Shown piece after piece: positions 1-57,396 of a stretch of 57,396 nucleotides of DNA; the stretch's first letter is position 1, and every line of letters begins with the position of its first letter. The stretch comes from Spirillospora sp. (GTDB lineage: Bacteria > Actinomycetota > Actinomycetes > Streptosporangiales > Streptosporangiaceae). The translations under genes were made by a program, and so were the position numbers. The stretch spans positions 1 through 57,396 of the forward strand of contig DATCLF010000105.1 of NCBI GenBank assembly GCA_036564055.1, written 5' to 3'. Below the pieces are notes generated by a model that did not search any database, was not told where the DNA came from, and saw only the letters and a list, made by a program, of their open reading frames with translations.

Positions 1-191
1 TTCTCCAGCACCGCCGCGATGTGCTGCCCCGCCAGCCTCGCGCGCTTGCGGCGTTCGAACCGGGCGAACCGGCGCAGCGGAGGCGGGATCTCCTCGAACG
101 GCAGCGTCCCGATCAGCTCGGCGGCGACCTCCACGACGCACTGCCGCACGGCACCGGGCAGCGGCCTGCTCAACCGTTCGTCGCAGGCCAC
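1..191 (-). CDS. NYN-domain-containing protein, N-terminal part (runs off window start)
   Basis: Minus-strand reading from GTG 191: VACDERLSRPLPGAVRQCVVEVAAELIGTLPFEEIPPPLRRFARFERRKRARLAGQHIAAVLE, with a purine-rich RBS (GGGAAGGGG) upstream. Resembles the N-terminus of the actinobacterial NYN protein usually found at this locus. Not in the ORF track. Confidence 0.6.
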   Translation of the reverse strand, partial: MACDERLSRPLPGAVRQCVVEVAAELIGTLPFEEIPPPLRRFARFERRKRARLAGQHIAAVLE

Positions 192-430
192 AGCGGACCC
201 CCTTCCCGCGCGGTCGTCACCGGGCGCGCAGTCGTCACCGGGCGTTGCCTCGGGGCCGCCGTCGATGGTCCCGCTCCTTCCGGGCTGTGCCGCCGGTGGG
301 CCTTTTCCTGCTGAGCCGTCCGCCCCCCGACCAGCGCGAACAAGTGATCAGACGGATCGCGCCGGGCCCCGCGGCCCCCACCCCGGCGGGACGAGCCGGC
401 ACTGTCTCAACCCTAGCGGGCGAGCCTTTC

Positions 431-452
431 TGTCGGTGGCGTCCTCTACGGT
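431..452 (+). promoter_or_regulatory. RecA-NDp / PafBC-type DNA-damage promoter
   Basis: TGTCGG-N10-TACGGT matches TGTCGG-N10-TAnnnT. It ends 7 nt before ATG 460 (leaderless) of a DNA-repair nuclease. Confidence 0.75.
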
Positions 453-459
453 CGCGCCC

Positions 460-2277
460 ATGACGGCTGCGCACGGTGTCCAGGGGGCCGGCGTCCAGGG
501 AACCCTGGACGATCTCGGTACGCCGCTGTCGGAGGTCACCTTCGTGGTGGTCGACCTGGAGACGACGGGCGGCTCGGCCGCCGACTCGGCCATCACCGAG
601 ATCGGCGCGGTGAAGGTCCGCGGCGGCGAACCGCTCGGCGAACTCGGCACCCTGGTCGACCCGGGCGGACCCATCCCCCCGTTCATCACCGCGCTGACCG
701 GCATCACCACGGCCATGGTGTCGGCCGCGCCGCGCATCGAATCCGTGCTGCCCGCCTTCCTGGAGTTCGCACGCGGCTGCGTCCTCGTCGCCCACAACGC
801 CTCGTTCGACATCGGCTTCCTCAAGGCCGCATGCGCCGAACACGGCTACGACTGGCCCGCGTTCACCGTCATCGACACCGTCGACCTCGCGCGGCGCGTC
901 CTGACCAGGGACGAGGTGCCCAACTGCAAGCTCGCCACGCTCGCCCGGTTCTTCCGCACCTCCACCGAACCGACGCACCGCGCGCTCGCCGACGCCCGCG
1001 CCACCGTCGAAGTCCTGCACGGCCTGATCGAACGGCTCGGGGCGTTCAACGTCACCTCCCTCGAGGAGATGCGCACCTTCGCCAAGGCCCCCACGCCCGA
1101 GCAGCGGCGCAAACGCCACCTCGCCGAGCACGTCCCGTCCGCGCCGGGCGTCTACCTGTTCGAGGACGCCTCCGGGGAGGTCCTCTACGTCGGCAAGAGC
1201 AGCAACCTGCGCGCCCGGGTCCGCAGCTACTTCACCGGGTCGGAGACGCGGCACCGCATCCGCGAGATGGTCGGCCTCGCCGAGAACGTCCGGACGATCG
1301 AATGCGCCACCGGCCTGGAGGCCGAGGTCCGCGAGCTGCGGCTGATCGCCGAGCACAAGCCCCGCTACAACCGCCGCTCCAAGTTCCCCGAGCGCGCGAT
1401 GTGGCTGAAACTGACCGCCGAGCCGTTCCCGCGCCTGTCGATCGTGCGCGAGTGCCGCGCCGACGGCGCCCGCTACCTCGGGCCGATCTCCTCGCGCCGC
1501 CAGGCCGAGGAGGCGCGGGCGGCGCTGCACGAGGCCGTCCCGCTGCGCCAGTGCACCCAGCGGCTCACGCCGCGGCTCATCGAACGCGGCCGGGCCCGCA
1601 CGTGCGCGCTCGCCGAGATCGGCCGCTGCGGAGCCCCCTGCGACGGCCGCGAATCGCCCGACGCCTACGCCGTCCACGTGGAGACGGCCCGTTCCATCAT
1701 GGAGGGCGATGTCCGGCCCGTCGTCGCCGCCGCACAGGTGCGCATCGACCGGCTCGCGTCCGAACTCCGGTACGAGGAGGCCGCCGCCCAGCGCGACCGG
1801 CTCGCCGCGTTCATCCGCGCCGCGGCGCGCGGGCAGCGGCTCGCCGCCCTCGCCCGGCTCCCCGAACTCGTCGCCGCCCGCCCCGGCTTCGACGGCGGCT
1901 GGGAACTGGCGGTCGTGCGGTACGGGCGCCTCGCCGCCGCCGGGACCGTCCCGCCGCGCGCCCACCCCCGCCCCCACGTCGACGCGCTCGTCGCCACCGC
2001 GGAGACGGTCTTTCCCCCCTCCGGCGAGGCGCCCGGAGGCGTCGCCCTCGGCGAACCCCCCTCGGCGGGCGCCACCGCCGAGGAGATGGAGTGCATCCTG
2101 CGCTGGCTCGACCTGCCCGGCGTCCGCCTGGTCGAGGTCCACGGCACCTGGACGTGCCCGGCGCACGGTGCCGAAGGCCTGCGCACGTGGATCGACCGCG
2201 CCTGCGAACACGCCGACGGCACGGCGTCCCGACGGCGCGAGGCGGCCCAACCCGGGGGCGGCCGGCCGCTAAGGTGA
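460..2277 (+). CDS. DEDDh (DnaQ-like) exonuclease fused to GIY-YIG/UvrC-like endonuclease (Rv2191-like)
   Basis: VVDLETTG, AHNASFD and HRALADA exonuclease motifs; GVYLF...LYVGKS GIY-YIG motif; UVR-like YEEAAAQRD. Start trimmed to ATG 460 from promoter spacing. Confidence 0.9.
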   Translation: MTAAHGVQGAGVQGTLDDLGTPLSEVTFVVVDLETTGGSAADSAITEIGAVKVRGGEPLGELGTLVDPGGPIPPFITALTGITTAMVSAAPRIESVLPAFLEFARGCVLVAHNASFDIGFLKAACAEHGYDWPAFTVIDTVDLARRVLTRDEVPNCKLATLARFFRTSTEPTHRALADARATVEVLHGLIERLGAFNVTSLEEMRTFAKAPTPEQRRKRHLAEHVPSAPGVYLFEDASGEVLYVGKSSNLRARVRSYFTGSETRHRIREMVGLAENVRTIECATGLEAEVRELRLIAEHKPRYNRRSKFPERAMWLKLTAEPFPRLSIVRECRADGARYLGPISSRRQAEEARAALHEAVPLRQCTQRLTPRLIERGRARTCALAEIGRCGAPCDGRESPDAYAVHVETARSIMEGDVRPVVAAAQVRIDRLASELRYEEAAAQRDRLAAFIRAAARGQRLAALARLPELVAARPGFDGGWELAVVRYGRLAAAGTVPPRAHPRPHVDALVATAETVFPPSGEAPGGVALGEPPSAGATAEEMECILRWLDLPGVRLVEVHGTWTCPAHGAEGLRTWIDRACEHADGTASRRREAAQPGGGRPLR

Positions 2278-2317
2278 CCGTGGAAACCCGGCGCCGCGAA
2301 ACGAGGACGACCACTGC

Positions 2318-3067
2318 ATGGCACTGCCCCTCTACGACAGCCAGCCAGCGAGGCACGTGCCGTGGGTGACGTACCTGCTGGTCGCCGTCAACGTCGTGGT
2401 GTTCCTGATCAGCCCCATGTCGAACTTCGCCGCCTGGTACGGCCAGGACCGGGTCCGCGAGTGCAACGGGGCGCACTTCACCTACCAGTACGGCGCCGTC
2501 CCCAAGGAGCTGACCACCGGCGACCAGCAGCCGATCCCGGCACAGATCGAACGGTCCTGCGGCCCGGCCACCTTCGACAAGGCGCCCTGGACGTCGGCGT
2601 TCACCTCGATGTTCCTGCACTCCGGGCCCCTGCACCTGCTCGGCAACCTCGTCGCCCTGTTCGTCGTCGGCATGGGCGTCGAAGACCGGCTCGGACGATG
2701 GCGCTACCTGCTCAGCTACCTGGTCTTCGGGCTCGTCGCCGTCTACGGGTTCGCCTGGACGTCCCCGGACTCGCGCGTCCCCCTCATCGGCGCGTCCGGC
2801 GCCATCGCCGGCGTCATGGGCGCCTACATCATCCTCAACCCCAGGGGGCGCATCGTCAGCCTCGTGCCCCCGATCATCGTGATACGGCTGCCGGTGTGGG
2901 TGGTCCTCGGATACTGGTTCGTCCTGCAGTGGCTCTCCCTCGGCGACGAGCAGAGCAACGTCGCCTACACCGCCCACATCTACGGCTTCGTCGCCGGCGT
3001 GGTCTTCGCCCTCCTCGCCCGCCGCGCCGGCCCGGGCGGCCGCCTCGCCGCACTGAGCCGCGGATGA
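2318..3067 (+). CDS. rhomboid family intramembrane serine protease
   Basis: SMFLH...HLLGN, GASG catalytic Ser, AHIYG catalytic His, multiple TM helices. Confidence 0.9.
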   Translation: MALPLYDSQPARHVPWVTYLLVAVNVVVFLISPMSNFAAWYGQDRVRECNGAHFTYQYGAVPKELTTGDQQPIPAQIERSCGPATFDKAPWTSAFTSMFLHSGPLHLLGNLVALFVVGMGVEDRLGRWRYLLSYLVFGLVAVYGFAWTSPDSRVPLIGASGAIAGVMGAYIILNPRGRIVSLVPPIIVIRLPVWVVLGYWFVLQWLSLGDEQSNVAYTAHIYGFVAGVVFALLARRAGPGGRLAALSRG

Positions 3068-3115
3068 CCGTGCCCGGTAGGGTCGGAACGTCGCACATCT
3101 CAGGGGGAGGGTGAA

Positions 3116-3403
3116 GTGGTCACTGCGATCGTGTTCGTCAAGGCCGACGTCGCGCGCATCCACGAGGTGGCCGAGGCGATCGCCGCCCTGGACGGCGTCA
3201 GCGAGGTCTACTCCATCACCGGCGAGCACGACCTCATGGCGATGGTCCGGGTCAGGCGCCACGACGAGCTCAACGACATCATCCCCGGCCGCCTCAACAA
3301 GGTCCCCGGCGTCGTCGGCACCGAGACGCACATCGCGTTCCGCACCTACTCCCAGCACGACCTCGAACAGGCCTTCGCGCTGGGCCTCCCAGACGCTGAC
3401 TAG
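3116..3403 (+). CDS. Lrp/AsnC ligand-binding domain protein
   Basis: EVYSITGEHDL...GVVGTETHI motif; GGAGG RBS before GTG. Confidence 0.88.
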   Translation: MVTAIVFVKADVARIHEVAEAIAALDGVSEVYSITGEHDLMAMVRVRRHDELNDIIPGRLNKVPGVVGTETHIAFRTYSQHDLEQAFALGLPDAD

Positions 3404-3500
3404 CTGTGTTGCCCAGGGGGCTGTGTTGTCCAGGGGGCGACCCCCTGGAACCCCCGTTGCGCGCCCTCGGGCGCAGAGCGCCCCACGGGCGCGCAACCCG
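3403..3500. repeat. REP/MITE-like palindromic repeat (copy 1)
   Basis: GCTGTGTTG(C/T)CCAGGGGG duplicated, GGGGGCGACCCCC hairpin, then a GTTGCGCGCCC...GGGCGCGCAAC hairpin. Related element at about 46230-46380. Confidence 0.55.
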
Positions 3501-3616
3501 CGCAGTGGCTGAGGTCTTGTCCAATGCCCCGGTTCGACTCGGCCGAGTTCGTGGTGAAGCAGGCCCTGCGGTCCCTGTGCTCGTGTGAGGTTGTGAGCAG
3601 TTGAGGGTGGGCTGAG

Positions 3617-4690
3617 TTACGGGCGGAGAGACTGGGTGGTCTCCACCCAGTGGGTGAGGAGGTTCGCCGCGGCCCCGGAGTCGACGGCCGTTGCGGCGCG
3701 TTCGTAGGCGCTGCGCAGGGCCGTCGTCAGGCCTTCCGGGGGCGGGGTTCCCTCGTAGGCGGTGATGAGGGCGGCGGCGTTCAGCAGAACCATGTCCCGG
3801 ACGGGGCCCTGCTTGCCCGCGAACGTGTCGCGGGCCACCTGGGCGTTGAACGTCGCGTCCGCGCCGCGGAGGTCCTCCGGCTTGGCCCGGGGAATGCCGA
3901 GGTCGGACGGGTCGAACGTCGTCTCCGTCGCCTGACCGTCGCGGACCACCCACACCGTCGAGGTCCCGGTGGTCGTCAGCTCGTCGAGACCGTCGTCGCC
4001 GCGGAACACCAGGGACGAGCAGCCCCGGGCGGCGAACACGCCGGCGACGACGCCCGCCATCCGCGGGTGGAACACGCCGACGGCCTGCGACGTGGGCCGC
4101 GCCGGGTTCGTCAGCGGGCCGAGGAAGTTGAACACCGTCGGCGTGCCGAGCTCGCTGCGCGTCCGCGCCGCGTGCTTGAGCGCCGGGTGGTACAGCGGCG
4201 CGAAACAGAAGGTGATGCCGACCTCCTCGGCGACCCGCGCGGTCGCGGCGGGAGGCAGGTCGATGACGACGCCGAGCTCCTCCAGCAGGTCGGCGGCCCC
4301 GCACGACGACGACGCCGCCCGGTTGCCGTGCTTGACGACCCGGACGCCCGACGCCGCCGCCACCACCGCGGCCATCGTGGAGACGTTGACCGTGTGCGCC
4401 CGGTCGCCGCCCGTCCCGACGAGGTCGGCGATCGGCCCCGGCACCTCCAGGGGAGTCGCGTTGTCCATCATGCCCTCGGCGAGGCCGGTCACCTCCTCGA
4501 CCGTCTCGCCCTTGGCGCGCAGCGCGACGGCGAAGCCCGCGATCTGCACGTCGGTGGCCTCGCCGGCCATGATGCTGTTCATGGCCCAGGAGGTCTCCTC
4601 GCTGGACAGCGAGTCCCCCGAGAGCAGGGCGTTGAGGATCGCGGGCCAGGTGGTGCGCGGGTCCCGGTGCGTGGCAGGCATGTTCCCCAC
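3617..4690 (-). CDS. trpD: anthranilate phosphoribosyltransferase
   Basis: GTGGD, NVST, KHGNR, DGLDE motifs. Start could be ATG 4681. Confidence 0.95.
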
Positions 4691-4732
4691 AGTTCGGCGT
4701 TCGGGAGGCCGGGTCGGCGGAAGGACCGGGGC

Positions 4733-5155
4733 CTACAGGACGGGCAGGCGGGTCTCGATGCGCTTGCGCATGAGGTCGGCGACCGCGTTCGCGACGGCCA
4801 TGGGGTCGAGCGGAAGGGTCACCACGGCGTCGGCGCGCGACCACGTCGCCAGCCAGCCGTCGTCCCGCCGGGCGACGACGGCGAGGACGGGCGGGCAGTC
4901 GTACACCTCGTCCTTGGCCTGGCGGCACACGCCGAGGCCGCCCGCGGGCTGGGCCTCGCCGTCCACGATCAGGACGTCGATGTCGCCCTCGTCGAGCCGC
5001 TGGACGACGCCCGGCTGGGTCGCCCGCTCGACGAACTCGACCTTCGGGAGATCGGCGGCGGGGCGGCGCCCGATCGCCATCCTGATCCGTGCGCGGGTGT
5101 CCGCGTCGTCGCTGTAGACGAGAACCTTCATGGGGCTCTCCGGGGCGGTGCTCAT
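4733..5155 (-). CDS. atypical stand-alone receiver-like protein
   Basis: KVLVYSDD...DVLIVDGEAQPAGGLGVCRQAKDE...WLATWSRADA; conserved gene divergent from ctaE in actinomycetes. Confidence 0.8.
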   Translation of the reverse strand: MSTAPESPMKVLVYSDDADTRARIRMAIGRRPAADLPKVEFVERATQPGVVQRLDEGDIDVLIVDGEAQPAGGLGVCRQAKDEVYDCPPVLAVVARRDDGWLATWSRADAVVTLPLDPMAVANAVADLMRKRIETRLPVL

Positions 5156-5247
5156 GGACGTGAAGGTTACCGGGTCGCACGCCTGGTGACACGCTCGGGA
5201 ACCCAAGGAGGGGGGTCCTGCACGCCTGGTGGGGTGGGGGCGCAATA

Positions 5248-5904
5248 ATGGCGCCCGTGACAGCTTCCGCGATAGAGACAACCCCTCACGCACGGGCGAA
5301 CCGTCCCAATGTGGTCAGCGTGGGGACGATCGTTTGGCTGTCGTCCGAGCTGATGTTCTTCGCGGCGCTGTTCGCGATGTTCTTCACGATCCGCTCTGTG
5401 ACGATCGGCCAGCACGGGGACGACGCGTGGCCGGGCGCCCACCTGGACCTTCCGCTCTCGTCCGTCAACACGACCATCCTGGTCCTGTCCTCTGTCACCT
5501 GCCAGCTCGGCGTGTTCAAGGCGGAGGCCGGCAAGGTGGGCCGTGACGGCGGGATCCTGAACTTCCGGCGCTGGGGCCTGCGCGAGTGGTACGTCCTCTC
5601 GTTCCTCATGGGGGCCTACTTCGTGGCCGGCCAGGGCTACGAGTACTACAGCCTGGTCACCGAGGAGGGACTGACCTTCGCGTCCTCGGCCTACGGTTCG
5701 ATCTTCTATCTGGCGACCGGCTTCCACGGCCTGCACGTGATCGGCGGCCTCGTCGCGTTCCTGTTCATCCTCGGGCGCACCTACGCCGCGAAGCGCTGGA
5801 CGCACGAGCAGGCGACGAGCGCGATCGTCGTGTCCTACTACTGGCACTTCGTCGACGTGGTGTGGATCGGCCTGTTCTCGGCCGTCTACCTGCTCGACCT
5901 GTGA
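5248..5904 (+). CDS. ctaE: cytochrome c oxidase (aa3) subunit III
   Basis: [27 protein letters not shown] motifs. Confidence 0.95.
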
Positions 5905-5956
5905 CCGGCGCGTTGACCCTGACCGACCACAAGACATGACCCGAACGGGGAATTCC

Positions 5957-6865
5957 GTGAAAAGGATCACCGCATGGCGACGGCGCCCCTGGGCGGGCTA
6001 CGCCGTCGTGCTGGCGGCCCTCGCGGCGATCGGCGTCATCTACGCCGGCTTCACGCCGCAGACCGACCGCGCCGAGGCGTTCGCCGACGCCCAGGCCGCG
6101 CCGGACCTGGAGAACGGGCGTGCGCTGTTCGAGCAGAACTGCGCGAGCTGCCACGGGCAGGACGCCGAGGGCAGCAAGGACGCCGACGGCAACCCGATCG
6201 CGCCGAGCCTGATCGGCGTGGGCGCCGCCGCCGTCGACTTCCAGGTCACCACGGGCCGGATGCCCGCGATGAACCCCGGCGCGCAGGTTCCGCGCAAGGA
6301 GCCGATCCCCCTCTTCAACACCTCGATCAAGACCGACTACGAGGACCCGGAGAGGCGGAAGCAGGCCGAGGAGCAGCTCGCCCAGGCGCGCAAGAACGTC
6401 TCCGATCTCAACGCCTACATCCAGTCGCTGGGCGGCGGGCCCGAGGTTCCACCGGCCTCGGTCGTCGACCCGAAGGGCGGTGACGTCGCCCTCGGCGGCA
6501 AGCTGTTCCGCACCAACTGCGCCCAGTGCCACAACTTCACCGGCCAGGGCGGCGCGCTGACCGGCGGCAAGTACGCCCCGGACCTGCACGACGTCACGCC
6601 CACCCAGATGTACGAGGCGATGCTGACCGGGCCGCAGGCGATGCCGGTGTTCAACGACACCACGCTGACGCCCAAGGACAAGCAGGCGATCATCTCCTAC
6701 CTGGTCTCGGTCCGCGAGGAGCCCAACCCGGGCGGCGTCGGCCTCGGCCGCATCGGCCCGGTGAGCGAGGGTCTCGTCGGCTGGCTCGTCGGGCTCGCCC
6801 TGCTGGTGCTGGCGGCGATGTGGATCACCGCGAAGAAGCCGAAGAAGCTGAAGAAGCAGTCATGA
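5957..6865 (+). CDS. qcrC: cytochrome bcc complex diheme cytochrome c subunit
   Basis: Two heme-binding motifs, CASCH and CAQCH; N- and C-terminal TM helices. GTG 5957 preferred, ATG 5936 alternative. Confidence 0.93.
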   Translation: MKRITAWRRRPWAGYAVVLAALAAIGVIYAGFTPQTDRAEAFADAQAAPDLENGRALFEQNCASCHGQDAEGSKDADGNPIAPSLIGVGAAAVDFQVTTGRMPAMNPGAQVPRKEPIPLFNTSIKTDYEDPERRKQAEEQLAQARKNVSDLNAYIQSLGGGPEVPPASVVDPKGGDVALGGKLFRTNCAQCHNFTGQGGALTGGKYAPDLHDVTPTQMYEAMLTGPQAMPVFNDTTLTPKDKQAIISYLVSVREEPNPGGVGLGRIGPVSEGLVGWLVGLALLVLAAMWITAKKPKKLKKQS

Positions 6866-7974
6866 GCGACGACACCAAGGACACGGCGGGCTCGACCGGC
6901 CCGCGCGAGGGGGGCCGGCGCGAACGCGTGATCGGCACCCCCTCCCCGGCGACGGAGAAGGCCCTCCTCGCCGAGGACGACATCTCGGCGCCCGCGGGCG
7001 CGGGGGAACAGCTCGACGAGGCGTCGGCCAAGCGGGCCGAGCGGATCGTCGCCGCGCTCTTCCTGCTCGCCTTCGCCGCCAGCGTGACGTTCATCGCGTA
7101 CTTCATCGGCTGGAGCGGCCGCGACGGCGGCATGCACGGCGTCGACGACGCCCGCGAGACCAACTTCTGGCTCGGCGGGACGATGGCGGTCGCGTTCCTC
7201 GCGATGGCGACCGGCGTGACCATCTGGGTGCGGCGGCTGATGACCAGCAAGCCGATCGTCCAGGAGCGTCACGAGCTGGCCGCCGACGAGGAGAGCCGCG
7301 CCGCGTTCGCCCGCGACGTCATGGAGGGCGCCGAGGCGAGCGGCATCACCAAGCGGCCGCTGCTGCGCCGGACGCTGCTGCTGGCCGCCGCGCCCCTCGG
7401 CCTCGCGCCGCTCGTGCTGCTGCGCGACCTCGGTCCGCTGCCGGAGAAGAAGCTCCGCAGGACCTACTGGGCCGAGGCGGTCGAGAAGGCGAAGGCGCAG
7501 GGCAAGCGGGGCGTCCGCCTGGTCGTGGACGGCACCAACAAGCCGCTGCGGGTCAGCGACTTCTCCTCGCCCGGCGGGATGATCACCGTCCTGCCGGAGG
7601 GCATGGAGGAGGACCTGCCGCACGACCGGGTCCTCACCGAGGTCGCCAAGGCGGTCACCATCCTCATCAAGGTGCCCGAGGCGGAGTTCAAGCCCGCCAA
7701 GGGCCGGGAGAACTGGCACGTCAACGGCATCGTCGCGTACTCGAAGGTGTGCACGCACGTGGGCTGCCCGGCGGCGCTGTACGAGCAGACCACGCACCAC
7801 ATCCTGTGCCCGTGCCACCAGTCCACCTTCGACGCCACGGACGCGGCGAAGGTCGTCTTCGGGCCGGCGGCCCGGCCGCTGCCGCAGCTCCCGCTGTCGG
7901 TGGAGGACGGGTACATCATCGCGACGAGCGACTACCGTGAGCCCGTCGGACCGAGCTTCTGGGAGCGCGGATGA
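6862..7974 (+). CDS. qcrA: cytochrome bcc complex Rieske iron-sulfur subunit
   Basis: CTHVGC and CPCHQS Rieske boxes, three TM helices; ATGA overlap with qcrC. Confidence 0.95.
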   Translation: MSDDTKDTAGSTGPREGGRRERVIGTPSPATEKALLAEDDISAPAGAGEQLDEASAKRAERIVAALFLLAFAASVTFIAYFIGWSGRDGGMHGVDDARETNFWLGGTMAVAFLAMATGVTIWVRRLMTSKPIVQERHELAADEESRAAFARDVMEGAEASGITKRPLLRRTLLLAAAPLGLAPLVLLRDLGPLPEKKLRRTYWAEAVEKAKAQGKRGVRLVVDGTNKPLRVSDFSSPGGMITVLPEGMEEDLPHDRVLTEVAKAVTILIKVPEAEFKPAKGRENWHVNGIVAYSKVCTHVGCPAALYEQTTHHILCPCHQSTFDATDAAKVVFGPAARPLPQLPLSVEDGYIIATSDYREPVGPSFWERG

Positions 7975-9602
7975 GCGAAACCACGGCTCCGAAGGCCGTC
8001 GAGGGCACGCTCGGCTTCATTGACGAGCGGCTCGGATCGACGACCTTCTTCAGGCGGAACGTCAAGAAGGTCTTCCCCGACCACTGGTCGTTCATGCTGG
8101 GCGAGATCGCCCTGTACTCCTTCGTCATCCTGCTGCTCACCGGGACGTTCCTCACGCTCTGGTTCAAGCCGAGCATGACGGAGGTCGTGTACGACGGCTC
8201 GTACACGAACCTGAAGGGCGTGACGATGTCGGAGGCGTACGCCTCCACGTTGCACATCAGCTTCGACGTCCGCGGCGGGCTGTTGATGCGGCAGATCCAC
8301 CACTGGGCCGCCATCTTCTTCATGGCGGCGCTGGTGGCGCACATGCTGCGGGTGTTCTTCACCGGGGCCTACCGCAAGCCGCGTGAGCTGAACTGGCTCA
8401 TCGGCCTCGGCATGTTCACCCTCGGCATCCTGGAGGGCCTGTTCGGCTACTCGCTGCCGGACGACCTGCTGTCCGGCACCGGTCTGCGGATCACCCAGGG
8501 CGTGACGGAGTCGATCCCGGTCGTCGGGACCTACGTCTACATGTTCCTGTTCGGCGGCGAGTTCCCCGGCACGGACATCATCCCGCGCCTGTACGTGATC
8601 CACATCCTGCTGATCCCGGGACTGCTGCTCGGCCTGATCACCGCCCACATGATGATCATGTGGCACCAGAAGCACACCGCGATGCCGGTCAAGCACCAGA
8701 CCGAAAAGCAGGTCTACGGCTACCCGTTCTACCCGGTGTTCATGGCCAAGACGGGCGCCTACTTCCTGTTCGTCTTCGGTGTCACGGCCCTGTTCGGCGC
8801 GTTCGTCCAGATCAACCCGGTCTGGCTGTACGGCCCGTACGATCCCGCGGGCATCTCCTCCGGCTCCCAGCCCGACTGGTACATGGGCTTCCTGGAGGGC
8901 GCGCTGCGGATCATGCCCTCCTGGGAGATCAACGCCCTGGGTCACACGCTGAGCCTCAGCGTGCTGCTTCCCGCGGCGTTGCCGCTCGGCATCATCATGA
9001 CGGGCGCGGCGCTGTGGCCGTTCGTCGAGGCGTGGGTGACCGGCGACAAGCGGCAGCACCACGTCAACGACCGGCCGCGCAACGCCCCGGTCCGCACCTC
9101 GGTCGGCATGGCCGCGGTCACGTTCTACGGGCTGCTGTGGATCGCCGGCGCGAACGACATCCTCGCCGAGCGGTTCCACATCTCGCTGTTCGCCACGACG
9201 TGGTTCTTCCGCGTCGCGATCTTCGTCGGCCCGGTCCTGGCGTTCATCATCACCAAGCGCATCTGCCTCGGGCTGCAGCGCAAGGACGCCGAGACCGTCG
9301 CGCACGGCGTGGAGAGCGGTGTCATCGTCATGTCGCCGGAGGGCAAGTTCTCCGAGCGGCACGAGCCGCCGCGCGACGAGGAGCGGTACGTCCTGCTGTC
9401 GAAGGAGAACGTCCGGCCCGGGCTGCCCGAGCGGGACGCCCAGGGCGTCCCGGCGGCCAAGGGGCCCGTCGCCCACCTGCGGGCCCGGCTCAACCGCGCG
9501 TGGACCATGGACGACATCCCCGTCGTCGAGCACGAGGAGCACGGGCACGGCGAGGACAAGGCCATCGAGGGCGCCAAGGAGTCCGAGGAGGCCAGGCACT
9601 GA
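7971..9602 (+). CDS. qcrB: cytochrome bcc complex cytochrome b subunit
   Basis: FPDHWSF, IHHWAA, PDWY motif; ATGA overlap with qcrA. Confidence 0.95.
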   Translation: MSETTAPKAVEGTLGFIDERLGSTTFFRRNVKKVFPDHWSFMLGEIALYSFVILLLTGTFLTLWFKPSMTEVVYDGSYTNLKGVTMSEAYASTLHISFDVRGGLLMRQIHHWAAIFFMAALVAHMLRVFFTGAYRKPRELNWLIGLGMFTLGILEGLFGYSLPDDLLSGTGLRITQGVTESIPVVGTYVYMFLFGGEFPGTDIIPRLYVIHILLIPGLLLGLITAHMMIMWHQKHTAMPVKHQTEKQVYGYPFYPVFMAKTGAYFLFVFGVTALFGAFVQINPVWLYGPYDPAGISSGSQPDWYMGFLEGALRIMPSWEINALGHTLSLSVLLPAALPLGIIMTGAALWPFVEAWVTGDKRQHHVNDRPRNAPVRTSVGMAAVTFYGLLWIAGANDILAERFHISLFATTWFFRVAIFVGPVLAFIITKRICLGLQRKDAETVAHGVESGVIVMSPEGKFSERHEPPRDEERYVLLSKENVRPGLPERDAQGVPAAKGPVAHLRARLNRAWTMDDIPVVEHEEHGHGEDKAIEGAKESEEARH

Positions 9603-9622
9603 CCCGTGACCCCGGCGTCAGG

Positions 9623-9660
9623 GGCCCGGCACCGCGACCGCGGTGCCGGGCCTTTCGCTT
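9623..9660 (+). terminator. intrinsic terminator after qcrB
   Basis: GGCCCGGCACCGCG-ac-CGCGGTGCCGGGCC stem followed by TTTCGCTT. Confidence 0.75.
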
Positions 9661-9726
9661 CCCCGCCGGCACCCGGCCGGCGGGGCGTGCCCGTGCCGCG
9701 GCGTCGCTCCGTATCCTGACCGGACG

Positions 9727-10854
9727 ATGACCAGGACCCTGATCGTCACCAACGACTTCCCGCCCCGGCCCGGCGGCATCCAGGCGTTCGTGCACGGCCT
9801 CGCGTCGCGGCGTCCGCCCGGATCGGTGGTCGTGTACGCGCCGGCGTGGGAGGGCGCGGCGGCGTTCGACGTGGCCCAGCCGTTCCCGGTCGTCCGCCAT
9901 CGCGGCCCGCTGATGCTGCCCGAGCCCGGGGTGCTGCGCAGGGCGGGTGAGCTGCTGCGCGCGGAGGGCTGCGACTCGGTGCTGTTCGGCGCGGCGGCGC
10001 CGCTCGGCCTGCTGGCGCCGGCGCTGCGGCGGCGCGGCGCCGCGCGGATCGTCGGCCTCACCCACGGGCACGAGGCGGGCTGGGCGTCGCTGCCGGTGGC
10101 GCGGCGGCTCCTGCGGCGCATCGGGGACGACGTCGACGCGCTGACCTACCTGGGCGAGTACACGCGGGCGCGGATGGCGCGGGCGCTGTCGCCGGACGCG
10201 GCGGCCCGCATGACCCGGCTCGCCCCGGGCGTGGACGAGAAGGTGTTCCGGGCCGGCTCGGGCGGCGACGAGATCCGGGCGCGGTACCGCCTGGGCGACC
10301 GTCCCGTGGTGGTGTGCGTGTCCCGCCTCGTGCCCCGCAAGGGACAGGACGCCTTGATCCACGCCTGGCCGCACGTGCTGCGGTCGGTGCCGGACGCCGT
10401 GCTCCTGCTCGTCGGCGCCGGGCCGTACCGGGCCGCCCTGGAACGTCTCGCCGTGTCGCTCGACGTGGCCGGCTCGGTCGTGTTCACCGGCGGCGTTCCC
10501 TGGGAGGAGCTGCCCGCCCACTACGACGCGGGGGACGTCTTCGCGATGCCGTGCCGCACCCGCCGGCGCGGCCTGGACGTCGAAGGCCTCGGGATCGTCT
10601 ACCTGGAGGCGTCGGCGACGGGGCTGCCGGTCGTGGCGGGCGACTCGGGCGGCGCGCCCGACGCCGTCCTCGACGGGCGGACCGGGCTCGTCGTCCCGGG
10701 CCGCAGCGTCGCCCGCGTCGCACGGGCGCTGACCGGGCTGCTCACCGACCCCGAACGGGCCCGGGCGATGGGGGAGCGGGGACGCGCCTGGGTGGAGCGC
10801 GAATGGCGCTGGGAGGTCCAGGCCGCGCGGCTGAGCCGCTTGCTGGACCCCTGA
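9727..10854 (+). CDS. GT4 glycosyltransferase (PimB-like mannosyltransferase family)
   Basis: TNDFPPRPGGIQ, SRLVPRKGQD, EGLGIVYLEA motifs. Confidence 0.9.
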   Translation: MTRTLIVTNDFPPRPGGIQAFVHGLASRRPPGSVVVYAPAWEGAAAFDVAQPFPVVRHRGPLMLPEPGVLRRAGELLRAEGCDSVLFGAAAPLGLLAPALRRRGAARIVGLTHGHEAGWASLPVARRLLRRIGDDVDALTYLGEYTRARMARALSPDAAARMTRLAPGVDEKVFRAGSGGDEIRARYRLGDRPVVVCVSRLVPRKGQDALIHAWPHVLRSVPDAVLLLVGAGPYRAALERLAVSLDVAGSVVFTGGVPWEELPAHYDAGDVFAMPCRTRRRGLDVEGLGIVYLEASATGLPVVAGDSGGAPDAVLDGRTGLVVPGRSVARVARALTGLLTDPERARAMGERGRAWVEREWRWEVQAARLSRLLDP

Positions 10855-11835
10855 GACGGCGGGATGCCGCCGTGGACGTCGAGGACGCGCGGTTCCGTGT
10901 TCCCGCACCGGCGCCCGGAAGGGGAATCCCGCCCCCGCGCCGCAGGCGGGGCCCCTCCCGGGCCCGGCGGCCGGTGGGGGCCGCGCCCCCGCCCCGGAGA
11001 CCAGATCCACGCGAACGCCCCTGCCGAGGGTGGGGGATGATCCGGCGCGGCGGGCCCGGCGCGCCCGCGGGGGAGAACCGGAGACGGGCGCGCCGCGCGG
11101 GGAGGCCCGCCCGGCCGGGCCGGGCCCGCATGGACGGGGGCGCGGGGCGCGGCCCCGGCATCCGGCACCGCGGGGCCGTTCGGCCCGCCACGGTGCCCGG
11201 CCGCGGGCACGCCGCGGCGGGCGCCCCCTGGGCGGATCCCTGTCGCGGTGATCGTGTCATTTCGGGGCACCTCCCCGCCGCTGCGTGGCCCGCGGTCGTG
11301 GACGCCCCCGAAGCTAGGCACCGTCCGCCGTTCCCGGCCTCGCCTTAAGCCGTTTTTAAGAAATGGATCAGTCGCGACTAAGCCCGTTGTCCATTTCCGC
11401 AGATCAAGCCCGTTGTCCGCGTCTGTCCAAGGGGGTGAACCCGCCTGAGCGCCGCTGCTGCGGGCGTTCACGGCCCCGTCGCGGCCGATCGTCGTTGATC
11501 GTCCGGATTCTCGTGAACGTGTCGCGGCTCTCACGCGTACAGGACTGGAGAGCAGAAGGAGTGCGGGATATGGTTCGTACGGATTTCTTGGTCCCAATGC
11601 GCATCCGAGTGGCTCAAGGGGCGTATGCTCCCTGAGAGCTCGAGCGGATTCACCGAGAATCCGTTGGGGATGGCGATGGGAGCGAGCGGGGCTCCCGTAT
11701 CGTGATCCCCACCCGTCTCACAGGAACTGTCTCAGCAGGAACCGTCTCATCGGGGACGGCCGCCGGTCGGCGAGCCCGGCGGTCCGGAACCGGCTGGCGT
11801 TCGCCGTGCCCTCCGTCTCCTCCACAGGAGAGGGC

Positions 11836-13905
11836 ATGGCGCGACGCGATATCGGGCATGCGTCCCGGAGCACTACGCATGCTTCACCGTGGGCGGAGAC
11901 GCCCGCGGGCTCCGGCGAGTCGAAGCCGAAGCCGCAGTGGCCCGAGGGGTCCTGGTGGTCACAGCTGCCGGACCCGGACGAGCGGGGGCGGCGGGCGCGA
12001 GGGCCGAGCCGGCGCGAGATGAAGCGTCACGAGGCCCGCATCAAGCGGTCCCGCCGGCGCGCGGAGGACCCCTTCGGCGCGCGCAACCGGCCGTCCGCCG
12101 CGGACGGCGGGCACGGGCCCCGGGCGCGCCCGCCCGAGGGGCGGGCGGCGGGGTTCGGCGTGCGCAACGACCCGCCCGGCTCCCGGTCCGGGACGCGGAG
12201 CACCAGGACGGACGACGCCCGCCTGAACTTCGGTGCCCGGGGCGAGGGCGCACGGGACGCGCGGACGGCGTTCGGCGCCCCGTCGGGCGGCGTCGAGGAC
12301 GCCCGGACGGGCTTCGGCGCGCGGACGCGGCAGTTCGTCTCCCCCTGGGCCGACGAGCCCGACGCCCGGACGCGGGACTTCGACGTCCGCGGGCGCCGCG
12401 GCCGGCGCACCGAGCAGTTCGACGCGGAGTTCGACGCGAAGTTCGACGCGGCGTTCGGCGGGGAGGAACTCGGCTCGGGCCGGGACCGGTCACGCGAGTT
12501 CCCGCCGCGCGGTAAGCGGCCCGAGAAATCGTTCCGCGAGGACGAGCGCCCCGCGCGCAGGCGCCCGGAGTCGCGGAAGGCGGCCGGCGCCAAGGCGCGC
12601 CGCCCGGCCGCGCCGCGTCCCGGTCCGAAGGCGATGCCGCGGCGCAGGCGCAACCCCGCCGACCGGATGAGCGTCGGCGCGATCGTGCTGTCCACCGCCG
12701 TCGGACTCGCCCTGCTCGGCATCGCGGAGCGGGCGCTGCTGGAGGGCGGTCCCATCGGCGGCGTGTCCGGGCCCGCCGGCTCGGAGCGTGCGCTCGACCC
12801 GCCCGAGAAGGGCGGCGCGTCCGCGCAGCCGCGGCCGTCCTCGCCGCAGCGGTCCGGTCAGCCGGGAGCCCCCGCCGGCCAGAACGCGTCACCGAATCTG
12901 GAGGTCCTGGCCGCGCAGGTCCGCAAGCTCACCGTCGACGAGCGCAGTGCCGTCGCCCGGCAGTCCTACGGCGTGCAGCCCGCCGGCGACCCGATCGTGA
13001 ACGTCACCCGGACGAGCGCCGACAAGACCTGGGTGTTCGGCACCACCGCGCTCCCCGTCCCCGCAGGCAGCTCCGCGGCGCCGGAGGTCGCGTTCTACGC
13101 GGCGCGCTGGACGGGCACGGAGTGGCAGGTCGCGCTGTCGGGCAACCGGCAGTTCGCCACCCTGCTCGGCGCCGCCCCCGCGAACGTCATGCCCGCGGCC
13201 GAGGCGGCCGCCCTGCGCCGCTACGGCGCCGTCACCGCCGAGCAGGCCACCGCCCTCGTCAACGGGTCGCGGGCCGGTGACCGGCTCGTCCTGCCGTGGA
13301 AGACGGGGCAGGCGTGGGCGATGACGACCTCCGACGGCGCCGCCCGGCCCCTCGGCTCGCTGGCGTTCTCCGGCGGCGACGGGCGGGTCCTCGCCGCCGG
13401 GACCGGGCGGCTGTACCGGTTCTGCTCCGACTCGGCCGGCAACGCGATGGTCGTGCTCGTCCACCGGAGCGGACTCGCCACCACCTACTACCGCCTGCGC
13501 AACATCGTGCGGGTCCGCGACGGCGGCGTCGTCCGGCAGGGCGCGCCGCTCGGCGTCACCGGCACCGAACGGCCCTGCGGCGGGGCGGCCTCACCGCGCG
13601 CCGAGGTCGGGTTCGGGCTGCGCCGCGGCGGCGGGACGGTCCCGCTCGACGGCGCGCAGATCGGCGGCTGGACCTTCCGGGAGCGGGCGAACCCCCTCAT
13701 CGGCTTCGCCGAGCGCGGCGCCCTGCAGGTGCTTCCCGGCGGCCTCATGGCCAACCTCGGCGCGCTGCCCATCGGCGAGGAGGACGACCCGGCCGCCTCG
13801 CCGTCGGCGCGCCCCTCGGCGGACGACGACGCAGGATCGACGCCCGCCCCGCAGGCGGGTGCTTCCCAGAAGAGGAGTCAGAGCGGTGCGAATTCGCAAC
13901 AGTGA
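11836..13905 (+). CDS. membrane-anchored LasA/M23-like protein with degenerate active site and long low-complexity N-terminus
   Basis: About 275-aa R/G/D-rich N-terminus, one TM helix (VGAIVLSTAVGLALLGIA), C-terminal LPW...RVLAAGTG...ATTYYRL...LGVTG..PCGG...AEVGFGLR M23-like domain. GGAGAGG RBS before ATG 11836. Confidence 0.7.
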   Translation: MARRDIGHASRSTTHASPWAETPAGSGESKPKPQWPEGSWWSQLPDPDERGRRARGPSRREMKRHEARIKRSRRRAEDPFGARNRPSAADGGHGPRARPPEGRAAGFGVRNDPPGSRSGTRSTRTDDARLNFGARGEGARDARTAFGAPSGGVEDARTGFGARTRQFVSPWADEPDARTRDFDVRGRRGRRTEQFDAEFDAKFDAAFGGEELGSGRDRSREFPPRGKRPEKSFREDERPARRRPESRKAAGAKARRPAAPRPGPKAMPRRRRNPADRMSVGAIVLSTAVGLALLGIAERALLEGGPIGGVSGPAGSERALDPPEKGGASAQPRPSSPQRSGQPGAPAGQNASPNLEVLAAQVRKLTVDERSAVARQSYGVQPAGDPIVNVTRTSADKTWVFGTTALPVPAGSSAAPEVAFYAARWTGTEWQVALSGNRQFATLLGAAPANVMPAAEAAALRRYGAVTAEQATALVNGSRAGDRLVLPWKTGQAWAMTTSDGAARPLGSLAFSGGDGRVLAAGTGRLYRFCSDSAGNAMVVLVHRSGLATTYYRLRNIVRVRDGGVVRQGAPLGVTGTERPCGGAASPRAEVGFGLRRGGGTVPLDGAQIGGWTFRERANPLIGFAERGALQVLPGGLMANLGALPIGEEDDPAASPSARPSADDDAGSTPAPQAGASQKRSQSGANSQQ

Positions 13906-13912
13906 CGATCCC

Positions 13913-14815
13913 ATGATCCCGACGTGGGCACTGCGCCTCGTCCTCGCGGGCGCGCTGGTGGTGCTCGTCGGCGCGGCGACGCCCCAGGGCGCCGTCGCGG
14001 TCGCGAACGTGCAGTACTTCCTCAACTTCTTCGCCGGCGTCTTCGCCCTCGTCTCCCTGACCGCCGCGGTCGTGAGCGGCCTGCTGGCCACCGAGCGGCT
14101 CATCCTGAAGATCCGCCACCGGGTCCTCGCGCAGGCCGTGCACCGCGCCGCCGCGATCGTGTCGGTGACGATGCTCATCGCGCACGTGACGGTGAAGGTG
14201 ATGGCGGGTCTCGCGTTCCCCGCCAACATCGTCGTGCCGACGGCCGGGGCGGTCGGGCTCGGCACCGTCGCCTTCGACCTGATGTTCGTCATCGTCGTCA
14301 GCGGGCTGGTGCGGGCACGGTTCGCGAACCGCGGCAAGGTGTGGGTGTGGCGGACGGTCCACGTCCTCGCCTACGTCGCGTGGCCGTTCGCGATCGTGCA
14401 CGGGCTCACCGCGGGCCGGGCGGCCGCGAACTGGGTGGTGCTCTCCTACGTGATGAGCGTCGTGTTCGTCGTCCTGGCCCTGATCACCCGGATCATCGTC
14501 GTGGTCAAGCCGCGCGAGCTGAACCGCATCGACGACGAGATCGGCGCGTTCAGCCGGCCGGAGGGCGCCGGGCGGCGCCGCGACCGCCGCGCGATGCGGG
14601 CGATGGAGCACGAGGAGGCCCGCGCCGCGGCCGCGGCCCGCGCCCGGAAGGCCGACCCGCTGTCGGCCCTCGACGACGACCTGCGAGGCGGCGACCTGCG
14701 CAATGCCGACCTGCGCAATGCCGACCTCCGCAACGGCGATCCGCGCGGCACCGTCCAGGACCCGCAGGGCATGCCCGTGTACGGCGGCGGACGTGACACC
14801 GAGGTCTACCGATGA
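13913..14815 (+). CDS. ferric-reductase-like / MsrQ-like diheme cytochrome b membrane protein
   Basis: Multiple TM helices with four His (AVH, IAH, TVH, IVH) in the paired spacing typical of heme b ligation. Confidence 0.8.
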   Translation: MIPTWALRLVLAGALVVLVGAATPQGAVAVANVQYFLNFFAGVFALVSLTAAVVSGLLATERLILKIRHRVLAQAVHRAAAIVSVTMLIAHVTVKVMAGLAFPANIVVPTAGAVGLGTVAFDLMFVIVVSGLVRARFANRGKVWVWRTVHVLAYVAWPFAIVHGLTAGRAAANWVVLSYVMSVVFVVLALITRIIVVVKPRELNRIDDEIGAFSRPEGAGRRRDRRAMRAMEHEEARAAAAARARKADPLSALDDDLRGGDLRNADLRNADLRNGDPRGTVQDPQGMPVYGGGRDTEVYR

Positions 14816-16317
14816 GCTCGACCGTCACCGTCTCCTCCATCGGAGGTCCCCGGCTGACGCTCGGCTTCGACCGGTTCGACCGGCTTGACCTCGACCGCCA
14901 CCTGGCCGTGCACGGCAAGCTCCGCGCACCCGCCCTGGACGACATCGTCCGGATGTGCGAGCAGGTGGACCTGAGGGGACGCGGCGGAGCGGGCTTCCCG
15001 TTCGCCCGCAAGCTGATGGCCGTGGCGGCGCGGGTCGACTACCCGACCTCCGACCGGACGCTGCTGCCCGGCGAGAAGAGCAGCGGGCGGATCGCCAGCG
15101 AGAACGCCGTCGTCGTGGTGAACGGCGCCGAGGGCGAGCCCGGCAGCTCCAAGGACAAGGTCCTGCTCGGCCGGGCTCCGCACCTCGTCCTCGACGGCGC
15201 CCAGATCGCGGCGTCCGCGCTCGGCACCCAGCGGATCGTGGTGGCGGTCGAGGACGACGAGGCCGCCCGATCGGTCCGCGCCGCCATCAGGGAGCGGCGG
15301 ATGCCGGCCAGGGTCGTCCGGCTGACCGAGCGGTTCATCTCGGGTGAGAGCGGCGCGGTGATCCGCGCGATCAACGGGGAGGTGCCGATCCCGCCGGGCG
15401 TGAAGGTCCGCGCCTCGGACTCCGGAGTGGACGGCTACCCGACGCTGCTGTCCAACACCGAGACGTTCGCCCAGCTCGCCGTCCTCGTCTCCCTCGGCCC
15501 CGACCTGTACGCGTCGGCCGGGACGGAGGACGAGCCGGGCACCACAATGCTCACCATCGGCAAGACCCAGGTGGTGGAGGCGCCGCTCGGCACGCCGCTG
15601 CAGACCGTGCTGGACCACTGCAAGGTGCCGCCGTCGCCGGGCGTGCTCGTCGGCGGGTACCACGGGATGTGGCTCGACCCCGCGGGGGTCTCGCGGGCCG
15701 TGCTGTCGCGCGCCGGGATGCGCCGCGTCGGCGGGACGGTCGGCGCCGGGATCATCCTGCCGCTGACGCAGGGCACCTGCCCGCTCGGGGAGGTCACCCG
15801 GGTCGCGGCCTATCTCGCCGCCCAGTCGGCCGGGCAGTGCGGTCCCTGCAGGCTCGGCCTGCCCGACGTGGTGCGGACGCTGAACGCGCTGACCGAGGGC
15901 GCCGGGAGCGTGGAGGACGTCCGCCGCGCCGTGAGCGTCGGCAAGGGCCGCGGCGCCTGCACCCACCCGGACGGAACGGCGAAGTTCGTCCTGTCGGCGC
16001 TGGAGGCGTTCAAGGACGACATCGAGGCTCACCTGTGGGGCGGCGGCTGCGGCCTGCCGACCTACGGGGTCATGCCGATGCCGGTCAGCGGGTCGGAGGG
16101 CCGGGTGGCGATCGACTGGAGCCGCTGCGACGGCCACGGGCTGTGCGCCTACATCGTCCCCGAGCTGATCCAGCTCGACCGTTACGGCTTCCCGGTGGTG
16201 CTCGGCAGCGATATTCCCTCCTGGCTGGAAAAGGACGTGCAGAAGGCGGTCGCGATGTGCCCCGCATTGGCTCTGCGCGTCGTCGACGGTGTCGGCCGCG
16301 CCTCCGCCAAACGCTGA
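14812..16317 (+). CDS. NuoF-like FMN/4Fe-4S oxidoreductase fused to a C-terminal ferredoxin
   Basis: LRGRGGAGFP, NGAEGEPGSSKD, SAGQCGPCRLG...GACTHPDG; C-terminal IDWSRCDGHGLC...CPALAL ferredoxin. Confidence 0.88.
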   Translation: MSSTVTVSSIGGPRLTLGFDRFDRLDLDRHLAVHGKLRAPALDDIVRMCEQVDLRGRGGAGFPFARKLMAVAARVDYPTSDRTLLPGEKSSGRIASENAVVVVNGAEGEPGSSKDKVLLGRAPHLVLDGAQIAASALGTQRIVVAVEDDEAARSVRAAIRERRMPARVVRLTERFISGESGAVIRAINGEVPIPPGVKVRASDSGVDGYPTLLSNTETFAQLAVLVSLGPDLYASAGTEDEPGTTMLTIGKTQVVEAPLGTPLQTVLDHCKVPPSPGVLVGGYHGMWLDPAGVSRAVLSRAGMRRVGGTVGAGIILPLTQGTCPLGEVTRVAAYLAAQSAGQCGPCRLGLPDVVRTLNALTEGAGSVEDVRRAVSVGKGRGACTHPDGTAKFVLSALEAFKDDIEAHLWGGGCGLPTYGVMPMPVSGSEGRVAIDWSRCDGHGLCAYIVPELIQLDRYGFPVVLGSDIPSWLEKDVQKAVAMCPALALRVVDGVGRASAKR

Positions 16318-16462
16318 CCGGGCGCCGGCGCGCCCTATTACGGGCGCGGAGAAAACAAAATCGGCTGAGCGACCTTGAACCTCGCGCCCCGCGTGGCGCG
16401 TATCTCCCGACGAACCCGCGCCGGGTCCGTCGATAGGTCCTCGGAAGGAGGAAGCAGTTCCC

Positions 16463-17095
16463 TTGAGGAGAACCTACGGAATCGCCGAGGTGCGCAGGCT
16501 GATGAGCCCGCGCGTGAGCCGCGCGATCCTGATCGTCGCGGCCGTCGCGGCCGTGGGGGCTGCCTTCGTGGTCGTGATGAACCCGGCCGGCGTTCCCGCA
16601 ACCGGCGCGGCGAGTCTCGGCGGCACCGTGAACACTCGCTGGGGACGGTTGAGCGCAATGGACAGGAAGCTGCTCGTGTCCGTCAGGCAGGCGGGACTGT
16701 GGGAGATTCCGGCCGGTCAGCAGGCACAGCAGCGGGCGTCCAACCCTCGGGTGAGGGAGGTCGCCGAGATCATCTGGCAGCAGCATGTGCAGCTCGACAC
16801 CGACGTCCGCACCACCGCGGACAAGCTCGGGGTCATTCTTCCGAACGAACCGAATGGAAGCCAGAAGTCCTGGCTGAGAGAAATGTCAGGCAAATTCGGC
16901 GCCGATTACGACAAGATCTGGGTGCATCGGCTGCGCGCCGCGCACGGAAGCGTGTTCAGCGTCATCGCGCAGGTGCGCGCGAAGACCGAGAACAGTGTGA
17001 TCCGCGAATTCGCGGAGCGCGCCATGAAGTTCGTCAACACGCACATGACGCTGCTGGAGAGCACGGGCCTGGTACCCAGGCGTGCCTTGAAGTGA
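16463..17095 (+). CDS. DUF4142 (ferritin-like) exported protein
   Basis: N-terminal TM/signal; DRKLLVSVRQAGLWEIPAG...LRAAHGSVF...HMTLLE; GGAAGGAGG RBS before TTG 16463. Confidence 0.8.
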   Translation: MRRTYGIAEVRRLMSPRVSRAILIVAAVAAVGAAFVVVMNPAGVPATGAASLGGTVNTRWGRLSAMDRKLLVSVRQAGLWEIPAGQQAQQRASNPRVREVAEIIWQQHVQLDTDVRTTADKLGVILPNEPNGSQKSWLREMSGKFGADYDKIWVHRLRAAHGSVFSVIAQVRAKTENSVIREFAERAMKFVNTHMTLLESTGLVPRRALK

Positions 17096-17130
17096 CGTAC
17101 ATCCCACCCCGCACAAGGGAGTACCTTTCC

Positions 17131-18594
17131 ATGGGAATCAAGAAGAGAAAACCGTTCGCCGTGATGATTCCGGCGCTCGCACTCGCCGCTTCGGCCTGTC
17201 AGGTGACGCCCGGGACGGCGGCTCCGCAGCCCGGCCAGACCACTCCGGCGGCGGGCTCGGACCTCGACGGGGGCGGGCAGCTCGACGACGTCAAGAACCC
17301 CGGCCGGCCCGGCGGCGGCCCGGGCGGCGGCGACCAGGGCAACGGCCAAGGCAACGACCAGGGCGACGGTGACGGCCAGGGCCAGGGCGGCGGCGGCCAG
17401 AACGATGGCGGCCAGAACGGCGGCGACGACCAGGGTAACGGTGGCGGCCGGGGCGACGGCAACGGTCAGGGCAATGACCAGGGCAACGGCGGCGACGGCG
17501 GCCAGCAGGTCGAGATTCCCGAGCTGAGGGCGGACCAGTACGTTCCGATCCAGCGGGCGCCGCGCGTGCGGGAGCCGCGCGTCACCCGCCGCGGTTCCAG
17601 GGGCGTGTTCAGCGTCGACTGCGGCACGAACGAGGGGCAGCAGCACAGCAACCCCGACAACGTGGTCGCGGCACCGGGCGTCGTGAACGGCGCGCACCAC
17701 ATCCACGACTACGTCGGCAACCTCGACACCGACGCCTTCTCGACCGACGAGACCCTCGCCGCCGCCGATACGACCTGCGAGAACGGCGACAAGTCGACCT
17801 ACTTCTGGCCGGTCCTGCGGGACCGCAACGGCGAGGACAACTCCGACCGCGCCGAGCAGAGCCGGGCCGACGGCAACATCGGCAGCATCATCGAGCCGAG
17901 CGAGGTGCGCCTGGAGTTCCGCGGCAACCCGCGCAGCACGGTCACCGCGATGCCGCGGTTCCTCCGCATGGCCACCGGTGACGCGAAGGCCGTGACGAAC
18001 GGTCTGGCGAACGCCAACGCGCGGTGGACGTGCACCGGGTTCGAGGACCGCGCGTTCACCGACAAGTACCCGTTGTGCCCCGAGGGCAGCCGGCTCGTGC
18101 GCATCCTCGACTTCGCCGGCTGCTGGGACGGGCAGAACACCGACAGCGCCAACCACCGCGACCACGTCGCCTTCGCGGACGAGCGGACGGGCCAGTGCCC
18201 GCAGGGCTTCCAGGCCATCCCGCAGCTGCGGATGACGCTGGTCTACGAGGTGAACCCCGAGCCGCTGGCGTTCGCGCTGGACAGCTTCCCCGAGTCGGGC
18301 CACGACCCGGTGACCGACCACGGCGACTTCATCAACGTGATGGACGACGGGCTGATGCAGCAGGTCGTCAACACCATCAACGGTCGCAAGGGCCGCGGCG
18401 GCGGCCAGGACGGCGGCCAGGGTGACGGCGGTCAGGGCGCCGGTGGCCAGGACGGCGGTCAGGGCGACGGTGGCCAGGACGGCGGCCAGGGCGACGGTGG
18501 TCAGGGTCAGCCCACCGAGGAGCCGGCGAACCCGTCCCAGGAGCCGGCCCCTCCGGCGCAGCAGCAGCCCACCACCAGGAGCAAACACCACTGA
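17131..18594 (+). CDS. DUF1996-domain lipoprotein with G/Q/D/N-rich linkers
   Basis: Lipobox LAASA-C; APGVVNGAHHIHDYVGN, DKSTYFWP, CWDG...NHRDH, DHGDFIN DUF1996 motifs. Confidence 0.82.
   Translation: MGIKKRKPFAVMIPALALAASACQVTPGTAAPQPGQTTPAAGSDLDGGGQLDDVKNPGRPGGGPGGGDQGNGQGNDQGDGDGQGQGGGGQNDGGQNGGDDQGNGGGRGDGNGQGNDQGNGGDGGQQVEIPELRADQYVPIQRAPRVREPRVTRRGSRGVFSVDCGTNEGQQHSNPDNVVAAPGVVNGAHHIHDYVGNLDTDAFSTDETLAAADTTCENGDKSTYFWPVLRDRNGEDNSDRAEQSRADGNIGSIIEPSEVRLEFRGNPRSTVTAMPRFLRMATGDAKAVTNGLANANARWTCTGFEDRAFTDKYPLCPEGSRLVRILDFAGCWDGQNTDSANHRDHVAFADERTGQCPQGFQAIPQLRMTLVYEVNPEPLAFALDSFPESGHDPVTDHGDFINVMDDGLMQQVVNTINGRKGRGGGQDGGQGDGGQGAGGQDGGQGDGGQDGGQGDGGQGQPTEEPANPSQEPAPPAQQQPTTRSKHH
18400..18510 (+). 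repeat. coding 15-bp-period repeat (GGQDG/GQGDG)
   Basis: GGCGGCCAGGACGGC / GGTCAGGGCGACGGT units. A similar GDDQGNG tract lies at about 17325-17505. Confidence 0.8.
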
Positions 18595-18746
18595 TCGATC
18601 CGGGGTCCGGTTGATCCGGACCGTCCCGGGGTGACCCGGCCGCGCGGCCGGCGGGGACGCCGCCTGCGATCTTCGCGGGCGCCCCGCCGGCCGCGCACGC
18701 GTGCGCCTGCGCGACGACGGCGCCGCGGGTCCGTACGATCGCCGGC

Positions 18747-19406
18747 ATGGACATCGTGATCGCGGGAGGACACGGGAAGATCGCGCTGAGGCTGTCGCGG
18801 CTGCTGGCCGCGCGGGGCGACTCCGTGCGAGGCATCATTCGCAACCCCGCCCACGCGGACGACGTGCGCGACACCGGCGCCGAACCGATCGTGTGCGACC
18901 TGGAGGCGGCGGACGCCGCGCAGGTCGCCGGTCACCTGACCGGGGCGGACGCGGTCGTCTTCGCCGCCGGGGCGGGGCCGGGCAGCGGCGCGGCGCGCAA
19001 GGACACCGTCGACCGGGCCGCCTCGGTGCTGATGGCGGACGCGGCCGAGCGCGCGGGCGTGCGCGGCTTCCTGCAGATCTCCGCCATGGGCGCGGGCGAG
19101 CCGCCGGCGCCCGGCCGCGACGAGGTCTGGAAGGCCTACATCAGGGCCAAGGGGGAGGCGGAGGAGGACCTGCGGCGCCGGGACGCCCTCGACTGGCTGA
19201 TCCTGCGGCCCGGACGGCTCACCGACGACCCGGGCACCGGCCGGGTGGCGCTCGCCGACCCGCCCCTCGGGCACGACACGGTGACCCGCGACGACGTGGC
19301 GGCGGTCATCGCGGCGCTGCTCCACGCCGGCGGCGTCCGCCACCGCACGCTCGACCTGCTGAACGGCGACACCCCGATCGACGACGCGGTCGCCGCTCTG
19401 CGCTGA
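18747..19406 (+). CDS. NAD(P)H-binding atypical SDR protein
   Basis: IAGGHGKIA Rossmann motif, YIRAK, LRPGRL, TRDDVA. Confidence 0.9.
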   Translation: MDIVIAGGHGKIALRLSRLLAARGDSVRGIIRNPAHADDVRDTGAEPIVCDLEAADAAQVAGHLTGADAVVFAAGAGPGSGAARKDTVDRAASVLMADAAERAGVRGFLQISAMGAGEPPAPGRDEVWKAYIRAKGEAEEDLRRRDALDWLILRPGRLTDDPGTGRVALADPPLGHDTVTRDDVAAVIAALLHAGGVRHRTLDLLNGDTPIDDAVAALR

Positions 19407-19499
19407 CTCGGCCCCGCGTCACACGGCCCGACGCCCTCTGCCGCGACGCACACCCGCGCGTCGCGACCGGGCATCGGGCCGTTCTCGGCGTCCGTGGCG

Positions 19500-21290
19500 C
19501 TAGCCGTTGTAGAGCGCCTCGATCTCGTCGGCGAAGTCCTTCATCACGACGTTGCGCTTCACCTTCAGGCTCGGGGTGATGTGACCGGCCTCCTCGGTGA
19601 AGTCCACGCCGAGGATCACGTGCTTCTTGATCGCCTCCGCGTGGCTGACCGACTTGTTCGCCTCGGCCACCGCGGCGTCGATCTCGGCGATGACGTCGGG
19701 GTCGCGGCGCAGCTCCTCCACCGTCATCGACGCCGGCTTGCCGTGCTGCTCCTTCCAGGGGACGAGCGCCTCCTCGTCGAGGGTGATCAGGGCGCTGATG
19801 AACTTGCGGCCGTCGCCGACGACGAGGCACTGGCTGACCAGCGGGTGCGCGCGGATCCGGTCCTCCAGCGGCGCGGGCGCGACGTTCTTGCCCGCCGCGG
19901 TGACGAGGATCTCCTTCTTGCGGCCGGTGATCCGCAGGAACCCCTCCTCGTCGAGGGAACCGAGGTCGCCGGTGTGGAACCACCCGTCCTCGATGGCCTC
20001 CTTCGTGGCGGCCTCGTTGTTCCAGTAGCCCTGCATGACGTTGATGCCCCGCACGAGCACCTCGCCGTCGTCGGCGATGCGGACGTCCACGCCCGGGATC
20101 GGCTGACCCACGGTACCGATCTTGAGGGCGGTGGGACGGTTGACGCTCACGGGCGCGGTCGTCTCGGTGAGCCCGTAGCCCTCCAGGATCGTGATGCCGA
20201 CGCCGCGGAAGAAGTGCCCGAGCCGCTCGCCGAGGGCCGCGCCGCCCGAGACCGCGTACGTCACCCTGCCGCCGACCGCGGCGCGCAGCTTGCGGTACAC
20301 CAGCACGTCGAAGACCTTGTGCCGCGCCTTCAGCGCGAGGCCGGGCCCGCCGGTGTCGAGGGCGCGGCTGTAGGCGATCGCCGTGTCGGCCGCCGCCTTG
20401 AAGATCTTGCCCTTGCCCTCGGCCGCCGCCTTCTGCTCGGCGCCGTTGTAGACCTTCTCGAAGACGCGGGGGACGGCCAGCAGGAACGTCGGCCGGAAGG
20501 TGGCGAGATCGGGGAGCAGGTTGGGGACGTCGCTGTGACCGAGGATGATCCCGCCCTCGATCGTGGCGACCTGGATCATCCGGGCGAACACGTGCGCCAG
20601 CGGCAGGAACAGCAGCGTGGAGCTGCCCTCGACGGCGACCTCGGCGATCGCGCCCTGGACGGCGTTGCGGGAGGTCGCCACCAGGTTCCCGTGGGTGATC
20701 TCGCAGCCCTTCGGGCGTCCCGTGGTGCCGGAGGTGTAGACGAGGGTGGCGATGTCCCCGGCCTTGCGGGAGGTGCGGCGCTCCTCGATCACGTCGTCGC
20801 CGACCTCGGCGCCGAGCCGGCCGACCTCGTCGATTCCCCCTGCGTCGATGCCCCACACGTGCCGGAGCTCGGGGAGGCGTTCGCGGACCTCCTCGACCAG
20901 GGCGATGTGGGCGTCGGTCTCGGCGAACAGGGCCTTCGCGCCCGAGTCGCCGACGATCCACTCGATCTGCTCCGCGGACGACGTCTCGTAGATGGGGACG
21001 GAGATCGCGCCGGCCGCCCAGATCGCGTAGTCGAGGATCGTCCACTCGTAGCGGGTCCGCGACAGCAGGCACACCCGGTCGCCGGGTTCGATGCCGGCGG
21101 CCACGAGGCCCTTGGCGGCTGCTTTGATCTCCGCGACGAACTCGGCCGCGGTGACGGCGCTCCAGGCGTCGCCGCTGCGGCGGCGCGCCACGATGGTGCC
21201 CGGATCGCTGGCGGCCCGGGTGAAGGGCGCGTCGGTCAGTGTGGCGGAGTCGGGGACCTCCACCATCGCGGGGACGCTGAACTCGCGCAC
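19500..21290 (-). CDS. long-chain fatty acid--CoA ligase (AMP-dependent synthetase)
   Basis: YTSGTTGRPKG, EGYGLTET, WFHTGDLG, GRKKE motifs. Start GTG 21290 after AGGAG. Confidence 0.92.
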   Translation of the reverse strand: MREFSVPAMVEVPDSATLTDAPFTRAASDPGTIVARRRSGDAWSAVTAAEFVAEIKAAAKGLVAAGIEPGDRVCLLSRTRYEWTILDYAIWAAGAISVPIYETSSAEQIEWIVGDSGAKALFAETDAHIALVEEVRERLPELRHVWGIDAGGIDEVGRLGAEVGDDVIEERRTSRKAGDIATLVYTSGTTGRPKGCEITHGNLVATSRNAVQGAIAEVAVEGSSTLLFLPLAHVFARMIQVATIEGGIILGHSDVPNLLPDLATFRPTFLLAVPRVFEKVYNGAEQKAAAEGKGKIFKAAADTAIAYSRALDTGGPGLALKARHKVFDVLVYRKLRAAVGGRVTYAVSGGAALGERLGHFFRGVGITILEGYGLTETTAPVSVNRPTALKIGTVGQPIPGVDVRIADDGEVLVRGINVMQGYWNNEAATKEAIEDGWFHTGDLGSLDEEGFLRITGRKKEILVTAAGKNVAPAPLEDRIRAHPLVSQCLVVGDGRKFISALITLDEEALVPWKEQHGKPASMTVEELRRDPDVIAEIDAAVAEANKSVSHAEAIKKHVILGVDFTEEAGHITPSLKVKRNVVMKDFADEIEALYNG

Positions 21291-21518
21291 GGCCTGCTCC
21301 TGTGATCGGCTTCGAGGTCGGCGGGGAAGACCGCGAAGGCTTCTCCGTGGACGAATGATACCCACGAGTAGGGGCGATTCCAGGGATACGGGCGACCGAT
21401 GCGGACCGGCCGATGGTGTTAACGGCACGGCAAAGACCGGACGTTGCTCCCGGCGGCCGCCGCGCGGTCCCCTACGCTGGGGCCGTTCGCACACGAACGG
21501 GGTTCCGGGGGAAGGCGG

Positions 21519-22208
21519 ATGGCGCTGCTCGAAGTGATCGCGCTGACGGCCGAGGACGCCCGGGCGGCCCACGAGGGCGGAGCCGACCGGATCGAGGTGG
21601 TCGCGGACATGGCCGCCGACGGGCTGACTCCCGATCCCGACGTCGTCGCGGCCGTCCGGAAGGTCACGCCGCTGCCGCTCCGGGTGATGCTGCGGGGCAA
21701 CGCGGGGTTCCGCACGACGGGGTTCGAGCTCGACCGGCTCCGGCGCGCCGCCGAGGGCCTCGCCGAGGCGGGCGCGGACGGTTTCGTGTTCGGTTTCCTG
21801 GACGCCTCGGGCCACATCGACACGGCCGCGACCGGCAAGCTCGCCGCCGCCATCGCCCCGCTGCCCTGGACGTTCCACCGCGCGATCGACCACGCCGCCG
21901 ACCCCGGCCGGGCGTGGGACGTCGTCCGCGACCTCGGCGGCGGGCTCGACACGGTGCTGACGGCCGGGTCCCCGCGCGGCGTGGCCGCCGGAGTGGAGGT
22001 CCTCGTCCGCCGCGCCGCCGGCCCCGACGCCGGGATGATCATGGCCGGGGGCGGGCTGCGCCGCAGGCACGTCGCGGTCCTCGCCGCCGCGGGCGTCACC
22101 GCGTTCCACGTCGGCACCGCCGTCCGCCGCGACGGCTGCTGGGACGGGCCCGTGGACCCCGCCCTGGTGCGCGAGTGGCGGTCGCTGGTGTCCGCCGCGA
22201 CCGGCTGA
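21519..22208 (+). CDS. cutC: copper homeostasis protein CutC family
   Basis: GGADRIE...GLTP, FVFGFL, TFHRAID, VLTAG motifs. Confidence 0.85.
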   Translation: MALLEVIALTAEDARAAHEGGADRIEVVADMAADGLTPDPDVVAAVRKVTPLPLRVMLRGNAGFRTTGFELDRLRRAAEGLAEAGADGFVFGFLDASGHIDTAATGKLAAAIAPLPWTFHRAIDHAADPGRAWDVVRDLGGGLDTVLTAGSPRGVAAGVEVLVRRAAGPDAGMIMAGGGLRRRHVAVLAAAGVTAFHVGTAVRRDGCWDGPVDPALVREWRSLVSAATG

Positions 22209-22288
22209 CGGGTGCGGGCGGCTCACAGGTGCGGCCGGCGCGCGTTCAGGCCGTTTCCGTGCCCGGGCGGTCGCATTACAGTCATTTC

Positions 22289-23056
22289 ATGCGGATCCAC
22301 GTGGTGAGCGACGTCCACGGCCGCGCGGACGCGCTGACGACCGCGGCGGACGGCGCGGACGCGCTCATCTGCCTGGGCGACCTGATCCTGTTCATCGACT
22401 ACCAGGACCACGCGCAGGGCATCTTCGCCGAGCTGTTCGGCCGCGAGAACGCGGACCGGCTCATCGCGCTGCGGGCCGAGAAGCGCTTCGACGAGGCCCG
22501 CGCCTTCTCCCGGGCCCTGAGGGAGTCGCTCGACGGCGACGCGTGGTCCCACATCGAACGCGCCGTCGACAAGCAGTACGCCGAGCTCTTCTCGGCCATG
22601 CCGACCCCCGCCTACCTGACCTACGGCAACGTGGACGTCCCGCACATGTGGGGCCCCCATCTGAAGGAGGGGCACCATGTCCTTGACGGTGAGACCACCG
22701 AGATCGGCGGGCTGCGGTTCGGGTTCGTCGGCGGCGGCCTGCGCACCGAGTACCGCACCCCCTACGAGCTGGACGACGACGTCTACGCCGCCAAGGTCGA
22801 GGCCGTCGGCGAGGTGGACGTGCTGTGCTGTCACATCCCGCCCGACGTCCCCGAACTGCTGTACGACACGGTGGCGCGGCGCTTCGAGCGGGGGAGCAGG
22901 GCGGTGCTCGACGCGATCCACCGGACGCAGCCGAGGTACGTGCTGTTCGGGCACGTCCACCAGCCGCTCGCGCGCCGGATGCGGATCGGCCGCACCGAAT
23001 GCGTGAACGTGGGCCACTTCCGTGCCCGTGGCGAGCCGTACGTCCTGGCGCTGTGA
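22289..23056 (+). CDS. metallophosphoesterase
   Basis: SDVHG, LGDL, GNVD, FGHVH motifs. Confidence 0.88.
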   Translation: MRIHVVSDVHGRADALTTAADGADALICLGDLILFIDYQDHAQGIFAELFGRENADRLIALRAEKRFDEARAFSRALRESLDGDAWSHIERAVDKQYAELFSAMPTPAYLTYGNVDVPHMWGPHLKEGHHVLDGETTEIGGLRFGFVGGGLRTEYRTPYELDDDVYAAKVEAVGEVDVLCCHIPPDVPELLYDTVARRFERGSRAVLDAIHRTQPRYVLFGHVHQPLARRMRIGRTECVNVGHFRARGEPYVLAL

Positions 23057-23119
23057 GGGATACCTTCTCTACGACAGCGAGCCCGCGCGGGCACAGGACG
23101 AGCCGGAGGGAGACGCACG

Positions 23120-23554
23120 ATGGCGGACCGCACGAGTTCCACCATCACGATCGAGGCGGGCAAGGCCGAGATCATGGCGGTGATCGCCGACCTGGAGGCG
23201 TACCCGGCGTGGGCGAGCGGCATCCGCGACGTCAAGATCGAGGAGACCGGGGAGGACGGCCGGCCGTCGCGGGCCAGGCTCACGTTCGACGGCGGCCCCT
23301 TCAGCGACACCGTCGGGCTCGCCTACAGCTGGGAGGGCGACGACCGGGCGACGTGGGAGCTGGTGGAACCGGGCTCGGTCGTCACCGGCCTGCACGGCTC
23401 CTACGGCCTGGACGAGCGTGACGGGACCACCGAGGTGACCTACGAGCTCGCCGTGGACGTCCGCGTGCCGCTGATCGGCATGGTCAGGCGCAAGGCCGAG
23501 AAGCGGATCATCGACTCCGCCCTCAAGGGTCTCAAGCGCCGCGTGGAGAGCTGA
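23120..23554 (+). CDS. SRPBCC (START/cyclase) family protein
   Basis: IADLEAYPAW...TEVTYELAVD...ALKGLKRRVE. Confidence 0.88.
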   Translation: MADRTSSTITIEAGKAEIMAVIADLEAYPAWASGIRDVKIEETGEDGRPSRARLTFDGGPFSDTVGLAYSWEGDDRATWELVEPGSVVTGLHGSYGLDERDGTTEVTYELAVDVRVPLIGMVRRKAEKRIIDSALKGLKRRVES

Positions 23555-23598
23555 AGTCCCCTGCGGGGCGATACCGCGCCCCCGACGAGCGATGGAAG

Positions 23599-24072
23599 AT
23601 GGACCCCATGAGCGAGCAGCCGGGTGACGTCCTGGACGAGGCGGCCAAACTCATCGACGCGCTGGTCAGACGGCTGAGCGGCGGACACGACCGGGACGCG
23701 GGCGCCCGCGCGGCGCGCGACGCCGGCCGCGACGACAGGGCCGGCACGGACAAGGCCGGTGCCGCCGGTGCCGCCGCCGAGTCCCCGCGCATCGCCACCG
23801 GCGCCCCGGAATGCCGTGACTGCCCGATCTGCCGGGCGATCGCGGTGAAGCGTGAGGCGGGCGCCGACGTGGGCCGTCATCTGCACGCGGCCGGGCAGTC
23901 GCTGCTCGCCGCCGCGCTCGATGTGGTGGCCGCGTTCGACCGGGCGCGCCGGAACCGGCCGCCGGAGGCGTCGAAGAGCCCGCGGGCGGGTACGTCCGAG
24001 CGGTCGGAACGTCCGGAAACGGATGATGTGTGGTCGGCCGCGACGGACGGCGGGCCCACCGACATCGGATAG
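23599..24072 (+). CDS. conserved hypothetical protein upstream of glkA (SCO2127/DUF5304-like)
   Basis: ATGAPECRDCPICRAIA CxxCPxC motif; syntenic position. Confidence 0.65.
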   Translation: MDPMSEQPGDVLDEAAKLIDALVRRLSGGHDRDAGARAARDAGRDDRAGTDKAGAAGAAAESPRIATGAPECRDCPICRAIAVKREAGADVGRHLHAAGQSLLAAALDVVAAFDRARRNRPPEASKSPRAGTSERSERPETDDVWSAATDGGPTDIG

Positions 24073-24135
24073 TGCGGTACAGGCTCCGGCCCGGGGCGCG
24101 GGCCCGCCGGGGCGCTCGAAGAGGAGGAAGGGTAC

Positions 24136-25104
24136 ATGGCCCTGACCATCGGCGTGGACGTTGGCGGTACGAAGGTCGCCGCGGGGGTCGTCGACGACCG
24201 GGGAACGATCCTGGAGAAGGTGCGCAGGCCGACTCCGTCGACCGACCCGAAGGAGACCGCCGACACCATCGCCGAGGTCGTCAACCTGCTGAAGGGCAAG
24301 TACGAGGACGTCATCGCCGTCGGCCTGGGCTCGGCCGGTTTCGTCAACGAGACCCGTTCCACCGTGCTGTTCGCGCCGAACCTCGCCTGGCGTGACGAGC
24401 CCATCAAGCAGAAGGTCGAGGCCAGGGTCGGCCTGCCGGTCGTCGTCGAGAACGACGGCAACGCCACCGCGTGGGGCGAGGCCCGCTTCGGCGCCGGACG
24501 CGGAGAGGACTTCCTCGTCCTCGTGGCGCTCGGCACCGGCATCGGCGGCGGCATCATCATCAACGGCGAGCTGTACCGGGGCCGTTTCGGCATCGGCGCG
24601 GAGATGGGCCACTTCCGGGTCGTGCCGGACGGCCGGCGCTGCGGCTGCGGCAACCGGGGCTGCTGGGAGCAGTACGCCAGCGGCAACGCCCTCGTCCACG
24701 AGGCCCGCGAGCTCGCCCGGGTGGCGCCCGCGATGGCGGGGCGCCTGCTCGAGCTCGGCGGCGGCCGTCCCGAGGGCATCAGCGGCCCGGAGGTGTCGCA
24801 GGCGGCCCGGGAGGGCGACAAGGCCGCCCTGGAGTGCTTCCGGACGGTCGCGCAGTGGGCGGGGCAGGGACTGGCCGACCTCAGCGCGATCCTCGACCCG
24901 GGCGCGTTCATCATCGGCGGCGGCCTGTCGGACGCCGGCGACCTCCTCCTCGACCCGATCCGCGCGGCGTTCGGGGACGCCCTGACCGGCCGCGGCCACC
25001 GGCCCCTGCCCGACATCCGCATCGCCGAGCTGGGCTCGGCGGCGGGCATCGTCGGCGCCGCCGACCTGGCCCGCATCCGCTGCCTCCACGACGTCATCGT
25101 CTAG
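24136..25104 (+). CDS. glkA: ROK family glucokinase
   Basis: GVDVGGTK, ENDGN, GTGIGGG, EMGH...CGCGNRGCWE motifs. Confidence 0.93.
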   Translation: MALTIGVDVGGTKVAAGVVDDRGTILEKVRRPTPSTDPKETADTIAEVVNLLKGKYEDVIAVGLGSAGFVNETRSTVLFAPNLAWRDEPIKQKVEARVGLPVVVENDGNATAWGEARFGAGRGEDFLVLVALGTGIGGGIIINGELYRGRFGIGAEMGHFRVVPDGRRCGCGNRGCWEQYASGNALVHEARELARVAPAMAGRLLELGGGRPEGISGPEVSQAAREGDKAALECFRTVAQWAGQGLADLSAILDPGAFIIGGGLSDAGDLLLDPIRAAFGDALTGRGHRPLPDIRIAELGSAAGIVGAADLARIRCLHDVIV

Positions 25105-25123
25105 GGGCTCTGTCTGTGGGCAC

Positions 25124-25876
25124 ATGGCGTCCGTGCGGCTTCTGAGCTACAACATCCGTTCGCTGCGCGACGACCCGGAGGCCGTGGCCCGGGTCGTGCG
25201 CGCCCTCGCGCCGGACGTCGTGTGCCTGCAGGAGGTTCCGCGTTTCTGGGGCTGGCGGCTGCGTCGCCGCCGCCTGGCGCGGGCGTGCGGCCTGCGGATC
25301 GCGGCGGGACGGCGGGCCTGCGGGCTCGCCGTCCTCACCGCGCCGCACGTCCGCCGGGTGGCCCGCGAGTTCCACCCGCTCACGCCGGATCCGGGCCTGC
25401 ACCGCCGCGCCCTGGCGATCGCCGTCCTGGAGTTCGGGGGAGAGGCCGGGGGAGAGGCCGGGGGAGTACGCCTGATCGCGGCGAGCACGCACCTGGACCT
25501 CGTGGACGAACCGCGCCTGCGCCACGTCCACGAGGTCGTCGGGCATCTCGACCGCGCCGCCGCGCGTTTCCGCGCCCCGGTCGTGCTCGCGGGCGACGTC
25601 AACGAGGAGCCCGGCGGCCCGTCCTGGCGCGTGCTGACCGAGCGCTTCGAGGACGCGTACGCGGCCGCGCCCTCGGGCGGCGAGTTCACCTTCTCCGCCC
25701 GCGACCCGCGCAGGCGCATCGACGCGGTGTTCACCGGCTCGCGGGTCCGGCCGGTCGCCTGCGGGGTGCCGGTGGACGGCGACGCGCCCACCGAGGACTA
25801 CGTGAAGGCGACCGACCATCTTCCGCTCCTGGCGGACCTGGAGATCGACGCCGGTCCCGTGCCGCCGGGGCGCTGA
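25124..25876 (+). CDS. endonuclease/exonuclease/phosphatase family protein
   Basis: SYNI, DVVCLQEV, THL, GDVN, RIDAVF, TDHLP motifs. Confidence 0.9.
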   Translation: MASVRLLSYNIRSLRDDPEAVARVVRALAPDVVCLQEVPRFWGWRLRRRRLARACGLRIAAGRRACGLAVLTAPHVRRVAREFHPLTPDPGLHRRALAIAVLEFGGEAGGEAGGVRLIAASTHLDLVDEPRLRHVHEVVGHLDRAAARFRAPVVLAGDVNEEPGGPSWRVLTERFEDAYAAAPSGGEFTFSARDPRRRIDAVFTGSRVRPVACGVPVDGDAPTEDYVKATDHLPLLADLEIDAGPVPPGR

Positions 25877-25913
25877 CCGGACCGGGGACCGGACGGCCCG
25901 GCGCCGGGCGGTC

Positions 25914-26948
25914 TCAGACCACGGCTCCGTCGTCGGGGTCGCGGGGTTCGTCGCCCATGCGCAGGACGAGGGTGACGAATCCGCCGATGAAGGCGGCGAC
26001 GGCGAGGAAGGCGGCCCAGCCGGGGACCTCCCAGTCGAGGATGACCGTCACCAGCAGGTAGAGCGGCCCGCCGATGAGCGCGATCCAGGCGCCCTTGGTG
26101 AGCGGGTCCGCGCTCGGCAGCGGCGGGGGAGGAGGCGGGATGAAGTGGTCGTCGTCGTCGGCGTCCGGGGTGGCCCCCGGGGGGTGTGCGGGGCGGATGA
26201 CGCGGGCACGGGGGAGGCGCCCGGTGCGGTCGTCGCCCTCGCGCGGGGGGTCGGCGGGCTCCCGGACGTTCTCCTCCTCGGGCCAGGGGACGTCGTCGCC
26301 CTCGGGACCGGAGTCGAACCCGGCGATGATCTCGGCCCAGATGGCGTCCTCGTCGCGTTCGGCGGGAGGCGCGTCGTCCGCGGCGGGACGCCCGGACGCG
26401 GAACGCTCCGGCCCCTCGGAGCGCTCGGAGCCCGTCCGCTCGGCAGCCGGCCGCTCGGCACTCGTCCGTTCGGAACCGGTCCGTTCGGCGGCCGCCTGGT
26501 CGTCCCGTCCGGATTCGGAGCCCGCCGGTTCGGAGGCGGAGCGCTCGGCGGCGTCACGGCCGTCCGCGGCGTCCACGGCCTCGGCGGCGTCCGGCGCCTC
26601 GACGGCGTCGCGTGCGCCCCCGGTCCTGCGGGCGCCGTCGGTGTCGCGCGAGCCGCCCGCGTCGCGGGCGGAGCCGTCGCGCAGCCGGGCCAGGTGGGCG
26701 CGCAGGATGCCCTCGGCGGTGGGCTTCATCGTGACGTCGACGTACAGTCGGTCGAGGACGTCCCCCGCGACCGTCTCGCCGGACGGGCCGTTCGGCTCGG
26801 CCCGGTCGGGAAGGCCGGCCGGCGAGGTCGCGTACGCCGCCACCCCGGCCTCGCCGAGGGCGGCGAGCAGCGCGTCGGCCAGGTGCGGGGCGAGGTCGAC
26901 CAGCGGGGCGTAGGTGTCGGCCGACAGTCCATTGCCACGGCGTTTCAC
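25914..26948 (-). CDS. conserved membrane protein with low-complexity linker
   Basis: DEDAIWAEIIA, HFIPPPPPPLP, two C-terminal TM helices and DDGAVV end; GTG 26948. Confidence 0.75.
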   Translation of the reverse strand: MKRRGNGLSADTYAPLVDLAPHLADALLAALGEAGVAAYATSPAGLPDRAEPNGPSGETVAGDVLDRLYVDVTMKPTAEGILRAHLARLRDGSARDAGGSRDTDGARRTGGARDAVEAPDAAEAVDAADGRDAAERSASEPAGSESGRDDQAAAERTGSERTSAERPAAERTGSERSEGPERSASGRPAADDAPPAERDEDAIWAEIIAGFDSGPEGDDVPWPEEENVREPADPPREGDDRTGRLPRARVIRPAHPPGATPDADDDDHFIPPPPPPLPSADPLTKGAWIALIGGPLYLLVTVILDWEVPGWAAFLAVAAFIGGFVTLVLRMGDEPRDPDDGAVV

Positions 26949-27331
26949 GGGGCCGGCTCCTTCGACTCCGGCATGACCGACAGCACCGGCATGACGGCCT
27001 CCGCTCCCCCATCGTCGTGTGCCCGGTGCGCCCCGTCCCGCGGAGGCGCTCCCGGACACCCTGAAAACGTGTGTCCCACGGTATTCGCTGGGAGGCCCGG
27101 AACAAGCCCCCGGGACTCACCCGTTTGAGATTTCGCCCACGAGCCTACGTTCCTCCGGGCGGTACCGGACGCGTCATCGGCGAACCGGCCCGGGGACGGG
27201 GGGCGGCCGGGCGGCGCGGGGGCCGCCACGTGGAACGTCGGGGCGGGGAAGTGGGAAGATGTCCCATCATTTCCCGCCGGTCAGGGACCGTCGTGTCCAC
27301 TCCAGGGCACGCGGTCCGAGGAAGGTCGCGC

Positions 27332-28066
27332 ATGCTCTGGTTCTGGATCTTGCTCCGGATCACTCTCACGCCGATCCTCTACCTCCTCTGGTGGCCGCGG
27401 AACGAAGGGATGAAGAACGTCCCCAAACGCGGTCCGGCGCTCCTGGCGAGCAACCACCTGTCGTTCGCCGACCACTTCTTCGGGCCGCTGCCGCTGATGC
27501 GGCCGATCTACTTCATGGGCAAGGGCGAGTACTTCACCGGTAAGGGACTCAAGGGACTGATCAGCAAGGCGTTCTTCACCGGTGTCGGCGTGGTCCCGGT
27601 GGACCGCTCCGGCGGCCCGGCGGCCGAGGCGGCGCTGGAGACCGGGCTGCGGATCCTCGCGGAGGGCAAGCTGCTCGGCATCTACCCGGAGGGCACCCGC
27701 GCCCCCGACAACCGGCTGTACCGCGGCAAGACGGGCGTCGCGCGGCTCGCGCTGAAGTCGCGGGTCCCGGTCATCCCGATGGCGATGATCAACACGTTCG
27801 AGCTGATGCCGTCCGGCAAGCTCCTGCCGCGGCTCGGGGTCCGGCCGGGCGTCCGGTTCGGCGAGCCGCTCGACTTCTCCCGCTACTACGGCCGCGAGGA
27901 CGACAAGGAGGTCCTCCGCGAGGTCACCGACGAGATCATGCGGGCGATCCAGAAGCTCTCGGGACAGGAGTACGTCGACCGGTACGCCGCCGATGTGAAG
28001 GCGGAGCTGGCCGGCAGGCGCGTGCGGACGGGGGAGGACGACGAGGGGCTCGGCGGCTCGAAATAG
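27332..28066 (+). CDS. plsC: 1-acyl-sn-glycerol-3-phosphate acyltransferase
   Basis: NHLSFAD (HX4D), YPEGTR, GKTGVAR motifs. Confidence 0.9.
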   Translation: MLWFWILLRITLTPILYLLWWPRNEGMKNVPKRGPALLASNHLSFADHFFGPLPLMRPIYFMGKGEYFTGKGLKGLISKAFFTGVGVVPVDRSGGPAAEAALETGLRILAEGKLLGIYPEGTRAPDNRLYRGKTGVARLALKSRVPVIPMAMINTFELMPSGKLLPRLGVRPGVRFGEPLDFSRYYGREDDKEVLREVTDEIMRAIQKLSGQEYVDRYAADVKAELAGRRVRTGEDDEGLGGSK

Positions 28067-28112
28067 GACCGGACGAGAAAGAGAAACAGGACGGGGCGAG
28101 CCGAGGGCGCGT

Positions 28113-29315
28113 GTGGATCGGGGAGTGGGGCTGGAGGCCGCGCTCTGGCGGGCCGTGGCGGTCTACCGCGTCCTGGCGCTCGGCTACGCCGCGGTCGTGA
28201 TCGCGATGAACTCCAGGGGCTATGCCCGCCCGCTGGGAGGGTGGGCGGTCCTCGGGGTGATGGCCGCCTGGACGGCGGTCGCGGTGCGGTGGCTGCGGCC
28301 CGCCGCGTTCGAGGGGCGGCGCGGACGGGTCCTGCTCGCCGTCGATCTCGCCGTCGCGGCGGGCTGTGTCCTGGCGACGGCGTGGGTGGAGACGTCCGGC
28401 AACATCGCCGCCGGGCGGCCGACGCTTCCGGTGTCGTGGGTGGCGGCGGCCGTGCTGGCGTGGGCGGTGGCGGGCGGGCGCGGGCCCGGCGTCGCGGCGG
28501 CGCTGACGCTGGCGGCGGCGGATCTGCTGATGCACGCGCTGGCGGGGACGTCCGGCGGGCGGGCGACGTTCAACAACATCGTGCTGCTGTTCCTCGCGGG
28601 ACTCGTCGTCGGCCACGTGGTGCGGCTGGCGCGGGAGGCGGAGGCGCGGCTGGCGCGGGCGGTGGAGCTGGAGGCGGCCACCCGGGAGCGCGAGCGGCTG
28701 GCCCGCGGGATCCACGACTCGGTGCTGCAGGTGCTGGCGATGGTGCAGCGCCGCGGCGGCGAGCTGGGCGGCGAGGCGGCGGAGCTGGGCCGGCTGGCGG
28801 GGGAGCAGGAGGCGGCGCTGCGGTCCCTGATCAGCTCCCGCCCGTCCGCGCCGGGGGCCTCGTCCGCCGCCGGGACGGGCGAGGACGCCGAGGCCGATCT
28901 GCGTCCGCTGCTCACCGCTCACGCGTCGCCGTCGGTCACGGTGTCGACGCCCGCGACGAAGGTCCTGCTGCCCGCGCACACCGCCCGGGAGGTCGCGGCG
29001 GCGGCCGCGGCCGCGCTCGACAACGTCCGGCGGCACTGCGGGCCGGGGACGCGCGCCTGGGTGCTGCTGGAGGACGGTCCCGACGAGATCACCGTCAGCG
29101 TCCGCGACGACGGGCCGGGCATCCCCCCGGGACGGCTGGAGGAGGCCGCCGCGGAGGGGCGGCTCGGCGTCGCGCAGTCGATCCGCGGCCGCGTCGCCGA
29201 CCTCGGCGGCGACGTCGCGATCGTCACGGGCGAGGGCGAGGGCACGGAGATCGAGATGACCGTGCCCCGCCGGGGAGCACGGCGGGGGACGCGGCCGGGC
29301 GGGACACCGGCTTAG
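28113..29315 (+). CDS. macS: MacS-type membrane sensor histidine kinase (HisKA_3)
   Basis: About six TM helices, ERERLARGIHDSVLQ, DDGPGI; syntenic after plsC. Confidence 0.8.
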   Translation: MDRGVGLEAALWRAVAVYRVLALGYAAVVIAMNSRGYARPLGGWAVLGVMAAWTAVAVRWLRPAAFEGRRGRVLLAVDLAVAAGCVLATAWVETSGNIAAGRPTLPVSWVAAAVLAWAVAGGRGPGVAAALTLAAADLLMHALAGTSGGRATFNNIVLLFLAGLVVGHVVRLAREAEARLARAVELEAATRERERLARGIHDSVLQVLAMVQRRGGELGGEAAELGRLAGEQEAALRSLISSRPSAPGASSAAGTGEDAEADLRPLLTAHASPSVTVSTPATKVLLPAHTAREVAAAAAAALDNVRRHCGPGTRAWVLLEDGPDEITVSVRDDGPGIPPGRLEEAAAEGRLGVAQSIRGRVADLGGDVAIVTGEGEGTEIEMTVPRRGARRGTRPGGTPA

Positions 29316-29318
29316 GGT

Positions 29319-29987
29319 GTGGCCGTGAGTGACGTTCCCCTGAGGGTCATGGTCGTCGACGACCATCCGATGTGGCGCGACGCGGTCGCCCGCGACCTCG
29401 CGGAGGCCGGGTACGACGTGGTCGCGACCACGGGCGAGGGGCGCGCCGCCATCCGCGCCGCGGCCGCCGCGCGCCCGCAGGTCGCGGTCGTCGACCTCCG
29501 GCTCCCCGACATCGGCGGGGTGGAGGTGACCCGCCGTCTCGCCGCCGCCGATCCGCCGGTGCGGGTCCTGGTGCTGTCGGCGAGCGGCGAGCAGCAGGAC
29601 GTGCTGGACGCGGTGAAGGCGGGCGCGACCGGCTATCTGCTGAAGTCCGCGGCGCGGGAGGAGTTCCTGGACGCCGTCCGGCGCACCGGGGAGGGGGACG
29701 CGGTGTTCACCCCCGGCCTGGCCGGGCTGGTCCTCGGCGAGTACCGCAGGCTCGCCTCCGGCGCCGGACGCGAGGACGACGACGCGCCGCGCCTGACCGA
29801 GCGCGAGACCGAGGTGCTGCGGCTCGTCGCGAAGGGGCTGACGTACAAGCAGATCGCGCAGCGTCTCGTCCTGTCGCACCGGACGGTGCAGAACCACGTG
29901 CAGAACACGCTGCGCAAGCTTCAGCTCCACAACCGCGTCGAGCTCGTCCGCTACGCCATCGAGAAGGGCCTCGACCTCGACCGGTGA
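29319..29987 (+). CDS. macR: NarL/LuxR family response regulator (MacR-type)
   Basis: VDDHPMWRD, LTERETEVL...TVQNHVQN HTH. Confidence 0.82.
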   Translation: MAVSDVPLRVMVVDDHPMWRDAVARDLAEAGYDVVATTGEGRAAIRAAAAARPQVAVVDLRLPDIGGVEVTRRLAAADPPVRVLVLSASGEQQDVLDAVKAGATGYLLKSAAREEFLDAVRRTGEGDAVFTPGLAGLVLGEYRRLASGAGREDDDAPRLTERETEVLRLVAKGLTYKQIAQRLVLSHRTVQNHVQNTLRKLQLHNRVELVRYAIEKGLDLDR

Positions 29988-30077
29988 CGAAACGGACCGT
30001 TCCACCGGCCGAACCCTGCGCGCGACCCCCGCGTCTCACAGCGTGATCATCGACGGCGCACAGGACGGGAACGTGTC

Positions 30078-31019
30078 ATGGCGGACGACATCTCGGGTGC
30101 CGCTCTCGGCCTTCTCGCGGCCTACTTCTGCCTCGGCCTCGGGGTGCTCGCGCTTCAGCTCGTCCTCCGGGCGAGGCTGCGGCGGGGACGCCCCCCGGCG
30201 CGGGAGCCGGGCGTGCACGAGCTCGCCTGCCTGCGCGGCGGTGACCGGCGGGCGATCGCGGTGTCGATCGCGGCGCTGCGGCTCGACCACGCCGTCGACG
30301 CCTTCGCCGACGGCCGGCTCCTCGCGAGCCGCCCGGGCGGCGACCGCCCTCGCACGGCCTCCGCGCCGCTGGACGAGGCGGTCTTCGAGGCGATCGCCGA
30401 GGGCCGCGCCGTCACGCTCGACGACCTCGCCGGCGATCGGGGCGTCGAGGCGGAGCTCGGCCGGCTCCGCGCGGGGCTGGTCGCGCAGGGCCTGCTGACC
30501 GACCCGCGGGCGCGGCGCCGGCTGGTGACCGTCCAGGCGGTCATGCTGGTGTGGGTGATCGCCGGCCTTAAGATCTTCATCGAGGAGGGGCTCTTCTCCG
30601 GCGTGCCGGGCGTCCTCGTCCCGGTGCTGGTCCTCGGGCCGCCGGGCCTGGCGGGTCTCGCGTTCGGGGCGGGCCGCAAGCCGACCCGGGAGGGCGCCAG
30701 GGTCGCGGAGCGGCACAGGAGGGTCCACGCGCGCCTCGACCCCGGGAACATCGGCCGGGACGCGGCCTCCAGGGACTCGTTCACCGCGGGGGACTTCCTG
30801 CTCGGCCTAGCCCTCCACGGCGCGCCGGCGGTGCGGACGTTCGATCCCGACTTCGCCCGGACCTCGGGACTCGACCGTTACCTGGAGACGGGCCAGGCCC
30901 CGGACGCCCCGGACGACGAGCCGGGCGGGACCGCCCTGCCGGCGAACGCCCGGCCGGCGCCGTCCGAGGCCGACGCCGGGGGCCCGCACGCCCGAAGCTC
31001 CGACGGCCGCACGCGGTGA
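30078..31019 (+). CDS. TIGR04222-like membrane protein
   Basis: N-terminal TM, HELACLRGG, PLDEAV, LVAQGLL, PTREG motif pattern. Confidence 0.65.
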   Translation: MADDISGAALGLLAAYFCLGLGVLALQLVLRARLRRGRPPAREPGVHELACLRGGDRRAIAVSIAALRLDHAVDAFADGRLLASRPGGDRPRTASAPLDEAVFEAIAEGRAVTLDDLAGDRGVEAELGRLRAGLVAQGLLTDPRARRRLVTVQAVMLVWVIAGLKIFIEEGLFSGVPGVLVPVLVLGPPGLAGLAFGAGRKPTREGARVAERHRRVHARLDPGNIGRDAASRDSFTAGDFLLGLALHGAPAVRTFDPDFARTSGLDRYLETGQAPDAPDDEPGGTALPANARPAPSEADAGGPHARSSDGRTR

Positions 31020-31091
31020 CCGGGCCGTAGGGGCGCCGGCCACCCGCCTCCCTTCTGCGGGGACGACGTGCGGCGGACCTCGGCGAGGGAC

Positions 31092-31107
31092 TATGGTCTA
31101 GACCAAT
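31092..31107. promoter_or_regulatory. DasR-responsive element (dre)-like GntR operator upstream of pfkA
   Basis: TATGGTCTAGACCAAT versus consensus ANTGGTCTAGACCANT. Confidence 0.75.
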
Positions 31108-31214
31108 AACGGCACGCCGGGGCCGTCGGTGAATGCCCCGGCCGGCCGTGCCCGGACGGTTAGTCTGGCCATGTCAATCGAGGGAGGAGCCCGGTGGCGG
31201 GAGAAGGAGACGGC

Positions 31215-32240
31215 ATGCGCGTCGGAGTACTGACCGGAGGCGGTGACTGCCCCGGACTGAACGCGGTGATCCGCGCGGTCGTGCGCAAGGGCGTCCAGGT
31301 CTTCGGCTATGAGTTCGTGGGCTTCAGGTCCGGCTGGCGCGGGCCTCTCGAAGGCGACACCGTCGCCCTGGACGTGCAGGCGGTCCGGGGCATCCTGCCG
31401 CGCGGTGGAACGATCCTCGGCTCGTCGCGGACGAACCCGCTCAAGGTCGAGGGCGGCGTCGAGCGGATCAAGGACAACCTCGCCGGCCTCGGCGTCGACG
31501 CGCTGATCGCGATCGGCGGCGAGGACACCCTCGGCGTCGCGCGCGAGCTGCACGCGAGCGGCGTCAACGTCGTCGGCGTCCCGAAGACGATCGACAACGA
31601 CCTCAACGCGACCGACTACACGTTCGGCTTCGACACCGCGGTGAACATCGGCATGGAGGCCGTCGACCGGCTGCACACCACCGCCGAGAGCCACCACCGC
31701 GCGCTGATCTGCGAGGTCATGGGACGGCACGCGGGCTGGATCGCGCTGCACGTCGGGATGGCCGCCGGCGCCAACGTGATCCTCATCCCGGAGCGGCCGT
31801 TCGACATCGACAAGGTTGTCGAGTACGTCGAGTCCCGCTTCAAGACGCGCTACGCCCCGATCATCGTCGTCGCCGAGGGCGCGCACCCCGCCGACGGCGG
31901 GCTGCAGCTCCAGACGGGCGAGCGGGACGCGTTCGGCCACGTCCGGCTCGGCGGCATCGGCCAGGCGCTCGCCGACGAGATCGAGAAGCGGACCGGCAAG
32001 GAGGCCCGCGCCGCGGTGCTCGGGCACATCCAGCGCGGCGGCACCCCCACCGCGTTCGACCGCGTCCTCGCGACCCGCTTCGGCCTGCACGCGATCGACG
32101 CCGTCTACGACGGCGACTACGGCAAGATGGTCGCGCTCAGGGGCACCGACATCGTGCGGGTCGGCCTCGACGAGGCGACCAAGGAGCTGAAGACCGTCCC
32201 GCTGGAGCGCTATGCCGAGGCCGAGGTCTTCTTCGGCTAG
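31215..32240 (+). CDS. pfkA: 6-phosphofructokinase
   Basis: TGGGDCPG, GGEDT, PKTIDND, EVMGRHAG, GHIQRGG motifs. Confidence 0.95.
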   Translation: MRVGVLTGGGDCPGLNAVIRAVVRKGVQVFGYEFVGFRSGWRGPLEGDTVALDVQAVRGILPRGGTILGSSRTNPLKVEGGVERIKDNLAGLGVDALIAIGGEDTLGVARELHASGVNVVGVPKTIDNDLNATDYTFGFDTAVNIGMEAVDRLHTTAESHHRALICEVMGRHAGWIALHVGMAAGANVILIPERPFDIDKVVEYVESRFKTRYAPIIVVAEGAHPADGGLQLQTGERDAFGHVRLGGIGQALADEIEKRTGKEARAAVLGHIQRGGTPTAFDRVLATRFGLHAIDAVYDGDYGKMVALRGTDIVRVGLDEATKELKTVPLERYAEAEVFFG

Positions 32241-32261
32241 CTCTTCCCCGGCGGTGGGACA

Positions 32262-32346
32262 CTCCGGCGGGAACAGCGAATCCGGGTCGCGGTGTTGGCT
32301 TTCCTGAGCAACACTGGAAGCCCCTCACACCTGTTCCCGCCAGGAG
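32262..32346 (+). promoter_or_regulatory. candidate structured cis-regulatory RNA in thiI leader
   Basis: GGCGGGAACAG pairs with CTGTTCCCGCC next to the GGAGG RBS; inner GGTGTTG/CAACACT stem whose loop GCTTTCC can pair with downstream GGAAGC. Confidence 0.45.
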
Positions 32347-32354
32347 GATCCCGC

Positions 32355-33578
32355 ATGACCACGCTCGACCCCGCGCCGGCGGACGTCCGCGAGCAGCCGC
32401 CGGTCGACGGCGAGCCGTGCGTTCTGCTCAAGCTGGGCGAGGTCGTCCTCAAGGGCAAGAACCGCGAGCAGTTCGAGCGTCGCCTCGCCGACAACGTCCG
32501 CGCGGCGGTCCGTCCGATCGCCAGGGTGGACGTCGTCCGGCGGCACGGCGTCTTCATCGTCCGCAAGCACGACGCCGACCTCGCCACGATCGAGCGGATC
32601 GCGGCGCGGGTCTGCGACGTCATGGGCATCGTGTGGGCGCATCGCGCCTGGCGGGTCGGCAAGGACGTCGAAAGCGTCGAGCGCGCGGCGCTGGAGCTGA
32701 TGGACGGGCGGACCGGCACCTTCGCCGTCCGGTCCCGCCGCCGCGACAAGCGGTTCCCGATGACCTCCACCGAGCTGGACCGGCACATCGGCGCGCTCGT
32801 CGCGGGCCGCTACGGGCTGCCCGTCAAGCTCAAGGACCCCGACCACACGCTGTCGATCGAGGTCGACCGGGACGAGGTGTTCGTGTACTCCGGAGGCATG
32901 CCCGGCCAGGGCGGCCTGCCGGTCGGGATGAGCGGCCGCGCGCTCGTGCTGCTGTCGGGCGGCATCGACTCGCCCGTCGCCGCGTACCGGATGATGCGCC
33001 GCGGCCTGCGGGTCGACTACCTGCACTTCTCCGGCATGCCGTTCACCGGCCCCGAGTCGATCTACAAGGCGTACGCGCTGGTCCGCGAGCTGGACAGGTT
33101 CCAGGGCGGGTCCCGCCTGTTCGTCGTCCCGTTCGGCAAGGCGCAGCAGCAGATCAAGACCTCGGGCGCCGACCGGCTCGCGGTCGTCGCGCAGCGCCGG
33201 CTGATGCTGCGCACCGGCCAGATCGTCGCCCGCCGCCTGCGCGGCGCCGCGCTGATCACCGGTGACGCCCTCGGCCAGGTGTCCAGCCAGACGCTGGCCA
33301 ACATCACCGCGCTGGACGACGCGGTCGACCTGCCGATCCTGCGTCCCCTCGTCGGCATGGACAAGGTCGAGATCATGGACCAGGCGCGCCGCATCGGCAC
33401 CCTGCCAATCTCCGAGCTTCCCGACGAGGACTGCTGCACCCTCCTCGCGCCCCGCCGCGCGGAGACCAAGGCCAAGATCGACGATCTGCACCAGCTCGAC
33501 AGGCGCCTCGACGCCGACGAGCTGGCCGAGCAGCTCGCCGCCTCGGTCCAGGAGCACCGGCCCGTCTACGGCGCCTGA
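32355..33578 (+). CDS. thiI: tRNA 4-thiouridine synthase ThiI (THUMP + PP-loop, no rhodanese domain)
   Basis: GEVVLKGKNR, GGLPVG, LLSGGIDS PP-loop, GQVSSQT, EDCC motifs. Confidence 0.92.
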   Translation: MTTLDPAPADVREQPPVDGEPCVLLKLGEVVLKGKNREQFERRLADNVRAAVRPIARVDVVRRHGVFIVRKHDADLATIERIAARVCDVMGIVWAHRAWRVGKDVESVERAALELMDGRTGTFAVRSRRRDKRFPMTSTELDRHIGALVAGRYGLPVKLKDPDHTLSIEVDRDEVFVYSGGMPGQGGLPVGMSGRALVLLSGGIDSPVAAYRMMRRGLRVDYLHFSGMPFTGPESIYKAYALVRELDRFQGGSRLFVVPFGKAQQQIKTSGADRLAVVAQRRLMLRTGQIVARRLRGAALITGDALGQVSSQTLANITALDDAVDLPILRPLVGMDKVEIMDQARRIGTLPISELPDEDCCTLLAPRRAETKAKIDDLHQLDRRLDADELAEQLAASVQEHRPVYGA

Positions 33579-33591
33579 CGGGCCCGGCCGC

Positions 33592-33627
33592 CGGGAGAAC
33601 CCCTCCGGTGTCGGTGGGGTCCTCCCG
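33592..33627. terminator. hairpin between convergent thiI and DUF5954 genes
   Basis: GGGAGAACCCC...GGGGTCCTCCC imperfect stem. Confidence 0.5.
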
Positions 33628-34512
33628 CTAGTACCTCGCGTCGAAGTCGGCCGGGCGCGGAGGTTCCGGGCCGTCCGGGCTCATCAGCGTGATGCGCTCC
33701 ACCCGGACGATGCGGAAACGGCGCCCGGCGACGGCGATGCCGTTGCGGCGGGGCTCGGCCTCCATCACGTCGGCGGCCTCGGCGAACGCGGCGAGGTCGG
33801 CGTCGCCGGGGCTCTCCACGGCGGGCACGATGTGACGGAAGTAGGTGACGAGCGACTCGCGGGCCTGCCGCGGGGTGTCGTGCAGCCGCCCGACGGGACG
33901 CCACCGCCGGTCGCTGCGCTCGGCCACGGTGAACGCGGGCGCGAGCGAGACCGGGGTGAGGAACGCGCCGTTCGGCTCGTTGCCCTCGGCGGCCGCGGCG
34001 TCCAGCACCTGGCACAGCAGCTCCGCGGTCACGAGGTCGGACGCCGGGCCGTCCTCGGGCAGGAACTCCAGGCGCGGCCCGGGACGGGTGTCCAGGTCGG
34101 TCGGGCGCGGCGGCTCCGGCCCGTCCGGCCCGGTCCGGACGAGCTGCTCGATGCGCACGATCCGCAGCCGGCGCCCGCCCGCGGTCACCTCGTCGGCGGA
34201 CCCGTCGCGCAGCTCCCACGCGGCGTCGCGCAGCTCCGCCGCCTCCGCGGCGTCCGCGTCGACGGCGAGATCCTCCAGCCGGTCGGCGAGGAGCTCGCGC
34301 GCGCCCTGTGGCAGCGGGTCGCTGGGGCAGACGACCTGCCAGCCTCCCGGCCTCTGCTCGGCGGCGGTGAACAGCGTGCCCACCACCACCAGCTCGGGGT
34401 ACGCGGACAGGGCCCGGCAGGCGTCCGCCAGCATCACCGCGGCGACCGGGTCGACATCGTCGAGGTTCTCCGGGAACAGCCTTCCACCGGCGTCACCATC
34501 GCCCGTTGTCAT
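33628..34512 (-). CDS. DUF5954-like protein with internal duplication
   Basis: Two copies of (G)RRxRIVRxE...GP/SP-DGPEPPRPxDxD. Leaderless ATG 34512 inferred from TTGGCG-N17-GATGAT. Confidence 0.7.
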   Translation of the reverse strand: MTTGDGDAGGRLFPENLDDVDPVAAVMLADACRALSAYPELVVVGTLFTAAEQRPGGWQVVCPSDPLPQGARELLADRLEDLAVDADAAEAAELRDAAWELRDGSADEVTAGGRRLRIVRIEQLVRTGPDGPEPPRPTDLDTRPGPRLEFLPEDGPASDLVTAELLCQVLDAAAAEGNEPNGAFLTPVSLAPAFTVAERSDRRWRPVGRLHDTPRQARESLVTYFRHIVPAVESPGDADLAAFAEAADVMEAEPRRNGIAVAGRRFRIVRVERITLMSPDGPEPPRPADFDARY

Positions 34513-34546
34513 GCCGGACATCATCCCCGGCGTAGCCGCTCGCGCC

Positions 34547-34562
34547 AATGGTCCAGACCAAT
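34547..34562. promoter_or_regulatory. dre-like operator abutting the -35 of the DUF5954 gene
   Basis: AATGGTCCAGACCAAT, one mismatch to ANTGGTCTAGACCANT. Confidence 0.7.
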
Positions 34563-34565
34563 TTG

Positions 34566-35585
34566 TTACCCCGTAATGCGGTGGTTCCTGGACTTTCTGG
34601 GCGCTTTACGCGGTCTGGCGGGCACGACGAGGACGACGAGTCCCGCGGCCAGGACCCCCAGCCCGGCCGCCGCGACGCCGTCCAGCCTCTCGTGCAGCAG
34701 GACGGTTCCGAGCACCGCGGCCACGGCCGGTTCCGCGAGCGTCAGCGTCGTCGCCGTCGTGGCGGGCGTGGTGCGCAGGCCCCGGGCGAACAGCAGGTAG
34801 CCGAGGCCCGTGGTGACCACGCCGAGGTAGAGCGCGATGAGCGCGCCCCGCCCGGTGAGCAGCCACCGCGCCGGCCCGGCCGGCAGGACCGGCGCCAGCA
34901 GCACGGCGGCCGTCGTGAACAGCGCCGCCGCGACCGCCCGGTCGTCCTCGCCCCGGGCGATGAGGACGGACGCCGCCGTCGCGTACGCCGCGTACGACAG
35001 CCCGGCCGCCAGGGCGAGCGCGATGCCCGCCGGGTCCGCGCCGGTGTCCCGGGCGCCGCCGCCGACGAGCAGGACGCAGCCCGTCACGGCCGCGCAGGTG
35101 CCCGCCGCCCAGCGTCCGGTGAGGGAGCCGCGCCGCGTCACCAGGCCGATCAGCCCGGCGAACACGGGCGCGCTGCCGATCGTGACGATCGTGCCGGTGG
35201 CCACGCCCGTGCGGTCGGCGGCGGCGAAGAAGGCGGTCTGGTACGCGGCGACCGCGGCGCCGCCGAGGGCGATGAGCGGGCGGTTGCGGCGCGCGGCGAC
35301 CAGGCGGCGCAGTCCCTCGCCGCGGCGGACGGCCACGGCGGCGGCGAGCAGCGCCAGGCCGCCGACGACGATGCGGACCGCGGCGACGGAGAAGGGGGTC
35401 GATCCGTCCGCGTAGGACTGGACGGTGCCCGTCGTCCCCCACAGGGACGCCGCCGCGAGGATGCCGGCGGCACCGCCCCGCCGGAGGCGTGCGGACGCGT
35501 CGTCTCCGGACGCGCGCCGCGGGAACGGACGCCGGGACACGAAACGCCGAGGCACAGAGCGGCGGAACACAAAGCGCTGGGACAC
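34566..35585 (-). CDS. EamA/DMT family transporter
   Basis: LWGTTG, AYQTAFF, TLAEPAVA; about ten TM helices; GTG 35585 after AGGAG. Confidence 0.85.
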   Translation of the reverse strand: MSQRFVFRRSVPRRFVSRRPFPRRASGDDASARLRRGGAAGILAAASLWGTTGTVQSYADGSTPFSVAAVRIVVGGLALLAAAVAVRRGEGLRRLVAARRNRPLIALGGAAVAAYQTAFFAAADRTGVATGTIVTIGSAPVFAGLIGLVTRRGSLTGRWAAGTCAAVTGCVLLVGGGARDTGADPAGIALALAAGLSYAAYATAASVLIARGEDDRAVAAALFTTAAVLLAPVLPAGPARWLLTGRGALIALYLGVVTTGLGYLLFARGLRTTPATTATTLTLAEPAVAAVLGTVLLHERLDGVAAAGLGVLAAGLVVLVVPARPRKAPRKSRNHRITG

Positions 35586-35741
35586 GGAAGGACTCCTGAG
35601 CTCGAATCGGGACGGGGAGATCCGGATTCGGGGCGCAGGAACGCGCGGCCCGGGCACATGCCGTCCCGGGCCGCGCGGAACGTCGCTCGCGTGTCGGATC
35701 CGAACGTCGGATCGTGGAACGTGCGGTGGCCCGCGCCCCGG

Positions 35742-35783
35742 TCAGGAGCGCGGCGGCCCGCAGTTCGGAGTCCAGTACGCCAT
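35742..35783 (-). CDS. putative leaderless leader peptide MAYWTPNCGPPRS
   Basis: -10 TATCGT (35796-35791), 7 nt, ATG; stop lies within a CCGCGCTCC/GGGGCGCGG hairpin. Confidence 0.55.
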   Translation of the reverse strand: MAYWTPNCGPPRS

Positions 35784-35801
35784 GATGTGGACGATACCCG
35801 G

Positions 35802-36848
35802 TCAGGCCGGGACGGCGTCGGAGTCCTCGGCCCGGGTGAGGGACCGGCCGACGAGCGGCGGCAGGTCGCGCACGAGCCGGGCGAGCTCGCGCAGGTCGCC
35901 GTCCACCAGCGCCTGCGGCCCGTCGCACAGCGCGGTCTCCGGGTGCGGGTGCACGTCCAGGATCACGCCGTCGGCGCCCACCGCGATGGCGGCGCGGGTC
36001 AGCGGAAGGACGAGGTCGCGGCTGCCGCCCGAGTGCGACGGGTCCACGATGACCGGCAGGTGCGACAGCCGCTGCGCCACCGGCACCGCGGAGATGTCGA
36101 GGGTGTTGCGGGTGGCCTTCTCGAACGTGCGGATGCCGCGCTCGCACAGCACGATGTTGAGGTTGCCGCGCTGGGCGATGTACTCGGCGGCCATCAGCCA
36201 CTCCTCGATCGTCCCGCTCATGCCGCGCTTGAGCAGGACCGGCTTGCCGGACTCGCCGGCGGCCTGCAGCAGCGAGAAGTTCTGCGCGTTGCGGGTGCCG
36301 ATCTGCAGCATGTCCGCGTAGGACGCGACGAGGTCGACGTCGCCGGCGTCCACCACCTCGGTGACGACCGGCATGCCGGTCTCCTCCCGCACGTCCGCGA
36401 GGATCCGCAGGCCCGCCTCGCCCAGGCCCTGGAACGCGTAGGGGGACGTCCGCGGCTTGAACGCGCCGCCGCGCAGCAGCGTAGCGCCCGCCGCCTGCGC
36501 CATCTGCGCGGCGCCGAGCGTCTGCTCGGGGGTCTCCACCGCGCAGGGACCGGCGATCAGCGTCATCGTGCCGGGGCCGATCGGCACGCCGCCGACCCGG
36601 ACGACCGAGCGCTCGGCGTGGTTCTCGCGGCTCACCAGCTTGTAGGGCGCCGAGATGCGGATCACGTCGCTGACGCCGCGCATGCCGCGCAGGTTCAGCG
36701 AACCGAACTGCTGGACGTCGCCGACGAGCCCGACGATGGTCCGTTCCACGCCGCGGCTGACGAAGGCGTCTCCCCCCGCCGTCTCGACCAGTGAGACGAC
36801 GGCCTCGATGTCCGCTTCGCTGGCCTCCGGGGCCATGACGACGACCAT
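35802..36848 (-). CDS. aroF: 3-deoxy-7-phosphoheptulonate synthase, type I-beta with N-terminal regulatory domain
   Basis: IAGPCAVE, GGAFKPRTSPYAFQGLG, QIGTRN, LKRG, DPSH motifs. Confidence 0.93.
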   Translation of the reverse strand: MVVVMAPEASEADIEAVVSLVETAGGDAFVSRGVERTIVGLVGDVQQFGSLNLRGMRGVSDVIRISAPYKLVSRENHAERSVVRVGGVPIGPGTMTLIAGPCAVETPEQTLGAAQMAQAAGATLLRGGAFKPRTSPYAFQGLGEAGLRILADVREETGMPVVTEVVDAGDVDLVASYADMLQIGTRNAQNFSLLQAAGESGKPVLLKRGMSGTIEEWLMAAEYIAQRGNLNIVLCERGIRTFEKATRNTLDISAVPVAQRLSHLPVIVDPSHSGGSRDLVLPLTRAAIAVGADGVILDVHPHPETALCDGPQALVDGDLRELARLVRDLPPLVGRSLTRAEDSDAVPA

Positions 36849-36902
36849 GACTGCTGCCCTTCTGCTCCGCCCGGGACCGAGGTGACCCGCGGCCATCGGT
36901 GA

Positions 36903-36942
36903 AAACGGCGAAGGCCCCGGGCCGACCAGCCCGGGGCCTTTT
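36903..36942 (-). terminator. attenuator terminator upstream of aroF
   Basis: Minus strand AAGGCCCCGGG-CTGGTCGG-CCCGGGGCCTT followed by CGCCGTTTTC. Confidence 0.8.
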
Positions 36943-36957
36943 CCGTTCCGTGGTCTG

Positions 36958-37026
36958 TCAGAGCAACGTCCGGCAGACCAGCCGCCCGGGCTGGTCGAGC
37001 CAAAAGAAATACACGACGTTGCGCAC
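36958..37026 (-). CDS. aromatic amino acid leader peptide MRNVVYFFWLDQPGRLVCRTLL
   Basis: Leaderless GTG 6 nt after -10 TAACCT; consecutive TAT TTC TTT TGG codons; antiterminator complementarity to the downstream terminator. Confidence 0.8.
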   Translation of the reverse strand: MRNVVYFFWLDQPGRLVCRTLL

Positions 37027-37112
37027 GGGGACAGGTTAGCCGACGCCGCGACGCGTGCGCACGCGACCCCGAATATGGCTCAGCTCACCCCGGATGGCAG
37101 GATGGCGGCGTC

Positions 37113-37736
37113 ATGTCCGACCCCGAAGAACCCGCGCGGTCGTCGCGCGACCTGCCGCCCGGCCAGTACGTCCCGAGGGACTGGCCCGTCCTCCACTACG
37201 GCCCCGTGCCGAAGTTCCGTCCCAAGGAGTGGGATTTCCGGGTCTTCGGCGCCACGGCGTCCGGCGGGCAGCACCGCTGGACGTGGGAGGAGTTCGAGGC
37301 GCTCCCGAGAACCCGCGTGGTCGCCGACTTCCACTGCGTGACCAAGTTCAGCATCCTGGACAACGCGTGGGAGGGGGTGCCCGGGTCGACGATCGTGGAG
37401 CTGGCTCCGCCCGCGCCGGACGTCACGCACGTGATGATCTGGGCCGAGTACGGATACAGCGCCAACATCCGGATGAGCGACTTCCTCGCCGAGAGCACGG
37501 TCTTCGCCACTCATCGCAACGGGGAGCGGCTCACCCCCGACCACGGTTTCCCTCTCCGGATCGTCGTCCCGCATCTGTACGCGTGGAAGAGCGTCAAGTG
37601 GGTCCGGGGCGTGGAGTACATGGTGAAGGACCGCCGCGGTTTCTGGGAGGAGCGCGGCTACCATAACGTCGCGGATCCCTGGCGGGAGCAGCGCTACTCC
37701 TACCAGGAGGAGGAAGGCGAGGCCCCGCCCCTGTGA
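37113..37736 (+). CDS. sulfite-oxidase-like molybdopterin oxidoreductase
   Basis: LPPGQY, DFHCVT (Mo-ligating Cys), HGFPLR, YAWKSVKW, GFWEERGYH. Confidence 0.9.
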   Translation: MSDPEEPARSSRDLPPGQYVPRDWPVLHYGPVPKFRPKEWDFRVFGATASGGQHRWTWEEFEALPRTRVVADFHCVTKFSILDNAWEGVPGSTIVELAPPAPDVTHVMIWAEYGYSANIRMSDFLAESTVFATHRNGERLTPDHGFPLRIVVPHLYAWKSVKWVRGVEYMVKDRRGFWEERGYHNVADPWREQRYSYQEEEGEAPPL

Positions 37737-37832
37737 GACGGGCCCGGGTGGCCATCTGCGGCCACCCGCCGGGCCTTCGTAAATCGTCAACATGCCGTCT
37801 GGCGCGCCGGACAGACGTTACCGTACGTTGTC

Positions 37833-39254
37833 ATGGTTCTACCGTCCGTCGCGGACATGGTGGTCCTCGCGGCGTGCGTCGTCGCCACCGGTGCCGCCGC
37901 CGGGGACCGGACGCTGCACGCCGGGCTCTCCCTCCCGGGCCGCGCGTCCGCCGACGCCGCCGAGAAGACGGCGTTCGCGACACTGCACGCGGCCGCGCGC
38001 GCGGCCTCCCCGCTGCGCGCCGGCCTGACCGAGGAGACCGCGCGCAAGGTCGCCCGGCGGCTCAGGCCGCTGCTGGGAGCCGAGGCCGTCGCGCTCGTCG
38101 GCGTCCTTCCGCCGGACGGCGGCGACACCGAAGGAGCCGGCCCCGGCGAAGACGGCCGCCCGGCCGACGGCGAGGCGGCCAACGCCGATCAGGACGGTCA
38201 GGGCGGTGACGGCCCCGGCGGCGCCCGCGACGATGACGCCGCGGGATCGGTCCGGGAGGTGCCGCGGCTGCTGGCCTGGGACGGCGCCGGACACGCCTCC
38301 CACGCCGCCCACGCCGTCGCCCATGCCGCGCCGGTGCTCACGTCCGGGCGCCCCACGGTCGTCGCGCCCGACGCCGTCGGCTGCGACGACCCGCGCTGCC
38401 GCGTCGGCGCGGCCACGGTCGCCCCGCTCACCGTCGAAAGACACGTCGTCGGGGCGCTGGCCGCGTACTGGCGGCTCCCGTCCGCGGCCCGCGTCCGGGC
38501 GGTCGGGGACGCCGCCCGGCTCCTCACCGGCCAGCTCGAGCTGGCCGGGCTCGACACCCTGCGGCTGCGGCTCGCGGAGGCCGAGCTGAAGGCATTGCGC
38601 GCCCAGATATCCCCCCACTTCGTCTACAACTCGCTGACCACGATCGCCTCCTTCGTGCGGACCGACCCCGAACGCGCCCGCGAGCTCCTGCTGGACTTCG
38701 CCGACTTCGCCCGCTACTCCTTCCGCAACCCACGCGACTTCACCACCCTCGCCGACGAGCTGCGCTCCGTCGACCGGTACCTGGGCCTGGAGCGGGCGCG
38801 GTTCGGGGACCGGCTGCAGTGCCGGGTCGAGGTCGCACCCGAGGTGCTGCCGGTCGCGCTGCCGTTCCTCGCGCTGCAGCCCCTCGTCGAGAACGCCGTC
38901 CGCCACGGGATGGCCGGCACGGACCGCGCCTGCCACATCTCGATCACGGCGCGCGACTCGGGGGCCGAAGCGGCCATCAGCATCGAGGACGACGGCGTCG
39001 GCATGGACCCCGAGCGACTCCAGGAGATCCTGTCCGCGCCGGTCGGCAGGCCGGGCCCGACCGGCTGGGGCAGCGTCCCGCCCCGCGCGTGCCACGACGG
39101 CGCCGGCCCCGGCATCGGCCTGGCGAACGTCGACGAACGGATGCGCCAGTTCTACGGAGACGAGTACGGCCTGACCGTGGAGACCGCCCTGGGAGCGGGG
39201 ACGAAGGTCAACCTCCGCGTACCGAAATTCCGTCCGGGGGTGTTTTCGGACTGA
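37833..39254 (+). CDS. LytS/YehU-type histidine kinase
   Basis: LRAQISPHFVYNSL H-box, LQPLVENAVRHG, DDGVG, GIGLANV. Start uncertain (37833 or 37857). Confidence 0.88.
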   Translation: MVLPSVADMVVLAACVVATGAAAGDRTLHAGLSLPGRASADAAEKTAFATLHAAARAASPLRAGLTEETARKVARRLRPLLGAEAVALVGVLPPDGGDTEGAGPGEDGRPADGEAANADQDGQGGDGPGGARDDDAAGSVREVPRLLAWDGAGHASHAAHAVAHAAPVLTSGRPTVVAPDAVGCDDPRCRVGAATVAPLTVERHVVGALAAYWRLPSAARVRAVGDAARLLTGQLELAGLDTLRLRLAEAELKALRAQISPHFVYNSLTTIASFVRTDPERARELLLDFADFARYSFRNPRDFTTLADELRSVDRYLGLERARFGDRLQCRVEVAPEVLPVALPFLALQPLVENAVRHGMAGTDRACHISITARDSGAEAAISIEDDGVGMDPERLQEILSAPVGRPGPTGWGSVPPRACHDGAGPGIGLANVDERMRQFYGDEYGLTVETALGAGTKVNLRVPKFRPGVFSD

Positions 39255-39330
39255 CCGAAGTCGCCGGGCCGCTGTGCTCACTTTTCGGAACCGATTGCGG
39301 ACAGGCGGTAATCGCGGCAAAGTCGCCCTC

Positions 39331-40122
39331 ATGTTGCACGTCCTGGCCGTCGACGATGAACGCCCCGCCCTGGAGGAGCTGACCCACCTGCTCCGCAGGG
39401 ACTCGCGGATCGGCCGGGTCAGCCGCGCGTCCGACGCCTCGTCCGCGCTGCGCGACCTGAGCCGGATGCTCGTCAAGGGGGAACGCCTCGACGCCGTCTT
39501 CCTGGACATCCGGATGCCGGGCCTCGACGGGCTCGACTTCACCCGCCTGCTGACCGGCTTCGCCGCGCCCCCGCCCGTCGTCTTCGTGACCGCCCACGAC
39601 GACTGCGCCGTCACCGCCTACGAACTCGGCGCCCTCGACTACCTGCTCAAACCCGTCCGCCCCGAACGCCTCGCCGAATCGGTCCGCCGGATCGCGGCCG
39701 CCGCCGAACGAGCCGCCCCGCCCGCCGACGACACCCCCGACGCCGACGACGAGATGATCCCCGTCGAACTCGGCGGCCGCACCCGCCTCGTGTCCCGCAA
39801 CTCCGTCACCCACGTCGAAGCGCAGGGCGACTACGTGCGGCTGCACACCGCCGACGGCGGCTACCTCGTCCGCATGCCGCTGTCGGCGCTGACCAAACGC
39901 TGGGAGGCCGCCGGATTCATCCGCATCCACCGCAGCACGCTCGTCGCATCCGCGCACGTCACCGAACTGCGCTTCGACGGCGGCCGCGTCGCCGTCCAGA
40001 TCGGCGACGAACTGCTGCAGGTCAGCCGCCGCCACGCCCGGGAAGTGCGAGACCGGCTCGTCCGCAAGTTCCACCGGCCCGACAGAGACGTCGCCACCGG
40101 CAACGGCCCCGGCCACCGATGA
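39331..40122 (+). CDS. LytTR family response regulator
   Basis: VDDE, FLDIRMP, DYLLKP receiver; EAQGDYVRLH, FIRIHRS, VSRRH LytTR domain. Confidence 0.92.
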   Translation: MLHVLAVDDERPALEELTHLLRRDSRIGRVSRASDASSALRDLSRMLVKGERLDAVFLDIRMPGLDGLDFTRLLTGFAAPPPVVFVTAHDDCAVTAYELGALDYLLKPVRPERLAESVRRIAAAAERAAPPADDTPDADDEMIPVELGGRTRLVSRNSVTHVEAQGDYVRLHTADGGYLVRMPLSALTKRWEAAGFIRIHRSTLVASAHVTELRFDGGRVAVQIGDELLQVSRRHAREVRDRLVRKFHRPDRDVATGNGPGHR

Positions 40123-40150
40123 ACACCCCGGGAGCGACCCGGACAAAGTG

Positions 40151-40240
40151 GACCGTTCCCGCCCACCGCTCGTCCCACGCCACCGACCACTCGCCCCACG
40201 ACCACGCAACGTATGACTCTGATTACTGACCGCTTAACGA
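40151..40240 (+). promoter_or_regulatory. putative LytTR direct-repeat binding sites
   Basis: ACCGCTCGTCCC (40165) and ACCACTCGCCCC (40186) are 21 bp apart; related ACCGTTCCCGCC (40152) and ACCGCTTAAC (40229). Confidence 0.45.
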
Positions 40241-40292
40241 AAGCTGGGTTTCCCAGGGGTCCCAACGCGGCATCAGACCCCTAGTGTTCTCA

Positions 40293-40520
40293 GTGGCACC
40301 ACACGCCACACCGCCACGGAGGGCGGAGCGGCCCGCACGGCACACCCCGGACGCGGCCGCGAACCTCCCACAAGAGCAAACCAGGAGATCCGGCACACGC
40401 CAGTCGACATGCCGGATCAGCGCCGCCGGATCCCGTACCGGGGGGGTGGGATCCCGCGGCCCGCGCTCGGGCGTCGCTGAACAGTCGGGGGGTTGTTCAG
40501 CGACGCCCGAGACTCTTTTT
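40293..40520 (+). ncRNA. candidate small RNA with six hairpins, two G-run loops and terminal U-tract
   Basis: -10 TAGTGT at 40282-40287; back-to-back stems; perfect 18-bp stem 40466-40511 followed by ACTCTTTTT. No convincing CDS. Confidence 0.6.
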
Positions 40521-40574
40521 GATTGCATTGCCCTTGGCGGTCGGGCCTTGACGGCCCTCCCTTCGGCGGGCAAT

Positions 40575-40785
40575 GCGCGCGATCGCTGCATCGCTGCGGC
40601 TCGCCTTGACGGGTCACTCCGCGATCAGGTTCTCGCTTCGCTCGAACCTGCCTTCGGACGCGATCGCAGGCGTTGGGGTCGGTGCGGGGCTGGTGTGGTG
40701 GCCGGTGTGGGTGCGCCGGGTGCGATCGCTTGCTCGCCTGCGGCTCGCCTTGCGATCGGTTCTCGCTCCGCTCGAACCCGGTTTC
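40575..40785. repeat. duplicated REP-like palindromic unit
   Basis: GCGATCGCT...TGCGGCTCGCCTTG...GCGATC(A)GGTTCTCGCT(T/C)CGCTCGAACC occurs twice (about 40578-40650 and 40722-40779). Confidence 0.6.
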
Positions 40786-40796
40786 CGTGGAGTCTT

Positions 40797-41265
40797 GAGT
40801 GAGGTCTTTCACCGGCTGGGTGGACGTCGATCACAGCATGATCGCCTTGGGGACGTTCAACGGGCACACGAAGGAACCCCTGGTAGGAGGGTTGATCACC
40901 ACAACCAGTGCGTCCGAACCAGGGGTTTCGCTTGCTGTTGAGCCGCGCCGTCGATTTGTCGCGTGCAACGCTGCCTGGCCGGAGTGATTCGGCGGCACCG
41001 CACGGCGATCAGGCCGGCCTGCCGGGTGCTCAACCCCGGAAGCAGGCCCTGCCGGTGCCGGACGGAACGCAGATCGTCTGCGACCGGGCACGGGCCGGCC
41101 GTACTACTCGACCAGGTCGACCGCTCCCTTGCCGGGGCCTGGCGAGCACGCGAATGCCCGGCTGAAGTCATGGAACCCACCGCGCAGGCTCCGCTGCGGC
41201 CCCAGCAAGGCCGGCCATCTCGTGAAGGCCATCGCCGCCCCGCGAAACTACCAGGTCACGGGTCG
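40797..41265 (+). pseudogene. internally deleted, frameshifted IS5-family (DDE_Tnp_4-like) transposase relic
   Basis: Fragments in different frames: LLLSRAVDLSRATL, VIRRHRTAIRPACRVLNPG, QALPV, DGTQI..DR, and C-terminal GPGEHANARLKSW...LRCGPSKAGHLVKAIA. Lower GC than flanks. Confidence 0.7.
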
Positions 41266-41476
41266 GTGCCGCGTCGGCTCGTGGGTGCTGTGGTCGCTTC
41301 CTCGAAGGTTCGAGAGATCAACGCTCGCGAACATGTGTGTTGAGGGGCCGGATGACGCGAGTCGGATGCGTGTGCGGCCTGGGGACGCGGTGTTTTCGGT
41401 CCGGCTGGTGCGGACGGTGCAATCTTGTTTTCAAGTGCAGGTGCACAGTGGCCGACCGTCGGCGGGGTGCGGTTGT

Positions 41477-42334
41477 TCAGGTGGCTTGGGCCCTTAGTCG
41501 CTTCAGGGTCTCTATGTCCTTCGCGTGAGGGGCGGGGGCCCGGCCCGGGGTTTCGATCAGGAAGGGGACGCCGGTCGTGGCGGGGTGGGCGAACAGGTCG
41601 GCGAAAGGCTGCTCGCCGATCGTGCCGGCGCCGATGTTCTCGTGGCGGTCCCTGCCGGAGCCGCACGGGTCCTTGGAATCGTTCGCGTGGACGAGCCTGA
41701 GGCGGCCCTCGCCGACCGTGGCGACGAGCGCGTCGAGCGTGTCCTTGACGCCGCCGGGGGCGGTGAGATCGTGGCCCGCGGCGAAGGCGTGGCAGGTGTC
41801 GAAGCAGACGCCGAGCTTAGGGTGGTGGTCGAGGCGCTCGAAGAACGGGCCGAGGTCCTGGACCTTCGCGCAGAGCATGTTCTTCTGGCCGGCCATGGGT
41901 TCGAGGAGCAGGTCGGGACCGTCCTCGGGAATCTCCTCGAGAAGGGGAAGGACATGCTCGCGGACCTGCGCCATCGCCGCGTCGTAGGTCTGCGTGACGG
42001 CCGAGCCCGTGTGAACGACGACACCGCGGGCGCCGAAGGCGCGGCCCCGGACGAGGGAGTGACGCACCGTCGCCACCGACTTGGCCACGGTCTCCTCGTT
42101 CGGGGACCCGAAGTTGACCAGGTACGGGGTGTGCACGTAGACGGGGACGTCGGTGCGGGCGCGCAGCTTCTCGTCCTCGGCGGGGTTGCCCTCGGGCAGC
42201 GCCCAGCCGCGCGGGTTGGAGACGAAGACCTGGATCGCCTCGGCGCCGATCTCCGCGGCGTACTTCAGGCCGCCGGTCGCCAGGCCGCCGGCCACCGGGA
42301 CATGGGCGCCGACGGGGCTGATGGGTGAGGTCAT
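41477..42334 (-). CDS. nfo: endonuclease IV (AP endonuclease 2 family)
   Basis: VGAHV, HTPYLVN, VVHTG, LLLE, FDTCH, HANDS..DRHENIG, IETP. Confidence 0.92.
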   Translation of the reverse strand: MTSPISPVGAHVPVAGGLATGGLKYAAEIGAEAIQVFVSNPRGWALPEGNPAEDEKLRARTDVPVYVHTPYLVNFGSPNEETVAKSVATVRHSLVRGRAFGARGVVVHTGSAVTQTYDAAMAQVREHVLPLLEEIPEDGPDLLLEPMAGQKNMLCAKVQDLGPFFERLDHHPKLGVCFDTCHAFAAGHDLTAPGGVKDTLDALVATVGEGRLRLVHANDSKDPCGSGRDRHENIGAGTIGEQPFADLFAHPATTGVPFLIETPGRAPAPHAKDIETLKRLRAQAT

Positions 42335-42354
42335 GACCGGTTCAGCCTATCCGG

Positions 42355-44271
42355 TCACGGCCCCCGGACGATCGTGACGGTGGAGCCGCGCGGCGCCTCG
42401 CCGTCGCTCGGGGACTGGAAACGGACGATGTTCCCGCCGAAGCCCGTCACGTTGACCCTGAAACCGGACTCCCGCAGCGCCTTCCTGGCGTCCTTCACGG
42501 GGAGGCCCACGACGTTCGGCACCGGGACGTTCTTCTCCTCGCCGTCCTCGCAGCCGAACTGGATGGGACCGGCGTCGACCAGGCAGTCCCGCTTGTTCAC
42601 GACGATCGTGACCTTGTCGCCGCGGGACACGGCGGTGCCCTCGGGCGGGGACTGCTCGACCACCGTGTTCGGTTCCCTGCCGTCGACCTTCTTCTTGCGC
42701 ACCTTGACGTCCAGGCCCATCGAGCGCAGCCGGTTCGCGGCGGCGTCGCCGTTCTCGCCGATCAGGCCGGGCATGGTCATGCCGGTGGAGACGATCAGGG
42801 TGACCGGCTCGTCCGGGGACTGCTTCTGACCGGCCTCCGGGCTGGTGCCGATCACCTTGTCCTTGGCGACGGTCTGCGAGGGCGTCCTGCGCGTCCGCCC
42901 CACCTTGAAACCCTCGTCCTCAAGGGTGCGCTGGGCGTCCGGCACGCTCTTGCCCTTCACGTCCGGCACCTCGCGCGGGGTGAGGCCCTTGGACGGGGTC
43001 AACGTGACCGTCTGCCCCTGCGCGACCCGCGCGCCGGCGGGAGGGTCGGACTTGACGACGTTGCCCTTGCGGATCCGGTCGTCGTAGACGGGGGCGGCCA
43101 GCCGCACGTCGAGACCGGCGCCCTCCAGATGCTCGCGGGCGTCGGAGACCTTCATCCCGATGATCGAGGACGGGACGTGCTCGTACTGCCCCGACGTCTG
43201 GTACCAGATGGCCCAGCCGAGAACGAACGCCGCGACCACGCCGAGGGCGACCAGGACGTAACGGCCGGTCAGCGCCCCGACGGCGCGGTCGGCCCTCGAA
43301 CGCCGCGGCTGCTCGCCGGGCAGGGTGCCGCGGTCCATCACCGCGGTCCGCCCGTCGGCCGGCGGGGCCTCCATCACGCGGGTGGCGCTGCGGGACGCCT
43401 CCTCCACGCGCCGGTCGATGTCGCGGGGCAGGCCGCCGAACACCTCGGCGACCTCGGTGTGGAACTGGTTCGCGTCGACCGGGCGGCGCTGCGGGTCCCG
43501 GTTCGTCGCGTCCATGACCAGGGCGTCCACCTGCGGCGGCAGGCCCGGCACGGCGCTGGACGGCGGCGGGACGGTCTCGTTCACGTGCTTGTAGGCGACG
43601 GCGAGAGGCGTGTCGCCCTTGTGCGGCAGCTCCCCGGTGAGCAGCTCGTACAGCATGACGCCCGCGGCGTACACGTCCGAGCGGACGTCGGCCTTGCCGG
43701 ACAGCACCTGTTCGGGCGCCAGATAACCGACCGTGCCGATGATCACGCCGGTCTTGGTCATCTTGTCCGCGGTCTCGGCCCGGGCGAGGCCGAAGTCGGC
43801 GACTTTGACCCGGCCGTCCTCGGTGATCAGCACGTTCTCGGGCTTGACGTCGCGGTGCACGAGCCCCGCCCGGTGCGCGGCGCCGAGCGCGGCGAGCACC
43901 GGCAGCATGATCTCCAGCGCGGCGCGGGGGCCGAACCGCCCGGCGGCGGTCAGCATGTCGCGCAGCGTCTGACCCGCGACGTACTCCATCACCAGGAAGA
44001 CGTGCTCGCCGTCGGTGCGCTGGTCGTAGACGGCGACCACGTTCGGGTGGGACAACGCCGCCGCGGCCTTGGCCTCGCCGATGAAACGGGTGACGAAGTC
44101 CTGGTCGGAGGCGAGCCCGGCGTGCATCACCTTGATCGCGACGACGCGGTCGAGGCGGGTGTCGCGGGCGAGGTAGACCGTGGCCATCCCGCCGCGGGCG
44201 ATGCGGGACTCAATGCGGTATCGCCCGTCGAGCATCTGCCCGACGAGCGGATCCGCAACCGACGTGTCCAT
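42355..44271 (-). CDS. pknL: Stk1/PknL-type Ser/Thr kinase with PASTA domains
   Basis: IARGGMATVY, VAIK, HRDVKPEN, DFG, APE; TM helix; about four PASTA repeats. Confidence 0.88.
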   Translation of the reverse strand: MDTSVADPLVGQMLDGRYRIESRIARGGMATVYLARDTRLDRVVAIKVMHAGLASDQDFVTRFIGEAKAAAALSHPNVVAVYDQRTDGEHVFLVMEYVAGQTLRDMLTAAGRFGPRAALEIMLPVLAALGAAHRAGLVHRDVKPENVLITEDGRVKVADFGLARAETADKMTKTGVIIGTVGYLAPEQVLSGKADVRSDVYAAGVMLYELLTGELPHKGDTPLAVAYKHVNETVPPPSSAVPGLPPQVDALVMDATNRDPQRRPVDANQFHTEVAEVFGGLPRDIDRRVEEASRSATRVMEAPPADGRTAVMDRGTLPGEQPRRSRADRAVGALTGRYVLVALGVVAAFVLGWAIWYQTSGQYEHVPSSIIGMKVSDAREHLEGAGLDVRLAAPVYDDRIRKGNVVKSDPPAGARVAQGQTVTLTPSKGLTPREVPDVKGKSVPDAQRTLEDEGFKVGRTRRTPSQTVAKDKVIGTSPEAGQKQSPDEPVTLIVSTGMTMPGLIGENGDAAANRLRSMGLDVKVRKKKVDGREPNTVVEQSPPEGTAVSRGDKVTIVVNKRDCLVDAGPIQFGCEDGEEKNVPVPNVVGLPVKDARKALRESGFRVNVTGFGGNIVRFQSPSDGEAPRGSTVTIVRGP

Positions 44272-44307
44272 CGCTGTGAGTTTACGGGCGAATCGCGATG
44301 GATCTCA

Positions 44308-45276
44308 TCAGTCCCGAGTATGAGCATCGGCAAGTGCGGAGCGTGACCGGTCCCGCGTCTCGCCTGGTGACGGCGCCGTGCGGCGGCGCGGACGGCGGGT
44401 GCTGCGGGAGATGGCCACACCGGTCAGGCACAGCAGGCCCCCGCCCAGGGTCACGAGGCCGGGGACCTCGCCGAGCAGCAGCCACGACATCAGCACGACC
44501 AGGGCGGGCGCGGCGTAGGTGGTGGCGCCCATCTTGCCCGCGGACGTGCGCGCCAGCGCGAAGCCCCAGGTCGTGAACGCGATCGCGGTGGGGAAGACGC
44601 CCAGGTAGATCATGTTGAGGGTCGCGCCCGTCGAGGCGTCCGCCGCCTGGGAGACCAGCTGGCCGGAGAACGGAAGGCAGGCGAGTGCCCCGATCGCGCA
44701 GGCGAACGTGGTGAACTGCAACGAGGAGGCATGCCGCAGCGCGGGCTTCTGGCTGACCACCCCCGCCGCGTAGGCGACGGCGGCGAACAGGCACAGGAGC
44801 ACGCCGAGCACCGACGAGCGGCCCTCACCGGACATCGACATCCCGACGACCGCGGCACCGGTGAACGACACGGCCATGCCCGTCAGCAGCCGGGGAGGCA
44901 GCCCCTCCTTCAGCAGCCAGCCGCCGAGCAGTGCGATGAGAATCGGCCCGATGTTGACGACGAGCGCCGCCGTCCCCGCGTCCACGAGCTGCTCGCCCCA
45001 GTTGAGGGCGACCATGTAGGCGCCGAACCACAACAGCCCCGCGGTGATGATGCCGGGCCAGGCGCCCCTCGGCGGAAGCCCTTCGCGCCGGACGAGCCAC
45101 AGGGCGCCGAGCACGACCGTCCCCGACAGGAGACGGCCGAGAGCGAGGGCACCGGGACTGTACTCGGCCCCCGCACTGCGGATGGACACGAACGCCGACG
45201 CCCAGAACACCACCGTGATCGTGGCGGCGGCGACGGCCGGTTTGTCGACGCCCGCCGACCTTCTTTCCTGCTGCAT
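44308..45276 (-). CDS. EamA/DMT family transporter
   Basis: FWASAFVSIR, GVFPTAIAFTTW; ten TM helices. Confidence 0.88.
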   Translation of the reverse strand: MQQERRSAGVDKPAVAAATITVVFWASAFVSIRSAGAEYSPGALALGRLLSGTVVLGALWLVRREGLPPRGAWPGIITAGLLWFGAYMVALNWGEQLVDAGTAALVVNIGPILIALLGGWLLKEGLPPRLLTGMAVSFTGAAVVGMSMSGEGRSSVLGVLLCLFAAVAYAAGVVSQKPALRHASSLQFTTFACAIGALACLPFSGQLVSQAADASTGATLNMIYLGVFPTAIAFTTWGFALARTSAGKMGATTYAAPALVVLMSWLLLGEVPGLVTLGGGLLCLTGVAISRSTRRPRRRTAPSPGETRDRSRSALADAHTRD

Positions 45277-45421
45277 GTCGCGCACCTTAGGTAGGGATCG
45301 TTTCCACGAGCACCGAAGGGACCGGCCGGTCCGGGACCCCCGGTGGCGTGGACGGATCCAGTCTCAAGGCGCCGATGTTTCAGGTCCAGCGAAATTTCCT
45401 GTAGGGAAATCTTTAGCGATG

Positions 45422-46373
<952 letters not shown>

Positions 46374-46382
<9 letters not shown>

Positions 46383-46574
46383 CTGCACAGCGGTGAGAAC
46401 CTCCAGCCTGTCCGACTCGCTCAGGGGCGTCGTCTCCCAGGCGGAGCGGCGGACCACCTCGTTGTTCAGAGCGGCGGCGACGCCCGTCGCGGCCGTCGTG
46501 ACGGACGCGACCAGGTCCGCCACGGTCGCGTTCTCGGGCACGTCGCGCGGCTCGCCGTTGACGAACACCTTCAT
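46374..46574 (-). CDS. thiS: sulfur carrier protein ThiS
   Basis: 66 aa, MKVFVNGE...LEVLTAVQGG with C-terminal GG; overlaps thiO stop. Confidence 0.93.
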
Positions 46575-47701
46575 CGGAAGTGCACCTCGGCGGAGAAACG
46601 GTCGGGGGTGAAAGGTCCGGCGATGTCGGGCACCGGACCGTCCAGCAGCATCGCGGACAGGATGTCTGCGCTGATCGGGGCGAGCAGGATGCCGTTGCGG
46701 AAGTGCCCCGTGCCGATGACGAGGCCGGGAAGCGCCGACGGGCCCATCACCGGGGCGTTGTCGGGGGAACCCGGACGCAGGCCGGCCGAGACCTCGGCGA
46801 ACTCCAGCTCGGTGACGCCGGGCAGCAGCTCGCGGGCGTCCCGCAGCAGCTCCCACAGCCCGCCCGCGGTGACGCGGGTGTCGAAACCGAGCTCCTCCTG
46901 GGTCGCGCCGAGGACGACCTCGCCGTCCTCGCGCGGCACCAGGTAGACCTGCGACCCCTTCACCAGGCCGCGCGTCGCCCGCGTCAGGAACGGCACGCGG
47001 GTGCGGAGCCGGATCACCTGGCCCTTCACCGGGCGGACGGGCGGGACCGTCCCCGGCGGCAGCCCCTCCAGATCGCCCGACCACGAGCCCGCCGCGAGCA
47101 GCACCCGGTCGGCGCGGACCACGGTCCCGTCGTCGAGCCGCGCGCCCACCGCCGCGTCGTTCTCGACGGCGACGCCCGCGGCCCGGCGGCGCACGAGCCG
47201 CGCCCCCGCCTTCTCGGCCGCGACCTGCAGCGCCGCGGTCAGGCGCCGCGGGTCGATCGAGCCGTCCTCGGGGGCCAGCAGCCCGCCGCGGACGCCCGGC
47301 GCGAGCATCGGCTCCAGCCTGCGGCACTCCCGCCCGCTCAGCGTCTCCGGGGCGAGGCCGAGGCTCTCCTGGAAGCGGCGCAGGTCGTCGAGGTACTTCA
47401 GGTCGTCGGAGTCGAAGGCCACCTGGAGCAGGCCGTCGGTGCGGTAGCCGGTGGAAAGGCCGGTCTGCTCCTCCAGCTCCGCGGCGAACTCCCGGTAACG
47501 GTCCCGGGAGGCGAGGCCGAGCCGCAGCAGCGGCTCCTCGCCGTAGGTCACCTCGCTGACCGGGGTGAGCATGCCCGCCGCCACCGACGACGCGCCGCCG
47601 CCCGGGTCGGGGTCCACCAGGGTGACGGCCGCGCCGGCCGCCGTGGCCCGCCACGCGGTGGCGAGGCCGACGACCCCGGCCCCGATGATCACGATCTCCA
47701 C
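46571..47701 (-). CDS. thiO: glycine oxidase ThiO
   Basis: IIGAGVVG FAD motif, AAGML, PVKGQ, GLRP, GHFRNGILLAP. Confidence 0.93.
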   Translation of the reverse strand: MEIVIIGAGVVGLATAWRATAAGAAVTLVDPDPGGGASSVAAGMLTPVSEVTYGEEPLLRLGLASRDRYREFAAELEEQTGLSTGYRTDGLLQVAFDSDDLKYLDDLRRFQESLGLAPETLSGRECRRLEPMLAPGVRGGLLAPEDGSIDPRRLTAALQVAAEKAGARLVRRRAAGVAVENDAAVGARLDDGTVVRADRVLLAAGSWSGDLEGLPPGTVPPVRPVKGQVIRLRTRVPFLTRATRGLVKGSQVYLVPREDGEVVLGATQEELGFDTRVTAGGLWELLRDARELLPGVTELEFAEVSAGLRPGSPDNAPVMGPSALPGLVIGTGHFRNGILLAPISADILSAMLLDGPVPDIAGPFTPDRFSAEVHFR

Positions 47702-47704
47702 TGG

Positions 47705-47797
47705 ACGCTCCCTTCGCCGGCATGATCCGGATCAGGTTCTGGCGGTCGGCGGCCCGTTCAGCCGCCCTCTCAGCCCGGTCGTACCGGACTCCCGCGC
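47705..47797 (-). promoter_or_regulatory. TPP riboswitch
   Basis: Minus strand GCGCGGGAG...GCTGAGAGG...GAACCTGATCCGGATCATGCCGGCGAAGGGAGCG, directly upstream of thiO. Confidence 0.95.
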
Positions 47798-47915
47798 TCT
47801 TTGCCGTTTTTACCCGCCTTTCCCACTCTACGACCCCGGCAAAGTGCGCAGATGTTCGGACACGGGTCCCCCGTCGGCGCCCTGCCGGCGCGCGGTGCTT
47901 GGCTAGGGTGACCGC

Positions 47916-49142
47916 ATGCAGAGGGTCATCGTCGTGGGCGGAGGGCTGGCGGGCGCGCGCGCCGCGGAGGCCCTGCGGAGCAAGGGGTACGAGGGCGCGC
48001 TGACGATGCTCTCGGCCGAGCGGCACCGGCCCTACGACCGGCCGCCGCTGTCCAAGGCCGTCCTCGCCGGCGACAGCGACGACACGACGGTCGACACCGA
48101 CTGGGACGCCCTGCGCTGCGACCTGCTGCTCGGGGAGCGCGCCACCGGGCTGCGCCTGGACGCGCCGGGCCGCGGCGGCGTCGTCGCGTCCACGGCGGGC
48201 GACCTCCCCTTCGACGGGCTGGTCATCGCGACCGGCGCCACCCCGATCACCCTGCCGGGCGACGGACGCCAGCACGTCCTGCGCACCATCGACGACGCGC
48301 GCGAACTGCGGTCCCTGCTCACGGCCGGCACCCGGGTCGTCATCGTCGGCGCGGGCTGGATCGGCGCCGAGGTCGCCACGGCCGCCGCCGCGAAGGGCTG
48401 CGCCGTGACCGTCGTCGAGGCCGCCGACACGCCCCTCGCGGCCGCGATCGGCCCGGAGGCCGGCGCCCTCACCGCGCCCTGGTACGCCGAGGCGGGCGTC
48501 GAGCTGCGCACCGGCGTGAAGGTGGCGGAGGTGCGCGACGGCGGGCTCGCCCTGGCGGGCGGCGGCGTGATCGACGCCGACGTGGTCGTCACCGGCATCG
48601 GCGTCCGGCCCGAGGTGGGGTGGCTCGCCGGCTCGGGGCTCCTCGTGGAGCGCGGGGTGGTCACCGACGGTTCGTTCCGCGCCCTCCAGGACGAGCAGGG
48701 CGGGGACGGGTCCGGGTCGGCGCGGCCCGACGTGGTGGCGGTCGGCGACTGCGCCTTCTGGTGGTCGGCGCGGTACGGCCGGCGGCTTCTCGTCGAGCAC
48801 TGGGACACCGCGCTCAACGCGCCCGAGGTCGCCGCCGCGGCCCTCCTCGGGCAGGACGCCGTCTACGACGCCGTCCCGTACTTCTGGTCCGAGCAGTTCG
48901 GGCGCATGGTGCAGTACGCGGGCAGCCACGCCGCGTCGGAGCGGCTCGTGCGCCGCGGTGACCCCGCCGACCGCGCGTGGGCGCTGGTGTGGCTGACCGG
49001 CGACCGGCTCGACGCGATCCTCACCGTGAACCGTCCCCGCGACCTGGTGCAGGCACGGCGGGTCATCGCCGCCGGGACGCCCGTCGACCCGGACGCGGTC
49101 GCCGACCCCGCGACGCCGGTCAGGCAGGCCGTTCGCCGATAG
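47916..49142 (+). CDS. NAD(P)/FAD-dependent oxidoreductase (ferredoxin reductase-like)
   Basis: VGGGLAG, YDRPPLSK, VGAGWIGAE, AVGD, PYFWSEQ. Confidence 0.92.
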   Translation: MQRVIVVGGGLAGARAAEALRSKGYEGALTMLSAERHRPYDRPPLSKAVLAGDSDDTTVDTDWDALRCDLLLGERATGLRLDAPGRGGVVASTAGDLPFDGLVIATGATPITLPGDGRQHVLRTIDDARELRSLLTAGTRVVIVGAGWIGAEVATAAAAKGCAVTVVEAADTPLAAAIGPEAGALTAPWYAEAGVELRTGVKVAEVRDGGLALAGGGVIDADVVVTGIGVRPEVGWLAGSGLLVERGVVTDGSFRALQDEQGGDGSGSARPDVVAVGDCAFWWSARYGRRLLVEHWDTALNAPEVAAAALLGQDAVYDAVPYFWSEQFGRMVQYAGSHAASERLVRRGDPADRAWALVWLTGDRLDAILTVNRPRDLVQARRVIAAGTPVDPDAVADPATPVRQAVRR

Positions 49143-49211
49143 CGATCGGCGCCGGAACGTTCCGATTGCGCAGGGGGTTTGACGCTTCCGAAGGAGTGGT
49201 AGCAAGGGGGC

Positions 49212-49595
49212 GTGACGCAGATGCACACCACCGTTGACAGCGCACTCGACCCCCGGACCGAGGCTCTGGCGGGGGACTGGCTCTCCTTGAAGGAGGCCGC
49301 CGAACGGCTCGGCATCAAGCCCAACCGGATCAAGCAGCTCATCAGCGAGCACAAGCTCGTCGCGGTGCGCAAGGACGGCGTCCCCGTGGTGCCCGCCGCC
49401 TTCATCAAGGACGGCCAGGTCATCAAAGGGCTGCCCGGCACCCTGACGCTGCTGTCGGACGCGGGCTACGACGAGGTCGAGGCGATCCGCTGGCTGTTCA
49501 CCGCCGACGACAGCCTCCCGGGAACGCCCGTGCAGGCGCTCACCGAGAACCGGGGGACCGAGGTCCGCCGCAGAGCCCAGGCCCTGGCCTTCTAG
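49212..49595 (+). CDS. Rv2175c-family DNA-binding protein
   Basis: WLSLKEAAERLG HTH; GLPGTLTLLSDAG...EVRRRAQALAF. Confidence 0.85.
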   Translation: MTQMHTTVDSALDPRTEALAGDWLSLKEAAERLGIKPNRIKQLISEHKLVAVRKDGVPVVPAAFIKDGQVIKGLPGTLTLLSDAGYDEVEAIRWLFTADDSLPGTPVQALTENRGTEVRRRAQALAF

Positions 49596-49757
49596 ACCGG
49601 AACCCCGGGCCCGCAGACCGGAGAAGAAACCGACAACGACGCACGTGACACGATCGCGGGGTGCGCGGCGGGACGTGACCGCGATGCGCACCCCGCGATC
49701 CGCATGCCGCGGCCCGCGCGGCGCATCCCGACGGACCACGAAAGGAACGGCCTCCCC

Positions 49758-50444
49758 GTGTCCAGGCATCTTCCCTCCGAACGCGCCGTCGCTTTGCGCG
49801 CCCGCCTCAGCCGGGCCCGCCTGTACCTGTGCACCGACGCGCGGGAACGGCAGGGGGACCTGCCCGCCTTCCTGGACGCGGTGCTCGCAGGCGGCGTCGA
49901 CATCGTCCAGCTCCGCCAGAAGGGCCTGGAGGCGCGGCAGGAGATGGAGTACCTGGAGGTCTTCCGGGCGGCCTGCGACCGGCACGGGGCGCTGCTCGCC
50001 GTGAACGACCGCGCCGACATCGCGCACGCCGTCCGCGCGGACGTCCTGCACCTCGGGCAGGACGACCTGCCGGTCGCCGCCGCCCGCGAGATCGTCGGCG
50101 GCGACATGCTGATCGGCCGGTCCACGCACTCCGGAGAGCAGGCGTCCGCCGCCGCCACCGAGCCCGGCGTCGACTACTTCTGCGCGGGCCCGGTGTGGCC
50201 GACGCCGACCAAGCCGGGACGGCCGGCGCCCGGCCCGAAGCTGCTGGAGTACGTCGCGGCGCAGCGCGTGGCGCGGCCGTGGTTCGCGATCGGCGGGATC
50301 GACCCCGGCAACCTCGACGAGGTGCTGGCGGCGGGCGCGACCCGCGTCGTGGTGGTCCGCGCGATCACCGAGGCGGATGACCCGGGCGCCGCCGCGGCCG
50401 AGCTCGCCCGCCGGCTGGCCGACCGGCCGGTCTCGTCCGATTGA
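49758..50444 (+). CDS. thiE: thiamine-phosphate synthase
   Basis: VQLRQK, VND, HLGQDD, GRSTH, TPTK, AIGGI. Confidence 0.94.
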
Positions 50445-50491
50445 TCCGGATCACGATGCGGGACCCGGAGGGATCGCCCACAATGGAGATC

Positions 50492-50647
50492 ATGAGTGTG
50501 GGACCCGACGACGAGCGGCCGGTGGAACTGGACGACGAGCTGGTGATCCTGCCCGACCAGACGACCGACGACACCGACACCGGGTGGGGGCAGTGGGGCG
50601 GTGACGACGACTCCCGCCTTCTGGAGGAGCGTCCCCCGCACTGGTGA
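50492..50647 (+). CDS. small acidic hypothetical protein
   Basis: GGAG RBS; 51 aa, LPDQTTDDTDTGWG...RLLEERPPHW; high GC3. Confidence 0.65.
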   Translation: MSVGPDDERPVELDDELVILPDQTTDDTDTGWGQWGGDDDSRLLEERPPHW

Positions 50648-50704
50648 TCCGGCCCGCACTGGTGATCCGGGCGCTCGTGATCTGAGCGCCGTGCGACCCC
50701 GGCG

Positions 50705-51538
50705 CTAGTAGAGCATCCCGATGACGAAGCCGCAGACGACGACGATCGCGAGCGCGACCATCATGCGCCACCGGTAGCGCGGGATCCGGGTCGGGCGTGG
50801 TTTCGGCATCGGCCCCTGCCCTTCGCGTAGCGCCCGGACGATCTGCCGGGCCGTCGGCCGGGCGGCGGGGTTCTTGTCCAGGCAGCGCGCCACGAGGTCG
50901 CGCAGCGGGCCCGTCATGTCGCCGAGGTCGGGCGGGCGGGACGTGATGCGCCGCGCGACGTCCCCCGCGGGGGCGGTGCCGAACGGCGGGCGTCCCGTCG
51001 CCGCGAACACCATCGTCGCGCCCCACGCGAACACGTCCGTGGGCCGCCCGACGGGCTCGTCCTCGATCTGCTCGGGCGCCATGTACGCGAGGACGCCCGT
51101 CCGCGCCGCCCGCCCGCCCGGACCGGCGGACGGCCCGCCGGTGGCGTGGGCGAGACCGAAGTCGACCACCTTGGCGCCGTCCGGGCCGAGCAGCACGTTG
51201 GCGGGCCTGAAGTCGCCGTGCACCGTTCCGGCGCGATGGATCGCGGCCAGCGCCGCCGCCGTCCTCAGCGCGACCCGGCGCAGCTGCGGCTCCGGCAGCG
51301 GTCCGCGTTCCTCGACGACGTCCTGCAGCCGGGGACCCTCGGCGTCCGCGCCGGCGACGTGCCGGAACCGCGGGCCTGCGGCGGTGTCGTCGCCGTTTCC
51401 GGCGCGGGACGCGGCGGGACGAGCCGTGCCCGCGCGTCCGGGCAGACCGGCGTGCCCCTGGCCGGACCGTGCGGAGCGGGCGGTGGCGGGACGCGCGTGA
51501 GGGGGGCTCGTCCTCCCGCGGGAGGTGTCGTGCGGCAC
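50705..51538 (-). CDS. N-lobe-less Ser/Thr kinase-like membrane protein
   Basis: HGDFRPANVLL, DFG, YMAPE, DVFAWG and a C-terminal TM are present; no Gly-rich loop or VAxK lysine. Confidence 0.65.
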   Translation of the reverse strand: MPHDTSRGRTSPPHARPATARSARSGQGHAGLPGRAGTARPAASRAGNGDDTAAGPRFRHVAGADAEGPRLQDVVEERGPLPEPQLRRVALRTAAALAAIHRAGTVHGDFRPANVLLGPDGAKVVDFGLAHATGGPSAGPGGRAARTGVLAYMAPEQIEDEPVGRPTDVFAWGATMVFAATGRPPFGTAPAGDVARRITSRPPDLGDMTGPLRDLVARCLDKNPAARPTARQIVRALREGQGPMPKPRPTRIPRYRWRMMVALAIVVVCGFVIGMLY

Positions 51539-51685
51539 TGGGGGGACTCCGGCTCGGCGGGGACGGACGAAGATTTCCTCATTTGTACCGCGTAACCGGG
51601 GGGTAGGGCAGCGGAACAGGGATTCTTCCGCGTACCGGTACGATCCGAGCGCCGGTGTCCGGACGCCCGTCGCGCCAGGCGCGCG

Positions 51686-52738
51686 TCACATGCTCCGCGT
51701 GGTGGCCGCGACCGCGAGTTCCGCGAGGGCGTCGCGGGCCTCCTCGGCGATGGGAGCGGACTCCAGTGCCCGTTCCGCCTCGGCCTGGTAGTGCTCGATC
51801 ATCTTCTCGCAGGCGCTCAGCCCGCCGGTCTCCTCGATGATGGCGCGCAGCTCGTCCACCCCGGCGGCGTCGAGGTCGGGGTCGCCGAGGCGGCGGTGCA
51901 GCGCCTTGGCCTGCGCGTCCGACGCGCGCTCCAGGGTGAGGGCGACCAGGACGGTCCGCTTGCCCTCGCGCAGGTCGTCGCCGGCGGGCTTGCCGGTCTC
52001 GGCCGGGTTGCCGAAGACGCCGAGGATGTCGTCGCGGAGCTGGAAGGCGACGCCGAGCGGCAGGCCGTATCCGGTGAGCGCGGCGACCACGTCCGGACGG
52101 GCCCCGGCGAGGGCGGCGCCGAGATGCAGGGGACGCTCGATCGTGTACTTGGCGCTCTTGTACTCCACCACGCGCAGCGCCGTGGCGACGGCGGCCTCGC
52201 CGCGGGTGCCCTCCAGCATGTCGAGGTACTGGCCGCACATGACCTCGGTGCGCATCAGGTCGTAGACCGCCCGGCCGCGTCGCCTGCTCGCGTCGTCCAG
52301 CCCGCAGGACTCGAACATCTCGCCCGACCAGGCCAGGCACAGGTCGCCGAGCAGGATCGCCGACCCGGCGCCGAACGTCTCACCGTCGCCGGGCCAGCCG
52401 TTGGCGTGGTGCAGCGCCTCGAACCTGCGGTGGACGGACGGCTGGCCGCGCCGGGTGTCGCTGCAGTCCATGACGTCGTCGTGGATCAGCGCGCTGGCCT
52501 GCAGCAGTTCCAGGGACGCGGCGGCGCCCACGATTCCGGGGCCGTCCTCGCGGCCCGAGGCGCGCCATCCCCAGTAGCAGAACGCGGGGCGGAGCCGCTT
52601 GCCGCCGCTCAGCAGGGACTCCAGCGCGGACAGCATGGGGGCGAGGTCGTCGCTGATGGCGAGGAGGGCGGGGCGCTGCCGGTCGACGAAGGCCAGGAGC
52701 GCCTCGTCGACCTCCTTGCGGATGCGGCGGGTCGGCAT
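51686..52738 (-). CDS. polyprenyl (GGPP-type) diphosphate synthase
   Basis: GGKRLRP, IHDDVMD..RRG, GQYLD, FQLRDDILG, DDLREGK. Confidence 0.92.
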   Translation of the reverse strand: MPTRRIRKEVDEALLAFVDRQRPALLAISDDLAPMLSALESLLSGGKRLRPAFCYWGWRASGREDGPGIVGAAASLELLQASALIHDDVMDCSDTRRGQPSVHRRFEALHHANGWPGDGETFGAGSAILLGDLCLAWSGEMFESCGLDDASRRRGRAVYDLMRTEVMCGQYLDMLEGTRGEAAVATALRVVEYKSAKYTIERPLHLGAALAGARPDVVAALTGYGLPLGVAFQLRDDILGVFGNPAETGKPAGDDLREGKRTVLVALTLERASDAQAKALHRRLGDPDLDAAGVDELRAIIEETGGLSACEKMIEHYQAEAERALESAPIAEEARDALAELAVAATTRSM

Positions 52739-52887
52739 GTCGAGATCGTATCCACCTGGGCGGATTCCACCGCCCACCACAAACGTGAGAGGACACTGAA
52801 TTGGGGGAAATATGGACATAACGGTAGGGGATTGTGCCGAGAATCACCCGAAACGGAAGGCGACCCGAGCTTCTGTAGGCTGAGGGG

Positions 52888-53823
52888 ATGCGACGCTTGC
52901 GCCCGAACAGACCCCCGACCGTCCGAGAGCTGCTGGCCTCGGGCGGCAGGTCGTTCTCGTTCGAGTTCTTTCCCCCGAAGACCGAGAAAGGCGCGCTGAA
53001 CCTCTGGCGCACCATTCGCGAGCTGGAGTCCCTGCAGCCGACGTTCGTCTCGGTGACCTACGGCGCCGGCGGCAGCACCCGGGACAAGACCGTCGACATC
53101 GTCGAGCGCATCGCCACCGACACCACCCTCACCCCCGTCGCGCACTTCACCGCGGTCAACCACTCCCAGGCCGAGCTGCGCCACCTGATCGGCAGGTTCG
53201 CCGCCGCCGGCGTGCGCAACGTCCTCGCGCTGCGCGGCGATCCTCCCGGCGACCCGATGGGGGAGTGGGTCAAGCACCCCGACGGCGTCGAGTACGCCGC
53301 CGACCTCGTGCGCATGATCCGCTCCTACGGCGACTTCTGCGTCGGGGTGGCCGCCTTCCCCTACAAGCACCCGCGCTCGCCCGACGTCGAGAGCGACACC
53401 CGGTACTTCGTCGAGAAGTGCCGCGCCGGCGCCGACTACGCCATCACGCAGATGTTCTTCCGCGCCGAGGACTACTTCCGGCTCCGCGACCGCGTCGAGG
53501 CGGCGGGCTGCGACGTGCCGATCCTGCCGGGCATCATGCCGGTCACCCAGATGAGCACGATCGAGCGGTCCGAGCAGCTGTCGGGGGCGCCGTTCCCGCC
53601 CGAGGTCAGGGCCCGGTTCGACGCCGTCGCCGACGACCCCGAGGCGGTGCGCCGCCTCGGCATCGAGCACGCCGCCGAGCTGTGCCGGGAGCTGCTCGAC
53701 CAGGACGCGCCCGGCATCCACTTCATCACGTTCAACAAGTCGACCGCGACGCGGGAGGTCTACGGCCTCCTGGACGCCGCCTCGTACGGCGGCAGGGGAA
53801 GCGCCCCGCCCATGACCGCGTAG
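52888..53823 (+). CDS. metF: methylenetetrahydrofolate reductase
   Basis: SFEFFPPK, VTYGAGG, LALRGD, ITQMFF, IHFITFN. Confidence 0.95.
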   Translation: MRRLRPNRPPTVRELLASGGRSFSFEFFPPKTEKGALNLWRTIRELESLQPTFVSVTYGAGGSTRDKTVDIVERIATDTTLTPVAHFTAVNHSQAELRHLIGRFAAAGVRNVLALRGDPPGDPMGEWVKHPDGVEYAADLVRMIRSYGDFCVGVAAFPYKHPRSPDVESDTRYFVEKCRAGADYAITQMFFRAEDYFRLRDRVEAAGCDVPILPGIMPVTQMSTIERSEQLSGAPFPPEVRARFDAVADDPEAVRRLGIEHAAELCRELLDQDAPGIHFITFNKSTATREVYGLLDAASYGGRGSAPPMTA

Positions 53824-54362
53824 CGCGGGCCTCCGCCGGGGAACTCGAAGTCCGTGAGCAGGTCGACCATGCCGACCGAGCGGTAGAGGGTGCGGGCCGG
53901 CGTGTCGGGACGCTTGTCCAGCGTCGACAGCACGACGGTCCGCTCCCGGCGGCCCTCGCACAGCGCGCCGAGCAGCCCCCGGCCGAGGCCCCGGCCCTGG
54001 TAGTCCGGGTGGACGTGCAGCTCGGCCACCTCGAAGGCGTCCTCCAGCCACGCCTTGGCGTGCTCGGGGCCTTCGCGGGCGCACAGCGCCTGGTAGACGA
54101 CGTCGTGCCACCACTGGCCGCGGGCGCCGTGGAAGCCGTACGCGAAGCCGTGGATCGAGGGCGGCAGCATCGGCAGCGGCGCCCGCCGCTCGGCGACGAA
54201 CGCCCGGAAGCCGGTGTAGGTCGCGTGCCGCTCCATGATGGTGTGACGCCCCGGGAGCTGCTCGCTGGGCGGCCGCATCGCCGCCGCGTACACCTCCAGC
54301 AACGGGTTGAGCCTGCGGAGAAAGGCGCGTTCGTCGATCTCGCGCAGCTTCACGTCCCTCAC
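53760..54362 (-). CDS. GNAT family N-acetyltransferase
   Basis: ELHVHPDYQGRGLGR motif A; ARTLYRSVG. Confidence 0.85.
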   Translation of the reverse strand: MRDVKLREIDERAFLRRLNPLLEVYAAAMRPPSEQLPGRHTIMERHATYTGFRAFVAERRAPLPMLPPSIHGFAYGFHGARGQWWHDVVYQALCAREGPEHAKAWLEDAFEVAELHVHPDYQGRGLGRGLLGALCEGRRERTVVLSTLDKRPDTPARTLYRSVGMVDLLTDFEFPGGGPRYAVMGGALPLPPYEAASRRP

Positions 54363-54477
54363 GCGACAGAGACTAGACCCGGGGACGTCCCGCCGGGAGG
54401 CGGACGATCGTCCCGCTCCCGGCGGACACGCCCCCCGGGGCCCGGCTCTCGCCGCCCGCGGGAACCCCGCGTCCGCG

Positions 54478-54828
54478 TCACCCGCCCTCGACGACCCTGC
54501 GGATCGACTCCTCGTCGCGCGCCACGACGGCGGAGTCGCCCGTCAGCACGATGGGACGCTGGATCAGCACCGGGTTCGCCACCATGATCTCGATCCAGCG
54601 GGCGCGGTCCCGTTCGAGGTTCTTCAGCCCCAGCTCCTTGGCGACGGGCTCGTTGAGGCGCGCCACGTCCCACGGCTCGGCGCCGATCCGGGTGAGCACC
54701 GCGTCGAGCTCCTCCGCCGTGGGCGGATCGTCCAGGTAACGGCGCTCGGTGTACTCCACGCCGGCCTCGTCCAGCGCGGCCTTCGCGGCCCGGCTCTTCG
54801 AGCAGCGCGGGTTGTGCCAGATCTCCAT
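54478..54828 (-). CDS. ArsC/Spx family protein
   Basis: WHNPRCSKSR and LIQRPI motifs. Confidence 0.9.
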   Translation of the reverse strand: MEIWHNPRCSKSRAAKAALDEAGVEYTERRYLDDPPTAEELDAVLTRIGAEPWDVARLNEPVAKELGLKNLERDRARWIEIMVANPVLIQRPIVLTGDSAVVARDEESIRRVVEGG

Positions 54829-54899
54829 GGGGGGAGGCTAGCCGATGCGACCCGGCCCCCACCTGGGCGCGGGGTCCCACCCGGGCGCGTGCCCGCAGG

Positions 54900-55364
54900 T
54901 CACTCCACCTCGACGGGGGTTCCGTCGGTGATCTTGAGCAGTTCCTCGAACGAGGTGGGGAACACGGCGTTCGGGTGGCCGGCCGCCGCCCAGACCCGCT
55001 CGTAGCGGTCGAGCCACACGTCCACCAGCGTGCGGATCGGCGCCGGGTGCCCGACCGGAGCGACACCCCCGATCGGCTGCCCCGTCGCCTCCCGGACGAA
55101 CGGCGCCGTCGCCCGCCGCACCTTCGTCACCCCGGCCGGCGCGGCGATCTTGTCGGTGTCGACGCGGTGCGCGCCGCTCGTCATCACCAGCAGCGGCGAC
55201 CCGTCGGCCTCGAACACCAGGCTGTTGGCGATCGCCCCCACCTCGCAGCCGAGCTGCTCCGCGGCGGCCTTGGCCGTCGGCGCGGGCTCGGGCAGTTCGA
55301 TGATGTTTCCGGCGGCCCCCTTGTCGCGCAGAGCCTTGGCGACACGTTCGACGTTCGGATGCAT
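54900..55364 (-). CDS. YbaK/EbsC family aminoacyl-tRNA deacylase-like protein
   Basis: TAKAAAEQLGC...IANSLVF, TGQPIGGVAPVGH, WAAAG. Confidence 0.9.
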   Translation of the reverse strand: MHPNVERVAKALRDKGAAGNIIELPEPAPTAKAAAEQLGCEVGAIANSLVFEADGSPLLVMTSGAHRVDTDKIAAPAGVTKVRRATAPFVREATGQPIGGVAPVGHPAPIRTLVDVWLDRYERVWAAAGHPNAVFPTSFEELLKITDGTPVEVE

Positions 55365-55387
55365 GGGAAGCACTTTAGGCTCGGCGC

Positions 55388-56173
55388 ATGCGAGGGAGAC
55401 CGATCGGCATGGGCGCGAGCGCGGTCCCGCTGGCCGCCGCCGTCCTCCTGACGGGCTGCAACGGGACCGAGGAGGCGGCGCCTCCGCCGCCGAAGACCAC
55501 ACCGTCCGCTTCACCGACGTCACCGACCCCCACACCGACCCCCACACGGCGCCGCAGGCTCAAGCCCGGGGCGAAGGGGCCGGACGTCAAGGAGCTTCAG
55601 CGGCGCCTCAAGGAGCTTCACTATGACCCGGGCAAGATAGACGGGAAGTACGGGGCGTCCACCGAGATGGCGGTCTGGGCGTTCCAGGCCGTCAACCGCA
55701 TGAAGAAGAAGAGCACCATCGGCGCGTCGTTCTGGAAGGCCCTGGACGATCCGAAGCGGCCGCGTCCGGTCGCCAAGAAGCGTGAGAAGGAACGCGTGGA
55801 CGTGGACCTGAAGCGTCAGTACCTCGTCCTCTACAAGAACGGCGAACCGCGGCTGATCTCGCACATCTCGTCGGGGTCGGGGGAGTACTACTGCGCGAAG
55901 GACCGCGGGGCCACGGTTCCCCGGTGCCGGTACGCGACGACCGGCACGGGCGACTTCCGGACCGGACGCCGTTTCGCGGGCTGGGAGACCTCCCCTCTCG
56001 GACGCCTCTACAACCCGATCTACTTCAACGGCGGCATCGCCTTCCACGGCGCCCTGAGCGTGCCGAAGTACCCCGCCTCGCACGGCTGCGTCCGGATGCC
56101 GATGCACATCGCCGAGTACTTCCCGGACCTCGTCGGAACCGGCGTCCCCGTCCACGTCAGGCGGCCCCGCTAG
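55388..56173 (+). CDS. L,D-transpeptidase lipoprotein with peptidoglycan-binding domain
   Basis: Lipobox LLTG-C; VKELQRRL...DGKYG...AFQ PG-binding domain; AFHG...PASHGCVR YkuD motif. Confidence 0.9.
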   Translation: MRGRPIGMGASAVPLAAAVLLTGCNGTEEAAPPPPKTTPSASPTSPTPTPTPTRRRRLKPGAKGPDVKELQRRLKELHYDPGKIDGKYGASTEMAVWAFQAVNRMKKKSTIGASFWKALDDPKRPRPVAKKREKERVDVDLKRQYLVLYKNGEPRLISHISSGSGEYYCAKDRGATVPRCRYATTGTGDFRTGRRFAGWETSPLGRLYNPIYFNGGIAFHGALSVPKYPASHGCVRMPMHIAEYFPDLVGTGVPVHVRRPR

Positions 56174-56337
56174 GGCTTCGCGGAAGCCGGCGGAGACTGC
56201 CGTACCCCGCCGCCGCCCTTGTCTCGTCGTGGTCTCGTCGTGGTCTCATCGCGCCGTCAGGCCCGCTGACCTGCGGCGAGCGACACCCATTCGAACACGT
56301 TGACGAAACGCCGTCAGGGCGGTTTACTGGTCGTGCG

Positions 56338-56353
56338 TCGAACTTATGTTCGA
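56338..56353. promoter_or_regulatory. LexA SOS box
   Basis: Perfect TCGAAC-TTAT-GTTCGA, just downstream of a TTGACG-N17-TTTACT promoter. Confidence 0.85.
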
Positions 56354-56486
56354 CGTGGTGCGGGACTCGCGGCCCGCGCCAGGGCGACGTCCCCGCCGAT
56401 CGCGGTGTGTCGGCGGGGGCGGACGGCCGGGCGGAGTGAGGGGAAGCACTCCGCCCGGCCGGCCCGAGCCCCGGAAGGAGGCAGAC

Positions 56487-56969
56487 ATGTCCGGAACGAT
56501 GACCGCCCGCGGCGTCCACTCCGCCGCCCAGTCCGTCCCGCCCCCGAGCCCGCGCCACCGTCCGATGCCCGCGCCGCGGCCCGCGCACACGGCCGTCGGC
56601 CAGCTGCACGCCGCCCGCATGGGCCTCGCCGAGGCGGCCGAGGCCACCTCACCCGCCGTCCGCTACGTCTGCGCGCACCTGGCCGCGCTGCGCGCCGCCG
56701 CCGCGGTGCTGGCCTCCAGGGAACCCCGGCAGGCCCACCGCCGCGGCCGGCCCCGCAGCGTCTGGGTGCTGCTGCCGGAGGCCGAGCCCGCACTGCGCGA
56801 ATGGGCCGCCTTCTTCGCCGCCGGCGCCGACAAGCGCGCCGCCGCGGAGGCGGGGCTGCCCCGCGCCGTCACCCCGCGCGAGGCGGAGGAGCTCCTCCAC
56901 GACGCCGAGGTCTTCGTCACCCTCGTCGAGGACACCCTCGGCATCGCGGGCCAGCCCACGTTGTCGTAG
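56487..56969 (+). CDS. SAV_6107-family HEPN domain protein
   Basis: RYVCAHLAALRAAAAVL...RPRSVWVLL...EWAAFFAAGA..RAAAEAG; GGAGG RBS. Confidence 0.82.
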   Translation: MSGTMTARGVHSAAQSVPPPSPRHRPMPAPRPAHTAVGQLHAARMGLAEAAEATSPAVRYVCAHLAALRAAAAVLASREPRQAHRRGRPRSVWVLLPEAEPALREWAAFFAAGADKRAAAEAGLPRAVTPREAEELLHDAEVFVTLVEDTLGIAGQPTLS

Positions 56970-57272
56970 CGTCCCGGCCCCGTGACGCAGCGGCCGGCGA
57001 CCGATCGCGCCGGCGGTGGCCGCAACCCCCTGGGCGGGCCCGCCGGCGCGATCCCGAGCCCGCTGCGTTCCGGGCCGCCCGGATCGCGTCCGCGTCATGT
57101 CGTGGACGTTGTCTTCACCCCGGCGGGGACTTCTCGCCGACCGACCCCCCGTGCCGGGCGGCGCGAGAGCGCGGAACGCCCGATGTGACATGCTCGGTGA
57201 CGGTCGGGCCAAGGAAGCGACCGTTGCCGTGTCCGTCCGCCCCCGTTCTGATTCCGCCGCCCATGTGAGATT

Positions 57273-57305
57273 GTTAGACAGTCGAACTAAGTACGACTGT
57301 CGAAC
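57273..57305. promoter_or_regulatory. inverted-repeat operator upstream of a transporter
   Basis: GTTAGACAGTCG-AACTAAGTA-CGACTGTCGAAC in an AT-richer promoter region. Confidence 0.55.
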
Positions 57306-57316
57306 CCGGGGAGGTC

Positions 57317-57396
57317 GTGGTGGCGGCGCGTGGGACGCGCGGGCTGGTCCCGCTGCTGGCGTTCCTCGGCGTGATGGCCTACTCGCTGTCCATGGC
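57317..57396 (+). CDS. probable MFS transporter, N-terminus only
   Basis: GGAGG RBS, then VVAARGTRGLVPLLAFLGVMAYSLSM; hydrophobic first helix; truncated by the window end. Confidence 0.5.
   Translation, partial: MVAARGTRGLVPLLAFLGVMAYSLSM

What the first reader, a model, noticed from the sequence alone, without database searches (positions are those of the whole stretch)
40282..40520. Candidate G-loop small RNA, the mirror image of 6C RNA, directly downstream of a LytS/LytTR pair
Seen: -10 TAGTGT (40282-40287), then from about 40293 six consecutive hairpins: GTGGC/GCCAC; CCGCC/GGCGG with loop ACGGAG; GCGGCC/GGCCGC; GATCCGGCA/TGCCGGATC; GGATCCC/GGGATCC with a G7 loop; and a perfect 18-bp stem with a G6 loop followed by ACTCTTTTT. 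No credible CDS. Known: actinobacterial 6C RNA has two hairpins with C-run loops that pair with G-rich targets, and LytS/LytTR pairs in actinomycetes usually precede a carboxylate transporter gene, which is absent here. Inference: a ~225-nt sRNA is the output of this two-component system and may act as a 6C sponge or bind C-rich targets. Alternatively, the minus strand is a 6C-like RNA.
Basis: partly seen in the sequence, partly recalled or inferred. Interest (0 to 1): 0.85.

Follow-up and report, generated by a model that had tools for sequence, protein, structure and literature searches.

The report
G-loop small RNA mirroring 6C RNA
A conserved non-coding element of Actinomadura and related soil bacteria, likely a small RNA switched on by the neighbouring two-component system, carries hairpins with runs of G that are predicted to bind and neutralise 6C RNA, a widespread actinobacterial regulator for which our searches found no reported off-switch.

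Summary
The element is real. It is single-copy, non-coding and conserved in 36 of 36 same-genus genomes. Its three 3' stems covary, and 62 G·U against 2 A·C cells place the RNA on the + strand. Similar boxes precede the monocarboxylate transporter operon of a paralogous LytS/LytTR pair elsewhere in the genome. Across the family, 40 of 48 box-bearing loci behind this LytTR have a G6+ loop hairpin, against 31 of 1,500 random windows. It is not 6C, Ms1, a CsrB-type RNA, a REP element or a peptide gene. Best reading: a LytTR-induced decoy of 6C RNA, working like RosA of Bacillus (about 45%). Its loops fit the genome's own 6C loops over 9 bp, but co-evolution was not detected (p = 0.37), and direct pairing with C-rich leaders of mRNAs stays open. 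Expression is not shown.

The parts
37833..39254 (+). LytS-type histidine kinase (His_kinase, GAF, HATPase_c)
39334..40122 (+). LytTR response regulator; best NCBIfam match BtsR, below its cut-off; belongs to a clade found at this locus across the family
40165..40174 (+). LytTR-type box 1 (ACCGCTCGTC)
   Evidence: AlgR core CCGTTCGTC in PMC4064291; binding inferred
40186..40195 (+). LytTR-type box 2 (+21)
40208..40217 (+). degenerate box 3 (+43)
   Evidence: read from the aligned promoters
40229..40238 (+). LytTR-type box 4 (+64)
40282..40287 (+). conserved -10-like hexamer TAGTGT; start predicted near 40292-40293
40293..40520 (+). predicted small RNA, about 228 nt
40318..40368 (+). 5' domain: GGAGG (40318-40322) pairs with CCUCC (40364-40368) around a length-variable hairpin (40328-40360)
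40387..40418 (+). stem with nearly invariant arms and variable loop
40422..40460 (+). G-loop hairpin A (G7 at 40440-40446; G7 in 29 of 30 homologues)
40466..40511 (+). G-loop hairpin B (G6, invariant in 30 of 30), also the terminator-like stem
40512..40520 (+). T-rich tail

Best explanation
The element is a conserved, single-copy, non-coding stretch with covarying G-loop hairpins on the + strand, likely transcribed as a small RNA of about 228 nt when the adjacent LytTR regulator is activated, and predicted to work as a decoy that pairs with the C-rich loops of 6C RNA. Steps: (1) shown: conservation, structure, strand, lack of a reading frame, box array and -10 at fixed spacing. (2) Inferred, about 85%: the LytS/LytTR pair binds the four boxes and activates the promoter. 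(3) Inferred, weaker: the signal is a monocarboxylate or a related carbon cue, because the paralogous pair and similar boxes sit with mctC. (4) Predicted: loop A (CC-G7) and loop B (UC-G6-U) pair with 6C loop 2 and loop 1 in antiparallel order, which would free G-rich ribosome-binding sites from 6C repression.
For: 36 of 36 same-genus genomes hold it, with one main match each; a covariance model gives one strong hit per genome. 12 of 36 pairs change on both sides, 99.4% of cells pair, 0 of 500 shuffles reach that, slid controls give 24-47%; G·U 62 versus A·C 2 cells. Loops stay fixed while stems vary. Of 58 family loci downstream of the best LytTR match, 48 have a box pair; of these 47 have a TANNNT 104-124 nt on and 40 have a G6+ loop hairpin; random windows 31 of 1,500; box loci outside the family 0 of 10. 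Box pairs precede DUF485-mctC in this genome and a second mctC-like gene. The 35 LytTR proteins from this locus form one side of a branch (SH-aLRT 98, quick tree), apart from the mctC-linked paralogues. 6C is present here (58.2 bits) and in 106 of 120 family genomes. Loop duplexes: A with loop 2, 9 contiguous pairs, -24.1 kcal/mol; B with loop 1, 9 pairs, -18.8. G7 runs are rare (54 of 1,572 G6+ runs). In 40 genomes the best loop ranks at a median of the top 10% of same-length G runs for pairing with the cognate 6C. 6C acts through either C loop on G-rich leaders (PMC6486639, PMC10470900, passages). A precedent exists: RosA (PMC8216469, passages).
Against: No transcript was shown: the only RNA-labelled runs are compost contigs that run through both ends and may be DNA. 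Cognate RNA-6C pairs score no better than swapped ones (p = 0.37, 40 genomes; one 6C, G426, was mis-parsed), though 6C barely varies. The exact 7:7 and 6:6 run fit is peculiar to this genome: 6C loop 1 has seven C in most relatives. Loop B pairs with 6C no better than an average G6 run (rank 579 of 1,515). The bases flanking the G runs can also be explained as a weak stem tip within the RNA. Nested co-folding gains only 3.2 kcal/mol (it cannot model loop-loop pairing). A strict box pair was found in only 5 of 19 mctC-linked paralogue loci and in 0 of 8 Streptomyces loci, so the box-regulator link is not universal. 10 of 58 family loci showed no box pair.
Confidence: 0.45

Rival explanations
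1. The same LytTR-induced small RNA pairs directly with C-rich stretches just upstream of, and overlapping, the Shine-Dalgarno sequence of mRNAs (for example a sugar ABC binding protein), and so represses sugar uptake or other genes when carboxylates are present. It may do this besides binding 6C.
For: 19 crudely called genes have a C6+ run shortly before the start, several directly against GAGG. The sugar-binding protein gene keeps a C5+ run in 15 of 18 homologues; a DivIVA-domain gene keeps C6 in 4 of 5.
Against: C6+ is kept in only 3 of 18, 2 of 25, 0 of 5, 3 of 5 and 4 of 5 homologues of the five genes tested (5 of the 19), while the G loops are nearly invariant. Only one perfect 12-nt complement per loop exists elsewhere in the assembly. 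Several copies of one motif suit titration better than targeting (inference).
Confidence: 0.25
2. The RNA is a protein decoy: repeated G-loop hairpins bind an unknown RNA-binding protein, as CsrB or CrcZ do downstream of their two-component systems (recalled analogy).
For: Two to four similar hairpin loops per RNA, in variable number and spacing; other strong G-loop hairpins occur in the genome; two-component control.
Against: No CsrA in 5 of 5 genomes searched, control positive; the one GGA loop is not free; no candidate protein identified; the loops match a co-occurring C-loop RNA.
Confidence: 0.15
3. The hairpins act on the minus strand, as a 6C-like RNA or as C-loop terminator or stabiliser stems of the convergent nfo transcript.
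For: The minus strand also folds (z = -4.45) and weakly resembles 6C; nfo is convergent and adjacent in many relatives.
Against: 62 G·U versus 2 A·C cells favour +; conserved boxes, -10 and T tail are all on +; here about 950 bases of repeat and other DNA separate nfo from the stems; true 6C lies elsewhere.
Confidence: 0.06
4. A leaderless small protein starting at the GTG at 40293, a repeat element, or a left-over leader of a lost transporter operon.
For: GTG (ATG in one relative) sits at the predicted start; the promoter layout resembles that of DUF485-mctC.
Against: Indels in all three phases; single copy; ends in a terminator-like stem facing a convergent gene; mctC leaders examined have no such hairpins (0 of 10 outside the family).
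Confidence: 0.04

Closest known systems
RosA sponge RNA of Bacillus subtilis (PMC8216469; passages read); RsaI of Staphylococcus aureus as described there
   Same: Stand-alone RNA of about 229 nt with several G-rich regions complementary to the C-rich regions of a conserved regulatory RNA; carbon-linked transcriptional control.
   Different: Other phylum; RosA is repressed by CcpA and its G regions are single-stranded, whereas this RNA is likely activated by a dedicated LytS/LytTR pair and shows its G runs in hairpin tips. RosA pairing was shown by experiment; here it is predicted. No sequence comparison with RosA was run.
6C RNA / B11 (Rfam RF01066; PMC6486639, PMC10470900, passages)
   Same: Two adjacent hairpins with a homopolymer run in the loop, last stem followed by a U tail, same bacteria.
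   Different: G instead of C in the loops; no Rfam match above cut-off; the genome's own 6C is on another contig.
LytTR systems with a transporter output (BtsS/BtsR; function recalled) and the paralogous LytS/LytTR-DUF485-mctC locus of this genome
   Same: Same regulator family, similar boxes and box-to--10 spacing.
   Different: The output behind this paralogue is a non-coding RNA, not a transporter.
CbrA/CbrB-CrcZ and GacS/GacA-RsmZ (recalled, not read)
   Same: A two-component system whose output is a decoy RNA.
   Different: Those RNAs bind proteins (Hfq/Crc, CsrA); no CsrA was found here.

Membership tests
6C RNA (RF01066) | Score above the gathering cut-off (47 bits) | tested here: not met
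   22.4 bits on the minus strand, E 3.5; none in 8 family loci
6C RNA (RF01066) | C-run loops on the transcribed strand | tested here: not met
   G·U 62 versus A·C 2 places the RNA on +, where the loops are G runs
Ms1 RNA (RF02566) | Rfam match or location | tested here: not met
   No hit at the element even at E 10; a weak Ms1-like hit lies beside 6C on C413
RosA/RsaI-type G-rich sponge | Stand-alone gene with own promoter and terminator | tested here: met
   By sequence only
RosA/RsaI-type G-rich sponge | G-rich regions complementary to C-rich regions of a co-occurring small RNA | tested here: met
   9-bp loop duplexes with the genome's 6C; 6C in 106 of 120 family genomes
RosA/RsaI-type G-rich sponge | Pairing specific to that partner | tested here: inconclusive
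   Cognate versus swapped p = 0.37; median top 10% of same-length runs
RosA/RsaI-type G-rich sponge | Pairing in the cell that lowers the partner's activity | not testable with these tools
   Needs experiments
RosA/RsaI-type G-rich sponge | Carbon-source control | tested here: inconclusive
   Only by association with mctC
CsrB/RsmZ-type protein sponge | Several free GGA loops and a CsrA gene | tested here: not met
   GGAGG is paired; CsrA in 0 of 5 genomes
REP-like repeat | Many copies per genome | tested here: not met
   One copy in G000; one strong model hit per genome; the repeat starts only after about 40518
Leaderless small protein gene | Conserved reading frame | tested here: not met
   Phases 12/13/4 of 29
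LytTR-activated promoter | Phased direct repeats resembling a known LytTR site upstream of a -10 | tested here: met
   Boxes at 0, +21, +43, +64; AlgR core CCGTTCGTC; binding itself not testable

The most novel reading that the evidence does not exclude
A duplicated LytS/LytTR sensor has, across a whole actinomycete family, been dedicated to making a mirror-image RNA that captures both loops of 6C RNA at once. It would be the first known antagonist of the most widespread actinobacterial small RNA and would tie 6C to carboxylate sensing, as an RNA-level form of catabolite control.
Probability: 0.35. Interest if true: 0.85.

Novelty: new variant of a known kind. Interest (0 to 1): 0.68.

Why it matters
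6C RNA is conserved across high-GC Gram-positive bacteria and represses many mRNAs without a chaperone; one paper calls its physiological role unclear (PMC6486639, passage). A natural, inducible antagonist would show when cells want 6C off and give a tool to list its targets. Even if the partner is not 6C, this is an undescribed structured RNA family with a dedicated two-component system in genera that make antibiotics (Actinomadura, Nonomuraea and relatives), and the strains to test it are culturable.

Tried and rejected
Rfam on the window: only a TPP riboswitch; nothing above cut-off at the element or in 8 family loci. Exact loop-A pattern in 301 class genomes: 3 hits besides G000, none with the element's anatomy on reading. 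Promoter pattern in genome contigs: too loose, stopped at 120 rows, mostly chance; used only for names. Covariance model R1 (Actinomadura type): outside the family 3 weak hits (E 0.0005-0.001, not inspected) in 143 genomes; in the family 15 strong hits and 1 weak hit in 145 genomes, so it misses the diverged Nonomuraea-type form found by synteny. Streptomyces: no box pair within 5 kb of LytTR in 8 loci, and box-pair counts at control level in 5 genomes. Viral contigs: no loop-A hairpin. Expression: two compost runs held as contigs, uninformative. G-rich ribosome-binding sites of mctC operons as 6C targets: G-rich in some, no G5 run in most read, so not claimed. List of 307 candidate 6C targets: no theme drawn from it. 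Literature: 9 searches found no description of this RNA or of a 6C sponge; one search was swamped by marine sponges; the word 'sponge' is absent from both 6C papers read; subscription journals and supplements of motif-discovery papers were not seen and could list it. Earlier notes of this scan: three unrelated RNAs, none on look-alike DNA.

Full report
Observation. The stretch folds far better than shuffles on both strands (z -6.03 and -4.45), and the last stem with its T tail is called a terminator on +. Rfam finds nothing at cut-off; the best resemblance is 6C on the minus strand at 22.4 bits against 47.

Conservation and strand. A DNA search finds it in 36 of 36 same-genus genomes and only weakly in 2 of 24 others; the many short extra matches belong to a separate repeat that starts after about 40518. 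In 30 aligned homologues the two G-loop tips are fixed (G6 in 30, G7 in 29) while the stems vary. For the three 3' helices, 12 of 36 pairs change on both sides and 99.4% of cells pair; no shuffle of 500 reaches this and slid controls give 24-47% (the sequences are related, so this is not a probability). One-sided changes are G·U in 62 cells and A·C in 2, which picks the + strand. Indels fall in all three phases, which excludes a leaderless peptide.

Promoter. Upstream lie four phased boxes at 0, +21, +43 (degenerate) and +64, then the -10 about 117 nt after box 1. The boxes resemble the core site of the LytTR regulator AlgR, CCGTTCGTC (PMC4064291, passages). In this assembly a strict three-box pattern occurs twice: here and before a gene whose start reads like MctC (by eye). 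A box pair also precedes DUF485-mctC on contig C124, behind a paralogous LytS/LytTR pair. Outside the family, 10 of 40 loci behind LytTR had a box pair; by eye 8 lead into DUF485-like genes and 2 into an acetate-uptake-like gene (label recalled), and none into G-loop hairpins. Against this, only 5 of 19 paralogue loci in the family and 0 of 8 Streptomyces loci showed a strict pair.

Range. I examined 58 family loci downstream of the best LytTR match (one further genome was left out because its contig ends). 48 have a box pair; of these 47 have a -10-like hexamer at the expected distance, 40 have at least one G6+ loop hairpin and 41 have two or more G5+ loops, against 31 and 25 of 1,500 random windows. 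Named carriers are Actinomadura, Spirillospora, Actinocorallia, Actinoallomurus and Nonomuraea; the window's version is of the Actinomadura/Spirillospora type. The Nonomuraea type has different stems and two to four G loops. The 35 LytTR proteins taken from this locus lie on one side of a branch with support 98, apart from the mctC-linked paralogues (quick tree, midpoint root; the label was given by locus and includes four genomes where I did not find the RNA). Several relatives keep a small membrane gene and a diverged symporter-like gene between LytTR and the boxes, the same order as at the mctC locus. I infer that a sensor module was duplicated and that the RNA stands where the transporter operon stands in the other copy. 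It was not found outside the family in the samples searched.

Partner. The genome has a true 6C on C413, as do 106 of 120 family genomes. 6C represses mRNAs by pairing either C loop with G-rich leaders (PMC6486639 and PMC10470900, passages). Loop A pairs with 6C loop 2 and loop B with loop 1 over 9 bp each, in antiparallel order. Across 40 genomes the best loop ranks at a median of the top 10% of same-length G runs, and G7 runs are rare. But cognate pairs do no better than swapped ones (p 0.37), loop B alone is unremarkable, and the exact run-length fit is not conserved. The test has little power because 6C hardly varies. RosA of Bacillus, a 229-nt RNA with G-rich regions that sponges C-rich RoxS and FsrA under carbon control, is the closest working model (PMC8216469, passages).

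Rivals. C-rich stretches just before ribosome-binding sites exist (19 crudely called genes) and are partly conserved in the five tested, so direct repression of mRNAs remains possible and could coexist with sponging. A protein decoy has no candidate; CsrA was not found in 5 genomes. A minus-strand role is unlikely.

Limits. Nothing here shows expression, regulator binding, the signal, or RNA-RNA contact. Nine literature searches, Rfam and this scan's earlier notes gave no description; PMC3765725 and PMC13501541 were read as passages only and did not mention such an RNA in them.

Verdict. A real, apparently undescribed RNA gene (about 90%), likely driven by the adjacent LytTR regulator (about 85%), most likely a decoy of 6C (45% for the whole chain). 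Interest 0.68.

Noticed in passing
window 47692-47805 (-): TPP riboswitch (61.6 bits) ahead of the thiamine genes.
   Followed up: no
window 40520-40790: Repeat of short palindromes with 4 further matches in this assembly and many in relatives; inserted right after the RNA in part of the genus.
   Followed up: partly
window about 41050-41260 (+): Short stretch whose translation recalls the C-terminus of an IS5-type transposase (recalled); Pfam found nothing.
   Followed up: partly
L384 (G000:C273, near 380-500, -): Array of four or five boxes ahead of a lone mctC-like gene cut by the contig end; its ribosome-binding region holds a G6 run and could be a 6C target.
   Followed up: partly
L383 about 4250-4290; also L369, L371, L381, L469, L471: GTGA-N6-TCAC palindrome just after the -10 of DUF485-mctC promoters, like a Crp/GlxR site (consensus recalled).
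   Followed up: no
L502 (G000:C413:12262-12459, -): Weak Ms1-like match about 500 bases from 6C, on the opposite strand.
   Followed up: no
L130-L133 (G374, G299, G404, G435): More diverged version behind a box pair: GAGGGGGAG and GGAGGGGAG motifs in place of pure G loops; in G374 GGGGGAGAG matches the CUCUCCCCC of its 6C.
   Followed up: no
L097 1557-3263 (-) and similar loci: The symporter-like gene between LytTR and the RNA is strongly diverged or decayed in relatives and absent from the window; it may be a sensing partner being lost.
   Followed up: partly
L159 (G433 6C): 6C loop 2 with a run of 13 C; may be an assembly error.
   Followed up: no
G000 contigs C144, C32, C191, C64, C449, C430: Other strong single hairpins with a G6-7 loop on one strand and a C loop on the other; strand and role not examined.
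   Followed up: no
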